A stretch of 60,576 nt of DNA, taken from assembly GCA_905478185.1 (NCBI GenBank), contig CAJQHO010000038.1, positions 1 to 60,576 on the forward strand, in the 5' to 3' direction. Shown piece after piece: positions 1-60,576 of this stretch (positions are counted from its first letter, which is position 1; the number at the start of each line of letters is the position of its first letter). The position numbers were made by a program, and so were the translations under genes. The stretch is from an uncultured Flavobacteriales bacterium (GTDB taxonomy: Bacteria; Bacteroidota; Bacteroidia; Flavobacteriales; BACL11). The notes under the pieces were generated by a model. The model saw only the letters and a list, made by a program, of their open reading frames with translations, made no database searches and was not told the DNA's origin.

Positions 1-65
1 CAAGAAGATAATAAAATAGACAAGCTCACAAATAATACTGCTGATATTTTATATATATTTTTCAT
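1..65 (-). CDS. 5' end of an exported protein (partial, runs off the left edge)
   Basis: ATG at 65..63 on the minus strand, then MKNIYKISAVLFVSLSILLSS (signal-peptide-like), open to the window edge. Too short for the ORF track. Confidence 0.3.
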   Translation of the reverse strand, partial: MKNIYKISAVLFVSLSILLSS

Positions 66-90
66 TGTTGAAATTTTGATTATTAAATAA

Positions 91-121
91 AAAAAGTTGC
101 AATCAAAGATAGCAACTTTTT
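91..121 (-). terminator. Rho-independent terminator downstream of rpmB
   Basis: AAAAAGTTGC (91-100) pairs perfectly with GCAACTTTTT (112-121) over a 10-bp stem. On the minus strand a T-run (TTTTTTTATTT) follows. Confidence 0.6.
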
Positions 122-143
122 ATAAATAAATATAATTAATTGA

Positions 144-383
144 TTATACTAGTATATTACCGTTTGCTTTAGCTTCAGCTAAAACAGCTGCAATACCTTT
201 TTTATCAATTGTTCTAATTGCATTAGTAGAAACTTTTAATATTACAGTTTCTCCTGTTTCAGGAACAAAAAACTTTTTAGTTTGTAAGTTAGGATAAAAC
301 CTTCTTTTAGTTTTATTCTTAGCATGAGAAACATTGTTCCCTACCATTACTTTCTTTCCTGTTATTTGACAAATTCTTGACAT
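144..383 (-). CDS. rpmB: 50S ribosomal protein L28
   Basis: [11 protein letters not shown]...[19 protein letters not shown] is the classic L28 N-terminus; 79 aa. Confidence 0.95.
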
Positions 384-403
384 ATCTTCTTATTTTTGGG
401 CTG

Positions 404-411
404 CAAATATA
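404..411 (-). promoter_or_regulatory. Bacteroidota-type -7 promoter element (TATATTTG) for rpmB
   Basis: The minus strand reads TATATTTG about 20 nt upstream of the rpmB ATG and matches the TAnnTTTG consensus. Confidence 0.4.
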
Positions 412-436
412 CAATCTAATATAAATAAATTGAAGT

Positions 437-913
437 TTATTCTTCTTTTTTTATTTTCTCAATTAACATCCTTAAACTTTCATCAGTCGCCTGATTAACA
501 ACACTTTCCCTAATTCCTGAAAAGTAAAATTTGCTTGAAATAACTTCTGACGGTGTTGCAATTGCTATAAAAACAGTGCCAATAGGATTTTTTTCTGTTC
601 CTCCTAAAGGCCCAGCATAACCACTTGTTACTACTGAAAAATCAGAATTAAACTTATCTTGCACATTTAAAGCCATTTGCTCAACAACTTCAGAGCTTAC
701 CTCAGTCTTTTCATCAATTAATCTTTTAGAAACACTCAAAACATTAACCTTTATCTCATTTTGATAAGCAATAATACCACCTTTAAAATAAGCCGAAGAA
801 CCTGAAATAGAAGTGATTTTTGATGCAATTAAACCAGAAGTGCAACTCTCAGCAACTGAAATACTAATATTTTCAGCAATACATAAATCATGCAATTGCT
901 TAATAATATCCAT
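437..913 (-). CDS. CinA-family nicotinamide-nucleotide amidohydrolase (PncC-like domain)
   Basis: The AESCTSG motif and ...GYAGP...GTVFIA are typical of the CinA C-terminal domain. Confidence 0.8.
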   Translation of the reverse strand: MDIIKQLHDLCIAENISISVAESCTSGLIASKITSISGSSAYFKGGIIAYQNEIKVNVLSVSKRLIDEKTEVSSEVVEQMALNVQDKFNSDFSVVTSGYAGPLGGTEKNPIGTVFIAIATPSEVISSKFYFSGIRESVVNQATDESLRMLIEKIKKEE

Positions 914-915
914 CT

Positions 916-1788
916 CTAAAAAGCAGTAGTTGGACCTGTAATATGCTTTACTTCTTTTGGCCTAATACTCATCACAGGAATATCAGAATTATTAATAATA
1001 TAACGAGCAGTAACACTAATATTATTAGACAATGTAAGCTCTTCCTTCTTAGTCATTATCATTATCAAATCAGCATCAAATTTCTTTTCGTAATCAAAAA
1101 CAAAATCACCTAGAGTTCTCTTTTTCTCACCCTCAACAATTTCAGAAGTACACTTTACCCCCGCATCTAAAATAAACTGTTCAACTTGTTTAATGTTCTT
1201 AATAAGCTTAGCTCTCACCTCATTATTATCTCTTAAAACAACTGAAACTATTCTAATTGTAGCATCCCAATATCTTGCAAATTCTAAAGCATAAGTTACT
1301 TTTTCTTTAGTCTGTTTTTCTAAATCTAAAGGTAAAATCATATTCTCACAACCATCTCTATGAGATTTTCCTTTAATAGTAATCACCGGGCATTTTGAAA
1401 GTCTTACCACTTTCTCGGCATTAGAGCCAATAAATTTACTTTTACTATTAACACCATTAGTTCCCATTACAATTAAATCTGCAGAAATCATATCAGCAAC
1501 CTTATTTACCTCTTGATAAACCCTACCTTTAGCAACCATAGTATCAACATCTATCCCATATTTTAAGCTATATTCAGCAGCAATAAGCTCTAACTTTTCT
1601 TTTACTTTCTTTTTTAATTCATCTGAATTATCATCTAAAAACAAAGACTGAATCATACTTTGCTCCTCAATAACCGACAATAGCACAACATCAGAATTCT
1701 TGATTTTTGCTAGATTAAATGCTTGACCCAAAGCAATTATTGATTGTTCAGAAAATCCGATAGGGACTAATATTTTACTTGCTGACAT
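916..1788 (-). CDS. Tandem-domain universal stress protein (UspA family)
   Basis: Two Usp-like halves (ILVPIGFS...DLIVMGTNG...CPVITI and a second repeat ending IPVMSI). Start chosen at MSASKILVP; the ORF-track start at 1830 adds an unlikely 14 aa. Confidence 0.75.
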   Translation of the reverse strand: MSASKILVPIGFSEQSIIALGQAFNLAKIKNSDVVLLSVIEEQSMIQSLFLDDNSDELKKKVKEKLELIAAEYSLKYGIDVDTMVAKGRVYQEVNKVADMISADLIVMGTNGVNSKSKFIGSNAEKVVRLSKCPVITIKGKSHRDGCENMILPLDLEKQTKEKVTYALEFARYWDATIRIVSVVLRDNNEVRAKLIKNIKQVEQFILDAGVKCTSEIVEGEKKRTLGDFVFDYEKKFDADLIMIMTKKEELTLSNNISVTARYIINNSDIPVMSIRPKEVKHITGPTTAF

Positions 1789-1834
1789 ATTGATTAAATT
1801 TATTATGTTTGACAATGCAAAATTACACATTTAT

Positions 1835-2698
1835 ATGAACATGATAAGTGATACTGAATTAATCCTTACTGATGATAAAAGAATTTATCATTTAAATCTT
1901 TCTAAAGATCAAATTGCTGATGATATAATTTTAGTTGGAGACCCTGATAGAGTTACACTTATATCTAATAAATTTGATGCAATAGAACACAAAGTGAGCA
2001 ATAGAGAATTTGTTACTCATACTGGCCAATTAAACGGAAATCGTATTTCTGCAATCTCCACAGGAATCGGAACAGACAATATTGATATAGTAATTAACGA
2101 ACTTGATGCTCTTGTAAATATTGATTTTAAAACTAGAACTATTAATTCTGATAAAAAATCATTAAATCTAATCAGATTAGGTACTTCTGGTGCTTTACAA
2201 AAAGATATAGCTGTAGATTCATTTCTTGCATCTTCTTTCGGGTTAGGATTTGATAATTTAGCACACTTTTATGCTGATGATAAAATGCTTAATCAAGAAA
2301 TGAGTGTGCAATATCTGAAACATGCAAACTGGCCAAAAAACTTATCAGAACCCTATTTTGTAAAAGCATCTGAAGAATTGCGCAATCAATTTTCTGATTT
2401 AAGACAAGGAATTACAGCAACAGCACCAGGATTTTACGGACCACAAGGAAGAAGCCTAAGGCTCGCTCCATCAATTTCTGATTTGCACGAGAAAATGGGA
2501 AATTTTAGCTTTGAAAAGCATCAAATTACAAACTTTGAAATGGAAACTTCTGCACTTTATTTTTTAGGACAATCACTAGGACACAACACACTAACTATTT
2601 GCGCAATAATCGGCAACAGACTCACACAAGATTACAGTAAGTATTATAAAAAAACAGTTGAAGAAATGGTTGATTTAGTTCTAAAAAGAATCTGCTAA
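1835..2698 (+). CDS. Nucleoside phosphorylase (PNP/UDP family, uridine phosphorylase-like)
   Basis: IYHLNL...ILVGDPDRV...ISTGIG..NIDIV.NEL...RLGTSG...FEMETSAL are PNP_UDP_1 family motifs. Start uncertain (1790, 1835 or 1841). Confidence 0.8.
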   Translation: MNMISDTELILTDDKRIYHLNLSKDQIADDIILVGDPDRVTLISNKFDAIEHKVSNREFVTHTGQLNGNRISAISTGIGTDNIDIVINELDALVNIDFKTRTINSDKKSLNLIRLGTSGALQKDIAVDSFLASSFGLGFDNLAHFYADDKMLNQEMSVQYLKHANWPKNLSEPYFVKASEELRNQFSDLRQGITATAPGFYGPQGRSLRLAPSISDLHEKMGNFSFEKHQITNFEMETSALYFLGQSLGHNTLTICAIIGNRLTQDYSKYYKKTVEEMVDLVLKRIC

Positions 2699-3360
2699 CA
2701 GTTGTCGCAACAACTTTTATCTTCCTGAATAAATCTGCAAGAAAAAACTGCTAATATAGCACCCACAATTGGAGCTACTATATACAACCATAAGTGAGTT
2801 AAATCAAAAGAAAAAATAGCGGGACCAATACTTCTTGCAGGATTCATTGATGCACCACAAATAGGACCTGCAAAAGTAGCTTCAAAAGCAACTACTCCAC
2901 CAATTGCTAAGGCAGCAGTAATTCCTTTTTCTTTTGCGCCAGTTGACACATTTAATATTACAAACATCAGTATGAAAGTCAAAATTAACTCCAAGAAAAA
3001 TGATTGTATCCAGTTATCTTTTAAAGGTAGGGTTTCTCCCATAGTCACCGCATTAGGAAACATAAAATATAAAGTAGCAGAAGCTAAAATAGCACCCAGA
3101 ATTTGAAAAGATATATATTGTAACAACTGATTAGAAGGGAAGCGTTTTGCAACCCAGAAAGCTATAGTTACTGCTGGGTTAATATGAGCCCCAGAAATAT
3201 CTCCAATTGCATAAATCATTGCCATAACTACTAACCCAAAAGAAAGTCCAACACCTAAATGAGAAACAGTCCCTTCTGTAACACTATTAATTATTATTGC
3301 TCCAGCACCAACAAATACCAATATGTAAGTGCCTAAAAACTCAGACCAATATTTTTTCAT
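2695..3360 (-). CDS. MIP-family channel (aquaporin/glyceroporin-like)
   Basis: Two NPA boxes (HINPAVT, SMNPARS) and six hydrophobic segments. Unusual Cys-rich C-terminus (SCRFIQEDKSCCDNC). Confidence 0.9.
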   Translation of the reverse strand: MKKYWSEFLGTYILVFVGAGAIIINSVTEGTVSHLGVGLSFGLVVMAMIYAIGDISGAHINPAVTIAFWVAKRFPSNQLLQYISFQILGAILASATLYFMFPNAVTMGETLPLKDNWIQSFFLELILTFILMFVILNVSTGAKEKGITAALAIGGVVAFEATFAGPICGASMNPARSIGPAIFSFDLTHLWLYIVAPIVGAILAVFSCRFIQEDKSCCDNC

Positions 3361-3764
3361 TTTATATTTTCTTTAAATTTATTCATTATAACCTCTGGAG
3401 CAAAACATGGTTTACCACTTTCTTTATTTACAAAAACTAAAACCACCTCTGCAGTATTTAGTAACTCTTTATTCTCATTATAAGTTTCATAATAGAAAGT
3501 AATTTTTGCAGATGGCAACTCTTTTATTGTTGTTTTAATAGTTAGTTCATCATCATAATAAGCAGGTTTTTTATACTTAACATTAAAGTTTACAACAGGT
3601 AAAGCATAACCCATCTCTTCAATTTCCTTATAAGAAACCCCTAATGAACGCAATAATTCTACCCTACCAACCTCAAAATACTGAGCATAAATCCCATAAT
3701 AGACAAAACTCATTTGATCAGTTTCTGCATATCTTACTCTAATTTTTGTTTCTAAAGAATACAT
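3357..3764 (-). CDS. Acyl-CoA thioesterase, 4HBT/YbgC family
   Basis: RVRYAETDQMSFVYYGIYAQYFEVGRVE is the hot-dog thioesterase signature. ATGA overlap with the aquaporin start. Start chosen at MYSLETK; the track start is 3812. Confidence 0.8.
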   Translation of the reverse strand: MYSLETKIRVRYAETDQMSFVYYGIYAQYFEVGRVELLRSLGVSYKEIEEMGYALPVVNFNVKYKKPAYYDDELTIKTTIKELPSAKITFYYETYNENKELLNTAEVVLVFVNKESGKPCFAPEVIMNKFKENIK

Positions 3765-3811
3765 GTTGCAATAATACACAAAAGCTTTAAAATGTGTAAT
3801 ATTGTAGCTCA

Positions 3812-4534
3812 ATGAAATTAAAAAACTACACTATATATATAGTAGCAATAATTATTATTGCTTGTTCTCCTAGCTACAATTTACAATCGTATAATGCTGA
3901 AGTAATTGAGGTGCAATCTCCAGTTGATAGCACAGTTTTAGCTATAATCACTCCTTACCAAAACGGCATTGAATCGCAAATGAATGAAGTGCTTTGCGTA
4001 TCAGAAATGGAAATGAAAAAAGGAAGGCCAGAAAGTTTGCTCGGCAACTTTGTTACTGATTTATGTTTAAATTATGCTGATGCTCATGTCTGTGTTATGA
4101 ACACTGGAGGTTTGCGATCAGCCCTTCAAAAAGGAAATATTACTAGAGGTGATATTTACACATTAATGCCTTTTGAAAATGAACTAGTTGTTTTAGAGCT
4201 GGATATTGAATCCTTTAAAGGACTTGTTGACTATATTACTAAAAGAGGTGGAGAACCTTTTTCAGGCATGAAACTAAAGGCTTCATCAATAGGATATGAC
4301 ATTGAAGAAGTATCTGGAATGGAGGATTTTTTCGATTTCAATAAAGGAGATAAAATAAGAGTACTTACTTCAGATTACCTTGCAAATGGTGGAGACAAAA
4401 TGTGGTTTTTTAAGGATAAAGAGCAAAATAAAGTTGGTATAAAATTGAGAGATGCAATTATAGACCACTGCAGTAAATCTGACACTATAAGTTCAAAATT
4501 AGATAACAGACTAATCATTACAGAAAATGAGTAA
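3812..4534 (+). CDS. 5'-nucleotidase C-terminal (substrate-binding) domain lipoprotein
   Basis: Lipoprotein signal (IIIACSPS). GGLRSAL..GNIT.GDIY.LMPFENELVV is typical of the 5'-nucleotidase C-terminal domain. Confidence 0.75.
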   Translation: MKLKNYTIYIVAIIIIACSPSYNLQSYNAEVIEVQSPVDSTVLAIITPYQNGIESQMNEVLCVSEMEMKKGRPESLLGNFVTDLCLNYADAHVCVMNTGGLRSALQKGNITRGDIYTLMPFENELVVLELDIESFKGLVDYITKRGGEPFSGMKLKASSIGYDIEEVSGMEDFFDFNKGDKIRVLTSDYLANGGDKMWFFKDKEQNKVGIKLRDAIIDHCSKSDTISSKLDNRLIITENE

Positions 4535-5450
4535 TAGAAGAAGTTTCATAAAACAAAGTGGATTAGGAATTCTTGGACTCTCATTAGTTCCTCAATTATC
4601 ATTTGCAAAAAGAGGAGATGTAAAAATCACTATTTTACACACCAATGATATGCACAGTCACATTCAACCCTTTACAAGCGGAAGAAATAAAGGGTTAGGA
4701 GGAATGGCTCAAAGAGCTGGCTTAATAAACAGTATAAGAGAGAAAGAAGATCATGTTCTTTTATTAGATGCTGGAGATATTTTTCAAGGAACACCTTACT
4801 TTAATTTTTATGGCGGTGAGCTTGAGTTTAAATTAATGAGTGAAATGAAATATGATGCTGTTACCATAGGAAATCATGATTTTGATAACGGACTTGAAGG
4901 TTTTTCAAAACAATTACCTCATGCTAATTTCCCTTTCCTAATTGCAAATTATGATTTTTCAGACACCATACTAAAAGATAAATTTAAACCATACAAAGTA
5001 TTTAATAAAGGAGGTATTAAAGTTGGAGTTTTTGGTATTGGAATAGAATTAGATGGATTAGTTCCTAAGAAGCTTTTTGGAAATACGGTATATCTTGATC
5101 CTATTAAAAAAGCAAATCATTACGCATCATTATTACGAAATAAAGAAAAGTGTGATTTAGTAATTTGCCTCTCTCATTTAGGATTTAAATACGAGAATGA
5201 AAAGGTGTCTGACATGGTTTTAGCTACTCAAAGTCATGATATTGATTTGATTATAGGAGGACACACTCATACCTTCCTTAAAAAACCTGTTAGGACGCTT
5301 AATTTAGACAAAAAAGAGGTGATTATCAACCAAGTTGGTTGGGCAGGAATTAACATTGGCAAAGTGGATTTTCATTTTAGCCAAAAAGATGGTGAAAAAA
5401 AAGTTTTAGGGAGGTCAATATTTGTAAAAAATAGTTCAGAAAAAGCATGA
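4527..5450 (+). CDS. Metallophosphoesterase (5'-nucleotidase N-terminal catalytic domain) with Tat-like signal
   Basis: N-terminal RRSFIKQSG twin-arginine motif. Calcineurin-fold motifs HTNDMHSH, GDIFQG, GNHDFD, GGHTH. 8-nt overlap with the upstream gene. Confidence 0.85.
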   Translation: MSNRRSFIKQSGLGILGLSLVPQLSFAKRGDVKITILHTNDMHSHIQPFTSGRNKGLGGMAQRAGLINSIREKEDHVLLLDAGDIFQGTPYFNFYGGELEFKLMSEMKYDAVTIGNHDFDNGLEGFSKQLPHANFPFLIANYDFSDTILKDKFKPYKVFNKGGIKVGVFGIGIELDGLVPKKLFGNTVYLDPIKKANHYASLLRNKEKCDLVICLSHLGFKYENEKVSDMVLATQSHDIDLIIGGHTHTFLKKPVRTLNLDKKEVIINQVGWAGINIGKVDFHFSQKDGEKKVLGRSIFVKNSSEKA

Positions 5451-5633
5451 AAAAGGAAATTTAATGAGTTTTTAATGATTAATCCTATCTAGCAGAATAT
5501 ACCTGTAAAAAAAACTTTAAATTCAAGCCTTGATTTTCTTTTATATTAACAATAACTTCTTCATATTTGCTAGCGCCAAAACGAAAAGAAAGACTATTAA
5601 CCGATTAATCAAACGCTAAACCAGAACCATAAA

Positions 5634-7067
5634 ATGCAAGAAAAAAGTTATCAGGAAATTTGGAATAACTGCCTAACAATAATTAGCGATAATGTAAGTG
5701 TACAGAACTTTAAAACTTGGTTTAAACCAATTAAAGCTATAGCATTAAACGAAAAAATACTTACCATTCAAGTTCCCAGTCAATTCTTTTACGAATGGTT
5801 AGAAAAAAACTACATTACTCTTATCAAGAAAACTCTTAAAAGAGAATTAGGTAAGGACGCAAAATTAGAATACAACATTTTACTTGATACTCCTGGAACT
5901 AAAAAACCTTACATAACTAAGATACCTAGTAGCGGACAAGCAACTGTAACAAACAACCCAGTAAGTATGCCTATGGATATGGGGAGTGGCTCTGCAATTA
6001 GAAACCCATTTATCATTCCTGGTTTACAAAAAATAAATATCAATCCTCAACTTAACGAATCATACACATTTGATGCTTATATTGAAGGAGAATGCAATAG
6101 ATTAGCTCGTTCAGCAGGATTTGCAGTTTCGCAAAACCCTGGAGGAACATCATTCAACCCATTATTTATTTACGGAAGTGGAGGATTAGGAAAAACGCAT
6201 TTAGCTAACGCAATTGGTATTGAAGTAAAAAACAATCATCCTGATAAAACTGTTTTATATGTTTCAGCTGATAAATTTCAAACTCAATTTGTAGATGCAA
6301 TAATGGACAACAAGAAGAACGATTTTGTTCATTTCTACCAATCTATTGATGTTTTAATTATTGATGATGTGCAATTCCTTTGCGGAAAAGAGAAAACTCA
6401 AGATGTTTTCTTCCATATCTTTAATCATTTACACCAAAATAAAAAGCAAGTTATTTTAACTTCTGACAAAGCTCCTGTTGATATAGTAGGAATGGAACAA
6501 AGGTTACTATCTCGTTTCAAATGGGGTCTTTCTGCTGACTTACAGTCACCCGACCTTGAAACAAGACTTGCAATTTTAATGAAGAAAATAAAGAAAGATG
6601 GAATTGATATCCCTTATGAAGTAGTAGAATATATTGCATACTCTATCACTTCAAATGTAAGAGAATTAGAAGGCGCTTTAATTTCTCTTCTAGCTCAATC
6701 ATCTTTAAACAAAAAAGAAATTACAATTGATTTAGCAAAAAATATGCTAGATAAATTTGTAAGGAATACAGTAAGAGAAGTATCTATTGACTTCATCCAA
6801 AAAGTAGTTTGCGATTATTTTGATATTCCTATTGAGATAATGAAATCAAAAACTAGAAAGAGAGAAATTGTTCAGTGCCGTCAATTAGCTATGTATTTTT
6901 CTAAGCAAATGACGAAAAGCTCATTAGCTATGATTGGAAAACATTGCGGAAACAAAGATCATGCCACTGTACTTCATGCTTGTAAAACAGTAAATAATCT
7001 TGCGGATACTGACAAAAGATTTAAAGGATACATTACTGATATTGAGAAGAAATTAACACTTTCTTAA
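5634..7067 (+). CDS. dnaA: Chromosomal replication initiator DnaA
   Basis: AAA+ Walker A GGLGKTHL, IDDVQFL, SNVRELEGAL, and a C-terminal DNA-binding domain (RQLAMYFSK...DHATVLHA). Confidence 0.97.
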   Translation: MQEKSYQEIWNNCLTIISDNVSVQNFKTWFKPIKAIALNEKILTIQVPSQFFYEWLEKNYITLIKKTLKRELGKDAKLEYNILLDTPGTKKPYITKIPSSGQATVTNNPVSMPMDMGSGSAIRNPFIIPGLQKININPQLNESYTFDAYIEGECNRLARSAGFAVSQNPGGTSFNPLFIYGSGGLGKTHLANAIGIEVKNNHPDKTVLYVSADKFQTQFVDAIMDNKKNDFVHFYQSIDVLIIDDVQFLCGKEKTQDVFFHIFNHLHQNKKQVILTSDKAPVDIVGMEQRLLSRFKWGLSADLQSPDLETRLAILMKKIKKDGIDIPYEVVEYIAYSITSNVRELEGALISLLAQSSLNKKEITIDLAKNMLDKFVRNTVREVSIDFIQKVVCDYFDIPIEIMKSKTRKREIVQCRQLAMYFSKQMTKSSLAMIGKHCGNKDHATVLHACKTVNNLADTDKRFKGYITDIEKKLTLS

Positions 7068-7071
7068 AATC

Positions 7072-7521
7072 ATGAAGATTTTAATGGTTTGCTTAGGAAA
7101 CATCTGCCGATCACCACTAGCTGAAGGAATCTTAGCGCATAAAATACAACACTTAGATGTAACTGTTGAATCTGCAGGAACAGCAGGATACCATATTGGA
7201 AAAATGCCAGACGAAAGATCAATTGAAATAGCAAATAAGTACGAAATAGATATAAGCAACCAAAAAGCGAGACAATTTAGTAGAGCTGATTTTGATGAGT
7301 TTGATATTATCTATGCAATGGATACCAATAATTTCGCACATTTAACTTCTCTTGCAAAAAATCAAAATGAGAGGGATAAAATCCGAATGATTTTAAACGA
7401 AATAAAGCCAGAATCTTTTGATTCAGTTCCTGATCCTTACTATGGAGGTGATAACGGATTTCACTTAGTGTATAATATGCTAGATGAAGCATGTAATAAA
7501 ATTATTACTCAAATTGAATAA
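7072..7521 (+). CDS. Low-molecular-weight protein-tyrosine phosphatase
   Basis: CLGNICRSP P-loop and a DPYYG motif. Confidence 0.9.
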   Translation: MKILMVCLGNICRSPLAEGILAHKIQHLDVTVESAGTAGYHIGKMPDERSIEIANKYEIDISNQKARQFSRADFDEFDIIYAMDTNNFAHLTSLAKNQNERDKIRMILNEIKPESFDSVPDPYYGGDNGFHLVYNMLDEACNKIITQIE

Positions 7522-8218
7522 AGGAAAACTTTACTTAATCCCAACAATACTTGGCAAAGAAACTCAAGAGGCAACTCTGCCTTCTACTATACTCAAATCT
7601 ATAAAAGAAATAGATATTTTTATTGTTGAAAACCTAAGAACAGCTAGAAGGCACATCAAAAAAATTTACAGAGAAAAAGACATTGATGCCACTACATTTT
7701 ATTCTTATGGAAAGCATGATACTTTAAGCCTGGAGGAAGATTTTTTACCACATATTTTATCAGGACAAAATGTAGGACTACTTTCTGAAGCTGGCCTACC
7801 TTGTATTGCTGATCCTGGATCAAAAATTGTAGAATATGCACACAGTTTTCAGATTGATGTAGTGCCATTTGTAGGTCCTTCATCAATTATATTAGCACTT
7901 ATGGCTTCTGGGATGAATGGACAAAACTTTGCTTTTACAGGATATCTACCTATTGATAAATCTGACCGAACAAGAGCTTTAAGATATTTGGAATCGCTTA
8001 CAAAAAAAACAGGGCAAACTCAAATTTTTATGGAAACTCCATATAGGAATCATCAATTATTTGATACAATTATTAAAGTTTGCAGCAACAATACAAAACT
8101 TTGTATTGCAAGTGATATTACTCTTCCATCTGAAAATATTAAAACAAAAACTATTGCGGAATGGAAGCAAGAGAAAATCAATATTAATAAAAAGCCAGCA
8201 ATATTTCTGATTAATTAA
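7514..8218 (+). CDS. SAM-dependent methyltransferase, tetrapyrrole-methylase fold (RsmI/YraL-like)
   Basis: GKLYLIPT.LG...SEAG.P.IADPG fold signature. An in-frame TTG at 7514 gives (M)NKGKLYLIPT and removes most of the overlap with the upstream gene; the track's ATG is at 7484. Confidence 0.75.
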   Translation: MNKGKLYLIPTILGKETQEATLPSTILKSIKEIDIFIVENLRTARRHIKKIYREKDIDATTFYSYGKHDTLSLEEDFLPHILSGQNVGLLSEAGLPCIADPGSKIVEYAHSFQIDVVPFVGPSSIILALMASGMNGQNFAFTGYLPIDKSDRTRALRYLESLTKKTGQTQIFMETPYRNHQLFDTIIKVCSNNTKLCIASDITLPSENIKTKTIAEWKQEKININKKPAIFLIN

Positions 8219-8250
8219 TGTAATGTCAGGAGTAAAACTAACAATTTAAA

Positions 8251-8277
8251 AGAGCCTCAATTGAGGCTCTTTTTTTA
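8251..8277 (+). terminator. Rho-independent terminator
   Basis: Perfect palindrome AGAGCCTCAA/TTGAGGCTCT followed by TTTTTTT. Confidence 0.75.
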
Positions 8278-8291
8278 TATATCTTTGCAAA

Positions 8292-8609
8292 ATGAAAAGA
8301 GTAAAAAAATATTACGAAAGGATTCCTAAACCTTTAAGAAATAAATACATACTTACCATATTATTCTTTGTCTTCTGGATTGTTTTTTTAGATGATTACA
8401 ATTTAATAAAACAAAATCAATTGCAAAATGAAGTGGAGGAATTAGAATATCAGAAAAACTACTACACAACACAGATCAAACAAGATAGCACAGAGCTTTA
8501 CCACCTTAAAAACACTCCTGAACAACAAGAAAAATTTGCAAGAGAAAAGTTTTTAATGAAAAAGGATAATGAAGAAGTTTTTATTTTAAGAGACAAAACA
8601 AATGACTAA
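8292..8609 (+). CDS. Septum formation initiator (FtsB/DivIC-like) membrane protein
   Basis: One N-terminal TM segment followed by a coiled coil ([17 protein letters not shown]); about 100 aa. A TATCTTTG -7-like element lies at 8280-8287. Confidence 0.6.
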
Positions 8610-11600
8610 ATTATTTTCAGCATTTGAAGCTGTAAGCAAAAAGCAGTGGAAAGAAAAAATAATCAAAGATTCAAAAGGAGCAGATTATTCTGAAAAATTA
8701 ATTTCAGAAAATGAAGGTATTGCAATTCACCCAATCAATCATAAGGATGAAAACATAGATACTTTTAATTGTACTTTTCCTGAAAATTGGGAAGCTTACC
8801 AACTTATTGATGCAACAAATGCTGTTAAAGGAAATAAAAGAGCATTAGAAGCCCTGAATAATGATGTAAGTGGAATCTGCTTTTCAAACCCAAACAATCT
8901 TGCTATTTTATTGAAAGATATTAAGATTAAGCATATCAGAATTGATTTCAAAAACTATTCAGATGACTTTCCAAAAACATGGAAAGAATTTGTAAAAGGG
9001 GAAGAAACGAATGGAGCATTTCATGGAAAAACTAATGTATCAATTCCAAACTACCTAGATACAATTTTTGCCACAGGAGAAACTACAAAGCAACAAATTT
9101 TAAATGCTTTAGAGCAAGGAATCAAAAGCGACAAAATTAATCAATTCCATTTTGAAATAGGAAGTAGTTACTTCTTAGAAATTGCTAAAATCAAAGCATT
9201 TAGGATAATTTGGGAGCAAACAACTAGATCAGTTCCTTTTATTTTTTGCAGTTCATCTTTAAAGAACAAGGAAGATGAATTTCCATACAACAACATTTTA
9301 AGGAGCACTACAGAGTGCATGTCAGCTATTTTTGGAGGTGCTGATGCAATTATGATTAACTCTTACAATCAAAGCTTTGAAAACCCAACAGACTTCTCAG
9401 AAAGAATTGCAAGAAACCAGCAGACAATTCTTAGGAAAGAGAGCTATTTAGACAAAGTAAAAGACCCATCAAAAGGAGCATATTATATTGACTATTTAGT
9501 TGCAGAATTATTAAAAGATTTTGAATTAGAAACAGTTTCAAAAACTAAAAAATCAGCTACAGAAAAATGGGTAAGCCCTGAACAGATTGAGATAAAAAAT
9601 TCTTATACCAAAGAAGATATTTCAGAAACTGAGCATTTAAATTTTGTTGCAGGAATTGCTCCAAACTTAAGAGGTCCCTATTCAACTATGTATGTAATGC
9701 GACCTTGGACAATTAGACAATATGCTGGATTTTCTACTGCTGAAAAATCAAATGAGTTTTACAGGAAAAATTTAGCTGCCGGACAAAAAGGACTTTCAGT
9801 TGCCTTTGATTTAGCAACACACAGAGGGTATGATTCTGATCATGAAAGAGTAGTTGGAGATGTTGGTATGGCTGGGGTAGCAATTGATTCGGTTGAGGAT
9901 ATGAAGATTTTATTTGACCGAATACCATTGGATAAAATGTCCGTATCCATGACTATGAATGGAGCGGTATTACCGATACTAGCATTTTATATAGTTGCAG
10001 CAGAAGAACAAGGAGTAAGTTTAGGTCAACTATCTGGAACAATTCAGAATGATATTTTAAAGGAGTTTATGGTAAGGAATACTTACATCTACCCACCTAA
10101 ACAATCCATGAGAATAATTTCTGATATTTTTGAATACACTTCAAAAAACATGCCAAAATTCAACAGCATTTCAATTTCAGGTTATCATATGCAAGAGGCA
10201 GGTGCTACTGCTGATATTGAACTTGCTTACACTCTTGCTGACGGACTAGAATACATAAAAACAGGAATTGCAGCAGGAATGGGTATTGATTCATTTGCAC
10301 CTAGGATATCTTTCTTTTGGGGCATAGGAATGAATCATTTTATGGAGATTGCTAAAATGCGTGCAGCAAGAATGTTATGGGCAAAAATAGTTGCTGAATT
10401 TAAACCAAAAAACCCAAAATCATTAGCACTAAGAACTCATTGCCAAACAAGTGGGTGGAGCTTAATTGAACAAGATCCTTTCAATAATATTACAAGAACT
10501 TGTGTTGAAGCAATGGCTGCAGTAATGGGTGGAACGCAAAGTTTGCACACCAATGCACTAGATGAAGCGATAGCTTTACCAACTGATTTCTCTGCTAAAA
10601 TTGCTAGAGACACTCAAATATATCTTCAAAAAGAAACAGGAATTACAGCTACTGTTGACCCATGGGGAGGGTCTTACTATGTAGAAAAACTTACAGAAGA
10701 AATTTCGCAAAAAGCTTGGAAACACATACAAGAAATAGAAGAACTGGGAGGTATGGCTAGAGCTATAGAAACTGGAATTCCAAAAATGAGAATTGAACAA
10801 TCAGCTGCAAGAAAACAAGCTAGAATTGATAGCGGAAAAGATACTATTGTTGGTGTAAATACTAATAAATTATCAAAAGAGGATAGTAATTTAGAAATCC
10901 TAGAAGTAGATAACACTGCTGTTAGAAAATCACAAATTGATAGAATAAATAACATTAAAGGCACAAGAAATACTAAAAAAGTAAAGACTGCCTTAAACGA
11001 ACTTACGGCTGCTTGCAACAATACTAATGCTAATCTACTTGAGCTTGCAGTAGTTGCAGCAGAAAATAGAGCTACACTAGGTGAAATCTCAGATGCATTA
11101 GAAGTTAGCTTTGGAAGATACACTGCAAAAAACCAAACAATATCAGGAGTATATAAAATGGAAATACAAAATAATGACACTTTTAAAAAGGCTTTAGCAT
11201 TATCAGATAAGTTTGCTGCACAAAAAGGAAGAAGACCTAGAATAATGGTTGCGAAAATGGGGCAAGATGGGCATGATAGAGGGGCAAAAGTAGTAGCTAC
11301 TTCTTTTGCTGATATTGGGTTTGATGTTGATGTGGGACCTTTATTCCAAACACCAGAAGAGGTTGCAAAACAAGCAGTTGAAAATGATGTTCATATTCTA
11401 GGAATTTCATCATTAGCAGCAGGACACAAAACATTAGTACCACAAGTTATTGCTGCATTAAAAAAATACGGTCGTGAAGACATTTTAGTAATTGTTGGAG
11501 GGGTAATTCCTCAACATGATCATGAATTTCTCTTTAAATCTGGGGTAAGCAATGTTTTTGGACCAGGAAGTATTATTGCAGAATCAGCAATTAATATCCT

Positions 11601-11619
11601 TAAAAAGTTAATACAGTAA
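8602..11619 (+). CDS. Methylmalonyl-CoA mutase: fused MutA-like N-terminal domain, MutB catalytic barrel and B12-binding domain
   Basis: Residues from about 320 carry [26 protein letters not shown] and the B12 site [11 protein letters not shown]. The N-terminal ~320 aa is a degenerate paralogue of the barrel ([16 protein letters not shown]...SERIARNQQ vs [17 protein letters not shown]...SAKIARDTQ). Confidence 0.9.
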
Positions 11620-11624
11620 AGCAA

Positions 11625-12632
11625 TTAGTTTAAAGTTAGATCTTCACATTTTTTTGTTAGAAAACGATAATTTACACCAACTGTAAACTGATTCTGAGAA
11701 CCAATTTGTGTTCCGTTAAGATACTGATATAATGGGATCTCAGATGTAGCATATACAGTTAATCCATTTTTAGAATAACTTAATTGAGGAATAAAAAACC
11801 ATTTCTTGCTTCCTGTAGATTCAGGAGTAATTGAATACTCCAAAAGGTCCCATTCTTCAATATTATTAGCTACTTTTATTTGATCAATCTTCTCAGCTTT
11901 TAGTTGAGCAGTGACTCCCCATCTATAAAAAAAGGTTTTAGATGCAAAAAATCCAACACTAGTATAATCACCATATTTTATACCTAATGAATTGTATCCT
12001 TTCTTAACATATAATGAACTTATAAAAAGACGTAATTTACTTTTCTGATACTCTCTGAAAAAGAAAGAATTAAACATCAAATCTTGAGATCCATTTGTTG
12101 TTTGTAACATAGGAGGATTCATCTGATAATTATCTATACCATAAGACCCTAAATTTGTAGTGTCATTATGAGAACCTAAAGGTATCTTTAAGCCTAATCC
12201 TATTACTACAGCAGTACGTTTAAAATTAGCAGTCTTATTATAAATACTATATCTAGGAAAAATAATTAAGTCCCCCACTCCATTAGAAGAAATAGTATCG
12301 GAATTATCTTTTCCAATTTTTGATTTATCTAAGAAATAACCACTTGCAACAGATAAGGTTAATTTTTTACTTAAACCATAATCAACTCTAAAAAACAAAT
12401 AGTCACTGTTTAAATTATTAAATAGTGAATTAGTATCTCGATTTGCAGCAAAAAATTTGTTTGAGGAATTATTTTGATAATTGATAGAAATCTCCATTTG
12501 ATTCTCTTGCAACACTCCAGTTGCAGCACCTCCTGCTATAGGACTTCCTGCTCCACCTGAACAACATCCTTGAGCAAAAGTATTACTATTGATTATTAGA
12601 AGCGATATAACAGTAAATAAGAATAATCGCAT
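11625..12632 (-). CDS. Outer-membrane beta-barrel protein with N-terminal GCCSGG motif
   Basis: Signal peptide, then mature N-terminus QGCCSGGAGSPIAGGAATG, alternating beta-strand pattern and a C-terminal ...VGVNYRF-like strand. Start chosen at MRLFLF; the track start is 12653. Confidence 0.6.
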   Translation of the reverse strand: MRLFLFTVISLLIINSNTFAQGCCSGGAGSPIAGGAATGVLQENQMEISINYQNNSSNKFFAANRDTNSLFNNLNSDYLFFRVDYGLSKKLTLSVASGYFLDKSKIGKDNSDTISSNGVGDLIIFPRYSIYNKTANFKRTAVVIGLGLKIPLGSHNDTTNLGSYGIDNYQMNPPMLQTTNGSQDLMFNSFFFREYQKSKLRLFISSLYVKKGYNSLGIKYGDYTSVGFFASKTFFYRWGVTAQLKAEKIDQIKVANNIEEWDLLEYSITPESTGSKKWFFIPQLSYSKNGLTVYATSEIPLYQYLNGTQIGSQNQFTVGVNYRFLTKKCEDLTLN

Positions 12633-12636
12633 AAAT

Positions 12637-13425
12637 TTAATGAGACACCACAAATGGTATGCTTTCTACAATTATTTCAGAAGAAATTTTCAGAAAATAA
12701 TTTCCATTATTTAATGTGCTAACATTGATAGATTTGATTAGTTTCTCTGTTGAAGAAGATGAATTATCTTCAATTGATAGAACTACTTTTCCTAGGACAT
12801 CAACTATAGAGAAATTAATAATAGCAGATTGATTTCTTCTGTATGATACATTAAGCACATTAGTAACTGGGTTCGGGTAAGTTGAGACCTCAAACAACTC
12901 ATTGCTTACAGATTGCTCAACTGCTAATGGAGCTGAAAGAGCGTCACTTATAGCTGTTTGCACAGCTGGAAAGTTAATCTTATTATCATTTTCATTATAA
13001 TAAATATGATGATCACTACCTCCTAAAACAACTACCTTAGGCATTCCATTACTACCATAGTCAGACATACTTATAGCAATGTCAGAAAAAGCAGTATTTA
13101 AAGGCATACTATTAGAATTTCCCCAATTAACTAAAGTAGGGCAAGCTGTGTTAGCATAATCATCAACTAAATAAAAATCTACTTGACCTGGATGACTAGA
13201 TGCAAATGATTGAACTGCAGCATAAGCCGGAAGTGTATATGTAGCACAGGGACCACATGGCATAACCCATGAAATAACAATTATATTTCCAGCATCAAGA
13301 TCATTAAACAAGTTATGTGTCACTCCATTACAGTCATCTGCAGTGAAATCAGTAGCAGTAGTTTGAGCAAAGTTAATAGCTATACTAAAACAAACTAAGG
13401 CATTAATAAGTAATATTCTTTTCAT
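12637..13425 (-). CDS. T9SS-sorted thioredoxin-fold protein (CGPC motif)
   Basis: Signal peptide. IIVISWVMPCGPCA is a thioredoxin/TlpA-like redox motif. The C-terminal ~80 aa resemble a T9SS type-A sorting domain (YPNPVTNVLNV...NGNYFLKI). Confidence 0.7.
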   Translation of the reverse strand: MKRILLINALVCFSIAINFAQTTATDFTADDCNGVTHNLFNDLDAGNIIVISWVMPCGPCATYTLPAYAAVQSFASSHPGQVDFYLVDDYANTACPTLVNWGNSNSMPLNTAFSDIAISMSDYGSNGMPKVVVLGGSDHHIYYNENDNKINFPAVQTAISDALSAPLAVEQSVSNELFEVSTYPNPVTNVLNVSYRRNQSAIINFSIVDVLGKVVLSIEDNSSSSTEKLIKSINVSTLNNGNYFLKISSEIIVESIPFVVSH

Positions 13426-13438
13426 AATTTTTTATTTG

Positions 13439-13783
13439 TTATTCTTCTTCTTTAAATTCAAGGTGCTGACAACATGAAGGTAACTTATCATGAGCTTTCT
13501 TATTTCCCTTAACATCATCAGCATTATATCCTATTGAGGAGATTACTTGTCTTAGTTTATCTATATCTGTTTTCTTTGTTTTGAAAGATACTGTAAGTAT
13601 ACCGGTCTCGATCTCTAGGTCTACTGCTGTTACACCTCTGGTAAATTGCATCTCCTCTTCTATTTTTTCTTTACAACATAACATATCAACACATGGTGCA
13701 GAAGTCAGAATCTTTACTGTTTCTTTCTGTGCCCAAGCATTTATTGTTAGAATGCTTAATAAGGCAATGATTAGTTTCTTCAA
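13439..13783 (-). CDS. Periplasmic heavy-metal-associated (HMA) domain protein with non-canonical Cys motifs
   Basis: Signal peptide and a beta-alpha-beta-beta-alpha-beta HMA-like layout. PCVDMLCC replaces the canonical MxCxxC; extra C-terminal PSCCQH. Confidence 0.65.
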   Translation of the reverse strand: MKKLIIALLSILTINAWAQKETVKILTSAPCVDMLCCKEKIEEEMQFTRGVTAVDLEIETGILTVSFKTKKTDIDKLRQVISSIGYNADDVKGNKKAHDKLPSCCQHLEFKEEE

Positions 13784-13802
13784 TTTATTATTTCTTTAAT
13801 TA

Positions 13803-16007
13803 TTATTTAATTTTATATCTAAGCCCTGCATAAATTAATCTACCCATAACTGGAGCATAAATTAATGATGCATCAAAAACTTTTGATTTAGGATTTTCAG
13901 CATTAATTATTGGATTTTCATGCATCTCGCTTAATAAATTCTCCCCTCCTAAATACACGTCAAACTTACGAAACTTTTTTGTTACTTGGGCATTATACAA
14001 ATAAAAAGGATTAGAAAAATCCTCAGCAACAAGAATTTGATTTTTATCTTTATGAACAGGAACTCTACTTTCCCCAACATAATTTGCAGTTACATCAAAC
14101 ACCCATTTATCAAAGTTAGTAGCGTATGAGATATTAAACAATCCTCTATTCTTAGGTGTTAATGGTGCTGTTTTATCATTACCTCTAAAAGTAGTTCTAA
14201 CATCATTAATCTTGTAAGCCATCTTAACATCAAAACGATCGAATAATTCATATACCAGATCAAACTGCATACTATTAGCATAAGAAGTACCCTCTAAATT
14301 AGAAAAGGATAACTCGCCAGGAGTCTCTATATCAACAACTATTTTATTTTCAAATTCTGTTCTATAAGCATCAGCATTAAATGTACCTTCTCTACCAAAC
14401 AGCTTAAAGCAATGAGTTAAATTCGCACCATAATTCCATGCAATCTCTGGCTTTAAATCATCTGCAATTTCAATAGTTCTTGAAGATGCTAAAAAAGATG
14501 CATTTTCAACAAGTACATTAGCTATTCTGAATGCTTTACCTGCCGAAAAACGAATTGCAGTACTCTCTGATGGATTGTACTTCATATTTAATCTTGGCAA
14601 GTAATTTACTTCTTCCGTTTTGTTGTAATAATCACCCCTTACACCTGCAACTAAATTAAAACTCTCACCCCACTTATATGCATATTCCGAGAAGAATCCA
14701 CTCACTAAATCGGTTCTGATTCTACCAGAAAGTGGTGAATTAATTCTACCAGAAAAACTTTCAGTATATCTATCGGTATAATTACTAATACCATACTTTA
14801 ATTTATGATTTGTAGTAGCTATATAAGTTTGTCTGATAAAATTAAAATAAGCGCTTTCTTGCAAACCTTTATAGTTGTTATTTCCAAAAATAGCTGTTTG
14901 ATTATGTCTTCTGAAGGAAGTTTGAAGTCCCATACTTTTACCAGGAGTACTAGGTAATATTGCTCCAGTTTTTGAAGTAAACTCTATCAAATCATTATGA
15001 ATATTTACTTCAAAAGGATTAGTAGCACTTTCTTTACCACCTATCCTATCTTCTACCAAAACCCTTCCTGTAAGTCCAATATGATATTTTGCACTTGCAT
15101 AGTCCCATCTGTTCAGTACATTTATCTGATTAGTCCTTGGCATATCTAAAAAGCCATCTTTATTATTATCTACTTTTCTATCAAAATAAGAAATATGCGT
15201 AAATAAATTACTTGTCCATTTCCCTGATTTTTTAGCAAATAATAAATTATTTTCAAGTTTACCTTCTGAGTTTGTGTAAGCATTCCAAAATAATTTTGGT
15301 GCTGTTTTCGGTTTATAGTACTCTAAATTAATCTGTCCTGCAAAGGATTCAAAACCATTTACAACTGATCCTGCACCTTTAATTATCTGAATAGATTCTA
15401 TCCATGTACCAGGCACATAACTTAAACCATAAGTTGATGTCATACCTCTAATTAATGGAATATTCTCTTGTGTTATTTGAGTATAAACTCCATCTAAACC
15501 CAACATCTGAATTTTTTTAGCCCCACTTACCGCATCAGTAAAATTAACATCAACAGTAGCGTTAGTACTAAAACTTTCTGATAAATTACAACAAGCTGCT
15601 TTCTCTAACTCTCCAGTTGAAAGGGTTTGCATATTTATTGTGTTTATAGTAGAAAACTTAGTAGTATTTAACTTACCCTTAACTTTTACTTCACCTAGTT
15701 CTACTGATGGCTTTAGGTAAATATGATAATGACTCCATTCAGTTATTTCTTGGCTGTAAGCTTGGTAACCCACATAACTAACAACCATAGTTGATGGATA
15801 TTTTTCAGGAGAAGGGATTAAGTAGTAACCTTCTGAGTTTGTAGCAACACCTATTGTTGTACCTTCCCAATAAACATTAGCTCCAGGAATACTAACCTCA
15901 CTACCATCTTGAAGTTGCTCTACAACTCTCCCTTTTATTTTTTTTTCTTGTGCTTTTGTATTTGTTGCTGCAATAAGCACCATTGCAATCAATAGTATCT
16001 TCTTCAT
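13803..16007 (-). CDS. TonB-dependent receptor with N-terminal carboxypeptidase-regulatory-like domain
   Basis: Signal peptide, a CarbopepD_reg-like segment (KGRVV...PGANVYW...SEGYY), a plug (IESIQIIKGAGSVVNG) and a beta-barrel ending in LRYKIK. No SusD partner. Confidence 0.9.
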   Translation of the reverse strand: MKKILLIAMVLIAATNTKAQEKKIKGRVVEQLQDGSEVSIPGANVYWEGTTIGVATNSEGYYLIPSPEKYPSTMVVSYVGYQAYSQEITEWSHYHIYLKPSVELGEVKVKGKLNTTKFSTINTINMQTLSTGELEKAACCNLSESFSTNATVDVNFTDAVSGAKKIQMLGLDGVYTQITQENIPLIRGMTSTYGLSYVPGTWIESIQIIKGAGSVVNGFESFAGQINLEYYKPKTAPKLFWNAYTNSEGKLENNLLFAKKSGKWTSNLFTHISYFDRKVDNNKDGFLDMPRTNQINVLNRWDYASAKYHIGLTGRVLVEDRIGGKESATNPFEVNIHNDLIEFTSKTGAILPSTPGKSMGLQTSFRRHNQTAIFGNNNYKGLQESAYFNFIRQTYIATTNHKLKYGISNYTDRYTESFSGRINSPLSGRIRTDLVSGFFSEYAYKWGESFNLVAGVRGDYYNKTEEVNYLPRLNMKYNPSESTAIRFSAGKAFRIANVLVENASFLASSRTIEIADDLKPEIAWNYGANLTHCFKLFGREGTFNADAYRTEFENKIVVDIETPGELSFSNLEGTSYANSMQFDLVYELFDRFDVKMAYKINDVRTTFRGNDKTAPLTPKNRGLFNISYATNFDKWVFDVTANYVGESRVPVHKDKNQILVAEDFSNPFYLYNAQVTKKFRKFDVYLGGENLLSEMHENPIINAENPKSKVFDASLIYAPVMGRLIYAGLRYKIK

Positions 16008-16022
16008 TTTTTAATATTTAGA

Positions 16023-16050
16023 TTATTATTCAGTTTGTTTACTGAATAAT
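16023..16050 (-). promoter_or_regulatory. 11-bp perfect inverted repeat between the Cys-rich membrane protein gene and the TonB-dependent receptor gene
   Basis: TATTATTCAGT (16023-16033) / ACTGAATAATA (16040-16050) with a 6-nt spacer. No U-run follows on the minus-strand RNA, so it is not a canonical terminator. Confidence 0.4.
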
Positions 16051-16053
16051 ATC

Positions 16054-16506
16054 TTATAATAAAAATGACTGTATATGAGATAAAACAGGTTTATTTAGCT
16101 TTGGTGGAGGTATTCCACTTTGAAAATTATTTGAAATTTTTGAGATATAAAATACATCAGAACAAATAATATTAATTATCGGGTGTACTAAGAGTGAAAA
16201 ATCATAATTAGAAAAAGAAATAATGGTTTCAAAATCAAAATGCACTAATTCTGTTTCGCTAGCACAAGATTTATCTTCTGTTTCCGGGCAGCAAGCTTTT
16301 TCAATCTCTAACATACAGCATGTTACTTTCTTCTGCACCTGTTCACACTGAACTTCTTTTTCTTGGCTACAAGAAGGAACTTCACTTCCTAAATAAATAG
16401 CACCACCTTCTGCACATTTCATTTTTGAAATATTTAATCCCATTGACAATAGCATAGTAAATATTGCCAAAGGTATAAAGATGATATTTTTAATAATCCA
16501 TTTCAT
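16054..16506 (-). CDS. Cys-rich membrane-anchored protein (possibly HYC_CC_PP-type family)
   Basis: One N-terminal TM segment, then KCAEGG, CSQEKEVQCEQVQKKVTCCMLEIEKACCPE..SCASE and a C-terminal GIPPPK. The family name is from memory only. Start chosen at the second MKW; the track start is 16542. Confidence 0.5.
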   Translation of the reverse strand: MKWIIKNIIFIPLAIFTMLLSMGLNISKMKCAEGGAIYLGSEVPSCSQEKEVQCEQVQKKVTCCMLEIEKACCPETEDKSCASETELVHFDFETIISFSNYDFSLLVHPIINIICSDVFYISKISNNFQSGIPPPKLNKPVLSHIQSFLL

Positions 16507-16569
16507 TTCAATCGCAAAGATACTGAAATTTAACCACTTCAAAACATATTGCTTTTAAATCTTATCTAT

Positions 16570-17172
16570 TCAATCTCTTTTAAATAGTGAAATAGTAAAA
16601 TTTTGAGTAGTTGTAAAAGGGGTAAAATGATCTTTCTTAAAAGAATCGATAACAGTTAAAGAACCTTTAAATTGACTTTTCAAGTCTAATTCAGAATATT
16701 TGCAAATTTCCAAACCACTACATTTATTTGGACCATCATCTGAGAAGGTAGCTAACAACATATAACCAGAAATAGCATAATTCACTAATTTTTTATAGTT
16801 ATTTTTATCTATCTCGGTTGTTAGAAAATGAAATACTGCTCTATCATGCCAAATATCATATTTATCTATTGGCTCAAATTCAGTTATATCAGAAACAATC
16901 CACTTTACTTTATTTGAATCTTTTCCAAGTCTTTCTTTTGCTCTTTTAATTGCATTCTTTGAAATATCCAACACAGTAATATTGATATAACCTAACTTAA
17001 GTAAATGATCAACCAAAAAACCATCTCCTCCACCAATATCAATAATAGATGCATCTTTTTTTAATCTTAATGATGCTATTAAATCCAGAGAAGTCTGTGG
17101 CACTTCCTGAAACCAAGAAACCTCTTTCATTCCCTTGGTAGCATAAATATTGTCCCAATGTTTTTTACTCAT
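16570..17172 (-). CDS. Class I SAM-dependent methyltransferase
   Basis: SAM motif I IIDIGGGDGF followed by VLDIS. Start at MSKKHWDNIY, 1 nt after the upstream stop; the track start at 17247 overlaps the upstream gene. Confidence 0.8.
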   Translation of the reverse strand: MSKKHWDNIYATKGMKEVSWFQEVPQTSLDLIASLRLKKDASIIDIGGGDGFLVDHLLKLGYINITVLDISKNAIKRAKERLGKDSNKVKWIVSDITEFEPIDKYDIWHDRAVFHFLTTEIDKNNYKKLVNYAISGYMLLATFSDDGPNKCSGLEICKYSELDLKSQFKGSLTVIDSFKKDHFTPFTTTQNFTISLFKRD

Positions 17173-17173
17173 T

Positions 17174-18571
17174 TTATAAAGTTGAAGGACATACTTCTTC
17201 AGATAAAGGAAGGTCAGTTTTTTTAATCGCGCCAAAACCACCCTCAATATTAGTAACGTTATGAATTCCCTCTCTTTTTAAGAGTGAACAAGCAATAACT
17301 GAACGATACCCTCCAGCACAATGCACAAAATTTTCAGCAGTAGAATTTAGTTTGTCATTTTCCAAATCACTTAGAGGATTAAATACAGCAGAGATAATAT
17401 GCCTGTTTTTATATTCAGCTTCTTTTCTTACATCAATAATATCAATCACATTATCTGCTTGGTAAATTTCATCAAAAGCATTAGCTGATATAGATGATAT
17501 AGTTGCTAAATCATCTTGTTCCCAAACTTGAACCCCACCACTTAGATGCCCCAATACATTATCAAAACCTACACGAGATAAACGCGTAGCAACCTCTTCC
17601 AATCTACCTTTATCACATACTAATAAAATTGGGGTTGCTACTTGTTTAATAATTGTTCCAACCCAAGGAGCAAAGCCACCATCAATCCCAATAAAAATGG
17701 AATTTGGAATAAAACCTTTTACAAAATCAGCAGCACTTCTTACATCTAAAATAATAACACCTGCTTGTGTTGATTTTGTTTTAAACTCCTCAACTGAAAG
17801 GGCAATATTTGCTTTATCAATACTATCATTTTCAGGGTTATACCCTAGTTTGTTTAAAGTTACATTTTCAGGGAAATAAGCCGGTGGAGGTAAGATTCCA
17901 TCTGTTACTTCTTGTATAAATTCTTGCTTAGTCATATCTGCACGCAAAGCATAGTTATTTACTTTTTCATATCCAATTGAGCCAATTGTTTCCTTGCTCA
18001 TATTTTTCCCACAAGCAGAACCAGCACCATGCCCAGGATACACAATTACCTCATCAGCTAAAGTCATAATTCTAGTCCTTAAACTATCAAATAACATTCC
18101 AGCTAAATCATCTTGAGTTAAATCAGATTTCTGTGCTAAATCAGGTCTACCTACATCCCCTAGAAACAAAGTATCTCCTGAAAACAAGGAGACCTGTTTA
18201 CCATTTTCATCAATAAGTAAATAAGAAGAACTTTCCAAAGTATGGCCAGGAGTATGTAGTAATTTTATAGTTACATCCCCTACTTTAAACTCTTGATTAT
18301 CCTCAGCCACCAAACACTCAAAATTAGTAGTTGCAGTTGGTCCGAACACAATTTCAGCTCCAGTTTGCTGGGCTAATGTTAAATGACCACTCACAAAATC
18401 AGCATGAAAATGTGTTTCAAAAACATATTTAATTTTTGTTCCCCTATCAGCAGCCATAGAAATATAAGTTCCTACCTCACGTAAAGGATCAATAACTGCC
18501 GCCTCACCATTACTCTCAATATAATAGGCGCCTTGCGCCAAACAGTCTGTGTATAATTGCTCTACTTTCAT
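17174..18571 (-). CDS. MBL-fold persulfide dioxygenase fused to two rhodanese-homology domains (CstB-like)
   Basis: THFHADFVSGH metal motif. The middle rhodanese-like domain reads LLVCDKGR; the C-terminal rhodanese has active-site loop HCAGGYRS. Confidence 0.85.
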   Translation of the reverse strand: MKVEQLYTDCLAQGAYYIESNGEAAVIDPLREVGTYISMAADRGTKIKYVFETHFHADFVSGHLTLAQQTGAEIVFGPTATTNFECLVAEDNQEFKVGDVTIKLLHTPGHTLESSSYLLIDENGKQVSLFSGDTLFLGDVGRPDLAQKSDLTQDDLAGMLFDSLRTRIMTLADEVIVYPGHGAGSACGKNMSKETIGSIGYEKVNNYALRADMTKQEFIQEVTDGILPPPAYFPENVTLNKLGYNPENDSIDKANIALSVEEFKTKSTQAGVIILDVRSAADFVKGFIPNSIFIGIDGGFAPWVGTIIKQVATPILLVCDKGRLEEVATRLSRVGFDNVLGHLSGGVQVWEQDDLATISSISANAFDEIYQADNVIDIIDVRKEAEYKNRHIISAVFNPLSDLENDKLNSTAENFVHCAGGYRSVIACSLLKREGIHNVTNIEGGFGAIKKTDLPLSEEVCPSTL

Positions 18572-18572
18572 T

Positions 18573-19367
18573 TTAATTTAATTCTTTTAATAATATATAT
18601 ACTGCCATAGCTAATACAAACCAGCCAAATCCTTTTTTTAATTTTCTCACGTCAATAAAATTATTTAAGTAAATACCTAAAACAATTCCTATCATTGAAA
18701 GTCCTGCAAAAGTAAGAAGGAAACCCCAAGCAATTTCAATATTCCCTATATCTCCTAAAAATCCGATTAATGATTTTATTGCAATAATCATTAATGATGT
18801 AGCTACTGCCTTTTTCATTGGTAAGTTAGCAAATAATACTAATACTGGAATAATTAAAAAACCTCCTCCTGCACCAACTAAACCAGTTAAAACACCTACG
18901 ACTAACCCTTCAATAATAATTAAAGGATAATTAAACTGCACATCTTTTTTCAATACTACTTCTTTCCGCTCTCTTATCATACTAATAGATGCTGCTAACA
19001 TGATAACTGCAAAGAAAATCATAACTACCATATCCTTTGTAAGGATAAAACTATCTAAAGTAAATATTACTTCAGGAATTGCAGGTACAATTATTTTTCT
19101 TGTTAAAAATACTGAAAGAAAAGAAGGTATAGCAAAAACTATACCCACTTTATATTCAATCATACCTTTTTGTGCATTTCTTATCGCACCAACTAAAGCT
19201 GTACTCCCCACAATAAATAAGGAATATGCAGTAGCCGTAACCGGATTTACACTTAATAAATATACCAAAACTGGCACCGTTAATATAGACCCTCCACCAC
19301 CTGTTAATCCCAGAACAGTTCCTATAACAAGTGCCCCAACTAATCCATATAAATTAAGTATTTCCAT
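18573..19367 (-). CDS. TauE/SafE-family sulfite/organosulfur anion exporter
   Basis: Polytopic, with two internal repeats containing GGGGSIL / GAGGGFLIIPVL motifs. Confidence 0.85.
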   Translation of the reverse strand: MEILNLYGLVGALVIGTVLGLTGGGGSILTVPVLVYLLSVNPVTATAYSLFIVGSTALVGAIRNAQKGMIEYKVGIVFAIPSFLSVFLTRKIIVPAIPEVIFTLDSFILTKDMVVMIFFAVIMLAASISMIRERKEVVLKKDVQFNYPLIIIEGLVVGVLTGLVGAGGGFLIIPVLVLFANLPMKKAVATSLMIIAIKSLIGFLGDIGNIEIAWGFLLTFAGLSMIGIVLGIYLNNFIDVRKLKKGFGWFVLAMAVYILLKELN

Positions 19368-19376
19368 ATGTACTGC

Positions 19377-19652
19377 TTATGATTTTTGTGACTCAACACT
19401 CATCCATCCTCCTCCATTATATACTTTTTCAAAACCATTTGATGAAAGGTAAGAAACTGCTTGTCCACTTCTGTTTCCAGACTCACAACACATAACCATA
19501 GGCTGCATTGCTTTAAGCTCTTCAATTCTTTCCACTAGCTCATCCAAAGGAACATTAACAGAACCTGGAACATTACCTCCCATAAACTCACCTGGAGTTC
19601 TAACGTCTACAATTGTAATTGCTGAGTCATTAATTAAATCTTGTAAATTCAT
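19377..19652 (-). CDS. Single-domain rhodanese sulfurtransferase (cytoplasmic)
   Basis: DVRTPGEF...VPL and active-site loop CCESGNRS. Start at MNLQDL; the track start is 19691. Confidence 0.85.
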   Translation of the reverse strand: MNLQDLINDSAITIVDVRTPGEFMGGNVPGSVNVPLDELVERIEELKAMQPMVMCCESGNRSGQAVSYLSSNGFEKVYNGGGWMSVESQKS

Positions 19653-19708
19653 TTTTCTTTTTTTTAAATTATTTATGATACAAATAAACAAACTATTTTA
19701 ATTCTATA

Positions 19709-19726
19709 TTGTAACATTTGTTACAA
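19709..19726 (-). promoter_or_regulatory. Candidate Crp/Fnr-family operator A (TTGTAACA-TT-TGTTACAA)
   Basis: Perfect 8-2-8 inverted repeat about 65 nt upstream of the rhodanese ATG. 17 of its 18 nt recur at 21772-21789. Followed after exactly 20 nt by TTTATTTG (19688-19681). Confidence 0.65.
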
Positions 19727-19761
19727 ACTAGAAGAAAACTTGAAAATATAAAATAGGAGCT

Positions 19762-20481
19762 TTACTCCAATTTAATTTTATTTATTAATTCTTTTTTATC
19801 AATCATTCCAACATGTCTGAATTCCTCATTACCATCTTTAAATACAATAAAAACAGGCACCCCTCTTACCTTGAATTTTCTCACTAGCTCTTTATTAGCA
19901 TCAGCATCAATAAAAACAATTTTTACATCCTTATTCTCTTTTTTTATTTCTTCAATAACTGGCTTCATCTTTTTACAAGGAACACACCACTGTGTACTAA
20001 AATCAACTAAAACAACATCATTGCTTTCTATAATATGAGAAAATTCAATAACTGACATTGCTTTTTGCTTTTTAAGAATTTCTCCTTTTGTAACTACAAC
20101 TTTAATACCTTCTGATTTCCATGCACCAAAACCACCTAATAAATTATATACTTTCTTAAAACCTAAGTCTTTCATTTTAGTAACAGTTTTAGAGCTTCTT
20201 CCTCCGCTCGCACAATACACATAGATAGGCACATCTTTCCGTATTAATGCCAACTTTTCAGCAAAATCAGATGCATAAAAATCAATATTTGTTGCATCTT
20301 CAATATGCCCCTCATTTACCTCACCAATAGTTCTAACATCCAAAACAATTCCTTCATCAGAATTCATTAGTTTATTAAACTCTACTACACTAACATTATT
20401 AATTACTTGCGCCTCAATTGGCCCTAAAGAACAAGACACAAGAACAAAACTCACTAAACTATATATTATTTTTTTCATCAT
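19762..20481 (-). CDS. Lipoprotein rhodanese-thioredoxin fusion (exported)
   Basis: Lipoprotein signal (FVLVSCS), rhodanese loop YCASGGRS, and a C-terminal thioredoxin fold with WCVPC. Confidence 0.85.
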   Translation of the reverse strand: MMKKIIYSLVSFVLVSCSLGPIEAQVINNVSVVEFNKLMNSDEGIVLDVRTIGEVNEGHIEDATNIDFYASDFAEKLALIRKDVPIYVYCASGGRSSKTVTKMKDLGFKKVYNLLGGFGAWKSEGIKVVVTKGEILKKQKAMSVIEFSHIIESNDVVLVDFSTQWCVPCKKMKPVIEEIKKENKDVKIVFIDADANKELVRKFKVRGVPVFIVFKDGNEEFRHVGMIDKKELINKIKLE

Positions 20482-20484
20482 TTC

Positions 20485-20673
20485 TTATTTTAAAAAATCT
20501 CTAAACAAATCAAAAAGCATTCCCCCCATAAACATACCATAAAGAGTACTTTTATACCATACTGAAGTTATAGCACATGTACCTGTAAAGCACCCAATAT
20601 ATTTCCAGTACAAATATCCTGATATTCCTCCAATAATCACTCCAATTACTATCATAACTTCTCTTTTAGGCAT
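20485..20673 (-). CDS. Small two-TM membrane protein with inter-helix CxxxxC (DUF6132-like)
   Basis: 62 aa: hydrophobic helix, GCFTGTCAITS, hydrophobic helix. TAATG overlap with the upstream rhodanese gene. The family name is from memory. Confidence 0.6.
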   Translation of the reverse strand: MPKREVMIVIGVIIGGISGYLYWKYIGCFTGTCAITSVWYKSTLYGMFMGGMLFDLFRDFLK

Positions 20674-20984
20674 TAGCTGCTTAATTTTCTATTTAAACTA
20701 CTCCAACCTCCACCGTTATAAGCATTGATGCCTCTTGACTTTGCGACAGAGGTAGCTTGCCCACTTCTCATTCCTGATGCACAACAAAAAATGATCGGTT
20801 TCTTTAAATTCTCTATTTTTTTAATCATGGATTTAATCTTATCTAAAGGGACATTAGTTGCAGCATTAATATGACCAGAATTGAACTCTCCTGGAGTTCT
20901 TACATCAATTATAATTGCTCCATCTTTAATTAACTGATTATAATCAGTTAATTTAATTCCAAAAAGTTTCTTTAATATTGACAT
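20673..20984 (-). CDS. Single-domain rhodanese sulfurtransferase (cytoplasmic)
   Basis: DVRTPGEF...NVPL and active-site loop CCASGMRS. Paralogue of 19377..19652. Confidence 0.85.
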   Translation of the reverse strand: MSILKKLFGIKLTDYNQLIKDGAIIIDVRTPGEFNSGHINAATNVPLDKIKSMIKKIENLKKPIIFCCASGMRSGQATSVAKSRGINAYNGGGWSSLNRKLSS

Positions 20985-20985
20985 T

Positions 20986-21345
20986 TTATTTAATTTTTAG
21001 CACATCTATTATTACACTTTTTAATGCTTTTTCATCCAACATTCCAGCTGCCATTTGAGGTGACTCTCCCATAGGGACAAAAAGAAGAGAAGGAATACTT
21101 CTTATTCCAAATGAAGCTGATAGCTCTTGTTCAGATTCAGTATTAACTTTATAAACATCAATCTTTCCCTCATATTCTTTTGCAATATTTTCTAATTTTG
21201 GGGCAAGCATTTTACAAGGTTGACACCAATCTGCATAAAAGTCAATTATACATGGCTTATCACCTTTAAAATTCGAATCACCTTTTTCATTTTCAATATC
21301 GTGTACTCTTTCTTTAAACGATTCTTTATTTAGTTCTTTTATCAT
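20986..21345 (-). CDS. Thioredoxin (WCQPC variant)
   Basis: IIDFYADWCQPCKMLAP...RSIPSLLF thioredoxin fold; no signal peptide. Confidence 0.85.
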   Translation of the reverse strand: MIKELNKESFKERVHDIENEKGDSNFKGDKPCIIDFYADWCQPCKMLAPKLENIAKEYEGKIDVYKVNTESEQELSASFGIRSIPSLLFVPMGESPQMAAGMLDEKALKSVIIDVLKIK

Positions 21346-21348
21346 TTT

Positions 21349-21723
21349 TTATTTATTTTTAAGTTTATAATGCATAAAGATATTTGCCCAAATTATTTTT
21401 GAAAGTGAGTGCATTTTAAGAGATAGAAATAACCAACCTATTGAAATAATAATGACTTTCCTTAAGTATTCTATTTCTATATTAAGTACATATAAAGCAA
21501 CAACTATAGTAACAAAATATGCAGTTCCTAATGCATATGAAATATACATAGCTCCAAAATAAAAACCAGGTTCTGGATGAAAAGTATTATTACAAACTTG
21601 ACATTCATCATAAATATCCCCCAACTTTTTTAAATCATACGGATGGCTTAGAAAGAAATCTCCTTCATGACAATGAGGGCATTTTCCATTTAAGATACTG
21701 TATAGCTTTGTTCCTTTCTTCAT
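21349..21723 (-). CDS. DUF983-like membrane protein with N-terminal four-Cys zinc ribbon
   Basis: CPHCHEGDFF...(17 aa)...CQVCNNTF followed by two hydrophobic helices. ATG at 21723; the track used a TTG at 21729. Confidence 0.6.
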   Translation of the reverse strand: MKKGTKLYSILNGKCPHCHEGDFFLSHPYDLKKLGDIYDECQVCNNTFHPEPGFYFGAMYISYALGTAYFVTIVVALYVLNIEIEYLRKVIIISIGWLFLSLKMHSLSKIIWANIFMHYKLKNK

Positions 21724-21771
21724 CTTCAAATAATTTGATAGTGCAAATAAAAGGGCTTAAAACATAAAAGA

Positions 21772-21789
21772 TTGTAACATTTGTTACAC
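21772..21789 (-). promoter_or_regulatory. Candidate Crp/Fnr-family operator B (TTGTAACA-TT-TGTTACAc)
   Basis: 17/18 identical to operator A, in the same orientation, about 57 nt upstream of the DUF983-like ATG. Followed after exactly 20 nt by TTTATTTG (21751-21744). Confidence 0.65.
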
Positions 21790-21799
21790 AAGGAATATA

Positions 21800-22435
21800 T
21801 TAGAGTTTTAGGATTTTAATTTGATTTCTTAGTAGTTGTAATTCACCATCTTTTTCAAGTTTTTTTAGAATTCTACTTACAACAACTCTGGATGTATTTA
21901 ATTCATCAGAGATGATATTATGGGTAATATTTAAGGTTTCATCTTTATTAGCTATAACTTTATCTTTCAAATACTTCAATACCCTTTCATTCATATTCAT
22001 AAAAGCGAGAGAATCAATTGCTTCTAACATTTCTTTCATTCTATTATTATATGAACCAAAAACAAATGCTCGCCAAGTCTTATAATGAAGCCAATCCTCC
22101 ATCTTAGAAATGGGTACTAATAATAGAGTTGTATCAACTTCAGCAACAGCTTTAATTTCACTTTTAGCACCTCTTATACAGCAATTAAGAGTCATTGCAC
22201 AAGTATCTCCACCTTCTATGAAATAAAGTATATATTCATCACCATCATCATCTGTTCTAAACACTTTAATTGCTCCTGATATGAGCAAAGGCATAAAAGT
22301 CATTTCTTGACCAATATCCATTAAATATTCACCCTTCACTACTTTTTTAAGCCTACCTATTTCACTCAATTCATCAAGTAATTTTCTTTCAAATAGAAAA
22401 GAAAAATTAGCTTTAACTAAAACTTTTATATCCAT
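21800..22435 (-). CDS. Crp/Fnr-family transcriptional regulator
   Basis: N-terminal cNMP-binding-like beta-roll and a C-terminal HTH (ISDELNTSRVVVSRILKKLEKDG). Its only cysteines (C79, C85, C86) sit in the beta-roll (GGDTCAMTLNCC). Confidence 0.85.
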   Translation of the reverse strand: MDIKVLVKANFSFLFERKLLDELSEIGRLKKVVKGEYLMDIGQEMTFMPLLISGAIKVFRTDDDGDEYILYFIEGGDTCAMTLNCCIRGAKSEIKAVAEVDTTLLLVPISKMEDWLHYKTWRAFVFGSYNNRMKEMLEAIDSLAFMNMNERVLKYLKDKVIANKDETLNITHNIISDELNTSRVVVSRILKKLEKDGELQLLRNQIKILKL

Positions 22436-22439
22436 TATA

Positions 22440-22667
22440 TTAAATTTTAAACCCTTGATGTGGCTTTAAACTTCCTCTGAGTTTATTTACTAATTCATCC
22501 GTTACAATCATATAAGAATCAGATGAAAACTGATTCTTCTCTTCAGTACCAAATTCAAAAACATCAATTCTTTCAGTTTTACAGTATTCTTTCAAATGAA
22601 TTAGATGATGTTCAGCAGTTCTCAATGAACCTTCTCCACTAAAATTCCAAACTAATTTTACTTTCAT
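22440..22667 (-). CDS. Hypothetical 75-aa soluble protein
   Basis: ORF tightly packed (4-nt gaps) between a small membrane ORF and the Crp/Fnr gene. No family recognised. Confidence 0.45.
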   Translation of the reverse strand: MKVKLVWNFSGEGSLRTAEHHLIHLKEYCKTERIDVFEFGTEEKNQFSSDSYMIVTDELVNKLRGSLKPHQGFKI

Positions 22668-22671
22668 ATTT

Positions 22672-22866
22672 TTAAAAGAAAAAACCTTTTACTACCAGAT
22701 AAGGAATTAAAATATATAATATTGAATCTCTTATCAAATAAAACATAAAGAAATAAAATAAAATTTTCCAGCCTCCTTTTCTTAAAACGCCTTTAAATCC
22801 ATCTTCTTTAAAAACAGCAATATACTCTTCAAGAAACTTAACTCTTAATAGCTTTTTAATTTTCAT
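22672..22866 (-). CDS. Hypothetical 64-aa membrane protein
   Basis: Starts immediately after the rocD stop, with a C-terminal hydrophobic hairpin (ILFYFFMFYLIRDSILYILIPYLVV). No family recognised. Confidence 0.4.
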   Translation of the reverse strand: MKIKKLLRVKFLEEYIAVFKEDGFKGVLRKGGWKILFYFFMFYLIRDSILYILIPYLVVKGFFF

Positions 22867-24078
22867 TTAGAATGATAAAATAGTTTTTTTAATAATAGCA
22901 ATACACTCCATTAATTGCTCTTCCGTAATTACTAAAGGAGGAGCAAAACGAATAATATCTCCATGAGTTGGTTTTGCAAGTAATCCGTTATCTCTTAACT
23001 TCAAACAAACATCCCAAGCTTCTTTTCCGTTTTTAGGCTTTATTACAATTGCATTTAACAAACCTTTTCCTCTAACCAAAGTAATCATATCATTTTCAAA
23101 GTTTTCTAACTCACTTCTTAATATTTCACCTAATCGTTCTGCATTTTCTGCTAGTTTTTCTTCTTTTACTACTTCCAATGCAGCAATAGCTACTTTGTTT
23201 GCAAGCGGATTTCCACCAAATGTAGAACCATGTTCTCCTGGTCGGATACACATCATTACCGCATCATCTGCTAACACTGCAGAAACAGGAAATACACCAC
23301 CTGAAATTGCTTTTCCTAAAATTAAGATATCTGCTTTTACATCTTCATGATCGACTGCTAATAATTTTCCGGTACGGGCAATTCCTGTTTGTACCTCATC
23401 TGCAATAAATAAAACTCCCGATTGTTTACATAGTTCCTTAGCACCTTTTAAATATCCTTCATCCGGAACAAATACTCCTGCCTCACCTTGAATAGGTTCT
23501 ACCATAAATCCTGCTATTGTCTCATCTTTTAATACTTCTTTTAAAGCATCCAAATCATTATAAGGTATATTTATAAATCCTGGAGTGTATGGGCCAAATT
23601 CTTTTCTAGCATCTGGGTCGTTACTAAAAGAGATAATTGTAGTTGTACGCCCATGAAAATTTCCATTACAAACAATAATTTTGGCTGTATCTGGTGCTAA
23701 ACCTTTCTGCTGATAACTCCACTTCCTACACAATTTAAGTGCAGTTTCTACAGCTTCAGCTCCAGTATTCATAGGAAGTACCTTATTATAACCAAAATAG
23801 TCGGCTATATACTTCTCATAATCTCCTAAAGTATCGTTATAAAAAGCACGAGAAGTTAATGTTAGAACATCAGCTTGTTGTTTAAGTGCATCCACAATTT
23901 TATGATGACAATGCCCCTGATTTACTGCAGAATAAGACGATAAAAAATCATAATATCTTTTCCCCTCAACATCCCATACAAAAACCCCTTCTCCTTTTGC
24001 CAACACTACAGGTAAAGGATGATAATTATGTGCTCCATATTTATCTTCTAATTCTATATATTGTTTTGACTTACTCAT
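22867..24078 (-). CDS. rocD: Ornithine--oxo-acid aminotransferase
   Basis: [40 protein letters not shown]-type N-terminus and a class-III aminotransferase PLP region (ILGKAISGG). Confidence 0.9.
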
Positions 24079-24103
24079 TTTTATTACATTTATAATTAAA
24101 GTG

Positions 24104-24111
24104 CAAATATA
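24104..24111 (-). promoter_or_regulatory. -7 promoter element (TATATTTG) for rocD
   Basis: The minus strand reads TATATTTG about 25 nt upstream of the rocD ATG, downstream of the tandem terminators. Confidence 0.4.
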
Positions 24112-24135
24112 TAGATAGAAATTGAAAAAAGCTAT

Positions 24136-24170
24136 GAAATAAAAAAGGAGGTGGAAAAATAACCACCCCC
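24136..24170 (-). terminator. Rho-independent terminator, distal copy
   Basis: Minus-strand RNA GGGGGUGG-UUAUUUUU-CCACCUCC (8 bp, one G-U) followed by UUUUUUAUUU. Confidence 0.7.
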
Positions 24171-24295
24171 TTCAAAAAACCTCACTTTTATTAACTAAGT
24201 GAAACGAAAAGTATTTTTAAAAAGGGGATGGAAACAAGTAAGAAACCATCCCCCTAAAACCCCACTTAACAATTAAATTAAGTGAAACGAAAAGT
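24141..24295 (-). repeat. Tandem duplication (~83-nt period) of a module: 17-nt conserved box, small hairpin, G-rich terminator hairpin
   Basis: TAAGTGAAACGAAAAGT occurs identically at 24196-24212 and 24279-24295. Each copy overlaps a CACTT..AAGTG hairpin and lies next to a GGGG(A/G)TGG..CCA(T/C)CCCC hairpin. Confidence 0.8.
24219..24254 (-). terminator. Rho-independent terminator, proximal copy
   Basis: Minus-strand RNA GGGGAUGG-(14-nt loop)-CCAUCCCC, a perfect 8-bp stem, followed by UUUUU. Confidence 0.7.
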
Positions 24296-24376
24296 CTACA
24301 TCATAATAACTACTGCAAGAGCAAAAGTTATTATCACAACCAAAAAAACTAAATACGAGACTTCTTTCTTAGCCAT
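24296..24376 (-). CDS. 26-aa hydrophobic small ORF (MAKKEVSYLVFLVVIITFALAVVIMM)
   Basis: ATG at 24376 and TAG at 24298-24296. One predicted TM helix. A TATTTTTG -7-like element lies at 24412-24405 (minus) and the tandem terminators lie directly downstream. Below the ORF-track size cutoff. Confidence 0.45.
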   Translation of the reverse strand: MAKKEVSYLVFLVVIITFALAVVIMM

Positions 24377-24705
24377 TTGAGTTGCTATTTTTAGAAATTG
24401 GTGGCAAAAATATTGACACAACACCCAAAACCATAATTATTTTAAAAATCATACTGTAATTATACAACCCTAAAAGTGCATAATCAATCAGTATAAATAC
24501 GGATGCTGAAAACTTAAATTAAAATTATTGTACATAACTATAAATCAAATATTTAAGATGTTAAAAACTATGCTTTTCGTCCAATTTCGTAATTTTATTT
24601 TTTTTCCATTTTAAAAAAAAGTTAGCGATTTTTCAAAAATCTCATAGAAAATTGATGTTTGAATAATATTGATGCTTTTTTGCTAATATAATTTATTTTT
24701 GCAGA

Positions 24706-26115
24706 ATGGGAAAAAATAGAAGAAAACCAATTTTAATAGAACATATTGAAATTATTGACACGGCAAGTAAAGGGAAATCAGTAGCCAAACATGATGGAAG
24801 AGCTGTATTTGTACAAGGTGGAGTTCCTGGAGATATTTGCGATATTACCGTTTTTAAACGGAGAAAGAAATATTGGGAAGCCAGAATTGAAAAAATACAT
24901 ATTTATTCTGAAAAAAGAACAGAACCAAAATGTGAGCATTTCGGAACTTGTGGTGGCTGCAAATGGCAAAACATGAAATACGAATCTCAACTTAGCTTTA
25001 AACAAAATGAAGTACTTAACAACCTAAAAAGAATTGGAGGCATTGATCTACCTCCTCACCAAGAAATAATTGGTAGCGAAAATGAGTATTTTTACAGAAA
25101 TAAAATGGAATACACCTTCTCTAATAAAAGGTGGCTTACCATTGAAGAAATACAATCAGAAGAAGATATAGAAGACAAAGATGCTTGTGGGTTTCATGTG
25201 CCTGGAATGTTCGATAAAGTAATAAATCTGAATAATTGCTATTTACAACAAGAACCCTCAAACGCAATCAGGTTATCAGTAAAAAAGTTTGCTGATAAAA
25301 ATAATCTTACTTATTTTGATATTCGCAATCATCACGGGCTATTAAGAAACCTGATGATTCGTACTTCCTCCACAAACGATTTAATGGTTTTAGTTCAGTT
25401 TTATGAAAACGATAAAAAGAACATCAATTTACTGATGGAGCATATTAAAACTTCTTTCCCAGAAATTACTTCTTTATTGTATATCATCAACCAAAAAGCA
25501 AACAATACCATGTACGACCAAGAAGTAATTTGCTATAACGGAGAGGATTACATTATGGAAGAAATGGACGGACTGCATTTTAAGATTGGAGCAAAATCCT
25601 TTTTCCAAACCAATAGCGAACAAGCAAAAGTATTGTACCGCAAAACAAAAGAACTTGCAAATATTACTGCTGATGATTTAGTTTATGACCTTTACACAGG
25701 AACAGGGACCATAGCACAATATGTTGCTACTTCAGCTAAAAAAGTTGTTGGAATTGACTCGGTAGAAGAAGGAATAAAAGCAGCTTACTTAAATGCAGAA
25801 CACAATAATATTGACAACTGTACTTTCTATACTGGAGACATGAAAGAAATTTTTACAGATGAATTCATTGCACAAAATGGAACTCCTGATGTAATTATTA
25901 CCGACCCTCCAAGAGATGGGATGCACAAGAAAGTAGTAGAACAAATACTAAAAATTGGAGCTAAACGAATTGTATATGTAAGTTGTAATTCAGCAACACA
26001 AGCTCGTGATTTAGCTTTGATGAATGAATTATATAAAGTAAGCCACCTTCAACCGGTAGATATGTTTCCACAAACTCATCATGTAGAAAATATTGTTGTT
26101 TTGGAATTAAAGTAG
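24706..26115 (+). CDS. rlmD: 23S rRNA (uracil-C5)-methyltransferase RlmD/RumA
   Basis: N-terminal TRAM domain, Fe-S Cys cluster CEHFGTCGGCKWQ, SAM fold (DLYTGTG) and the catalytic VYVSCN motif. Confidence 0.9.
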   Translation: MGKNRRKPILIEHIEIIDTASKGKSVAKHDGRAVFVQGGVPGDICDITVFKRRKKYWEARIEKIHIYSEKRTEPKCEHFGTCGGCKWQNMKYESQLSFKQNEVLNNLKRIGGIDLPPHQEIIGSENEYFYRNKMEYTFSNKRWLTIEEIQSEEDIEDKDACGFHVPGMFDKVINLNNCYLQQEPSNAIRLSVKKFADKNNLTYFDIRNHHGLLRNLMIRTSSTNDLMVLVQFYENDKKNINLLMEHIKTSFPEITSLLYIINQKANNTMYDQEVICYNGEDYIMEEMDGLHFKIGAKSFFQTNSEQAKVLYRKTKELANITADDLVYDLYTGTGTIAQYVATSAKKVVGIDSVEEGIKAAYLNAEHNNIDNCTFYTGDMKEIFTDEFIAQNGTPDVIITDPPRDGMHKKVVEQILKIGAKRIVYVSCNSATQARDLALMNELYKVSHLQPVDMFPQTHHVENIVVLELK

Positions 26116-26148
26116 TAATTTTAGCAACAAATAGAACTATAAAAAATT

Positions 26149-26337
26149 ATGAAAAAGAACAAAATCATTACAGCTGCAGCAATTGTGTTGTTTTTAGCTG
26201 GAATTTCACACCTTATAAGAATTTTTTATGGATGGGAAATTACAATATCAGAATGGGAAATGCCAATTTGGGTAAGTTTTATAGGAGGGACTATCCCTGT
26301 ATTCTTATCTTACAACCTACTTAAACTCAAAAAATAA
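26149..26337 (+). CDS. Small two-TM membrane protein
   Basis: 62 aa with two hydrophobic helices. Its stop overlaps the next small ORF (TAATG). Confidence 0.5.
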   Translation: MKKNKIITAAAIVLFLAGISHLIRIFYGWEITISEWEMPIWVSFIGGTIPVFLSYNLLKLKK

Positions 26338-26456
26338 TGAATGATATTTGGGAAAAATTAAAAGAGCTGTATGATGCAAATCCTATTTTGTTTGGTTTTT
26401 TACTTTTCATAGATTTAGCCATTTTATACTTAATAATTCAATACTTCTTTAACTGA
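26337..26456 (+). CDS. 39-aa small membrane ORF (MNDIWEKLKELYDANPILFGFLLFIDLAILYLIIQYFFN)
   Basis: Not in the ORF track. The ATG overlaps the upstream stop (TAATG) and the TGA overlaps the downstream tsaC ATG (TGATG). Amphipathic N-terminus plus one TM helix. Confidence 0.45.
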   Translation: MNDIWEKLKELYDANPILFGFLLFIDLAILYLIIQYFFN

Positions 26457-27076
26457 TGCTCTTAAGAATTCATCCTGATAACCCAGACCCAAGGCAAATA
26501 AAAAAAGTTGTGGACTGCCTTAAAGATGGAGGTGTAATTATTTATCCAACTGATACCGTTTATGGATTTGGTTGTGATGTAAATAATAAAAAAGCAATGG
26601 AAAAACTATGCCGATTAAAAGGTATAGATATTAAAAAACACAACCTTGCATTTGTCTGTTATGATTTAAGCCATATTGCTGATTTTACTAAACACCTGGA
26701 AACATCAATTTATAAATTGATGAAAAAAACTTTACCAGGACCTTATACTTATATTTTGAATGCAAATAGCAGTATTCCAAAGCTATTTAAAAACAAGAAA
26801 AAAGAAATTGGAATAAGAATCCCAGAGAATAATATTACTAGAGAAATAGTAAAAGAGCTAGGAAATCCCATAGTTACAACATCAGTAAAAGATGATGACA
26901 TGGTAATTGAATACAGCACAGACCCTGAGTTAATTTATGAATATTTTGGAAACAGAGTAGATATGGTTATTTCAGGAGGTTTTGGAGATAGCACACATTC
27001 AACTATTATTGATTGCACTGAAAATTACCCTAAAGTTATTCGTAAAGGGAAAGGAGATACTAGCTTATTTGGCTGA
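26456..27076 (+). CDS. tsaC: L-threonylcarbamoyladenylate synthase (YrdC/TsaC family)
   Basis: YPTDTVYGFGCD and ...TTSVK.. are YrdC-domain motifs; about 206 aa. Confidence 0.85.
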   Translation: MLLRIHPDNPDPRQIKKVVDCLKDGGVIIYPTDTVYGFGCDVNNKKAMEKLCRLKGIDIKKHNLAFVCYDLSHIADFTKHLETSIYKLMKKTLPGPYTYILNANSSIPKLFKNKKKEIGIRIPENNITREIVKELGNPIVTTSVKDDDMVIEYSTDPELIYEYFGNRVDMVISGGFGDSTHSTIIDCTENYPKVIRKGKGDTSLFG

Positions 27077-27635
27077 TAATTTTAATAACTTGAGGTAATA
27101 TTAATTCAACCCCATCATTTACAATTATGTAATCAGATAATTTTTCTTTTTCTGATTGTTTCATCTGGCTCTCAATTCTACTTTTAACCTGATTAATTGA
27201 ATCATTATCTCTTTGTTGCACTCTTTGAATTCTGATATTTTCAGGGGCAGTTACACAGATTACTTTATCAAGTCCTATATGTGAATTGCTTTCAAACAAA
27301 ATGGCTGCTTCTTTTACAACTATTTCAGACTCTTGCTTTTCACACCAATCTAAAAAACTTTGCTTTACAACAGGATGAACTAGTGCATTTAACTCATTAA
27401 GTTTTTTAATATCAGAAAAAATAATACTTGCTAAAATTTCTTTTTGTAATTTTCCATCAATATAAATAACATTACCAAATATTAATTTGATATTTTTAAT
27501 TAATTCTAAATCTGAAACCATGCATTTTTTCGCTTCAACATCTGCATTAAAAACAGGGATACCCATTTGATGAAACAACTTAGCAACAAAAGTTTTACCT
27601 ACTCCAATCCCACCAGTTAATCCTATTTTTTTCAT
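27060..27635 (-). CDS. coaE: Dephospho-CoA kinase
   Basis: MKKIGLTGGIGVGKT P-loop at the N-terminus. The ATGA overlap with the bshA stop supports a start at 27635; the track start is 27650. Confidence 0.9.
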   Translation of the reverse strand: MKKIGLTGGIGVGKTFVAKLFHQMGIPVFNADVEAKKCMVSDLELIKNIKLIFGNVIYIDGKLQKEILASIIFSDIKKLNELNALVHPVVKQSFLDWCEKQESEIVVKEAAILFESNSHIGLDKVICVTAPENIRIQRVQQRDNDSINQVKSRIESQMKQSEKEKLSDYIIVNDGVELILPQVIKIISQIS

Positions 27636-28777
27636 GATTTCATTTTGCAAGAAAGTTCCTGATAAACGGCTTCATATTGTGGTAAAATATTTGGCAAATC
27701 AAAAGTATGCGCATGTGCTAAAGCATTTTCTTTGAATGCATTTAGCTTTTCATTATCTATCAGTAAACTTAAAGTATCACTTACCATTTTGTTCACATCC
27801 CCTACTTCTGATAAATAACCTGTTTTCCCATCAATATTTACTTCAGGAAGCCCACCAGTATTAGTCGATATTACTGCCACTTTACTCGCCATAGCTTCCA
27901 AAGCAACCAAACCAAAACTTTCTCTTTCGGAAGGTAAAATAAAAATATCAGTAATTGAAAGCATTTTTTCAATTACCTTTAACTTTCCTAGAAATTTTAC
28001 TTTATCACAAATACCTAATTTTCGGCACAATTGCTCTACCTTTAAGCGCTCAGGCCCGTCCCCAATCATTAATAATTTTGCTGGAACTTCTTTGTGAACT
28101 TTATTAAAAATCTTGATAACATCTTCTACTCTTTTTACTTTTCTAAAATTAGAAATATGCGTTAAAATAAACTCTTCCTTTTTTGCAAATCGATTTCGTA
28201 ATTTCATATCATCTTCCTGCTGATATAAACTCATGTCAATAAAATTAGGGATAGACTTTATCTCATTTTTAATATTAAAATGTTCTAAAGTTTCACTTTT
28301 TAAATCCTCAGAAACAGCAGTTATCGTATCTGACATATTTATCGCATATTCAATAACTGGTTTAAATGATTTATCCTTACCCAAAAGTGTGATATCTGTT
28401 CCGTGCAAAGTAGTCACAATTGGAATATCAATACCATGAGTTGCTAAAATTTGCTTAGCATTAACTGCTGCACTAGCATGAGGAATTGCATAATGAACAT
28501 GCAAGATATTTAACTTTTCATGCAAAGCTACATCTACTAATTTTGAAGTCAAATTAAGCTCATAAGGTGCGTATTCAAAAAGAGGATAATCAGGGACACT
28601 TACCTCATGATAATAAATTTTTTCTGAAAAAATATCAAGTCTAAATGGTTGGTCGTAAGAAATAAAATGTACCTCATGACCTTTTTCAGCAAGTGCAATT
28701 CCAAGTTCGGTCGCCACTACTCCACTACCACCATAAGTTGGGTAACAAACAATACCTATTTTAAGTTTCTTATTCAT
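27632..28777 (-). CDS. bshA: N-acetyl-alpha-D-glucosaminyl L-malate synthase (bacillithiol biosynthesis, GT4)
   Basis: KIGIVCYPTYGGSGVVATELG..LA.KGHEVHFI N-terminus and the C-terminal ESFGLVALEAMA GT4 motif are characteristic of BshA. Confidence 0.8.
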   Translation of the reverse strand: MNKKLKIGIVCYPTYGGSGVVATELGIALAEKGHEVHFISYDQPFRLDIFSEKIYYHEVSVPDYPLFEYAPYELNLTSKLVDVALHEKLNILHVHYAIPHASAAVNAKQILATHGIDIPIVTTLHGTDITLLGKDKSFKPVIEYAINMSDTITAVSEDLKSETLEHFNIKNEIKSIPNFIDMSLYQQEDDMKLRNRFAKKEEFILTHISNFRKVKRVEDVIKIFNKVHKEVPAKLLMIGDGPERLKVEQLCRKLGICDKVKFLGKLKVIEKMLSITDIFILPSERESFGLVALEAMASKVAVISTNTGGLPEVNIDGKTGYLSEVGDVNKMVSDTLSLLIDNEKLNAFKENALAHAHTFDLPNILPQYEAVYQELSCKMKS

Positions 28778-31706
28778 TTAAACTATCATAAATTACTTGC
28801 ATAATTTCAGTTCTCACATCCATATTCAATAACTTCTTATTGTTTGCATCAGGATGAATTCTATTGGATAAAAATACATAAACTAAATCAGTTGATGGGT
28901 CAGCCCAAGCCAAAGTTCCAGTAAAACCACTATGACCAAAGCTTGATAATGAAACGCATTGGCAAGTTGTACCACCTTCTTCTCCTTCCAGAACTGGTTT
29001 ATCAAATCCAGCTCCTCTCCTATTATCATTATTAGGAAATTGACATTTAGTAAATTCCTTTACCACTTCTTTTGATAAATATTGCTCACCTGCATACTCA
29101 CCATTTTGCAAATACATTTGCATCAATTTTGCTAAATCATTAGCATTAGAAAAAAGTCCAGCATGGCCACTAACACCACCCTGCATAGCCGATCCCATAT
29201 CATGCACATACCCTTTTAAAAGCTGACTTCTAAACTCATAATCAAATTCAGTTGGAACAATTCTATTTGGTTTAATTCTACCCAAAGGTAAATATCCTAA
29301 GTTTTCCATTCCAAGCCCTTTATAGAATTGTTCCTCAACAATATTATTAAGTTGCTTTTTATATTTCGATTCAATCAACTTCTTAAAAAAGTAGTATCCT
29401 AAATCAGAATAGCGATAATCTTTATTTTCTAATAATTCTGATTCTTTTATTTGCTGAACAATTGAATCAGAAAATTGGGCGTGTAGATAAATTCCTTCAG
29501 CAACTTTAATAGGATATTCTTCTGATTCAAATTTACTATACAAAGTATCTCTTAAACTCATAATACCAGAAACACTGTCCTTTTGTAAAGTTTGTTTGTA
29601 AAACGGAATCCAAGTGTCTAGTCTGGACTGATGAGATAAAATTTCACGAATAATTAAATCCTTTTTATCAGAGCTATCAAGAGGCATATAAACTGCTAGT
29701 TTTTCATCTAAATCAAGACTACCATCATCAACCATTTGCATTAAAACTGGTACAGTTGCTCCAATTTTTGTAATTGACGCTAAATCATAAATATCAGAAT
29801 TTCTTACGGCTATTTTTTCATCATAAGTATGATAACCGTATGATTTATTAAAGAAAATATCACCATCTTTTGCGATTAAAACCTGACAACCAGGTGTAGC
29901 TTTTTCAGCAATTGCATTTTCAGCAATACTATCAATTTTATAAAGCAAATCTGATCTGAAATTTATTTCTTCTGGAGACACATATTTCATTCTAATAGAT
30001 TCAGTTTTTAACCCTGAATTTATTTCATAATGATTAGATGTAACTGGTATTTTACCACTCATTCCAATACCACCAAAAATGGCTTGAGCACTTTGCTCTT
30101 GTGCTACTTTACTATTTTGATAACTAAGTAAAAGCGCATCAAAATTATTAATAAACAAAAAAGAATTCAAACTATAAGGATTTGCAAAAACAGAAACCAC
30201 AACTTTAGATTGCAATGCAATAGATTGCAATAAAATATCCGTTTTCTTATCAATCTTATAGGGCTTCCAGGCATTTGCATTTGACTTATGTACGCTAGCA
30301 ATAACTAGATTAAATTCAGCTAATTTGTTTAATAAAACAACCTGTTCAGAAGTAGTTGCTTTCTCAGAAATTGTAAAATGAGTAGTTGGAGCATAATTAG
30401 ACAGCATAGACTGAAAGTCAGCACCACTTTCACCAATAGAAACAGAAGCAATTCGCAATGTATCTAATCTTTTTAAAGGCAATAAATCATCATAATTCTG
30501 CAACAAAGTTAATGATGATTTTACCAACTTTTTATCTAATAGTTCGGTTTCATTTGTAATAATTTCATCAGCAACTTTTTCCAAATTTACAGGAGAATAA
30601 TTATCTAGCCCCATCCATTGTTTTGCTTTTAAAATCTTCAAACATCTTGCATCAATCTCTTTTTGAGTAATTTGATTTTTAGCAATTGCTTTTTTAATTT
30701 CTTCAATTGCTTTTGGAACATTCAAGGGATAAAGCAAAACATCATTACCTGCAAGCAAAGCTTTTACATCAACTATTCCTGGTTCATAAAAATCACTTAC
30801 CCCTTTCATATTTAATCCATCAGTAATTGCCAAGCCAGTAAAGCCCATTTCAGTTTTTAGCAATCCATCTACTACTTTAGGAGAAAGAGATACAGCCAAA
30901 TTCTTAGTATCATCTAGTACTGGAATATGCAAATGAGCAACCATAATTGAACCAATTCCATTATTAATTAACTTTTTAAAAGGAACTAATTCTACTTCAT
31001 CTAAACGATACTTCAGGTGATTTACTGTAGGTAATGTTTTATGAGAATCAGCATCTGTATCACCATGTCCAGGAAAATGTTTTGCACAGGCTAAAACCTT
31101 ATTATCTTGCATTCCCTTCATGTAAGCTACCCCCATCCGTCCAACTTTCTCAGGATTTTCACCAAAGGAACGGTTATTAATAATTGGGTTTTCAGGGTTT
31201 GAATTAACATCAACAACAGGAGCAAAATTAATGTGAGTTCCTATAAGTTTGCATTGACGCGCTACTTCTTCTCCCATTTGGTAAATTAAGTTAGTATCTT
31301 CAATAGCACCCAAAGTCATTGGCCAAGGAAAACTCAATGCAGAATCCAATCGCATAGCCACTCCCCATTCTGCATCCATAGCAATCATTAAAGGAGTTTT
31401 AGTTATTGACTGATAATAATTAGTCAACTTTGCCTGCCTTACAGGACCACCTTGCAAAAACATCAAACCACCAACTTTATAATGTTCAATCAAATCAGTA
31501 ATTTGTTGTTTATGTGCATCTCCTTGATTAGAGTAAGCAGTAACTATAAACATCTGTGCAATACGCTCATCCTCTGATAAAGTAGTCATTAGACTGTCGG
31601 CCCAAGAAGTTGAATCAGTTAAGAAAACAGCTTTACTTTGTGCATTTATATTGGAAATATTACTAATAAAAACTACAAAAAGTAATATTAAAATCTTAAT
31701 TTTTCT
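28770..31706 (-). CDS. Secreted GH3 beta-N-acetylglucosaminidase (NagZ-like) fused to a beta-lactamase-fold serine hydrolase
   Basis: Signal peptide and GH3 motif KHFPGHGDTDADSH. The C-terminal half has SxxK (ASITK), YSD and HSG boxes of the class C/PBP4*-like fold. Start at MRKIKIL; the track start is 31742. Confidence 0.85.
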   Translation of the reverse strand, partial: RKIKILILLFVVFISNISNINAQSKAVFLTDSTSWADSLMTTLSEDERIAQMFIVTAYSNQGDAHKQQITDLIEHYKVGGLMFLQGGPVRQAKLTNYYQSITKTPLMIAMDAEWGVAMRLDSALSFPWPMTLGAIEDTNLIYQMGEEVARQCKLIGTHINFAPVVDVNSNPENPIINNRSFGENPEKVGRMGVAYMKGMQDNKVLACAKHFPGHGDTDADSHKTLPTVNHLKYRLDEVELVPFKKLINNGIGSIMVAHLHIPVLDDTKNLAVSLSPKVVDGLLKTEMGFTGLAITDGLNMKGVSDFYEPGIVDVKALLAGNDVLLYPLNVPKAIEEIKKAIAKNQITQKEIDARCLKILKAKQWMGLDNYSPVNLEKVADEIITNETELLDKKLVKSSLTLLQNYDDLLPLKRLDTLRIASVSIGESGADFQSMLSNYAPTTHFTISEKATTSEQVVLLNKLAEFNLVIASVHKSNANAWKPYKIDKKTDILLQSIALQSKVVVSVFANPYSLNSFLFINNFDALLLSYQNSKVAQEQSAQAIFGGIGMSGKIPVTSNHYEINSGLKTESIRMKYVSPEEINFRSDLLYKIDSIAENAIAEKATPGCQVLIAKDGDIFFNKSYGYHTYDEKIAVRNSDIYDLASITKIGATVPVLMQMVDDGSLDLDEKLAVYMPLDSSDKKDLIIREILSHQSRLDTWIPFYKQTLQKDSVSGIMSLRDTLYSKFESEEYPIKVAEGIYLHAQFSDSIVQQIKESELLENKDYRYSDLGYYFFKKLIESKYKKQLNNIVEEQFYKGLGMENLGYLPLGRIKPNRIVPTEFDYEFRSQLLKGYVHDMGSAMQGGVSGHAGLFSNANDLAKLMQMYLQNGEYAGEQYLSKEVVKEFTKCQFPNNDNRRGAGFDKPVLEGEEGGTTCQCVSLSSFGHSGFTGTLAWADPSTDLVYVFLSNRIHPDANNKKLLNMDVRTEIMQVIYDSLNE

Positions 31707-31803
31707 CATAGTCGTAAAATTAGAAATTGTAGCTAAAATCAAAAAGAATTAACAAAAGTAAAATCATTACTTATCAACTAAAATATTTAATACTTTTGTA
31801 AAT

Positions 31804-32043
31804 ATGCATGCACCAAAACTTCCATCATTTTTTAGAACAGTAAATAGCAAAAGATTTTTGTTTAAGCCGAGGTATTATGATGAAAGAAAGGAACGTATTG
31901 AACAACTAAAAAAAGAAGGGAAATCTCCTCTAAAATTCAAAAGACAAAAGCTGAAACATCCAGCGCAAAAAGGAAGAGGAAGAATAATTATATTTTTGAT
32001 TATTATTTTATCTTTGCTTGCATACAAATTCATCATTAATTAA
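31804..32043 (+). CDS. Small basic protein with C-terminal TM anchor
   Basis: 79 aa, Lys/Arg-rich (KPRYYDERKERIEQLKKEGK) and ending in IIIFLIIILSLLAY. A TACTTTTG -7 element lies at 31790-31797. Confidence 0.5.
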   Translation: MHAPKLPSFFRTVNSKRFLFKPRYYDERKERIEQLKKEGKSPLKFKRQKLKHPAQKGRGRIIIFLIIILSLLAYKFIIN

Positions 32044-32056
32044 GCCAGAGTTTACA

Positions 32057-33811
32057 TTGGATATCATTCAATTATTACCAGATCATGTAGCTAATCAAAT
32101 TGCAGCCGGAGAAGTAATTCAAAGGCCAGCATCAGCTGTAAAAGAAATGCTAGAAAACGCATTGGATGCAGGAGGATCTGAAATAAAATTATTCGTAAAA
32201 GATGCAGGAAAAACACTTTTGAAAGTAGTAGATAATGGATGTGGAATGAGCGAAACAGATGTAAGAATGTGTTTTGAACGCCATGCAACATCAAAAATTA
32301 AATCAGCAGATGATTTATTTGAAATACAAACTATGGGATTTAGAGGAGAAGCAATGGCGTCAATTGCTGCTATTGCTCACGTTGAAGTCAATACAAAATT
32401 AACATCTAATGAACTTGGAACTCATATAATCATTGAAGGAAGTGAAATAAAAACACATGAGGATTGTGCAACAGCTAATGGAACTTCAATAAAAGTTAAA
32501 AACCTTTTTTATAATGTTCCAGCAAGAAGAAATTTCTTAAAATCTGATAAAGTTGAGATGCGACATTTAACTGAGGTATTTACAAGAGTATCTCTAGCAA
32601 ATCCGAATGTAAAAATGCAATTGTTTCATAATAATAACGAGATTTTTCATCTTCCAATAAGTAATTTCAGACAAAGGATAGTTAATATTATTGGTGGTAA
32701 AAAGAATGAAAATTTAGTTCCAGTTGAAGAAGAAACTACTGTTGTTAAAATTGATGGATTTGTAGGAAAACCAGAGGCTGCAAAAAGAACAAGAGGTGAA
32801 CAATACTTTTTCGTAAATGGTCGATTCATAAAAAGCAACTATTTAAATCATGCTGTTAGTAAGGCATTTGAAGAATTAATTCCTCATAATTACTTCCCAT
32901 CTTATTTTATTAATTTAGATATTGATCCAAAATTAATTGACATCAATATTCACCCTACAAAAACGGAAATAAAGTTTGAAGATGAACAAGCAATTTATGC
33001 AATTATTAGAGCTTGTGTAAAACGATCGTTAGGCGCTTACAACATTGCGCCAACTCTTGATTTTTCTCAAGAACTTTCATTTGACTTAGGATATAAACAA
33101 GACAAACAAACAACAATAAAAGAACCAACAATTAAGATTGATTCATCTTACAACCCTTTCGAAAATAAAAGAGAAAATCAACCAAAACAAACAGAGGTAA
33201 AAGCAGAAGAAAAATGGGAAACTCCTTCTTTTGAAAAAGATTTTGTTCCAGAAGTCGAAAATACTGATTTGCAACAGATAGGAAACCATTTTATAGCTGT
33301 GCCAAATGAAAATGGGTTGCTTTTAGTACACCAAAGAAGAGCACACAAAAGAATCCTATTCGAATATTTCACAAAGGTTTTAAATAGCAACAAAGGACAA
33401 TCTCAACAATTATTATTTCCCAAAGGAATTGAATTGAATAAGTCAGAAATTGGAATAATTACCGACATGACTAATGAGCTGAATAAAGTTGGATTTAATT
33501 TTGAGGTAAAAGAAAACCACATTTCAATAAACGGAATTCCTCCAGAATGCCAAGAGGAAAACTTGCAATTTGTAATTGAAGATTTAATTGAACAACATAA
33601 AAATTCAGAAGATTTACTAACTGAACAACAAAATACTTTAGCAGTTTCACTTGCTACTTCTCTTGCTATAAATGAAGTAAAAAAGTTAAGCTCTGAAGAA
33701 ATGATTGGATTAAAAAATGAATTGCTAAAATGCGAAACACCAAGCGTGTGCCCAAGTGGAAAACGAACAATGATCAATATAAAAACTGCTGATTTAGAAA
33801 AATACTTTTAA
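32057..33811 (+). CDS. mutL: DNA mismatch repair protein MutL
   Basis: (M)DIIQLLPDHVANQIAAGEVIQRPASAVKEMLENALDAG GHKL ATPase motifs. An in-frame TTG at 32057 gives the canonical N-terminus; the track's ATG at 32018 overlaps the upstream ORF. Confidence 0.93.
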   Translation: MDIIQLLPDHVANQIAAGEVIQRPASAVKEMLENALDAGGSEIKLFVKDAGKTLLKVVDNGCGMSETDVRMCFERHATSKIKSADDLFEIQTMGFRGEAMASIAAIAHVEVNTKLTSNELGTHIIIEGSEIKTHEDCATANGTSIKVKNLFYNVPARRNFLKSDKVEMRHLTEVFTRVSLANPNVKMQLFHNNNEIFHLPISNFRQRIVNIIGGKKNENLVPVEEETTVVKIDGFVGKPEAAKRTRGEQYFFVNGRFIKSNYLNHAVSKAFEELIPHNYFPSYFINLDIDPKLIDINIHPTKTEIKFEDEQAIYAIIRACVKRSLGAYNIAPTLDFSQELSFDLGYKQDKQTTIKEPTIKIDSSYNPFENKRENQPKQTEVKAEEKWETPSFEKDFVPEVENTDLQQIGNHFIAVPNENGLLLVHQRRAHKRILFEYFTKVLNSNKGQSQQLLFPKGIELNKSEIGIITDMTNELNKVGFNFEVKENHISINGIPPECQEENLQFVIEDLIEQHKNSEDLLTEQQNTLAVSLATSLAINEVKKLSSEEMIGLKNELLKCETPSVCPSGKRTMINIKTADLEKYF

Positions 33812-33812
33812 C

Positions 33813-34526
33813 ATGTACAGACCAACATCATTTAGAGAATTACCAGAGATAATTAAGAACCTATTAATTATAAATGGACTATTATTTCTTGCAACTATTT
33901 CTTTAGGAAGTTATGGTATTGACCTTACACAGCTTTTAGGTTTACATCAGTTTCAGTCAGAAGATTTTATGCCTCATCAATTGATTACGCATTTCTTTAT
34001 GCACGGAAATTTTACTCATTTATTCTTCAATATGTTTGCCCTTTGGATGTTCGGTAAAATTCTAGAAAATGTATGGGGAGCTAAACGATTTCTTATTTAT
34101 TACATGATAACAGCTTTAGGAGCTGCCGCACTTCACTTGGCAGTTAGTCAATATCAAATTTATGAATTATCTAATGAGTTCCCCAATCTTATAGAACTAG
34201 CTAAAAAAGGACTTTACAATCCAAGTAATGAAAATTCATTAAGATTAACTCAATTAGTTACAACTCCTACTGTTGGAGCGTCAGGAGCTGTTTTTGGTAT
34301 TTTATTAGCATTTGGGATGTTGTTCCCTAACACACTCTTATACATCTACTTTGCTATTCCTATAAAAGCAAAATATTTTGTAATGATTTATGGAGCATTA
34401 GAACTATATTTAGGTTTAAGCAATAACCCAGCTGACAATGTTGCTCACTTTGCACACTTAGGAGGAATGTTATTTGGATTTTTACTTCTTAAATATTGGC
34501 AAAAGAACCACACACAATTTAATTAA
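33813..34526 (+). CDS. Rhomboid-family intramembrane serine protease
   Basis: HGNFTHLFFNM, catalytic GASGAVFG and a downstream AHLGG histidine. Confidence 0.85.
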   Translation: MYRPTSFRELPEIIKNLLIINGLLFLATISLGSYGIDLTQLLGLHQFQSEDFMPHQLITHFFMHGNFTHLFFNMFALWMFGKILENVWGAKRFLIYYMITALGAAALHLAVSQYQIYELSNEFPNLIELAKKGLYNPSNENSLRLTQLVTTPTVGASGAVFGILLAFGMLFPNTLLYIYFAIPIKAKYFVMIYGALELYLGLSNNPADNVAHFAHLGGMLFGFLLLKYWQKNHTQFN

Positions 34527-35404
34527 TGGATAATATTTTAAATAATCTAAAACACGAATTTAAGAAAGGTACTATCTTAAGTAAACTAATCTATATTAAT
34601 GTAGGGATGTTTTTATTATTCAGCATATTAGGAGTTTTATCTTTTATGTTTCAATTTGATATTTCCCCATTATTAAACAAACTTTACTTACCTGCAGAAA
34701 ATAGCAGACTTATCAGTCAGCCATGGACTTTCATTACTTATATGTTTTTACATAGTGGGTTTATGCACCTTTTATTCAACATGTTGTGGCTACATTTTGG
34801 AGGGAAAATATTTTTACAATACTTACATCCAAAACAACTATTAAGTACTTATATTCTAGGGGGAATTAGTGGTGGTTTACTATTTGTTATAGCTTACAAT
34901 TACATACCCTCTTTACAAGGATATCTTGATGGAGCACAAGCTTTGGGAGCATCAGCTTCAGTGTTGGCAATTATTGTTTCAATTTCAACTTACACTCCCA
35001 ATTATAGCGTTCAACTTCCTTTTATAGGTTTTGTAAAATTAAAACACATTGCAATATTCACTGTTGCTCTCGATATCATCAGCATTCCTAAAGGAAATAC
35101 TGGAGGACATATAGCGCATATTGGAGGAGCTATTTTCGGATATATCTACATTAAACAGTTGCAAAAAGGAAATGATTTTAGCATAGGTTTTTCTAACTTC
35201 TTTGAAAGGCTAGTCAACACTTTTAAAAACAAAAGCAAACTAAAAACGGTACATAAAAGAGCTAAAACTGATTATGAGTTTAACTCAGGAAAATCAGCTC
35301 AACAAAAAGAGATTGACAAGGTTTTAGAGAAAATCTCAAAATCAGGATATGAGAGCTTAAGTAAAGAAGAAAAAGCAACACTATTTAGTGCGAGTAAAAA
35401 ATAG
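34526..35404 (+). CDS. Rhomboid-family protein (second paralogue, with C-terminal soluble extension)
   Basis: HSGFMHLLFNM, GASASV and AHIGGAIFG, plus an extra ~80-aa Lys-rich tail. ATG overlaps the upstream stop. Confidence 0.8.
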   Translation: MDNILNNLKHEFKKGTILSKLIYINVGMFLLFSILGVLSFMFQFDISPLLNKLYLPAENSRLISQPWTFITYMFLHSGFMHLLFNMLWLHFGGKIFLQYLHPKQLLSTYILGGISGGLLFVIAYNYIPSLQGYLDGAQALGASASVLAIIVSISTYTPNYSVQLPFIGFVKLKHIAIFTVALDIISIPKGNTGGHIAHIGGAIFGYIYIKQLQKGNDFSIGFSNFFERLVNTFKNKSKLKTVHKRAKTDYEFNSGKSAQQKEIDKVLEKISKSGYESLSKEEKATLFSASKK

Positions 35405-36454
35405 ATGAAAGGGTTATCATTAATTAACAAGTTACTTTATTTGATAAACTCCCTGAGTTTATTTACACTACTCCTCTCCTATTTATCTCCATTTATAAGC
35501 CCAACTATATTTTGGCCTATCTCATTTTTTGGCTTATTATTTCCAATTCTATTTTTACTGAATTTAGCATTTTTCATTTATTGGCTAATCGGTTTTAAAA
35601 AACCTATGTGGGCAAATCTTTTTATTCTTTTATTAGGAATAGGAAATATTAGAGCATATTTCGGAATAAACCCTGATGCTACATCATCAGAAGAAAATAC
35701 AAAAATATTATCCTTTAATGTTAGGCTCTTTAACAAATATCAATGGTTAGAAAAACCGAATGTGAAAGCAGATATTTTTAGTTTTTTTAAAGAAGAAAAT
35801 CCTGATATTTTGTGCATACAAGAGTTTTATAGTCCCAATGAAATTCCAGACTTAAACTATCCTTACAGACATATAGGATTGCAAAGTAAAAAGAGCCAAT
35901 GGCATATGGCTATTTACAGTAAACACCCTCAGATAAAAAAGAAAACTGTAAGCATAAAAGGGGAGCGGATGAACAACACTTGCATCTATTCTGATATGAT
36001 AATAAATAAAGATACAATTAGAGTTTACAACATACATTTAGCTAGCAATTGGTTTAAAAATACTGACTATTCATTTATTCAAAATCCACAGAAAGAAAAA
36101 ATAAAAGAAGGAATTATTGGAATTACAAAAAGAATGAAAAGCAGTTTAATTAAGAGAGCTGAAGAAGTAGAAATAATAAAACAGCACATGGCTGATTGCA
36201 CTTATCCGATTATAGTTTGTGGAGATTTTAATGACACCCCTCTCTCCTATGCCTACAACTCAATAAAAGGAGATTTGAGTGATGCATTTAGCATATCAGG
36301 AAAAGGAATTGGTAATAGTTTTGTGAAAATTCCAGCTTTAAGAATTGACTACATTTTGCATGACAATGAACTAAAGAGTAGCAATTACCAAAAGCACAAA
36401 CAAGTCCTTTCTGATCATTATGCTGTAAGTTGTGAAATTGAAATTGGAAATTAG
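35405..36454 (+). CDS. Membrane-anchored endonuclease/exonuclease/phosphatase (EEP) family protein
   Basis: N-terminal TM helices, then the EEP motifs SFNVR, CIQEF, GDFND and SDHYAV. Confidence 0.8.
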   Translation: MKGLSLINKLLYLINSLSLFTLLLSYLSPFISPTIFWPISFFGLLFPILFLLNLAFFIYWLIGFKKPMWANLFILLLGIGNIRAYFGINPDATSSEENTKILSFNVRLFNKYQWLEKPNVKADIFSFFKEENPDILCIQEFYSPNEIPDLNYPYRHIGLQSKKSQWHMAIYSKHPQIKKKTVSIKGERMNNTCIYSDMIINKDTIRVYNIHLASNWFKNTDYSFIQNPQKEKIKEGIIGITKRMKSSLIKRAEEVEIIKQHMADCTYPIIVCGDFNDTPLSYAYNSIKGDLSDAFSISGKGIGNSFVKIPALRIDYILHDNELKSSNYQKHKQVLSDHYAVSCEIEIGN

Positions 36455-36517
36455 TCTAAATATTTTAGTATTTAAATATCAGAGTAAAAACTAACAACTA
36501 ATTATTATCTTTACCCC

Positions 36518-37210
36518 ATGCAACTATTCTTTATAGAAAACCCAGAGAGCGAAATTGTTCTTTCCAAGGAGGAAAGCAAGCATGCTACTAAAGTTTTAAG
36601 AAAAAAAGAAGGGGACATACTTAACTTTACTGATGGAAAAGGCGGATTTTACAGAGCAGAGATTACAGTAGCTGATACTAAAAAATGCAGATTACAAATA
36701 ATAAGTAGCAAACAAAAACCAAAACAACACAACTACCATTTACACATTGCTATTGCTCCAACAAAAAACATGGATAGGTACGAGTGGTTTTTGGAAAAAG
36801 CAACTGAAATAGGGATAGATGAAATTACGCCTATTATTTGCGACCACTCTGAACGGAAAGTTTTAAAAACTGAAAGATGTAATAGGATATTGCTTTCTGC
36901 TATGAAACAATCCTTAAAATTTCATTTACCGAAACTGAATGAAACCATTACGCTAAAAGACTTTTTAAAACAAGATTTTGAAGGAAATAAATACATTGCT
37001 CATTGTGAAGATGGAGAGAAAACAGAATTAAGAAAGGAAGAAAAAGCAAATAAAACTACAGTTTTGATAGGGCCTGAAGGCGATTTCTCTCCTGCTGAAA
37101 TTGAAATAGCTTTGCAAAGCCAATTTAAAACAGCAAGTTTGGGGACAAGTAGATTGCGTACAGAAACAGCAGGGCTAGTAGCTGTACATACTATAAATTT
37201 AAAATACTAG
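36518..37210 (+). CDS. rsmE: 16S rRNA (uracil1498-N3)-methyltransferase
   Basis: PUA-like N-terminus (H..KVLR...GD) and a SPOUT C-terminus with IGPEGDFS..E...A and LG.SRLRTETA. Confidence 0.9.
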   Translation: MQLFFIENPESEIVLSKEESKHATKVLRKKEGDILNFTDGKGGFYRAEITVADTKKCRLQIISSKQKPKQHNYHLHIAIAPTKNMDRYEWFLEKATEIGIDEITPIICDHSERKVLKTERCNRILLSAMKQSLKFHLPKLNETITLKDFLKQDFEGNKYIAHCEDGEKTELRKEEKANKTTVLIGPEGDFSPAEIEIALQSQFKTASLGTSRLRTETAGLVAVHTINLKY

Positions 37211-37211
37211 A

Positions 37212-37859
37212 ATGAAAAAGCTATTTTTAATATTAATGTCACTTCCAATTCTATTAATTGGGCAGAACACCTACCAAATAGCAGTACTAAAATATAATGG
37301 TGGTGGAGATTGGTACGCCAACCCAACTGCCCTACCCAACCTTATTGCTTTTGCAAACGAGAACATAGGTACTAACATAAAAACTGAACCCGCAACTGTA
37401 GAAGTTGGAAGTAGCGCTATTTTTAATTATCCTTACTTACACATGACCGGGCACGGAAATGTAGTTTTCAATTCCAGTGAAGCTGAGAATTTACGCACTT
37501 ACCTTTTAGCAGGCGGTTTCCTGCATATAGATGATAATTACGGAATGGATGCTTTTGTCCGTACAGAAATAAGAAAAGTTTTTCCTGAAACTGATTTAGT
37601 TGAACTGCCAATTAATCATACTATTTTTCATGGGAAATATGAGTTTCCTAATGGCTTGCCAAAAATCCATGAGCATGATGCAAGTCCTGCTAAAGCTTAT
37701 GGGATAATTGTTGATGGGCGTTTAGTTTGTCTTTACACTTTTGAATCAGATATTGGTGATGGTTGGGAAGATGCAGAAGTCCATAATGACAGTGATCATG
37801 TAAGACAAAAAGCACTGCAAATGGGAGCAAATATTTTGGAGTATGTGTTCTCTAACTAA
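37212..37859 (+). CDS. DUF4159 domain-containing protein
   Basis: IAVLKYNGGGDWYANPTALPNL and GGFLHIDDNYGMD are characteristic of DUF4159. Confidence 0.75.
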   Translation: MKKLFLILMSLPILLIGQNTYQIAVLKYNGGGDWYANPTALPNLIAFANENIGTNIKTEPATVEVGSSAIFNYPYLHMTGHGNVVFNSSEAENLRTYLLAGGFLHIDDNYGMDAFVRTEIRKVFPETDLVELPINHTIFHGKYEFPNGLPKIHEHDASPAKAYGIIVDGRLVCLYTFESDIGDGWEDAEVHNDSDHVRQKALQMGANILEYVFSN

Positions 37860-38839
37860 TCTTTAATCAACAAAAACTCAACTTCTTGCGGATAGAGACG
37901 CTCAAGTTTCACAAAAGACGGCAAGTTATTTATCTGCACTTTTAATCTTTTGGTATTTTCATCTAGTTCAGATGCATCAACTGTAATGTTTAAAAAATCT
38001 GTTTTTAAGAAATTATACTTACTCTTTGGCAAGCGAATAGTAGCACTAATCTCATTAGGAAACAACTTCAATGTATAACCTTTTTTAAGATTTTCGACTT
38101 TAACTTTTTGGGTCATTTTCTGCTCAATAAACTGCTCAACATTTATGGATACACTTAATTCTGTTTCTTTAGTTTGTAATCCTTCAGGAATTATCAAATC
38201 AACTTTAATAAAAGTATTCTCAAAAACATTATCAAGTTTTAAAAGTTCAGTGGAAATTTCAGTTAATGAATCTAATACATTTTGATCTCCATAAATCGTG
38301 ATTTTTTCAGGGTTTAACTGTATTTCTGATGACAACCAATATTCACTTTTTAAAGTAATATCATCAAACAACTTTATAGGTACTTCTTTTTTGGTTTTAT
38401 TAGCAAAAGGAACAATTAATCGTTCAGGACTTAAATCCATTATTTCCATTGAACTTCCTAAAATCTTAGCTACTTTTTCTCTTTTTGAATTTAATATCCA
38501 AAATAGATTCTTGCCATTTTTAAGAGGCTTAGAGTTAGCGATTTCATAGTCCAGTATTAATGTCTTGAAGTTAAAAAAATGATAAAAAATAATGGAGAAA
38601 CCTGGGGCTTTTACCCTAGCTTCTATAAAATCAATTGGGGAATTAATCTCAACTAAATCAGTAGGGTAATTCTTGTAATTTACAGGAACGGAAAGAGTTG
38701 TTTCGTGTGTTTTTGAAAGCATACTCAAAAACCAAAAGGAGAAGGAAATAAAAAGAAAAAGTGCGTAAGTATTTAACTTCTTATTTTTTGCAACTGACTT
38801 AAAAAAATGAGCTATTGATTTTTTTAAGTTGCTAGACAT
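37856..38839 (-). CDS. YbbR-like domain-containing protein
   Basis: N-terminal TM anchor followed by repeated YbbR-type beta-rich modules. The call is moderate. Confidence 0.55.
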   Translation of the reverse strand: MSSNLKKSIAHFFKSVAKNKKLNTYALFLFISFSFWFLSMLSKTHETTLSVPVNYKNYPTDLVEINSPIDFIEARVKAPGFSIIFYHFFNFKTLILDYEIANSKPLKNGKNLFWILNSKREKVAKILGSSMEIMDLSPERLIVPFANKTKKEVPIKLFDDITLKSEYWLSSEIQLNPEKITIYGDQNVLDSLTEISTELLKLDNVFENTFIKVDLIIPEGLQTKETELSVSINVEQFIEQKMTQKVKVENLKKGYTLKLFPNEISATIRLPKSKYNFLKTDFLNITVDASELDENTKRLKVQINNLPSFVKLERLYPQEVEFLLIKD

Positions 38840-39135
38840 TATTTTTGCTCTATACCAGCATCTCCACTCATTGATACTGCAGTTTTTTCAATTTTCAAAG
38901 TATTTCCTCCCATAACCTCAACAATAAAAGTATCTTCTTGTACATCATTAATTTTACCATGAATCCCTCCAATAGTAACCACTTTATCACCTTTTTTAAG
39001 TGCTAAACGATATTCACGCTCTTTTTTTTGTTTCTTAATTTGAGGGCGAATCATAAAGAAATACATTACGGCAAAAATCATACCGAACATAATTAACGAA
39101 CTCATACCTGTACCTGCTGTTTGTAATAAAATCAT
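38839..39135 (-). CDS. yajC: Preprotein translocase subunit YajC
   Basis: TM helix, FFMIRPQ.KKQK, and L.KGDKVVT.GGIHG.I. Confidence 0.9.
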   Translation of the reverse strand: MILLQTAGTGMSSLIMFGMIFAVMYFFMIRPQIKKQKKEREYRLALKKGDKVVTIGGIHGKINDVQEDTFIVEVMGGNTLKIEKTAVSMSGDAGIEQK

Positions 39136-39136
39136 A

Positions 39137-39604
39137 TTATTCTGTTTCTGGAACTAAAACAGTTCCTTTAATTGTTAAAACCTTTGTACTTGGAATAGCA
39201 TTAGTAACCAAAGTTACTGTTTTGTTTTGCTTTCCTCTTTTATTTCCACTATTGAAAGTAACTTTAATTATTGCTTCATCACCTACTGCAACTGGTTCTT
39301 TTGGCCACTCAGGCACAGTACAACCACAACTTCCTTTTGCTGAACGAATTAATAAAGGTGCATCACCAGTATTTTTTAATATAAACTCTGTATTCACTGA
39401 TTCCTTCTGATTCATTTCTCCAAAATCAAAAAAGTCTTGTGAAAGTTCAATTTTAGGCATATCAACTTGGTCAGCATTTTTTTCAGCTGTAAGTGGATTA
39501 TTTACTAAATCAGTAGTAATTTTTTTATCATCAGTATTTGAGCATGATGCTAAAACAATAGCTGATAATAATAAAGTGTATAGTGTTTTCATATTCATTT
39601 TCAA
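39137..39604 (-). CDS. DUF1573 domain lipoprotein
   Basis: Lipoprotein signal (LASCS), F.F.NTGD.PL.I..A..SCGCTVPEWPKEP motif. Confidence 0.8.
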   Translation of the reverse strand: MKMNMKTLYTLLLSAIVLASCSNTDDKKITTDLVNNPLTAEKNADQVDMPKIELSQDFFDFGEMNQKESVNTEFILKNTGDAPLLIRSAKGSCGCTVPEWPKEPVAVGDEAIIKVTFNSGNKRGKQNKTVTLVTNAIPSTKVLTIKGTVLVPETE

Positions 39605-39619
39605 AACTAAGATTATTTT

Positions 39620-40549
39620 TTAAACTAAACCTCTACCAGTTTTTTTAATCTTACCTTCTCTAGTATAAGTTTTTACAAAATTATCTAAAAGACCATTTAC
39701 AAACAATTTACTTTTAGCTGTGCTGTAGTATTTTGCAATTTCAATGTACTCGTTCATTGATACTTTTACTGGTAATTCAGGCATAGATAAAATTTCTGCA
39801 AAAGCCATTTTTAAAAACAATTGATCCATTTTTGCAATACGATCAATCTCCCAATTTCTAGCAAATTTTATAATAATTTGTTCGTAATCCTCATTATTGT
39901 TTATGGTATTTCTAAATAACTTTAATGCAAATTCTTTATCCGAACTGTCCTTAAAAGCTCCTTTAGTATCCATGCTTTTATCCTCTTTAATATCGCCAAA
40001 AATAATAGCTGCAATAAATGGTAAATCATCTACCCAGTAAATACTTCTTTCTTCAAAAATATGATGTACAAGTTCATTTTTAAGAATGTAATCGTTTAGG
40101 GCATTAATAATAAATTTCTTATCAACCTCAACATCTTTATTTTCATTAGCAATGTATTTTTGATACAAGTCAGACTGATAAAGTTCCTTAAATAACTTAT
40201 GCACAATATCATGATCGTTTTTAATCCAGGTACCTGAAACTCTCGCAACCTTATCCATCAAATCCAGATTGCTTCTAACACTTGTAATAATATCATTATC
40301 AACAAAACGAGTATTCGGATTTAAATCCAATGCAGTAGGCAGATGCTTTTTCTTCCCTTCCTCATAAAAATTATCAGCATGCTTTACAAGCTGAATCCAT
40401 AATGAAATGATTACTAATTTTAGTTCTACTACTTCATCAAAATGCTTTAGCATTGCTCTTTCAGCAACTGACATTTCATTTACTTTAGTGGAAAGGTAAG
40501 AATATAATGACTGCATTACTTTTACCCTGATGTGTCTTCTACTTAGCAT
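39620..40549 (-). CDS. nusB: Transcription antitermination factor NusB (long Bacteroidota form)
   Basis: SRRHIRVKVMQSLY N-terminus and C-terminal NEYIEIAK.Y....S..FVNG.LD. 309 aa, against about 140 in Proteobacteria. Confidence 0.8.
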   Translation of the reverse strand: MLSRRHIRVKVMQSLYSYLSTKVNEMSVAERAMLKHFDEVVELKLVIISLWIQLVKHADNFYEEGKKKHLPTALDLNPNTRFVDNDIITSVRSNLDLMDKVARVSGTWIKNDHDIVHKLFKELYQSDLYQKYIANENKDVEVDKKFIINALNDYILKNELVHHIFEERSIYWVDDLPFIAAIIFGDIKEDKSMDTKGAFKDSSDKEFALKLFRNTINNNEDYEQIIIKFARNWEIDRIAKMDQLFLKMAFAEILSMPELPVKVSMNEYIEIAKYYSTAKSKLFVNGLLDNFVKTYTREGKIKKTGRGLV

Positions 40550-40554
40550 CTAAA

Positions 40555-41646
40555 TTATGCGTTTTTTCTATCGTTAATTCTTTGTTCAGCAATCTCTAAA
40601 GCAGCAGCATGAGTTGTCATATCTTCTAGCTCAGATTTCTTTAAAATCTCCAAAGTTGTATTGTAAATCTCTCTTGTTTGATTGATTGCATGCTCTTTAT
40701 CATATCCTTTAATTTCAGAATATACATTAATTAATCCTCCTGCATTGATTAAGAAATCAGGAGCGTAAACTATTCCTTTATCAGAACATAATTGCCCGTC
40801 TCTTACCTCATCAGCTAATTGATTATTTGCAGCACCAGCAATTATCTCACATTTTAATCTGCTTAAAGTAGAAGGATTTACTGTTGCACCTAAAGCACAA
40901 GGAGCGTAAATATCAATATCTAAATCATAGATTGCATCTCCCATTACAATAGTAGCGCCAAATTCTTCAGCAAGCTCAGCTAATCTTGTTTCGTTAATAT
41001 CATTAATAATTACCTTAGCACCTTCTTCAGTTAAGTGTTTTACTAGGTTTTCTCCTACATGGCCAATGCCTTGTACAAGTACAGTTTTTCCGTCTAAACT
41101 ATCACTTCCCCATTTGAATTTTGCAGAAGCTTTCATTCCCATATATACACCAAAAGCAGTAACTGGTGAAGGATCACCACTACCTCCCATACTTTCAGGA
41201 ATACCAGTAACATGCTTAGTTTCCATACGCACATATTCCATATCCTTAGTACTCATTCCTACATCTTCAGCAGTTATATATTTACCCCCTAAACTATCAA
41301 CATACTCACCAAACTTACGCATTAACGCTTCAGTTTTTTGAGTTGTAGAATCACCAATAATTACAGCCTTACCACCACCTAATTCTAAGCCAGAAATTGC
41401 TGCTTTAAATGACATTCCTCTTGAAAGTCTAAGCACATCTTGTATTGCATCTTCTTCATTAGCATAATCCCACATACGAGTACCTCCAAGCGCAGGACCT
41501 AAAGTTGTATCATGTATAGCAATAATTGCTTTTAAACCTGTTTCATTATCTTGACAAAAAACCACTTGCTCGTGTCCCATCACAGTCATTTTGCTAACTA
41601 CTAAACCTTCATTTGTAATTGTTTTTTCTGCATTTACTATTGTCAT
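40555..41646 (-). CDS. Leu/Phe/Val dehydrogenase (leucine dehydrogenase-like)
   Basis: GPALGGTRMW.Y, LSRGMSFK catalytic Lys region, GGGKAVI and a Rossmann GIGHVG. Confidence 0.88.
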   Translation of the reverse strand: MTIVNAEKTITNEGLVVSKMTVMGHEQVVFCQDNETGLKAIIAIHDTTLGPALGGTRMWDYANEEDAIQDVLRLSRGMSFKAAISGLELGGGKAVIIGDSTTQKTEALMRKFGEYVDSLGGKYITAEDVGMSTKDMEYVRMETKHVTGIPESMGGSGDPSPVTAFGVYMGMKASAKFKWGSDSLDGKTVLVQGIGHVGENLVKHLTEEGAKVIINDINETRLAELAEEFGATIVMGDAIYDLDIDIYAPCALGATVNPSTLSRLKCEIIAGAANNQLADEVRDGQLCSDKGIVYAPDFLINAGGLINVYSEIKGYDKEHAINQTREIYNTTLEILKKSELEDMTTHAAALEIAEQRINDRKNA

Positions 41647-41773
41647 AAGTATGTCAAATTTTAGTTATTTAATCAGATAACCCACAATTAAAATAGAAAT
41701 AAATCATATTTTTAAAGGGGTCGCGAATTTACTTATTATTTTTGGCAAATCAATTAAAGTACTTAATCAATTA

Positions 41774-43522
41774 ATGAAACCTCTATTTTACCTCAATAAA
41801 TTTTTTTGGAAATACCGAAAATTACTACTGATAGGAACTTTTTTTATAGTAGTTGCAAACCTCTTTGCGCTATACCCAGCCGAGTTTGTAAGAAAAGCAT
41901 TTGATGCCGTGCTTTTAAGCATGAAAGAAGGTACAAACACAGAACAAGGAGTAAAAGACACCCTTTTAAAATATGGAGGCCTAATAGTGGCTTTTGCAAT
42001 ACTCAAAGGAGTGTTTATGTATTTTATGAGGCAGACCGTAATTGTAATGAGCCGTAAAATTGAGTTTGATTTAAAAAATGAAATCTATCAACAGTACCAA
42101 AACCTTAGTATGAGTTTTTACAAACAAAATAAAACTGGGGATTTAATGAACAGAATATCAGAAGATGTAAGTAGAGTAAGAATGTACTTAGGACCTGCAC
42201 TAATGTACGCAATAAATATCTCAATACTATTTTATTTAGTTATCAGCAAGATGTTAAGCATCAGTACGACCTTAACTTTTTATGTATTACTCCCTTTACC
42301 AATACTTGCAATACTCGTTTATTTTGTAAGCAGTAACATCAACAAAAGAAGTGAAAAGGTACAAGCACAACTATCAAAACTTACAACCATATCACAAGAA
42401 ACTTTTTCAGGAATAAAAATTATTAAATCCTTTGGAAATGAAACAAACACCTGGCAAGTATTTTTAAAATCATGCAAAGAATACACCCAAAAACAATTGC
42501 AACTCGTAAAGATAGAAGCCTTCTTTTTTCCACTTATAATAACTATGATAGGTGCAAGTACTATACTTACAATTTACATAGGAGGATTGGAGAGCTTAAA
42601 AGGAAACATCACAACAGGTAACATTGCTGAATTTATTATTTATGTAAACATGTTGGCTTGGCCAGTAGCATCAGTTGGGTGGATTACTTCAATAGTGCAA
42701 AGAGCAGCTGCATCACAAGAAAGAATTAATGACTTTTTACTACTAAAATCAGATATAGAAAACACCAATAAAGCACTAACCCCTATTACAGGAGATATTA
42801 CCTTTAAAGATGTAAATTTAAAATATAAGGACACAAATATAGTAGCGCTTAACAACATCAACTTTACAATAAAAGAAGGCACTACCCTTGGAGTATTTGG
42901 AAAAACAGGAAGTGGAAAATCAACTATTGCAAACCTAGTATGCCGACTGTATGACACAACAACAGGAAATATCACTTTTGGGAATGTAAAAATACAAGAT
43001 TTGAATTTATTTAGCTTACGCTCCTGCATAGGATATATCCCACAAGATGGTTATTTATTTTCAGGAACTGTAAAAGAAAATATTGCATTTGCAAGCAACA
43101 CTTTAAATGAAGATGAAGTAATTGATGCAGCAAAAAAATCAGAAATACTTGATGAGATTGACAGCTTTACTGATGGATTTGAAACCATAATTGGAGAAAG
43201 AGGTGTGCAACTATCAGGAGGACAAAGACAAAGATTAGCCATTGCCAGAACCTTTTACAAAAAACCGAACCTCCTTATATTTGATGATTGCTTATCAGCC
43301 ATTGATGCTACCAAAGAACAACAAATACTTAAAAACCTAAAGAAAGAAAGCAAAGGAAAAACATCAATAATAATTAGCCATAGAGTTGCTACACTAAAAG
43401 AAGCCGATAAAATCGTTGTACTTGAAAAAGGAGAAATAATTGAAGAAGGAACTCACCAGGAATTACTAGCCAAAAAAGGCTTTTACTTTGACATATCTCA
43501 AAGTCAGAATAAATCAATTTGA
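41774..43522 (+). CDS. ABC exporter, fused permease/ATPase (MsbA/multidrug-like)
   Basis: Six-TM domain, then Walker A GKTGSGKST, signature LSGGQRQR and Walker B LLIFDD. A TATTTTTG -7 element lies at 41737-41744. Confidence 0.9.
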   Translation: MKPLFYLNKFFWKYRKLLLIGTFFIVVANLFALYPAEFVRKAFDAVLLSMKEGTNTEQGVKDTLLKYGGLIVAFAILKGVFMYFMRQTVIVMSRKIEFDLKNEIYQQYQNLSMSFYKQNKTGDLMNRISEDVSRVRMYLGPALMYAINISILFYLVISKMLSISTTLTFYVLLPLPILAILVYFVSSNINKRSEKVQAQLSKLTTISQETFSGIKIIKSFGNETNTWQVFLKSCKEYTQKQLQLVKIEAFFFPLIITMIGASTILTIYIGGLESLKGNITTGNIAEFIIYVNMLAWPVASVGWITSIVQRAAASQERINDFLLLKSDIENTNKALTPITGDITFKDVNLKYKDTNIVALNNINFTIKEGTTLGVFGKTGSGKSTIANLVCRLYDTTTGNITFGNVKIQDLNLFSLRSCIGYIPQDGYLFSGTVKENIAFASNTLNEDEVIDAAKKSEILDEIDSFTDGFETIIGERGVQLSGGQRQRLAIARTFYKKPNLLIFDDCLSAIDATKEQQILKNLKKESKGKTSIIISHRVATLKEADKIVVLEKGEIIEEGTHQELLAKKGFYFDISQSQNKSI

Positions 43523-43593
43523 TGATTAAATATTGTGCTATTTTCTTATTATTAAATATTTTCTATATTTGACACATCATTAAAAACTAATAA

Positions 43594-43962
43594 ATGACTG
43601 AGAAGAGAGAGATAAAAGATATATTTTCAAAGAAAGTAAAAGCAGGAAGAAGAACCTATTTTTTTGATGTAAGAGAAACAAAAGCAAGTGACTATTACAT
43701 GACACTTACCGAGAGCGTAAGAGATTTTAATGAAGATGGAGCTCCAACATACAGAAAACACAAGATATACCTTTATAAAGAAGATTTTGCAAGCTTTAAA
43801 GATGCATTTGAGGAAGTAAGCAACTATATTATTGCAGAAAAAGGAGAAGAAATAATCTCAGATAAAAAGTTTAAAAAAAGGGAAGAAAAGCCTGCTGAGA
43901 AAAAAGAAGAATCATCTACTGACTTTACTGAAGTTAACTTTGATGATTTAGGAGAAGATTAA
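43594..43962 (+). CDS. PUR-alpha-like ssDNA/RNA-binding protein (DUF3276)
   Basis: V.AG.RTYFFDV.ETK..DYY.T.TES and HKIYLYKEDF are characteristic of DUF3276. Confidence 0.75.
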   Translation: MTEKREIKDIFSKKVKAGRRTYFFDVRETKASDYYMTLTESVRDFNEDGAPTYRKHKIYLYKEDFASFKDAFEEVSNYIIAEKGEEIISDKKFKKREEKPAEKKEESSTDFTEVNFDDLGED

Positions 43963-43989
43963 AATAACCCCACTCAAAAAACAAGTGAA

Positions 43990-44017
43990 AGCCCTACCAA
44001 TTGGTAGGGCTTTTTTC
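43990..44017 (+). terminator. Rho-independent terminator
   Basis: Perfect palindrome GCCCTACCAA/TTGGTAGGGC (43991-44010) followed by TTTTTT. Confidence 0.8.
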
Positions 44018-44116
44018 TTAACAACTCCCCTATTTTGTTGATAATTACATTAGTTTTCAAAGAGACTATTAGTGATTAGCATAGTACTTTTATAGCCGTA
44101 AAAACAGACTATAATT

Positions 44117-44890
44117 ATGGGAAGAATAATTGCAATTGCAAACCAAAAAGGAGGGGTAGGGAAAACAACAACTGCTATGAATTTAGCAGGGAGTCTAGGA
44201 GTGCTAGAAAAGAAAGTATTACTTGTTGATGCTGACCCACAAGCCAATGCTACATCAGGAGTTGGACACAACCCACAAGAAATAAAACAAGGAATATATG
44301 AATGTTTAATTGGAAATGCTATAGCTAAAGATTGTATACTTGAAACGAGAAGCCCTAACCTTGATTTACTCCCAGCAAATATTGATTTGGTAGGTGCCGA
44401 GCTAGAACTTGTAAACCTGGAAGAAAGAGAGTACAAGATGAAAAAAGTACTTGATCCTATACAAGATAATTACGATTACATTATTATTGATTGTGCTCCA
44501 TCATTAGGGCTTTTAACTTTGAATGCTTTATCAGCAGCAGATAGCGTAATAGTACCTATACAATGCGAATATTTTGCATTAGAAGGGCTTGGAAAATTAC
44601 TCAACACAATAAAAGTAGTACAACAAAGGCTCAACATTAACCTAGAGATTGAAGGACTACTCCTTACTATGTATGATACTCGTTTGCGCCTATCCAACCA
44701 AGTAGTTGAAGAAGTAAAAAAACACTTCCAAGACATGGTATTTAAAACAATTATCCAGAGAAATGTGCGTTTAGGAGAAGCACCATCATTTGGAGAAACA
44801 ATTGTAATACATGACGCAACAAGTAAAGGGGCAATCAACTACCTTAATTTAGCTGATGAATTACTTAAAAAACTGCAAGTAACTGTATAA
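44117..44890 (+). CDS. parA: Chromosome partitioning ATPase ParA/Soj
   Basis: Deviant Walker [12 protein letters not shown], and IIIDC.PSLG. Confidence 0.93.
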
Positions 44891-44892
44891 TT

Positions 44893-45807
44893 ATGACAAA
44901 AAAGAAAAGCTCATTAGGTAGAGGGTTAGCATCTATATTAGGGACTAGCTCTTCTGACATTACAAGCAAACCAACTACTGATATAAAAACTGAAACTCCT
45001 GTTGTAGGAACAACTCATGAAATTCTTATTTCGCAAATAGTAACGAATCCATTTCAACCAAGAACAGAGTTTAATCAAGAAAAATTAAATGAGTTAGCTG
45101 TATCTATTGAGCAACTAGGAATCATTCAGCCCATTACAGTTCGTGAAATGGGATATGATAAATTCCAATTGATTTCTGGAGAAAGAAGATTTAGAGCATC
45201 ACAAATTGCAGGGCTTGATAAAATACCTGCATTTGTAAGAATTGCTAACGACCAAGAAATGCTTGAAATGGCATTGGTAGAAAATATACAAAGAGAAAAC
45301 TTAAACCCTATAGAAGTAGCACTAAGTTACCAAAGACTCATTGATGAAATAAAACTTACGCAAGAACAATGCTCGGAGAGGGTTGGAAAAAACAGATCAA
45401 CAGTTACTAATTTTTTAAGGCTTTTAAAGCTTCCTGAAATTATACAAAAAGGGCTAAGAGATGGTTTAATTTCTAACGGACACGCAAAAGCATTACTAGC
45501 AATAAAAGATGAAAATTCACAAATCAACCTTTTTCATGATACAGTTGCAAATGGATACTCAGTACGAGAAGTAGAGCAGTTAGCTAAGGAGTTTTCTACT
45601 AGCACTTACACAAGAACTTCAAAGTCCAAAGTAGTTAACACTCCTACTCCACTTGCTTTTTCTCAGCAAAAAATGGCTCATGATTTATCAAGAAATTTGG
45701 AAAAGGATGTAGAATTAAAGCGCAACAAAAAAGGAAAAGGGAAATTGATTATTCCATTTGCTAATGATGAAGATTTAGAGCGCATATTCAACATTCTAAA
45801 CAATTAA
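44893..45807 (+). CDS. parB: Chromosome partitioning protein ParB/Spo0J
   Basis: LGRGL..IL, NPFQPR, the GERRFRA box and an HTH region. Confidence 0.93.
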   Translation: MTKKKSSLGRGLASILGTSSSDITSKPTTDIKTETPVVGTTHEILISQIVTNPFQPRTEFNQEKLNELAVSIEQLGIIQPITVREMGYDKFQLISGERRFRASQIAGLDKIPAFVRIANDQEMLEMALVENIQRENLNPIEVALSYQRLIDEIKLTQEQCSERVGKNRSTVTNFLRLLKLPEIIQKGLRDGLISNGHAKALLAIKDENSQINLFHDTVANGYSVREVEQLAKEFSTSTYTRTSKSKVVNTPTPLAFSQQKMAHDLSRNLEKDVELKRNKKGKGKLIIPFANDEDLERIFNILNN

Positions 45808-45808
45808 A

Positions 45809-46312
45809 TTGTCCGTTCTTAAAAAAATATTAATTGCTTTTTTTGTAGGATTTTCCTTTACAACATCAGCACAAGAATATGGAGAAAAAATCCCAAAAAA
45901 AGCAGGATTATATTCTGCAATACTTCCTGGATCTGGGCAAGTTTACACCAAAAAATACTGGAAAGTTCCTGTAATTTATGGGGGACTTATCACCTCAGCT
46001 TACTACATAAACGAAAGTAATGATTTGTACCAATTGTATAAATCTACTTACCTAAACAGATTAGATGGAGATTTCTCTGATAACTTAAACTATTCTGATA
46101 GTGATTTAAGAACATTAACCGAACATTACAGAAGAAACAGAGAGGTATCAGCATTGCTGTTCACACTCACTTATATTTTAAACATCGTTGATGCCTCAGT
46201 AAATGCACATCTGTTTGACTATGATGTGAGTGAGGATTTATCATTACACATACAACCTGTATATTTTTCAAAAGAAAATGCAAGTGGTTTTTCGTTATCC
46301 TTTAATTTATAA
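45809..46312 (+). CDS. DUF5683 domain-containing protein
   Basis: SAILPGSGQVYTKKYWKVPVIYGG motif; TTG start 1 nt after the parB stop. Confidence 0.7.
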   Translation: MSVLKKILIAFFVGFSFTTSAQEYGEKIPKKAGLYSAILPGSGQVYTKKYWKVPVIYGGLITSAYYINESNDLYQLYKSTYLNRLDGDFSDNLNYSDSDLRTLTEHYRRNREVSALLFTLTYILNIVDASVNAHLFDYDVSEDLSLHIQPVYFSKENASGFSLSFNL

Positions 46313-46321
46313 ATTTGTCCT

Positions 46322-46990
46322 ATGAATATTGCAATTTTAGGAAACGGAAGAATGGGCAAAAGAATTAGTGAATTAGCTACAAAGAAAGGACACACAATTG
46401 TTGCTACCTCATCATCAGAAAAACCTGCAAACACTTTAGATTTCAGTTCTACTGATGTGGCTATTGATTTCAGCACTCCATCTACTGCATTTGCAAATAT
46501 CAGCCATGCAATAAACAGTGGTATTCCTGTTATTTCAGGAACAACTGGTTGGTTAGAAAACCTAAAAGAAATAGAGAATTTATGCCAAACAAAAAAAGGA
46601 GCATTTTTATATGCTTCAAATTTTAGCTTAGGAGTAAATTTGTTTTTTGAACTGAACAAAAAGTTAGCTCAACTGATGAAAAATCATGATTACGAAAGTA
46701 AAATTCATGAAGTACATCATACCCGAAAATTAGATTCACCAAGCGGTACGGCCATTACATTAGGAGAACAAATGCAGGAGATAACAAATACTAAATCAGT
46801 TATTACTGCTGATAGAATTAATGATATTGCCGGAACACATATAATAAGTTACACTTCAGCAGTTGATGAAATTGAAATAAAACACACTGCTAAAAATAGA
46901 GATGGATTTGCAATGGGGGCAATTATTGCAGCCGATTGGATTATTGGGAAAAAAGGAGTTTTTAGCATGAAAGATGTTTTAGAACAATAA
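46322..46990 (+). CDS. dapB: 4-hydroxy-tetrahydrodipicolinate reductase
   Basis: N-terminal GNGRMG Rossmann; E.HH..K.D.PSGTA catalytic motif. Confidence 0.9.
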   Translation: MNIAILGNGRMGKRISELATKKGHTIVATSSSEKPANTLDFSSTDVAIDFSTPSTAFANISHAINSGIPVISGTTGWLENLKEIENLCQTKKGAFLYASNFSLGVNLFFELNKKLAQLMKNHDYESKIHEVHHTRKLDSPSGTAITLGEQMQEITNTKSVITADRINDIAGTHIISYTSAVDEIEIKHTAKNRDGFAMGAIIAADWIIGKKGVFSMKDVLEQ

Positions 46991-47016
46991 AAAAAGAAAA
47001 AATCGTTTTTAAGATT

Positions 47017-48279
47017 ATGAAAAAATTAAAAGAAGTATTAGGAAAATCATTTAAAGTTGTAATGTTTATAGTTGCAACAATTATATGGAGTTTGTTTGTC
47101 TATACTATTGATGGAGAATGGCTCTATTTTTTACCTTTAATTGCTGGTGATATTTTATTTTGGGAAACAATCTCATGGCAGTTCTGGAAGAAAAAGGAAA
47201 AGAAACCTAAGAAGAAAAAAGGTGAACTAAGAAGCTGGTTTGATGCAATTGGTTTTGCAGTAATTGCAGCAACTATTTTACGAACTTTCCTTATTGAAGC
47301 CTATACTATTCCTACTTCATCAATGGAAAAATCAATGTTAGTTGGTGATTTCTTATTTGTAAGTAAAGTTGCTTATGGCCCTAGAGTACCTATGACTCCA
47401 ATTGCATTTCCTTTAGTACACCATACCATGCCAATTGGAGGAGGAAAATCATACTCAGAAAGCGTAAAATTACCTTATCACAGAATGAAAGGCTTACATA
47501 ATATTGAACGAAATGATTGTGTAGTGTTTAACTGGCCAGCTGAGGACATTGGAAGGCCAGTTGATAAAAAAGAAAACTATGTAAAAAGATGTGTTGGTAT
47601 TCCTGGAGATGTGCTTGAACTTAAAAATGCACAGTTGTTTGTAAATGGTGCTCCTCAAGAAGAATTTGAAGGAATGAAAAAACAGTGGCGCTATACTGTA
47701 AGCACACAAGGCACAGGTTTAAACCCAAAGATACTTTACGAAAAGTACGATATAACTGAGGGTGGTTATGGCAGAAATAGAAATGAATACAGCTTAACCC
47801 TAACCAACAACAGCCGTGATGCTTTAAAGACTTTTCCGAATGTAACTAAGATTGATAAAAACATTGAGAAGCAAGAGCTATATGCTGATTATATTTTTCC
47901 GCATGATGAGAATTATAAATGGAATGTAGATAATTTTGGTCCAATTACAATTCCAAAAGCTGGTGAAACTGTAATTATTACAACTAAAAACCTTTCAATC
48001 TACAAAGATATTATTGAAAGGTATGAGAATAATAAACTAGAGATAGTGGATGGTGAAATTTACATCAATGATAAAGTTGCTACTACCTATACTTTTTCAA
48101 TGGATTATTACTGGATGATGGGAGATAACAGACATAATTCTGCTGATAGTAGGTTCTGGGGATTTGTACCTGAAAACCATATTGTTGGGAAAGCTTTATT
48201 CGTTTGGATGAGTTGGGATACAAATGCAAAAGGTCTGAAAAAAATCAGATGGAACAGACTATTTAGAAGTGTTAAATAA
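47017..48279 (+). CDS. lepB: Signal peptidase I
   Basis: Catalytic Ser box IPTSSMEKSMLVGD, Lys box YVKRCVG.PGD and GDNRHNSADSRFWGFVP. Confidence 0.92.
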   Translation: MKKLKEVLGKSFKVVMFIVATIIWSLFVYTIDGEWLYFLPLIAGDILFWETISWQFWKKKEKKPKKKKGELRSWFDAIGFAVIAATILRTFLIEAYTIPTSSMEKSMLVGDFLFVSKVAYGPRVPMTPIAFPLVHHTMPIGGGKSYSESVKLPYHRMKGLHNIERNDCVVFNWPAEDIGRPVDKKENYVKRCVGIPGDVLELKNAQLFVNGAPQEEFEGMKKQWRYTVSTQGTGLNPKILYEKYDITEGGYGRNRNEYSLTLTNNSRDALKTFPNVTKIDKNIEKQELYADYIFPHDENYKWNVDNFGPITIPKAGETVIITTKNLSIYKDIIERYENNKLEIVDGEIYINDKVATTYTFSMDYYWMMGDNRHNSADSRFWGFVPENHIVGKALFVWMSWDTNAKGLKKIRWNRLFRSVK

Positions 48280-48886
48280 CCCTTTATTACCTACTGCTTA
48301 TTTAGCCCCAATTTCCTATTACGCTATTTTATTGCAACATAAAAATTGCAACATAGAAATGCATGAGCATTTTGTAAAACAAAGCATCAGAAACAGATGT
48401 GAAATTTATGGTGCTAATGGAAAATTAAGATTAACTATTCCTAAAGAGAGAAAAGGAAGTAGTAAAACCATTATCAAGGAAATCAAAATTTCATATAAAG
48501 AAGATTGGCAAAAACTACATTGGAATGCCATAAAATCAGCTTACAACTCCTCCCCTTTTTTTGAATACTACCAAGATGAACTTGAGCCTTTTTTCAAAAA
48601 AAAAGAAAGTAATCTAGTTGATTTTAACAACAAATTACAAGAAGTAATTCTTGAACTTTTACAAAAAGATAAAGGTCCTGATTTTACAACATCATATCAT
48701 CATAAAACAGAGTTTGCTGATTTAAGAAATCATGATTTCATCTTAGAGAACTCATCAAAATACAACCAAGTATTTATGGAAAAGAACGGTTTTATTCCTA
48801 ACCTCTCTATTTTGGATTTACTCTTTAATTTAGGGCCTGAAAGTTCAGATTATTTGCATAATATAGACATTAGTATTGAAATTTAA
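48269..48886 (+). CDS. WbqC-family protein
   Basis: LPTAYLAPISYYA...QS.RNRC.I motif typical of WbqC-like proteins. 11-nt overlap with lepB. Confidence 0.75.
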   Translation: MLNNPLLPTAYLAPISYYAILLQHKNCNIEMHEHFVKQSIRNRCEIYGANGKLRLTIPKERKGSSKTIIKEIKISYKEDWQKLHWNAIKSAYNSSPFFEYYQDELEPFFKKKESNLVDFNNKLQEVILELLQKDKGPDFTTSYHHKTEFADLRNHDFILENSSKYNQVFMEKNGFIPNLSILDLLFNLGPESSDYLHNIDISIEI

Positions 48887-48904
48887 GATTCTAGACAAAA
48901 TAAG

Positions 48905-48936
48905 TCTAACATCTAATTACTAATATCTAACATCTA
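48905..48936 (+). repeat. Two 11-bp direct repeats (TCTAACATCTA) spaced 21 bp start to start
   Basis: Identical copies at 48905-48915 and 48926-48936, just upstream of the carboxyltransferase gene. Confidence 0.5.
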
Positions 48937-48964
48937 TTTTCTATTTTTGACAAAAAATTACAGC

Positions 48965-50596
48965 ATGGCAGATTTAGATTTCAATAAGAATGATGATAAA
49001 ATGAGGTTGCTTATTTCAGAAATGAAAAGAAAGCATGCTCAAGTATCTTTAGGAGGAGGAAAAAAGAAGATTGAAAAACAACATGCCAAAGGAAAACTTA
49101 CTGCTCGTGAGCGTATTGACTACCTAAAAGATACTGATGCCAGCTTTTTAGAAATTGGTGCTTTTGTTGGAGTTGGAATGTATGCTGAATATGGTGGCTG
49201 TCCATCAGGTGGGGTTGTTGCAGGTATGACTTATGTAAAAGAGGTGCAATGTATAGTAGTTGCCAATGATGCTACTGTAAAAGCTGGTGCTTGGTTCCCC
49301 ATAACAGCCAAAAAGAATTTGCGTTTGCAAGAAATTGCAATGGAGAACAGATTACCAATCATCTACTTGGTGGACAGTGCAGGAGTATTTTTACCAATGC
49401 AAGATGAGATATTCCCAGACAAAGAACACTTTGGTAGAATGTTTCGAAATAATGCTCGTATGAGTTCAATGGGAATTACACAAATTTCTGCTGTAATGGG
49501 AAGCTGTGTCGCTGGTGGAGCTTACCTTCCTATTATGTCTGATGAAGCACTAATTGTAGACAAAACAGGATCTATATTTTTGGCAGGGAGTTACCTAGTA
49601 AAAGCGGCTATTGGGGAGAGCATTGATAACGAAACTTTAGGTGGTGCGACTACTCATTGCGAAATTTCAGGCGTTACGGATTACAAAGCAAAGAACGATA
49701 AAGATGCTTTGGATAAAATTCGAAATATAATGGATAAAATTGGGGATAGCGAAAAGGCAGGTTTCAACAGGAAAGAAAGTAAAGCTCCAAAAGAGAACGA
49801 AAGAGAAATTTATGGAATATTACCTAGGGACAGAGCAAAACCTTACAACATGAGGGGCATCATTGCTCGACTTGTAGATGATTCCGAATTTGAAGAATAC
49901 AAAGAAGGATACGGACAATCCCTAATTTGCGGATATGCCAGAGTACATGGTTGGGCAGTCGGTATTGTTGCCAACCAAAGAGAGATGATAAAAACCAAAA
50001 AAGGAGAAATGCAATTTGGGGGTGTTATCTATTCAGACTCGGCAGATAAAGCAGCACGATTTATTGCCAATTGTAATCAAAAGAAAATACCATTGGTATT
50101 CTTGCAAGATGTTACTGGATTTATGGTAGGCTCTCGTTCCGAGCATGGTGGAATTATAAAAGATGGTGCCAAAATGGTTAATGCTATGGCTAATTCTGTA
50201 GTTCCTAAATTTACGGTTATTATAGGGAATTCATATGGTGCAGGAAACTATGCTATGTGTGGTAAGGCTTACGATCCAAGACTAATTGTTGCTTGGCCTA
50301 CTGCTCAGTTAGCGGTTATGGGAGGAGAACAAGCTGCTAAGGTTTTATTGCAGATTGAAAAAGCATCTTTAAAAGCAAAAGGAGAAGAAATTGATGAAAA
50401 AGTAGAAAAGGAACTTTTAAAAACTATTACTGATAGATACAACAAACAAACCTCTCCTTATTATGCTGCTTCTCGTTTGTGGGTAGATGCTATTATCGAC
50501 CCACTAGAAACGCGTAAAGTAATCTCTATGGGAATAGAAGCAGCCAACAATGCACCAGTAAAAGAAGCTTATAATCCTGGGATTATTCAGAGTTAG
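48965..50596 (+). CDS. Acyl-CoA carboxylase carboxyltransferase (beta) subunit (methylcrotonyl-/propionyl-CoA type)
   Basis: GGG.KK.E.QH.KGKLTARERI and DSAG..LP...E.F crotonase-fold carboxyltransferase motifs. Start at MADLDF; the track used a TTG at 48947. Confidence 0.88.
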   Translation: MADLDFNKNDDKMRLLISEMKRKHAQVSLGGGKKKIEKQHAKGKLTARERIDYLKDTDASFLEIGAFVGVGMYAEYGGCPSGGVVAGMTYVKEVQCIVVANDATVKAGAWFPITAKKNLRLQEIAMENRLPIIYLVDSAGVFLPMQDEIFPDKEHFGRMFRNNARMSSMGITQISAVMGSCVAGGAYLPIMSDEALIVDKTGSIFLAGSYLVKAAIGESIDNETLGGATTHCEISGVTDYKAKNDKDALDKIRNIMDKIGDSEKAGFNRKESKAPKENEREIYGILPRDRAKPYNMRGIIARLVDDSEFEEYKEGYGQSLICGYARVHGWAVGIVANQREMIKTKKGEMQFGGVIYSDSADKAARFIANCNQKKIPLVFLQDVTGFMVGSRSEHGGIIKDGAKMVNAMANSVVPKFTVIIGNSYGAGNYAMCGKAYDPRLIVAWPTAQLAVMGGEQAAKVLLQIEKASLKAKGEEIDEKVEKELLKTITDRYNKQTSPYYAASRLWVDAIIDPLETRKVISMGIEAANNAPVKEAYNPGIIQS

Positions 50597-50642
50597 AATA
50601 AAAAATCATTCCCTATATTTGCACCCTTAATAACAAGAATAA

Positions 50643-52586
50643 ATGATTAACATTACTCTTCCTGATGGAAGTATTAAACAAGTAGAAAGCGGAACTTCAG
50701 CTATGGATATTGCCATTGGTATTTCTGAAGGTTTAGCACGGAATGTGCTATCGGCTAGTGTAAACGGAGAAGTTTGGGATGCAAACCGTGCTATCACTAC
50801 CGATTCTACCCTTACCCTACATACTTGGAATGATAAACAAGGAAAGATGAGTTTTTGGCATTCTTCTGCACACATTATGGCAGAAGCTTTAGAAGCTCTT
50901 TATCCTGGGGTTAAGTTAGGTATTGGTCCTGCAATCGATAATGGATTCTATTACGATATCGATTTAGGAGACAGAGTCTTATCTTCTGATGAGTTACCTA
51001 AAATTGAGCAAAAAATGAAAGAATTAGCTTCTCAGAAAATGTCGTTTGAAAGAAAGGATGTTTCAAAAGAAGAAGCAATTGCTTATTTTACTGAAAAAGG
51101 AGATGAATATAAGCTAGAATTACTAGAAGGATTAGAAGATGGAAACATCACTTTCTACTCACAAGGTAATTTCACTGATTTATGTAGAGGTCCGCATATT
51201 CCTTCATCAGGAAAAATAAAGGCAATTAAATTATTAAATATTGCAGGAGCTTATTGGAGAGGAGACGAGAACCGTAAGCAACTTACTCGTATTTATGGAG
51301 TGTCATTTCCTAAACAAAAAGAACTTACTGCACATCTAGAATTATTAGAGGAAGCTAAAAAGCGTGACCATAGAAAATTAGGGAAAGAAATGGAGCTGTT
51401 TACTTTTTCACAAAAGGTTGGTCAAGGTTTACCATTATGGTTACCAAAAGGTGCTCAACTCCGTGAAAAATTAGAGAACTTACTTAAAAAAGCACAAACA
51501 CAAGCAGGTTATTTACCTGTAATCACACCACATATCGGCCATAAAGATTTATATGTTTGTTCTGGTCATTACGAAAAATACGGAGAGGATTCTTTCCAAC
51601 CTATCCGAACTCCTAATGAGGGAGAAGAGTTTTTCTTAAAACCTATGAACTGCCCTCACCATTGTGAGATTTATAAATCAAAGCAATATTCTTACCGTGA
51701 TTTACCCGTTCGTTTTGCAGAGTTTGGTACTGTTTATCGTTACGAACAATCAGGAGAATTGCATGGTTTAACTCGTGTCAGAGGATTTACTCAAGATGAT
51801 GCGCATTTATTTGTTCGCCCTGACCAAGTAAAGCAAGAGTTTATTAATGTTATTGACCTTGTCCTTTATGTTTTCAATGCCTTAGGTTTTGAAGATTTTA
51901 AAGCACAAATCTCTTTACGTGACCCTGAAAACAAAGCTAAATATATTGGTTCGGATGAAAACTGGGAGAAAGCAGAATCTGCAATTATTGAAGCAGCTGC
52001 TGAAAAAGGATTAGAAACAGTTGTTGAATATGGAGAAGCAGCATTTTATGGTCCTAAGTTAGATTTTATGGTAAAAGATGCTTTAGGGAGAGAATGGCAA
52101 TTAGGAACAATTCAAGTAGATTACAATTTACCAGAGCGTTTTGAACTAGAATACACAGGTACTGATAACAAGAAACACAGACCAGTAATGATACACAGAG
52201 CGCCATTCGGTTCTATGGAGCGATTTGTAGCAGTTCTAATTGAGCATTGCGGTGGCAACTTCCCTCTTTGGCTAGCCCCTGATCAGTTTATAATATTACC
52301 TATCAGTGAGAAATATCACGATTATGCAGAAAAAGTATCTCAATTCCTAAAAAAATACGATATTTGCGGCCCAATTGACCATAGGGCTGAAACTACCGGA
52401 AGAAAGATTAGAGATGCAGAAGTTTCAAAAGTACCTTACATCATAATTGTGGGAGAGAGAGAGGAAAATGAAGGAACAATCTCAGTTCGTAAGCATGGTG
52501 GTGAAGATTTAGGCAGTATCTCTTTAGAGAAATTTATAGATTTGATAACAAAAGAAATAGATAATTTAACAGCTTTTAATAACTAA
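50643..52586 (+). CDS. thrS: Threonine--tRNA ligase
   Basis: TGS domain ([10 protein letters not shown]), editing domain (HSSAH), class II motifs and a C-terminal anticodon-binding domain. Confidence 0.96.
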
Positions 52587-52598
52587 AATAACAGAACA

Positions 52599-53147
52599 AT
52601 CGCAAAAAAGAGGCCATTTAGAGGAAGGGTAATTAAGAAAAAATTACACAAAACTAATAGAGAAATTACATCAGCATTCGTAAGAATGGTAGGTGAAGGT
52701 GTAGAGCCAAAAATCTGTTCCATTGATGATGCAATAAAAATTGCCAATAACTTAGGACTTGATTTAGTAGAAATTTCACCAAATGTTGACCCTCCAGTTT
52801 GTAAAGTTATTGATTATAAAAAGTTCATTTACGACCAAAAGAAAAAACAAAAAGCGATAAAAAGCAAGGCGCAAAAGGTTGTAATAAAAGAATTAAGGTT
52901 CGGTCCAAACACTGGAGAACATGATTTTGATTTTAAATTGAAACATGCCAAAAGTTTTTTGGAAGATGGAGCAAAAGTAAAAGCGTTTGTATTCTTTAGA
53001 GGAAGATCAATTGTATTTAAAGACCAAGGACAAATTTTACTTTTAAAACTTGCACAAGCCCTAGAAGACATAGGAGTAGTAGAAAATATGCCAAAGCTTG
53101 AAGGAAAGAAAATGATAATGATAATAGCACCAAAAAAGAAGAAATAA
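52599..53147 (+). CDS. infC: Translation initiation factor IF-3 with probable non-AUG (AUC) start
   Basis: The track ORF (52686) lacks the conserved N-terminus. The frame stays open back to the thrS stop and encodes IAKKRPFRGRVIKKKLHKTNREITSAFVRMVGEG, typical IF-3 N-terminal sequence. ATC at 52599 is the first plausible near-cognate start. Confidence 0.75.
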   Translation: MAKKRPFRGRVIKKKLHKTNREITSAFVRMVGEGVEPKICSIDDAIKIANNLGLDLVEISPNVDPPVCKVIDYKKFIYDQKKKQKAIKSKAQKVVIKELRFGPNTGEHDFDFKLKHAKSFLEDGAKVKAFVFFRGRSIVFKDQGQILLLKLAQALEDIGVVENMPKLEGKKMIMIIAPKKKK

Positions 53148-53159
53148 AACTAAGAGACA

Positions 53160-53354
53160 ATGCCAAAAATGAAAACAAAGGCTGGAGCCAAAAAGAGATT
53201 CAAACTTACAGGTTCTGGTAAACTAAAAAGAAAGCATGCGTTTAAGTCACACATCTTAACAAAGAAAGAGACTAAACAAAAGCACAACTTAACTAAGACT
53301 GGATATGTATCAAAATCTGATACTAAGAGTGTTAAACTTCAGTTAGGAATTTAA
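53160..53354 (+). CDS. rpmI: 50S ribosomal protein L35
   Basis: MPKMKTK.GA.KRFK.TGSGK.KR..A.K.H.L..K. Confidence 0.95.
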
Positions 53355-53439
53355 AAACAAATTAGGTTATTAACCAGGTATGTAGTTCAAACAAGGGCAC
53401 AAAAATTTAAAGCCACTATACACCAAAAACAATTAAATT

Positions 53440-53784
53440 ATGCCAAGATCGGTCAATTCAGTAGCTGCAAAAGCTAGAAGAAAAGCAATATTAAAAGCTG
53501 CCAAAGGTTACTTTGGGAGAAGAAAAAATGTACATACAGTAGCAAAGAATGCTGTAGAAAAAGGTTTGCAATATGCATACCGTGATAGAAAAAACAAAAA
53601 AAGAACTTTCCGTGCATTATGGATTCAAAGAATCAATGCAGGAACAAGACAGTTTGGAATGTCTTATTCAGTATTTATGGGTAAAGTTCACGCTAATGGA
53701 ATCGAATTAAATAGAAAGGTTTTAGCTGATTTAGCAATGAACCATCCAGAAGCTTTTAAAGCAGTAGTGGATAAAGTAAAATAA
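53440..53784 (+). CDS. rplT: 50S ribosomal protein L20
   Basis: MPRSVNSVA...RRK.ILK.AKGY.G.R and RD.R..KR.FR.LWI.RINA. Confidence 0.95.
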
Positions 53785-53810
53785 ATTTTTTAGTTGGTGC
53801 TAAAAAAGAA

Positions 53811-53836
53811 AAGGCGATCATTTGTTCGCCTTTTTT
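53811..53836. terminator. Bidirectional terminator between rplT and the convergent YqeY-like gene
   Basis: AAGGCGA (53811-17) / TCGCCTT (53826-32), flanked by an A-run upstream and a T-run downstream. Confidence 0.65.
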
Positions 53837-53855
53837 ATTACTTATATTTTTTAAC

Positions 53856-54305
53856 CTATTTAGAAAGTTCCTCTTTCACTATTTTAGAAATAAGCGCACC
53901 ATCTGCTTTCCCGTTAAGCCTACCCATTAATGGTACCATGCATTTTCCCATATCAGCAGGAGATGATGCACCAACCTTTGCAATAACTTCTTGCACAACT
54001 TTTCTAACTTCTTCCACTCCCATTTGAACTGGTAAATAAGGCTCTAAATAAGCCAATTGATTCACTTCATCAACAGCTAAATCTGGTCTATTTTGTTCTG
54101 TAAAAATAGCAGCAGAATCTTTTCTTTGCTTTACTAATTTAGCAATTAATTTTAATGAAATTTCATCAGAAATCTCAGGAATTCCCTCTTTAGTTGCTTC
54201 TAGCATTATTGCAGATTTTACAGCTCTCAGTGCTGCAAGTTTATCTACATTTTTAGCTTTCATAGCATCTTTAATATCAGTATTTATTTGTTCTTGTACG
54301 CTCAT
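53856..54305 (-). CDS. GatB/YqeY domain-containing protein
   Basis: I..D.K.AMKAK....L..LR.....I and the C-terminal MG..MG.. pattern typical of YqeY. Confidence 0.85.
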   Translation of the reverse strand: MSVQEQINTDIKDAMKAKNVDKLAALRAVKSAIMLEATKEGIPEISDEISLKLIAKLVKQRKDSAAIFTEQNRPDLAVDEVNQLAYLEPYLPVQMGVEEVRKVVQEVIAKVGASSPADMGKCMVPLMGRLNGKADGALISKIVKEELSK

Positions 54306-55342
54306 TATTTATTGTATTTTTTATTCTTAGTTCTTAAATTTTCTAATGCTTCAATAGCATAAGTATATTCTGGGTTTATTTCAATTGCCCTACTATAATC
54401 AATCTCCGCTTGCTTTACATTTCCTAAAGTTTCAAAACAATTTCCTCTTGAATAATAAGCTTCATAAAACTCAGAATTAGAATAAATTGCATCAGAAAAA
54501 TTATTTGTTGCTACATCATAAAGGCCTAATTTCATATGGATAAATCCTAAATTATAATGCCCACTACTATTAAAAGGAACTACTTTATGAAGTTCGGCAT
54601 AAGCATCTAAAGCCTTATTCCACTGCTCCATATCTTGATAAAAAAGAGCTTTATTATATAGTGTGAGTTCATCAGTAGGATTAATTCTAAGTGCATTATT
54701 ATAATAAACAACTGCAAGAGTGTCTTTTTTAACATGAAAAATCTGTCCTAACTGAACATAGGATTCATAAAAATCAGGGTTTACATTTATTGAGTTTCTG
54801 AAACAATTTATTGCAAAATTTTCCTTGCCTACTTGCCTGAATGTATAACCCAATAACATGTGAGTTTTATCTTGATTATAATCTAGTTTTAAAGAGGTAT
54901 TAAAAGATTCAATTGCCTGCTTATAACTCTTTGGATTAAATGCTCCATAAGCCATCATAAGTTCCCCCATTAAAGCATGTGAATGATAATTACCGTCATT
55001 AATCTTGATTGATTTTTCTAAATGATGCTTTACTAAAGAAGGATATTGAGGGTTAGCATTTTGCTTTTTTGAAAGCTCAAAATATATATCAGCAATATTA
55101 AATTGAAAATCCGAATTAAGAGAATCTAATCTAATAACTTCTTTATAATCAAAAAGCATAGACTCTAAATTGTTCTTTGATTTATTAAGAGCAACCCTTT
55201 CCAATAAGAGCTTAACATTTGTAGGATTTTCTTTTATTTTTTCAGATAAAACAACAATTGCTGACTTTTCTTCCTTTTTCTCATCAGAAGTACCGCAAGA
55301 GAAAGCAAATAAAAGTGCAATAAAAGCAAACTTCTTTAACAT
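54305..55342 (-). CDS. Tetratricopeptide-repeat lipoprotein
   Basis: Lipoprotein signal (FAFSCG) and multiple TPR units (A...Y..A..I.P....A). Confidence 0.75.
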   Translation of the reverse strand: MLKKFAFIALLFAFSCGTSDEKKEEKSAIVVLSEKIKENPTNVKLLLERVALNKSKNNLESMLFDYKEVIRLDSLNSDFQFNIADIYFELSKKQNANPQYPSLVKHHLEKSIKINDGNYHSHALMGELMMAYGAFNPKSYKQAIESFNTSLKLDYNQDKTHMLLGYTFRQVGKENFAINCFRNSINVNPDFYESYVQLGQIFHVKKDTLAVVYYNNALRINPTDELTLYNKALFYQDMEQWNKALDAYAELHKVVPFNSSGHYNLGFIHMKLGLYDVATNNFSDAIYSNSEFYEAYYSRGNCFETLGNVKQAEIDYSRAIEINPEYTYAIEALENLRTKNKKYNK

Positions 55343-55345
55343 AAA

Positions 55346-56347
55346 TTACTCCTGTGTAAGCGCTTCTTTAATTTTAGTTTCAATCTCTTCAGATAACTCA
55401 GGATTATCAGCAATCATTTGTTTTACTGCATCCCTACCTTGCCCAAGTTTAGTATCACCATAAGAGAACCATGAACCAGCTTTCTTTACAATATCCAAAT
55501 CAACTGCTTTATCTAAAACTTCACCTGAACGAGAAATTCCAGCTCCAAACATAATATCAAACTCTACTTTTCTGAAAGGTGGAGCAACTTTATTCTTAAC
55601 TACTTTTACTCTAGTTCTGTTCCCAATAATATCCTCACCATTTTTAATAGCCCCAATTCTTCTAATATCTAAACGAACTGACGAGTAAAATTTAAGGGCA
55701 TTTCCTCCTGTAGTAGTTTCAGGATTTCCGAACATAACCCCAATCTTCATTCTAATTTGATTGATAAAAATAACAGTACAGTTTGTTTTACTAATAGTAG
55801 CTGTCAGTTTCCTTAACGCCTGAGACATTAAACGAGCATGCAATCCCATTTTACTATCACCCATCTCTCCTTCAATCTCTGATTTTGGAGTAAGAGCAGC
55901 AACAGAATCTACTACCACTAAATCCACAGCACCTGAACTAATTAAATGATCAGCAATTTCTAATGCTTGCTCACCATTATCAGGTTGAGAAATATATAAA
56001 TTATCTACATCTACACCAAGTGCAGCTGCATAAGAAGCATCAAAAGCGTGTTCTGCATCAATAAATGCAGCAACACCACCTTGCTTTTGTACTTCAGCAA
56101 TAGCATGTATCGTTAAAGTTGTTTTCCCTGATGATTCAGGACCATAAATTTCAATCACTCTACCTCTTGGATAACCACCTATCCCTAAAGCTAAATCCAA
56201 GTTAATTGAACCTGTTGGAATTGAAGCGATATCCTCCACAACTTTATCTCCTAACTTCATTACAACTCCCTTTCCATATGTTTTTTCTAACTTACCTAAT
56301 GTAAGTTCCAATGCTTTCATTTTAGCACTTTGCTCCTTATTGCTCAT
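55346..56347 (-). CDS. recA: Recombinase RecA
   Basis: [10 protein letters not shown] Walker A, FIDAEHA and IFINQ.R.K.GV.FG.PETTTGG.ALKFY. Confidence 0.97.
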
Positions 56348-56422
56348 AGTTTTATATTTTATACAAATTAGAGAAATTCTTAATCAATCATCAAAAAAAA
56401 GACCTTTGATTTATTAACAAAT

Positions 56423-57058
56423 TTACTTTTTTGAGAAATACTTACAGATATCTGTAATACCACACCTTTCGCACTTAGGTCTTCTTGCTTTACATAAATA
56501 TCTCCCATGTAAAATAAGCCAATGATGTGCAATATTTAACTTGTCTTCAGGGAAAAGTTTCAATAACTGCAATTCGGCTTGCAAAGGGTTTTTGGCTTTA
56601 GTTGTTAAGCCAATTCTATCAGCAACCCGAAAAACATGAGTATCCACAGGCATAGCAGGAATATCATAATAAACTGAACCAACAACATTAGCAGTCTTCC
56701 TTCCTACACCAGGAAGTTTTTGCAAGTCTTCTAAATTATCAGGAACTTTGGAATCAAAATCATTTACAAGCATTTTAGCTAAACCAGACAAATATTTTGC
56801 TTTGTTTCTTGGATAAGAACAAGATTTGATTAAATCAAAAATCGCATCAATAGAGGCTTCAGCCATAACTTCAGCAACTGGCATTTCAGTAAATAAATTT
56901 TTGATAATTATATTCACTCTTTTATCAGTGCATTGAGCAGAAAGCACAACAGCAACCGTGAGTTCAAAAACATTAGTATAATCTAATTCTGTTTTTGCCT
57001 CAGGCATATTTTCAGAAAAATGAGCTATAAATTTTTGGGTTCTTTCTTTTTTATTCAC
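56423..57058 (-). CDS. nth: Endonuclease III
   Basis: HhH-GPD (LPGVGRKTANVV), catalytic Lys/Asp region, and a C-terminal 4Fe-4S cluster C..6..C..C..5..C (CKARRPKCERCGITDIC). Confidence 0.93.
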   Translation of the reverse strand: MNKKERTQKFIAHFSENMPEAKTELDYTNVFELTVAVVLSAQCTDKRVNIIIKNLFTEMPVAEVMAEASIDAIFDLIKSCSYPRNKAKYLSGLAKMLVNDFDSKVPDNLEDLQKLPGVGRKTANVVGSVYYDIPAMPVDTHVFRVADRIGLTTKAKNPLQAELQLLKLFPEDKLNIAHHWLILHGRYLCKARRPKCERCGITDICKYFSKK

Positions 57059-57075
57059 AGATACAAAGCTAAAAA

Positions 57076-57100
57076 ATAAAAGGAGGCAACCGCCTCCTTT
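57076..57100 (-). terminator. Rho-independent terminator after the 67-aa ORF
   Basis: AGGAGGC (57081-87) / GCCTCCT (57092-98) with a 4-nt loop. Minus-strand RNA continues UUUUAUUUUUU. Confidence 0.7.
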
Positions 57101-57116
57101 TAATAACCAAAACCAC

Positions 57117-57320
57117 TTAGTTTAAAGAAATTAAAAACTTATCTTTTGATTTAGTTTTAATTGCCTTTACTGAACTAGCATACGCTAGCAAAGCATCAAT
57201 TGTTTCTTTTTTTGGTCCTAAATGTGTTTCATTTAGGATTTTGTGTACCGCTTTATCAAAAGACGAAAATTCTTCTTTTAAAAGATGGTCCCACAACTTT
57301 AGAGTATAGCTTGTTATCAT
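57117..57320 (-). CDS. Hypothetical 67-aa protein downstream of the sigma factor
   Basis: ORF co-directional with the sigma gene and followed by its own terminator. No TM segment or Cys/His motifs. No family recognised. Confidence 0.45.
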   Translation of the reverse strand: MITSYTLKLWDHLLKEEFSSFDKAVHKILNETHLGPKKETIDALLAYASSVKAIKTKSKDKFLISLN

Positions 57321-57369
57321 ATATAGTGTTTTTATTATTCATTTCGCTAATTTTAACGAACACTATATA
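57320..57369 (-). promoter_or_regulatory. 11-bp inverted repeat (TATATAGTGTT/AACACTATATA) with 28-nt spacer between the sigma gene and the small ORF
   Basis: Arms at 57320-57330 and 57359-57369. The left arm abuts the small ORF start codon. Confidence 0.4.
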
Positions 57370-57391
57370 AGTATATTATATCAAAGTAACT

Positions 57392-57979
57392 TTATTTTTG
57401 AGCAAGGTCAATATTTTGCTCCTCTGCTAATTTTCTTAAATTGATAAGGGCATAACGCATTCTCCCTAGTGCAGTATTAATACTGACTCCAGTAATTTCT
57501 GATATTTGCTTGAAAGACATATCTTCAAAATATCTCATTTTTAAGACCTCCATTTGATCTTCTGGCAAATCTTTAATCAGCATATTTAAATCAGCATGAA
57601 CTCTTTTTCGAGTCATTTCTTCATCTTGCCCTCTATCCCCATTATTGATTATATCAAAAATATTAAACTCATCAGTAGTTCTGATTTTTCTCATTTTTGA
57701 TTCCTTACGGAAATGATCAATCACTAAATTATGTGCAATTCGCATCATCCAAGGCAAAAATTTCCCCTCCTCATTATATTTCCCTCTCTGCAAAGAGTTA
57801 ATTACTTTTATGAAAGTATCTTGAAAGATATCTTCAGTAATATCACGGTTTTTAATTTTTGACATGATAAAAGCAAATACTCTACTTTTATGTCTTGTCA
57901 GCAGAATTTCAAATGATGCATTATCACCATTTAAATAATTTGATACTAATTCTTTATCAGGAATTTCGCTCAATAACAT
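57392..57979 (-). CDS. RNA polymerase sigma-70 family (ECF-type) sigma factor
   Basis: Region 2 (DITEDIFQDTFIKV...WMMRIAHN..IDHFRK) and a region 4 HTH (SFKQISEITGVSINTALGRMRYA). Confidence 0.88.
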   Translation of the reverse strand: MLLSEIPDKELVSNYLNGDNASFEILLTRHKSRVFAFIMSKIKNRDITEDIFQDTFIKVINSLQRGKYNEEGKFLPWMMRIAHNLVIDHFRKESKMRKIRTTDEFNIFDIINNGDRGQDEEMTRKRVHADLNMLIKDLPEDQMEVLKMRYFEDMSFKQISEITGVSINTALGRMRYALINLRKLAEEQNIDLAQK

Positions 57980-58099
57980 ATACTCAGTTTTTAGTTAATA
58001 AAAATTTAAAGTAAATGTTTTTCTATAAGCGTATTTTTGTGTTAATTAATTGAATGACAAATATAGGAAAACAAATTTAAATATCCAAATCTTATTTCT

Positions 58100-58107
58100 T
58101 AAGTTTG
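58100..58107 (+). promoter_or_regulatory. -7 promoter element (TAAGTTTG) for uvrA
   Basis: Matches TAnnTTTG 19 nt upstream of the uvrA ATG. Confidence 0.4.
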
Positions 58108-58125
58108 CAAATTCTGTAAAACTAA

Positions 58126-60576
58126 ATGGCAAAAAAGCAAACTAATACTACTGATAATATTGAGATTAGAGGTGCAAAGCTTCATAACCTTAAAAACATC
58201 TCAATAAGCCTACCAAAAGACAAATTAATTGTCATTTCTGGAGTCTCAGGAAGTGGAAAATCATCTTTAGCCTTTGATACTTTGTTTGCAGAAGGGCAAA
58301 GAAGATACATTGAAAGTCTCTCATCTTATGCTCGTCAGTTTTTAGGAAAACTACAAAAACCTGATGTAGATGAAATATTAGGAATCTGCCCTGCTATTGC
58401 GATTGAACAGAAAACTACTACCAACAATCCAAGATCAACTATTGGTACAAGTACAGAGATATTTGATTATTTGAAATTACTATTTGCTAGAGTAGGAAAA
58501 ACCTACTCCCCTATTTCAAATAAAGAAGTAAAGCGACAACAAGTAAGTGATGTAGTTAATTTTATTAACTCTCATTTAGAAGGTGATGTGGTTATCATAC
58601 TTTCAAAGTTTACTTCTGAAAGTAAATACACTTTAGAAACCTTAACACAATTAGGATTTTCAAGAATCTACTTTGAGAATAAATTACACAAGATAAAAAG
58701 CCTTAAAAAAGATGGGATATCAATAAAAAAGAAAAAAGTTCATATTGTAATTGATAGAATTCTGCTTGATGAATTTGACAATGAAGCAAGGATAGCTGAT
58801 TCTGTTCAAACTGCATTTTTTGAAGGAAAAGGAGAATGTTCTGTTCTAGTGAATGACAAGATAAATAACTTTTCAAATAGATTTGAATTAGACGGCTTAA
58901 CATTTGAAAAACCAAGCACCAATTTATTTGCTTTTAACAACCCATATGGAGCTTGTAAAGCATGTGAAGGATACGGTTCAATACTAGGTATTGACAAGAA
59001 AAAAGTAATTAAAAACCAAAACTTATCAGTTTATCAGGGAGTAGTTGCCTGCTGGAGTGGAGAAAAATTAAGCAAATGGAAAGACCGTTTTATCATTCGC
59101 TCAGCAAAATTTGATTTTCCTGTACATAGGCCTTACAATGAATTATCAGTAGAAGAGATAGATTTGTTATGGAATGGGAAAAACAAATGCAAAGGAATCA
59201 ATCAGTTTTTTGATAAATTAGAAAGCGATAAATACAAAATACAAAATAGAGTATTAATTGCAAGGTATAGAGGAAAAACTAACTGTACAGAATGTGGAGG
59301 CAGCCGACTAAGAAAAGATGCACTTTATGTGAAAGTAGGATACAAAAATATTGCAGAAATCAACAGCATGAGCATTACAAAAGCTATAGTTTTCTTTAAA
59401 AACATAAAGTTAAATAAGGGAGATCAAAAGATAGCTGAAAGGCTTTTGTTAGAAATAAATAGCAGACTTTACTACCTCAGTGAAGTTGGGCTAGGATACC
59501 TAACTCTTGACAGAAAATCAAGCACTTTATCAGGAGGGGAATCCCAGAGAATAAAGCTAGCAACATCAATTGGAAGTTCACTTGTTGGAGCAATGTACAT
59601 ACTTGATGAGCCAAGTATTGGATTGCATTCAAAGGATACTGAACGCCTCATTAAAATTTTAAAAGAATTAAGAGATATAGGAAACACAGTAATAGTTGTA
59701 GAGCATGATGAAGAAATTATGCAAGAAGCTGATCAGATAATTGACATAGGACCAGAAGCAGGAATAAATGGTGGTGAAATTATTTACCAAGGATTCCTAA
59801 AAGATATCTTTAAGGAAAAAAGAAGTTTAACCACTCAATATTTATTAGGGAAACTTGAGATACCTACACCTATAACAAGAAGAAACCTAAAGCACAAAAT
59901 ATCTATTTCTGGAATCTATCAGCATAACCTACAAAATGTAAGTGTGGATATACTACTTGGTGGATTAACCCTAGTAACAGGAATGAGTGGCTCAGGGAAA
60001 TCAACCTTAGTAAGAGATGTGGTAAAGCCAGCAGTAAATACTTTTTTAGGGAATTACTCATCAGTAAGTAAGAATTTTGAAACAGTAAATATCACTAACA
60101 AAAACATTACTAAACTAGAATTTATTGATCAAAACCCAATTGGGAAATCCTCTCGTTCCAATCCATCTACTTACATAAAAGTATATGATGATATTAGAAA
60201 ATTATTTACTAGACAACCTCTAGCAGAAAAAAGACAATACAAAACTGGTTTTTTCTCTTTCAATGTAGATGGTGGAAGGTGCGAAAATTGCAAAGGAGAA
60301 GGAGAAACTACAGTGGAGATGCAATTTATGGCTGATGTACACTTGGAATGTGAGCATTGCAAAGGAAAAAGATTCAAAAAAGAAATACTGGAAATTAAGT
60401 TTGCAGAAAAAAACATAGCGGATATTTTAGATTTATCAGTTGATGAGGCAATTGAGTTTTTTGCGAGCAATAATGAAACAAAAATTGCATTAAAACTTCA
60501 ACCTCTACAAGATGTTGGATTGGGTTATGTGAAACTAGGACAATCCTCCAACACCCTAAGTGGTGGAGAGGCTCAA
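58126..60576 (+). CDS. uvrA: Excinuclease ABC subunit UvrA (5' 817 codons, continues past the right edge)
   Basis: Absent from the ORF track because no stop lies in the window. I hand-translated about the first 290 codons without a stop and spot-checked later motifs; the rest is inferred open from motif order, frame parity (2451 nt = 817 codons) and the spurious antisense ORFs across it. Motifs: IEIRGAKLHNLKNISISLPKDKLIVISGVSGSGKSSLAFDTLFAEGQRRYIESLS, NNPYGACKACEGYG, LSGGESQRIKLA, VVEHDEE, second Walker A GMSGSGKST, CENCKGEG...CEHCKGKR, ending at LSGGEAQ. Confidence 0.93.
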   Translation, partial: MAKKQTNTTDNIEIRGAKLHNLKNISISLPKDKLIVISGVSGSGKSSLAFDTLFAEGQRRYIESLSSYARQFLGKLQKPDVDEILGICPAIAIEQKTTTNNPRSTIGTSTEIFDYLKLLFARVGKTYSPISNKEVKRQQVSDVVNFINSHLEGDVVIILSKFTSESKYTLETLTQLGFSRIYFENKLHKIKSLKKDGISIKKKKVHIVIDRILLDEFDNEARIADSVQTAFFEGKGECSVLVNDKINNFSNRFELDGLTFEKPSTNLFAFNNPYGACKACEGYGSILGIDKKKVIKNQNLSVYQGVVACWSGEKLSKWKDRFIIRSAKFDFPVHRPYNELSVEEIDLLWNGKNKCKGINQFFDKLESDKYKIQNRVLIARYRGKTNCTECGGSRLRKDALYVKVGYKNIAEINSMSITKAIVFFKNIKLNKGDQKIAERLLLEINSRLYYLSEVGLGYLTLDRKSSTLSGGESQRIKLATSIGSSLVGAMYILDEPSIGLHSKDTERLIKILKELRDIGNTVIVVEHDEEIMQEADQIIDIGPEAGINGGEIIYQGFLKDIFKEKRSLTTQYLLGKLEIPTPITRRNLKHKISISGIYQHNLQNVSVDILLGGLTLVTGMSGSGKSTLVRDVVKPAVNTFLGNYSSVSKNFETVNITNKNITKLEFIDQNPIGKSSRSNPSTYIKVYDDIRKLFTRQPLAEKRQYKTGFFSFNVDGGRCENCKGEGETTVEMQFMADVHLECEHCKGKRFKKEILEIKFAEKNIADILDLSVDEAIEFFASNNETKIALKLQPLQDVGLGYVKLGQSSNTLSGGEAQ

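What the first reader, a model, noticed from the sequence alone, without database searches (positions are those of the whole stretch)
19681..19726. Operator A: perfect 8-2-8 palindrome TTGTAACA-TT-TGTTACAA, exactly 20 nt from a TTTATTTG -7-like box, upstream of the rhodanese-TauE-persulfide dioxygenase operon
Seen in sequence: 19709-19726 is a perfect inverted repeat with CRP-like 5-N6-5 geometry (TGTAA-N6-TTACA, against E. coli CRP TGTGA-N6-TCACA). On the coding (minus) strand it is followed by 20 nt and then TTTATTTG (19688-19681). The same 17 nt, in the same orientation and with the same 20-nt spacing to an identical TTTATTTG, recur 2 kb away at 21744-21789, and I saw the full site nowhere else in the window. 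If TTTATTTG is the Bacteroidota -7 element, the palindrome centre lies about 42-44 nt upstream of the start site, the position of class II CRP/FNR activation. A Crp/Fnr-family gene ends 11 nt from the second copy. Inference: both operons form a regulon of that protein, probably activated by it.
Basis: partly seen in the sequence, partly recalled or inferred. Interest (0 to 1): 0.66.

Follow-up and report, generated by a model that had tools for sequence, protein, structure and literature searches.

The report
Regulator binding site for sulfur-detox operons
The palindrome is very probably the DNA docking site of the Crp/Fnr-type regulator encoded next door, placed where such proteins switch promoters on, and it marks a widespread, unstudied marine Flavobacteria circuit controlling sulfur-detoxification genes.

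Summary
TTGTAACATTTGTTACAA (19709-19726) and its 17/18 copy (21772-21789) each lie 20 nt from TTTATTTG on the coding (minus) strand. They precede the rhodanese-TauE-persulfide dioxygenase operon and a DUF983-thioredoxin-rhodanese operon.

The Crp/Fnr gene (21800-22435) ends next to the second copy. In 80 orthologous loci from many Flavobacteriia genera, the core GTAAC-N4-GTTAC occurs 121 times against about 0.4 expected. Almost all copies lie downstream of the regulator gene, and 78 sit 19-20 nt from a TAnnTTTG sigma-A box.

With that box at -12..-5, the palindrome centre is at -41.5, the class II activator position. The site is an NtcA-type box (GTA-N8-TAC). The regulator's recognition helix (R-V-x-x-S-R) mirrors NtcA's R186-V187-T190-R191.

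The targets are TauE, PDO-rhodanese, rhodaneses and sulfur transporters. The regulator lacks the cAMP-binding residues. Its only three cysteines are invariant and sit in the former nucleotide pocket, so a sulfur-species or thiol-based signal is plausible but untested.

One caveat concerns site A itself. It carries 6- and 8-nt internal deletions in the nearest relatives, whereas site B is conserved. Binding, activation and the signal remain inferences.

The parts
19709..19726 (.). Site A: perfect 18-bp palindrome TTGTAACATTTGTTACAA. Predicted to span -50..-33 of promoter P1 on the minus strand, centre -41.5.
   Evidence: geometry and PMC9723704
19681..19688 (-). P1 -7 box TTTATTTG, a sigma-A TAnnTTTG type with T instead of A at the second position. 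Predicted start site near 19676.
   Evidence: orthologous sites have TAnnTTTG in 67/72 and a purine at predicted +1 in 59/72
19377..19652 (-). Single-domain rhodanese (91 aa from ATG 19652), first gene of operon 1
18573..19367 (-). TauE/SafE-family sulfite exporter
   Evidence: PF01925, 1.9e-41
17174..18571 (-). MBL-fold persulfide dioxygenase fused to two rhodanese domains (CstB/Blh-like architecture)
16570..17175 (-). SAM-dependent methyltransferase (weak TehB match here; TPMT-type methyltransferases stand in some orthologous operons). Probably still in operon 1.
13439..16506 (-). Possible tail of operon 1: Cys-rich 150-aa protein with no Pfam hit, TonB-dependent receptor and HMA-domain protein. 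The same order is kept in close relatives.
19756..19768 (-). Terminator-like hairpin GGAGTAAAGCTCC followed by a T-run at the end of operon 2, about 30 nt upstream of site A
21772..21789 (.). Site B: TTGTAACATTTGTTACAc (17/18 palindromic), predicted -50..-33 of promoter P2
   Evidence: conserved in all close relatives
21744..21751 (-). P2 -7 box TTTATTTG. Predicted start site near 21739.
19762..21723 (-). Operon 2: DUF983 (21349-21723), thioredoxin (20986-21345), rhodanese (20673-20984), DUF6132 (20485-20673), rhodanese-thioredoxin fusion with an N-terminal hydrophobic, signal-peptide-like segment (19762-20481)
21800..22435 (-). Crp/Fnr-family regulator, 211 aa. Recognition helix TSRVVVSR (R183, V184, S187, R188). 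Its only cysteines are C79, C85 and C86 in GDTCAMTLNCC.

Best explanation
Sites A and B are binding sites for a dimer of the Crp/Fnr-family regulator encoded at 21800-22435. Each sits at -41.5 of a Bacteroidota sigma-A promoter, a position where no -33 element (TTG/TTTG) is present. The bound regulator would therefore contact RNA polymerase and activate transcription, the class II mechanism used by CRP, FNR and NtcA.

Together the sites place two adjacent operons under one signal. These operons encode rhodaneses, thioredoxins, a TauE sulfite exporter and a persulfide dioxygenase-rhodanese fusion.

The regulator does not bind cAMP. The most likely signal is a reactive sulfur species (persulfide or polysulfide, downstream of sulfide), read by the three invariant cysteines that replace the nucleotide phosphate-binding cassette.

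The steps differ in how well they are supported:
- Site exists and is conserved: shown.
- Site is linked to this regulator: strongly inferred, about 0.9.
- Regulator is an activator at -41.5: inferred, about 0.7.
- Signal is a sulfur species read through cysteines: inferred, about 0.5.
For: Conservation. The core GTAAC-N4-GTTAC occurs 121 times in 80 orthologous loci against 0-2 per shuffle. 114 of the 121 lie downstream of the regulator gene, and 48 of 80 loci have one within 150 nt of its stop codon.

Fixed phasing. 78 sites lie 19-20 nt from TnnnTTTG. Two positions that the search did not require also fit a promoter: A at -11 in 67/72 and a purine at +1 in 59/72.

Position. The sigma-A box spans -12..-5 (PMC9723704), which puts the palindrome centre at -41.5. 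NtcA-activated class II promoters carry GTA-N8-TAC at -41.5 (PMC3898017).

Recognition helix. The helix aligns to CRP R180/E181/R185 as R183/V184/R188. NtcA reads GTA-N8-TAC with R186, V187, T190 and R191, and changing that Val to Glu abolishes binding (PMC11850224). Here the pattern is R-V-x-x-S-R and the site is GTA-N8-TAC.

Covariation. Relatives with Glu at that position carry G-type half-sites (GTGAT/GTGAC) in 6 of 10 half-sites. Val-type loci do so in 10 of 168. Fisher p = 3e-5, not corrected for phylogeny.

Regulon content in orthologues. Rhodanese 33, TauE 27, MBL/PDO 26, plus YeeE-type sulfur transporters, SulP, a Psr-like reductase, peroxiredoxin and TPMT.

Regulator. The cAMP contacts E72 and R82 are replaced by Met and Ser. 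C79, C85 and C86 are its only cysteines and are invariant in all 80 loci. C79 is kept in 138 of 141 representatives down to about 32% identity.

Not a duplication. Spacers and flanks of sites A and B are unrelated.
Against: - No transcription start site is mapped. Public metatranscriptome data are assembled contigs and gave no 5' ends. The -41.5 figure therefore rests on the -7 box consensus.
- No binding or expression data exist.
- The window's boxes read TTTATTTG, not TAnnTTTG.
- The -33 element is weak or undetectable in Flavobacterium promoters generally (PMC7366714). Its absence here is therefore not diagnostic of activator dependence.
- The known persulfide sensors CstR, SqrR and BigR are repressors. 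FisR is an activator.
- Site A carries 6- and 8-nt internal deletions in the nearest relatives. In one RNA-derived contig the regulator, operon 2 and site A are all skipped. The site is therefore dispensable in some strains.
- Orthologous regulons sometimes include HMA proteins, CusB-like RND pumps and multicopper oxidases. This leaves a thiophilic metal as a possible signal.
- The cysteine loop is modelled with pLDDT below 50.
- The covariation with Glu/Val is imperfect: L095 is Glu-type but has GTAAC half-sites.
Confidence: 0.65

Rival explanations
1. The same regulator and the same site, but acting as a repressor. The dimer would occupy -50..-33, where sigma-A region 4 would contact DNA. 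It would block the promoter until the signal releases it, as CstR, SqrR and BigR do.
For: The characterised persulfide sensors CstR, SqrR and BigR are repressors (PMC5595413, listed; PMC5823870). In orthologues the promoter-proximal flank is often TG at -34/-33, a possible partial -33 element overlapped by the site. Strains with site A deleted, or with the whole regulator module skipped, still yield RNA-derived contigs for operon 1.
Against: A repressor has no need for helical-phase precision, yet 78 of 78 promoter-associated sites sit within 1 nt of the same position. That position, -41.5, is the class II activator position for CRP-family proteins, including the NtcA-type box. NtcA-repressed promoters carry the box downstream of the -35 region instead. 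The RNA contigs with the deletion run across the site, so they can be read-through transcripts from upstream.
Confidence: 0.17
2. The palindrome is bound by a different transcription factor encoded elsewhere, and the adjacent Crp/Fnr gene is unrelated to it.
For: No binding data exist. Flavobacteriia encode many Crp/Fnr paralogues, so a paralogue with the same helix could share the site.
Against: The site follows this gene within 150 nt in 48 of 80 loci across many genera. The helix R-V-x-x-S-R matches the NtcA code for GTA-N8-TAC. Half-site identity shifts with the Val/Glu residue.
Confidence: 0.05
3. The inverted repeat works as an RNA hairpin, either a terminator or attenuator between the upstream gene and the operon, or a processing site, rather than as a DNA operator.
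For: As RNA, site A with its flanks folds at -11.2 kcal/mol (z = -5.7). Site B folds at -4.9 kcal/mol and is followed by CUUUUAU. Both sites sit directly after the stop codon of the preceding gene.
Against: The half-site sequence itself is invariant across genera while the 4-nt centre and the flanks vary. This is conservation of sequence, not compensatory pairing. The stem is AT-rich and no proper U-tract follows site A. A fixed 20-nt distance to a promoter box has no meaning for a terminator. A separate GC-containing terminator-like hairpin already lies at 19756-19768.
Confidence: 0.03
4. The site and regulator are as in the best explanation, but the signal is not a sulfur species. The Cys triad would instead bind a thiophilic metal or metalloid (Cu(I), As, Te/Se), a haem or an Fe-S cluster, reporting metal or redox/O2 status.
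For: A C-x5-CC triad is also a plausible metal, haem-thiolate or cluster ligand set. HMA proteins, CusB-like RND pumps, multicopper oxidases and TehB/TPMT-type methyltransferases appear behind the motif in some genomes.
Against: The dominant and most widely conserved targets are TauE, PDO-rhodanese and rhodaneses. These are the same functions that the persulfide sensors CstR and BigR control (PMC5480029, PMC5823870, listed).
Confidence: 0.25

Closest known systems
NtcA of cyanobacteria and its class II promoters (GTA-N8-TAC at -41.5)
   Same: The box is the same: TGTAAC-N4-GTTACA contains GTA-N8-TAC. The position is the same, -41.5 (PMC3898017). The recognition pattern is the same: NtcA R186-V187-x-x-T190-R191 against R183-V184-x-x-S187-R188 here (PMC11850224). 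Both are two-domain Crp/Fnr dimers by fold.
   Different: It is not an NtcA orthologue: TIGR03697 scores 27.7 bits against a cut-off of 244.95. It is in a different phylum and uses a different sigma-factor promoter type (TAnnTTTG). Its regulon concerns sulfur, not nitrogen. The effector pocket carries a Cys triad, and nothing suggests 2-oxoglutarate or PipX.
E. coli CRP (CAP) class II promoters, TGTGA-N6-TCACA
   Same: It has the same 5-N6-5 geometry and the Arg180/Arg185 equivalents. It has the same overall domain architecture and the same class II position.
   Different: Glu181 is replaced by Val, and position 7 of the half-site is A, not G. The cAMP ligands E72 and R82 are replaced by Met and Ser. 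The NCBIfam CRP model scores 40 bits against a cut-off of 266.
Persulfide/sulfide-responsive regulators CstR (CsoR family), SqrR/BigR (ArsR family), FisR (sigma-54 activator)
   Same: The controlled functions are the same: persulfide dioxygenase-rhodanese fusions, rhodaneses and TauE-type exporters. Conserved cysteines are the candidate sensor.
   Different: The protein fold and DNA-binding mode are unrelated. CstR, SqrR and BigR are repressors, whereas the geometry here indicates an activator. The cysteine chemistry is untested here. No Crp/Fnr-family persulfide sensor turned up in four literature searches.
FNR (O2-sensing [4Fe-4S] Crp/Fnr regulator)
   Same: It belongs to the same family, acts by class II activation at -41.5, and senses through cysteines.
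   Different: There is no N-terminal Cys cluster: the first cysteine is C79. The DNA site differs (TTGAT-N4-ATCAA for FNR, from established knowledge). The NCBIfam Fnr model scores 26 bits against a cut-off of 228.
PDB 3dv8, an uncharacterised Crp/Fnr protein of Eubacterium rectale
   Same: It is the closest solved relative (E = 2e-22). It keeps cysteines at the positions of C79 and C85.
   Different: It lacks the vicinal CC pair. Its helix reads HREVITR (Glu-type). Its function is unknown.

Membership tests
Crp/Fnr superfamily (the regulator) | N-terminal cNMP-binding-like beta-roll plus C-terminal Crp-type helix-turn-helix | tested here: met
   PF00027 2.1e-09 and PF13545 2.5e-08, both above the gathering score. 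Foldseek top hits are all Crp/Fnr proteins.
Crp/Fnr superfamily (the regulator) | Long central dimerisation helix between the two domains | tested here: met
   The AlphaFold model has a helix at 119-146. It is a model only, with mean pLDDT 79.
cAMP receptor protein proper | cAMP-contacting residues E72, R82 and S83 of the phosphate-binding cassette | tested here: not met
   The alignment to CRP gives Met at E72 and Ser at R82. Ser at the R82 position occurs in 129/141 relatives. The NCBIfam CRP equivalog scores 40.4 against a cut-off of 266.
cAMP receptor protein proper | Site TGTGA-N6-TCACA read by R180/E181/R185 | tested here: not met
   Val replaces E181. The half-site is TGTAA.
NtcA | Recognition residues Arg-Val-x-x-Thr-Arg reading GTA-N8-TAC | tested here: met
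   The regulator has R183-V184-x-x-S187-R188 (Ser for Thr) and the site contains GTA-N8-TAC. This is shared DNA specificity, not orthology.
NtcA | Orthology to cyanobacterial NtcA (equivalog model) | tested here: not met
   TIGR03697 scores 27.7 bits against a cut-off of 244.95.
FNR | N-terminal Cys cluster plus a central Cys ligating a [4Fe-4S] cluster | tested here: not met
   There is no cysteine before residue 79. The only cysteines are C79, C85 and C86.
Class II activator-dependent promoter | Activator site centred near -41.5 relative to the transcription start | tested here: inconclusive
   It is met if the start is inferred from the -7 box at -12..-5. No start site is mapped, and the RNA contigs gave no 5' ends.
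Class II activator-dependent promoter | Transcription depends on the activator | not testable with these tools
   This needs a regulator knockout or in vitro transcription.
Bacteroidota sigma-A promoter | -7 element TAnnTTTG | tested here: met
   The window has TTTATTTG (7 of the 6+2 specified or variable positions fit; T replaces A at position 2). Orthologous sites have TAnnTTTG in 67/72.
Thiol-based persulfide sensors (CstR, SqrR/BigR) | Conserved cysteine pair that forms di- to tetrasulfide links on persulfide exposure | not testable with these tools
   Three invariant cysteines are present but their chemistry is unknown. The loop is modelled with pLDDT below 50.
Thiol-based persulfide sensors (CstR, SqrR/BigR) | CsoR-like or ArsR-like fold | tested here: not met
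   The fold is Crp/Fnr. It can only be an analogue, not a member.

The most novel reading that the evidence does not exclude
The regulator founds a further structural class of bacterial reactive-sulfur sensors. It would be a Crp/Fnr-family protein, widespread in Bacteroidota, in which the cyclic-nucleotide phosphate-binding cassette has been replaced by an invariant C-x5-CC triad. It would act as a class II activator on an NtcA-type box to switch on persulfide dioxygenase, rhodaneses and a sulfite exporter. The best-known thiol-based persulfide sensors (CstR, SqrR, BigR) are repressors. The family has 157 representative clusters at E <= 1e-30.
Probability: 0.4. Interest if true: 0.75.

Novelty: new member of a known kind. 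Interest (0 to 1): 0.55.

Why it matters
Marine Flavobacteriia are major degraders of algal and particulate organic matter. They meet sulfide, polysulfides and organosulfur compounds on particles and in sediments.

How they control sulfide/persulfide detoxification is, as far as four literature searches showed, undescribed. The known sensors (CstR, SqrR/BigR, FisR) come from other phyla and other protein families.

This finding gives a concrete, testable circuit:
- a defined 16-18-bp operator;
- a defined promoter geometry;
- a regulator with only three cysteines to mutate;
- a conserved target set.

It also offers a simple Val/Glu specificity rule that ties the operator to the protein. The rule can be tested by a single residue swap. 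The circuit could be used as a marker set for reading sulfur stress in marine metatranscriptomes.

Tried and rejected
(1) Mapping start sites from public RNA data. The metatranscriptome runs that hold the locus are kept only as assembled contigs. No molecule ends were reported, and several contigs come from strain variants. This gave no start-site evidence.

(2) Geometry of the Cys triad from a structure model. Residues 82-88 have pLDDT below 50, so no distances were interpreted. The Foldseek search only confirmed the family.

(3) Recent duplication as the cause of the identical 17-mer and 8-mer. Rejected, because the spacers and flanks do not align.

(4) Terminator or hairpin reading. Rejected as the main function. 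See the rival explanations.

(5) ECF-sigma -35-like 'GTAAC' element. Rejected. The motif is two-fold symmetric, the downstream element is the sigma-A TAnnTTTG box at 20 nt, and there is no CGT-type -10 element.

(6) Sigma-70 consensus scan. It was uninformative for this phylum: 57 hits against 60.7 expected.

(7) Literature searches. I searched for a Crp/Fnr persulfide or sulfide sensor, for this motif, and for this gene cluster in Flavobacteriia. Nothing relevant was found. The library does not cover subscription journals, so absence is not proof.

(8) A third site in the window. The core match at 39204-39217 is intragenic and has no box. I treat it as chance.

(9) Autoregulation. There is no site upstream of the regulator in the window. 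The gene follows a 75-aa ORF by 4 nt and is probably co-transcribed with it. Only a few orthologous loci have a site upstream of the regulator.

Full report
**1. The observation**

The sequence is as described.
- 19709-19726 reads TTGTAACATTTGTTACAA, a perfect 8-2-8 inverted repeat.
- On the minus strand it is followed by exactly 20 nt and then TTTATTTG (19688-19681).
- The second copy, TTGTAACATTTGTTACAc (21772-21789), is followed by 20 nt and the same TTTATTTG (21751-21744).

The exact 17-mer occurs nowhere else in the window. Matches with up to 3 mismatches number 6 against 0.99 expected, and none of 100 shuffles reached 6. Four of those six are the two sites read on both strands.

The two promoter regions align only at the palindrome and the 8-mer. 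The 20-nt spacers and the flanks are unrelated. The identity is therefore selective, not a recent duplication. A metagenome contig from an independent run reproduces 19000-23000 exactly.

**2. The surroundings**

All genes here are on the minus strand.
- The 211-aa Crp/Fnr protein (21800-22435; cNMP_binding + HTH_Crp_2) ends 10 nt before site B.
- Site B and its box precede operon 2: DUF983 (ATG 21723), thioredoxin, rhodanese, DUF6132 and a rhodanese-thioredoxin fusion with an N-terminal hydrophobic, signal-peptide-like segment.
- A terminator-like hairpin with a T-run (19768-19756) closes operon 2.
- Site A and its box then precede operon 1: rhodanese (ATG 19652), TauE/SafE, an MBL-fold persulfide dioxygenase with two rhodanese domains, and a methyltransferase.
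- Probably also in operon 1 are a Cys-rich 150-aa protein, a TonB-dependent receptor and an HMA protein.
- The regulator gene follows a 75-aa ORF by 4 nt and has no site of its own upstream.

**3. Conservation elsewhere**

A scan of one genome per species returned 586 relatives of the regulator. I studied the 80 best, which have 51-81% identity and come from many genera of Flavobacteriia and a few other Bacteroidota.
- In these 1.05 Mb the core GTAAC-N4-GTTAC occurs 121 times, against 0-2 in each of 20 dinucleotide-preserving shuffles.
- The hits are strongly one-sided. 114 lie downstream of the regulator's stop codon and 7 lie in the equally long upstream half. 48 of 80 loci have one within 150 nt of the stop.
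- I tabulated the distance from the palindrome to the nearest TnnnTTTG without preselection. It is 20 nt in 72 cases and 19 nt in 6, with all other distances at 1-2 each.
- Two positions that the search did not force behave as a promoter should. The second box position is A in 67/72, giving TAnnTTTG. The base 5 nt after the box is a purine in 59/72.
- With only GTxAy-N4-y'Tx'AC plus a box required, 71 of 84 sites are GTAAC/GTTAC.

**4. What the sites control**

In the orthologous loci the first gene behind a site is TauE (23), PDO-rhodanese (14) or another sulfur-related gene.

A Pfam census of 123 genes in the operons behind the sites gave rhodanese 33, TauE 27 and MBL/PDO 26. Smaller numbers were YeeE-type sulfur transport proteins, peroxiredoxin, Tll0287-like cytochrome c proteins, a PsrB/NrfD-type reductase with its molybdoenzyme, TPMT methyltransferases, SulP permeases, thioredoxins and RND efflux components.

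The theme is handling of sulfide, persulfide, sulfite and thiosulfate. A minority of metal-related genes also appear.

**5. Promoter geometry**

In Flavobacterium psychrophilum, where start sites were mapped genome-wide, the sigma-A box TAnnTTTG occupies -12 to -5 (PMC9723704).

Applying this here puts the 18-mers at -50..-33 and their centres at -41.5. The predicted starts are near 19676 and 21739. This is the position of class II CRP, FNR and NtcA sites (PMC3898017).

No TTG/TTTG -33 element is present at the expected place in the window. This argument is weak, because the -33 element is poorly defined in Flavobacterium (PMC7366714).

**6. Does the neighbouring protein fit the site?**

The profile alignment to E. 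coli CRP places R183, V184 and R188 at CRP R180, E181 and R185.

CRP with Val181 no longer discriminates the base at position 7 of the half-site. It was originally selected on operators with A or T there (PMC2677863, citing Ebright).

More directly, NtcA recognises GTA-N8-TAC with Arg186, Val187, Thr190 and Arg191. Replacing that Val by the Glu of CRP abolishes binding (PMC11850224). The regulator here has R-V-x-x-S-R, and its presumed site TGTAAC-N4-GTTACA contains GTA-N8-TAC. All 80 orthologues keep TSRVV[VI]SR.

Among 141 more distant representatives, 91 have Glu and 46 have Val at this position. I fetched DNA for several Glu-type relatives that keep at least part of the Cys motif.
- L089 has AGTGAT-AATA-ATCACC, then 20 nt, then TATATTTG, in front of a PDO-rhodanese gene.
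- L086 has TGTGAT-ATTC-GTCACA next to a Pyr_redox_2 gene.
- L091 and L097 have one G-type and one A-type half.
- L095 has two A-type halves.

G-type halves make up 6 of 10 in Glu-type relatives against 10 of 168 in Val-type loci. Fisher p = 3e-5, uncorrected for relatedness and based on a small sample. This supports the protein-site assignment but is not proof.

**7. The sensor domain**

The cAMP ligands of CRP are not kept: E72 becomes Met and R82 becomes Ser.

The protein has only three cysteines, C79, C85 and C86, in GDTCAMTLNCC. They fall in the stretch that forms the phosphate-binding cassette in CRP, aligned to I70, L75 and F76. All three are invariant in alignment A1 and present in all 80 loci. 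This is biased, because one of the two retrieval patterns contained the motif.

In the unbiased representative search C79 is kept in 138/141, C85 in 76/141 and C86 in 81/141. The AlphaFold model is confident overall (mean pLDDT 79) but not for residues 82-88 (below 50), so I drew no geometry from it.

The closest solved structure is the uncharacterised 3dv8, which keeps two of the cysteines. The NCBIfam equivalog models for CRP, NtcA and Fnr all score far below their cut-offs.

**8. Mechanism proposed**

A dimer of the regulator binds each palindrome at -41.5 and activates sigma-A RNA polymerase. The two operons, and in other genomes further operons, form one regulon.

The signal is most likely a reactive sulfur species acting on the Cys triad. 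The reasons are that the conserved targets are those of the known persulfide regulons, and that the only cysteines of the protein sit where the ligand would be.

The existence, conservation and phasing of the site are shown. The protein-site link is strongly inferred. Activation is inferred from position and family precedent. The signal is an inference with serious alternatives (a thiophilic metal, haem or an Fe-S cluster).

**9. Caveats found on the way**

In the nearest syntenic relatives, site B is conserved but site A is not.
- L101 has TTGTATACAA (8 nt lost from the centre) and L100 has TTGTCAGTACAA (6 nt lost). Both sit in otherwise almost identical intergenic DNA.
- L102 and L103 have no intergenic region at all, so a single long operon lies under site B.
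- The 8-nt deletion allele also appears in contigs of two metatranscriptome runs. One RNA-derived contig joins 19694 to 22444, skipping site A, operon 2, site B and the regulator. That junction was not seen in four DNA runs.
- In L098 (regulator 91% identical) the second site precedes a multicopper-oxidase cluster instead of operon 1.

Site A is therefore a real member of the motif family. It is evolutionarily labile in this population, and the regulon's periphery varies.

**10. Comparison with what is known, and novelty**

Functionally this is a textbook class II Crp/Fnr arrangement, and its DNA code is that of NtcA. It is a member of neither NtcA, CRP proper nor FNR, because defining features were tested and not met.

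It resembles CstR, SqrR and BigR only in what it controls. Four literature searches found no description of this regulator family, motif or regulon.

I classify the operator as a new member of a known kind. The regulator may turn out to be a new variant, a thiol-based Crp/Fnr sulfur sensor, with probability about 0.4.

**11. Verdict**

- Observation: confirmed.
- Interest: moderate (0.55). The architecture is ordinary. The circuit is widespread, unstudied and directly testable, and it may reveal a new sensor class.

Noticed in passing
window 19709-19726 versus L100:9340-9360 and L101:9340-9358: Site A is polymorphic among close relatives. There are two different internal deletions of the palindrome: 6 nt, leaving TTGTCAGTACAA, and 8 nt, leaving TTGTATACAA. 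Both lie in intergenic DNA that is otherwise almost identical to the window, although the regulator proteins are only 80% identical. The 8-nt allele also occurs in contigs of RNA runs X24 and X25.
   Followed up: partly
window 19694 joined to 22444 (RNA run X22; probably also X23): A metatranscriptome contig skips 2749 nt covering site A, operon 2, site B and the regulator gene, with 7 nt of microhomology at the joint. This fuses the 75-aa ORF directly to the P1 box and operon 1. It was not seen in four DNA runs. It may be a strain-level deletion variant.
   Followed up: partly
window 39204-39217: This is a third exact match to the core GTAAC-N4-GTTAC (AGTAACCAAAGTTACT). It lies inside ORF 39137-39604 (minus strand) with no -7 box at the right distance. 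It is probably chance.
   Followed up: yes
L098:10290-10380: In the closest relative (regulator 91% identical), a second perfect site (ATGTAACAATTGTTACAG, 20 nt, TTATTTTG) precedes a cluster of multicopper oxidases with T9SS sorting domains instead of the TauE-PDO operon. HMA proteins and CusB-like RND pumps also appear behind the motif in other genomes.
   Followed up: partly
orthologous sites, positions -34/-33 (alignment): The motif is asymmetric in most orthologues. The promoter-distal flank is T (TGTAAC) but the proximal half is usually GTTAC-TG rather than GTTAC-A. This may be a remnant of a -33 TTG element. The window's two sites have AA there.
   Followed up: no
window 19700-19732: Site A has additional flanking symmetry (TCTAG...TATAGA), which site B lacks. 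This raises the predicted RNA or cruciform stability to -11.2 kcal/mol.
   Followed up: no
window 16054-16542: This is a Cys-rich small membrane protein (150-162 aa, several CC/CxxC motifs) with no Pfam match. It sits between the methyltransferase and the TonB-dependent receptor and is conserved in the same place in L100-L103.
   Followed up: no
window 22440-22866: Two small ORFs (75 aa and 64 aa) without Pfam matches lie between an ornithine-type class III aminotransferase and the regulator gene, with gaps of 0-4 nt. Both are conserved in L100 and L101. The regulator is probably co-transcribed with them.
   Followed up: no
L086, L089, L090, L095-L097: More distant relatives of the regulator (about 37-46% identity), with Glu in place of Val in the recognition helix, also sit next to rhodanese, PDO-rhodanese, DUF6132, YgaP-like or Pyr_redox_2 genes. 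The sulfur association therefore extends well beyond the Val-type subfamily.
   Followed up: partly
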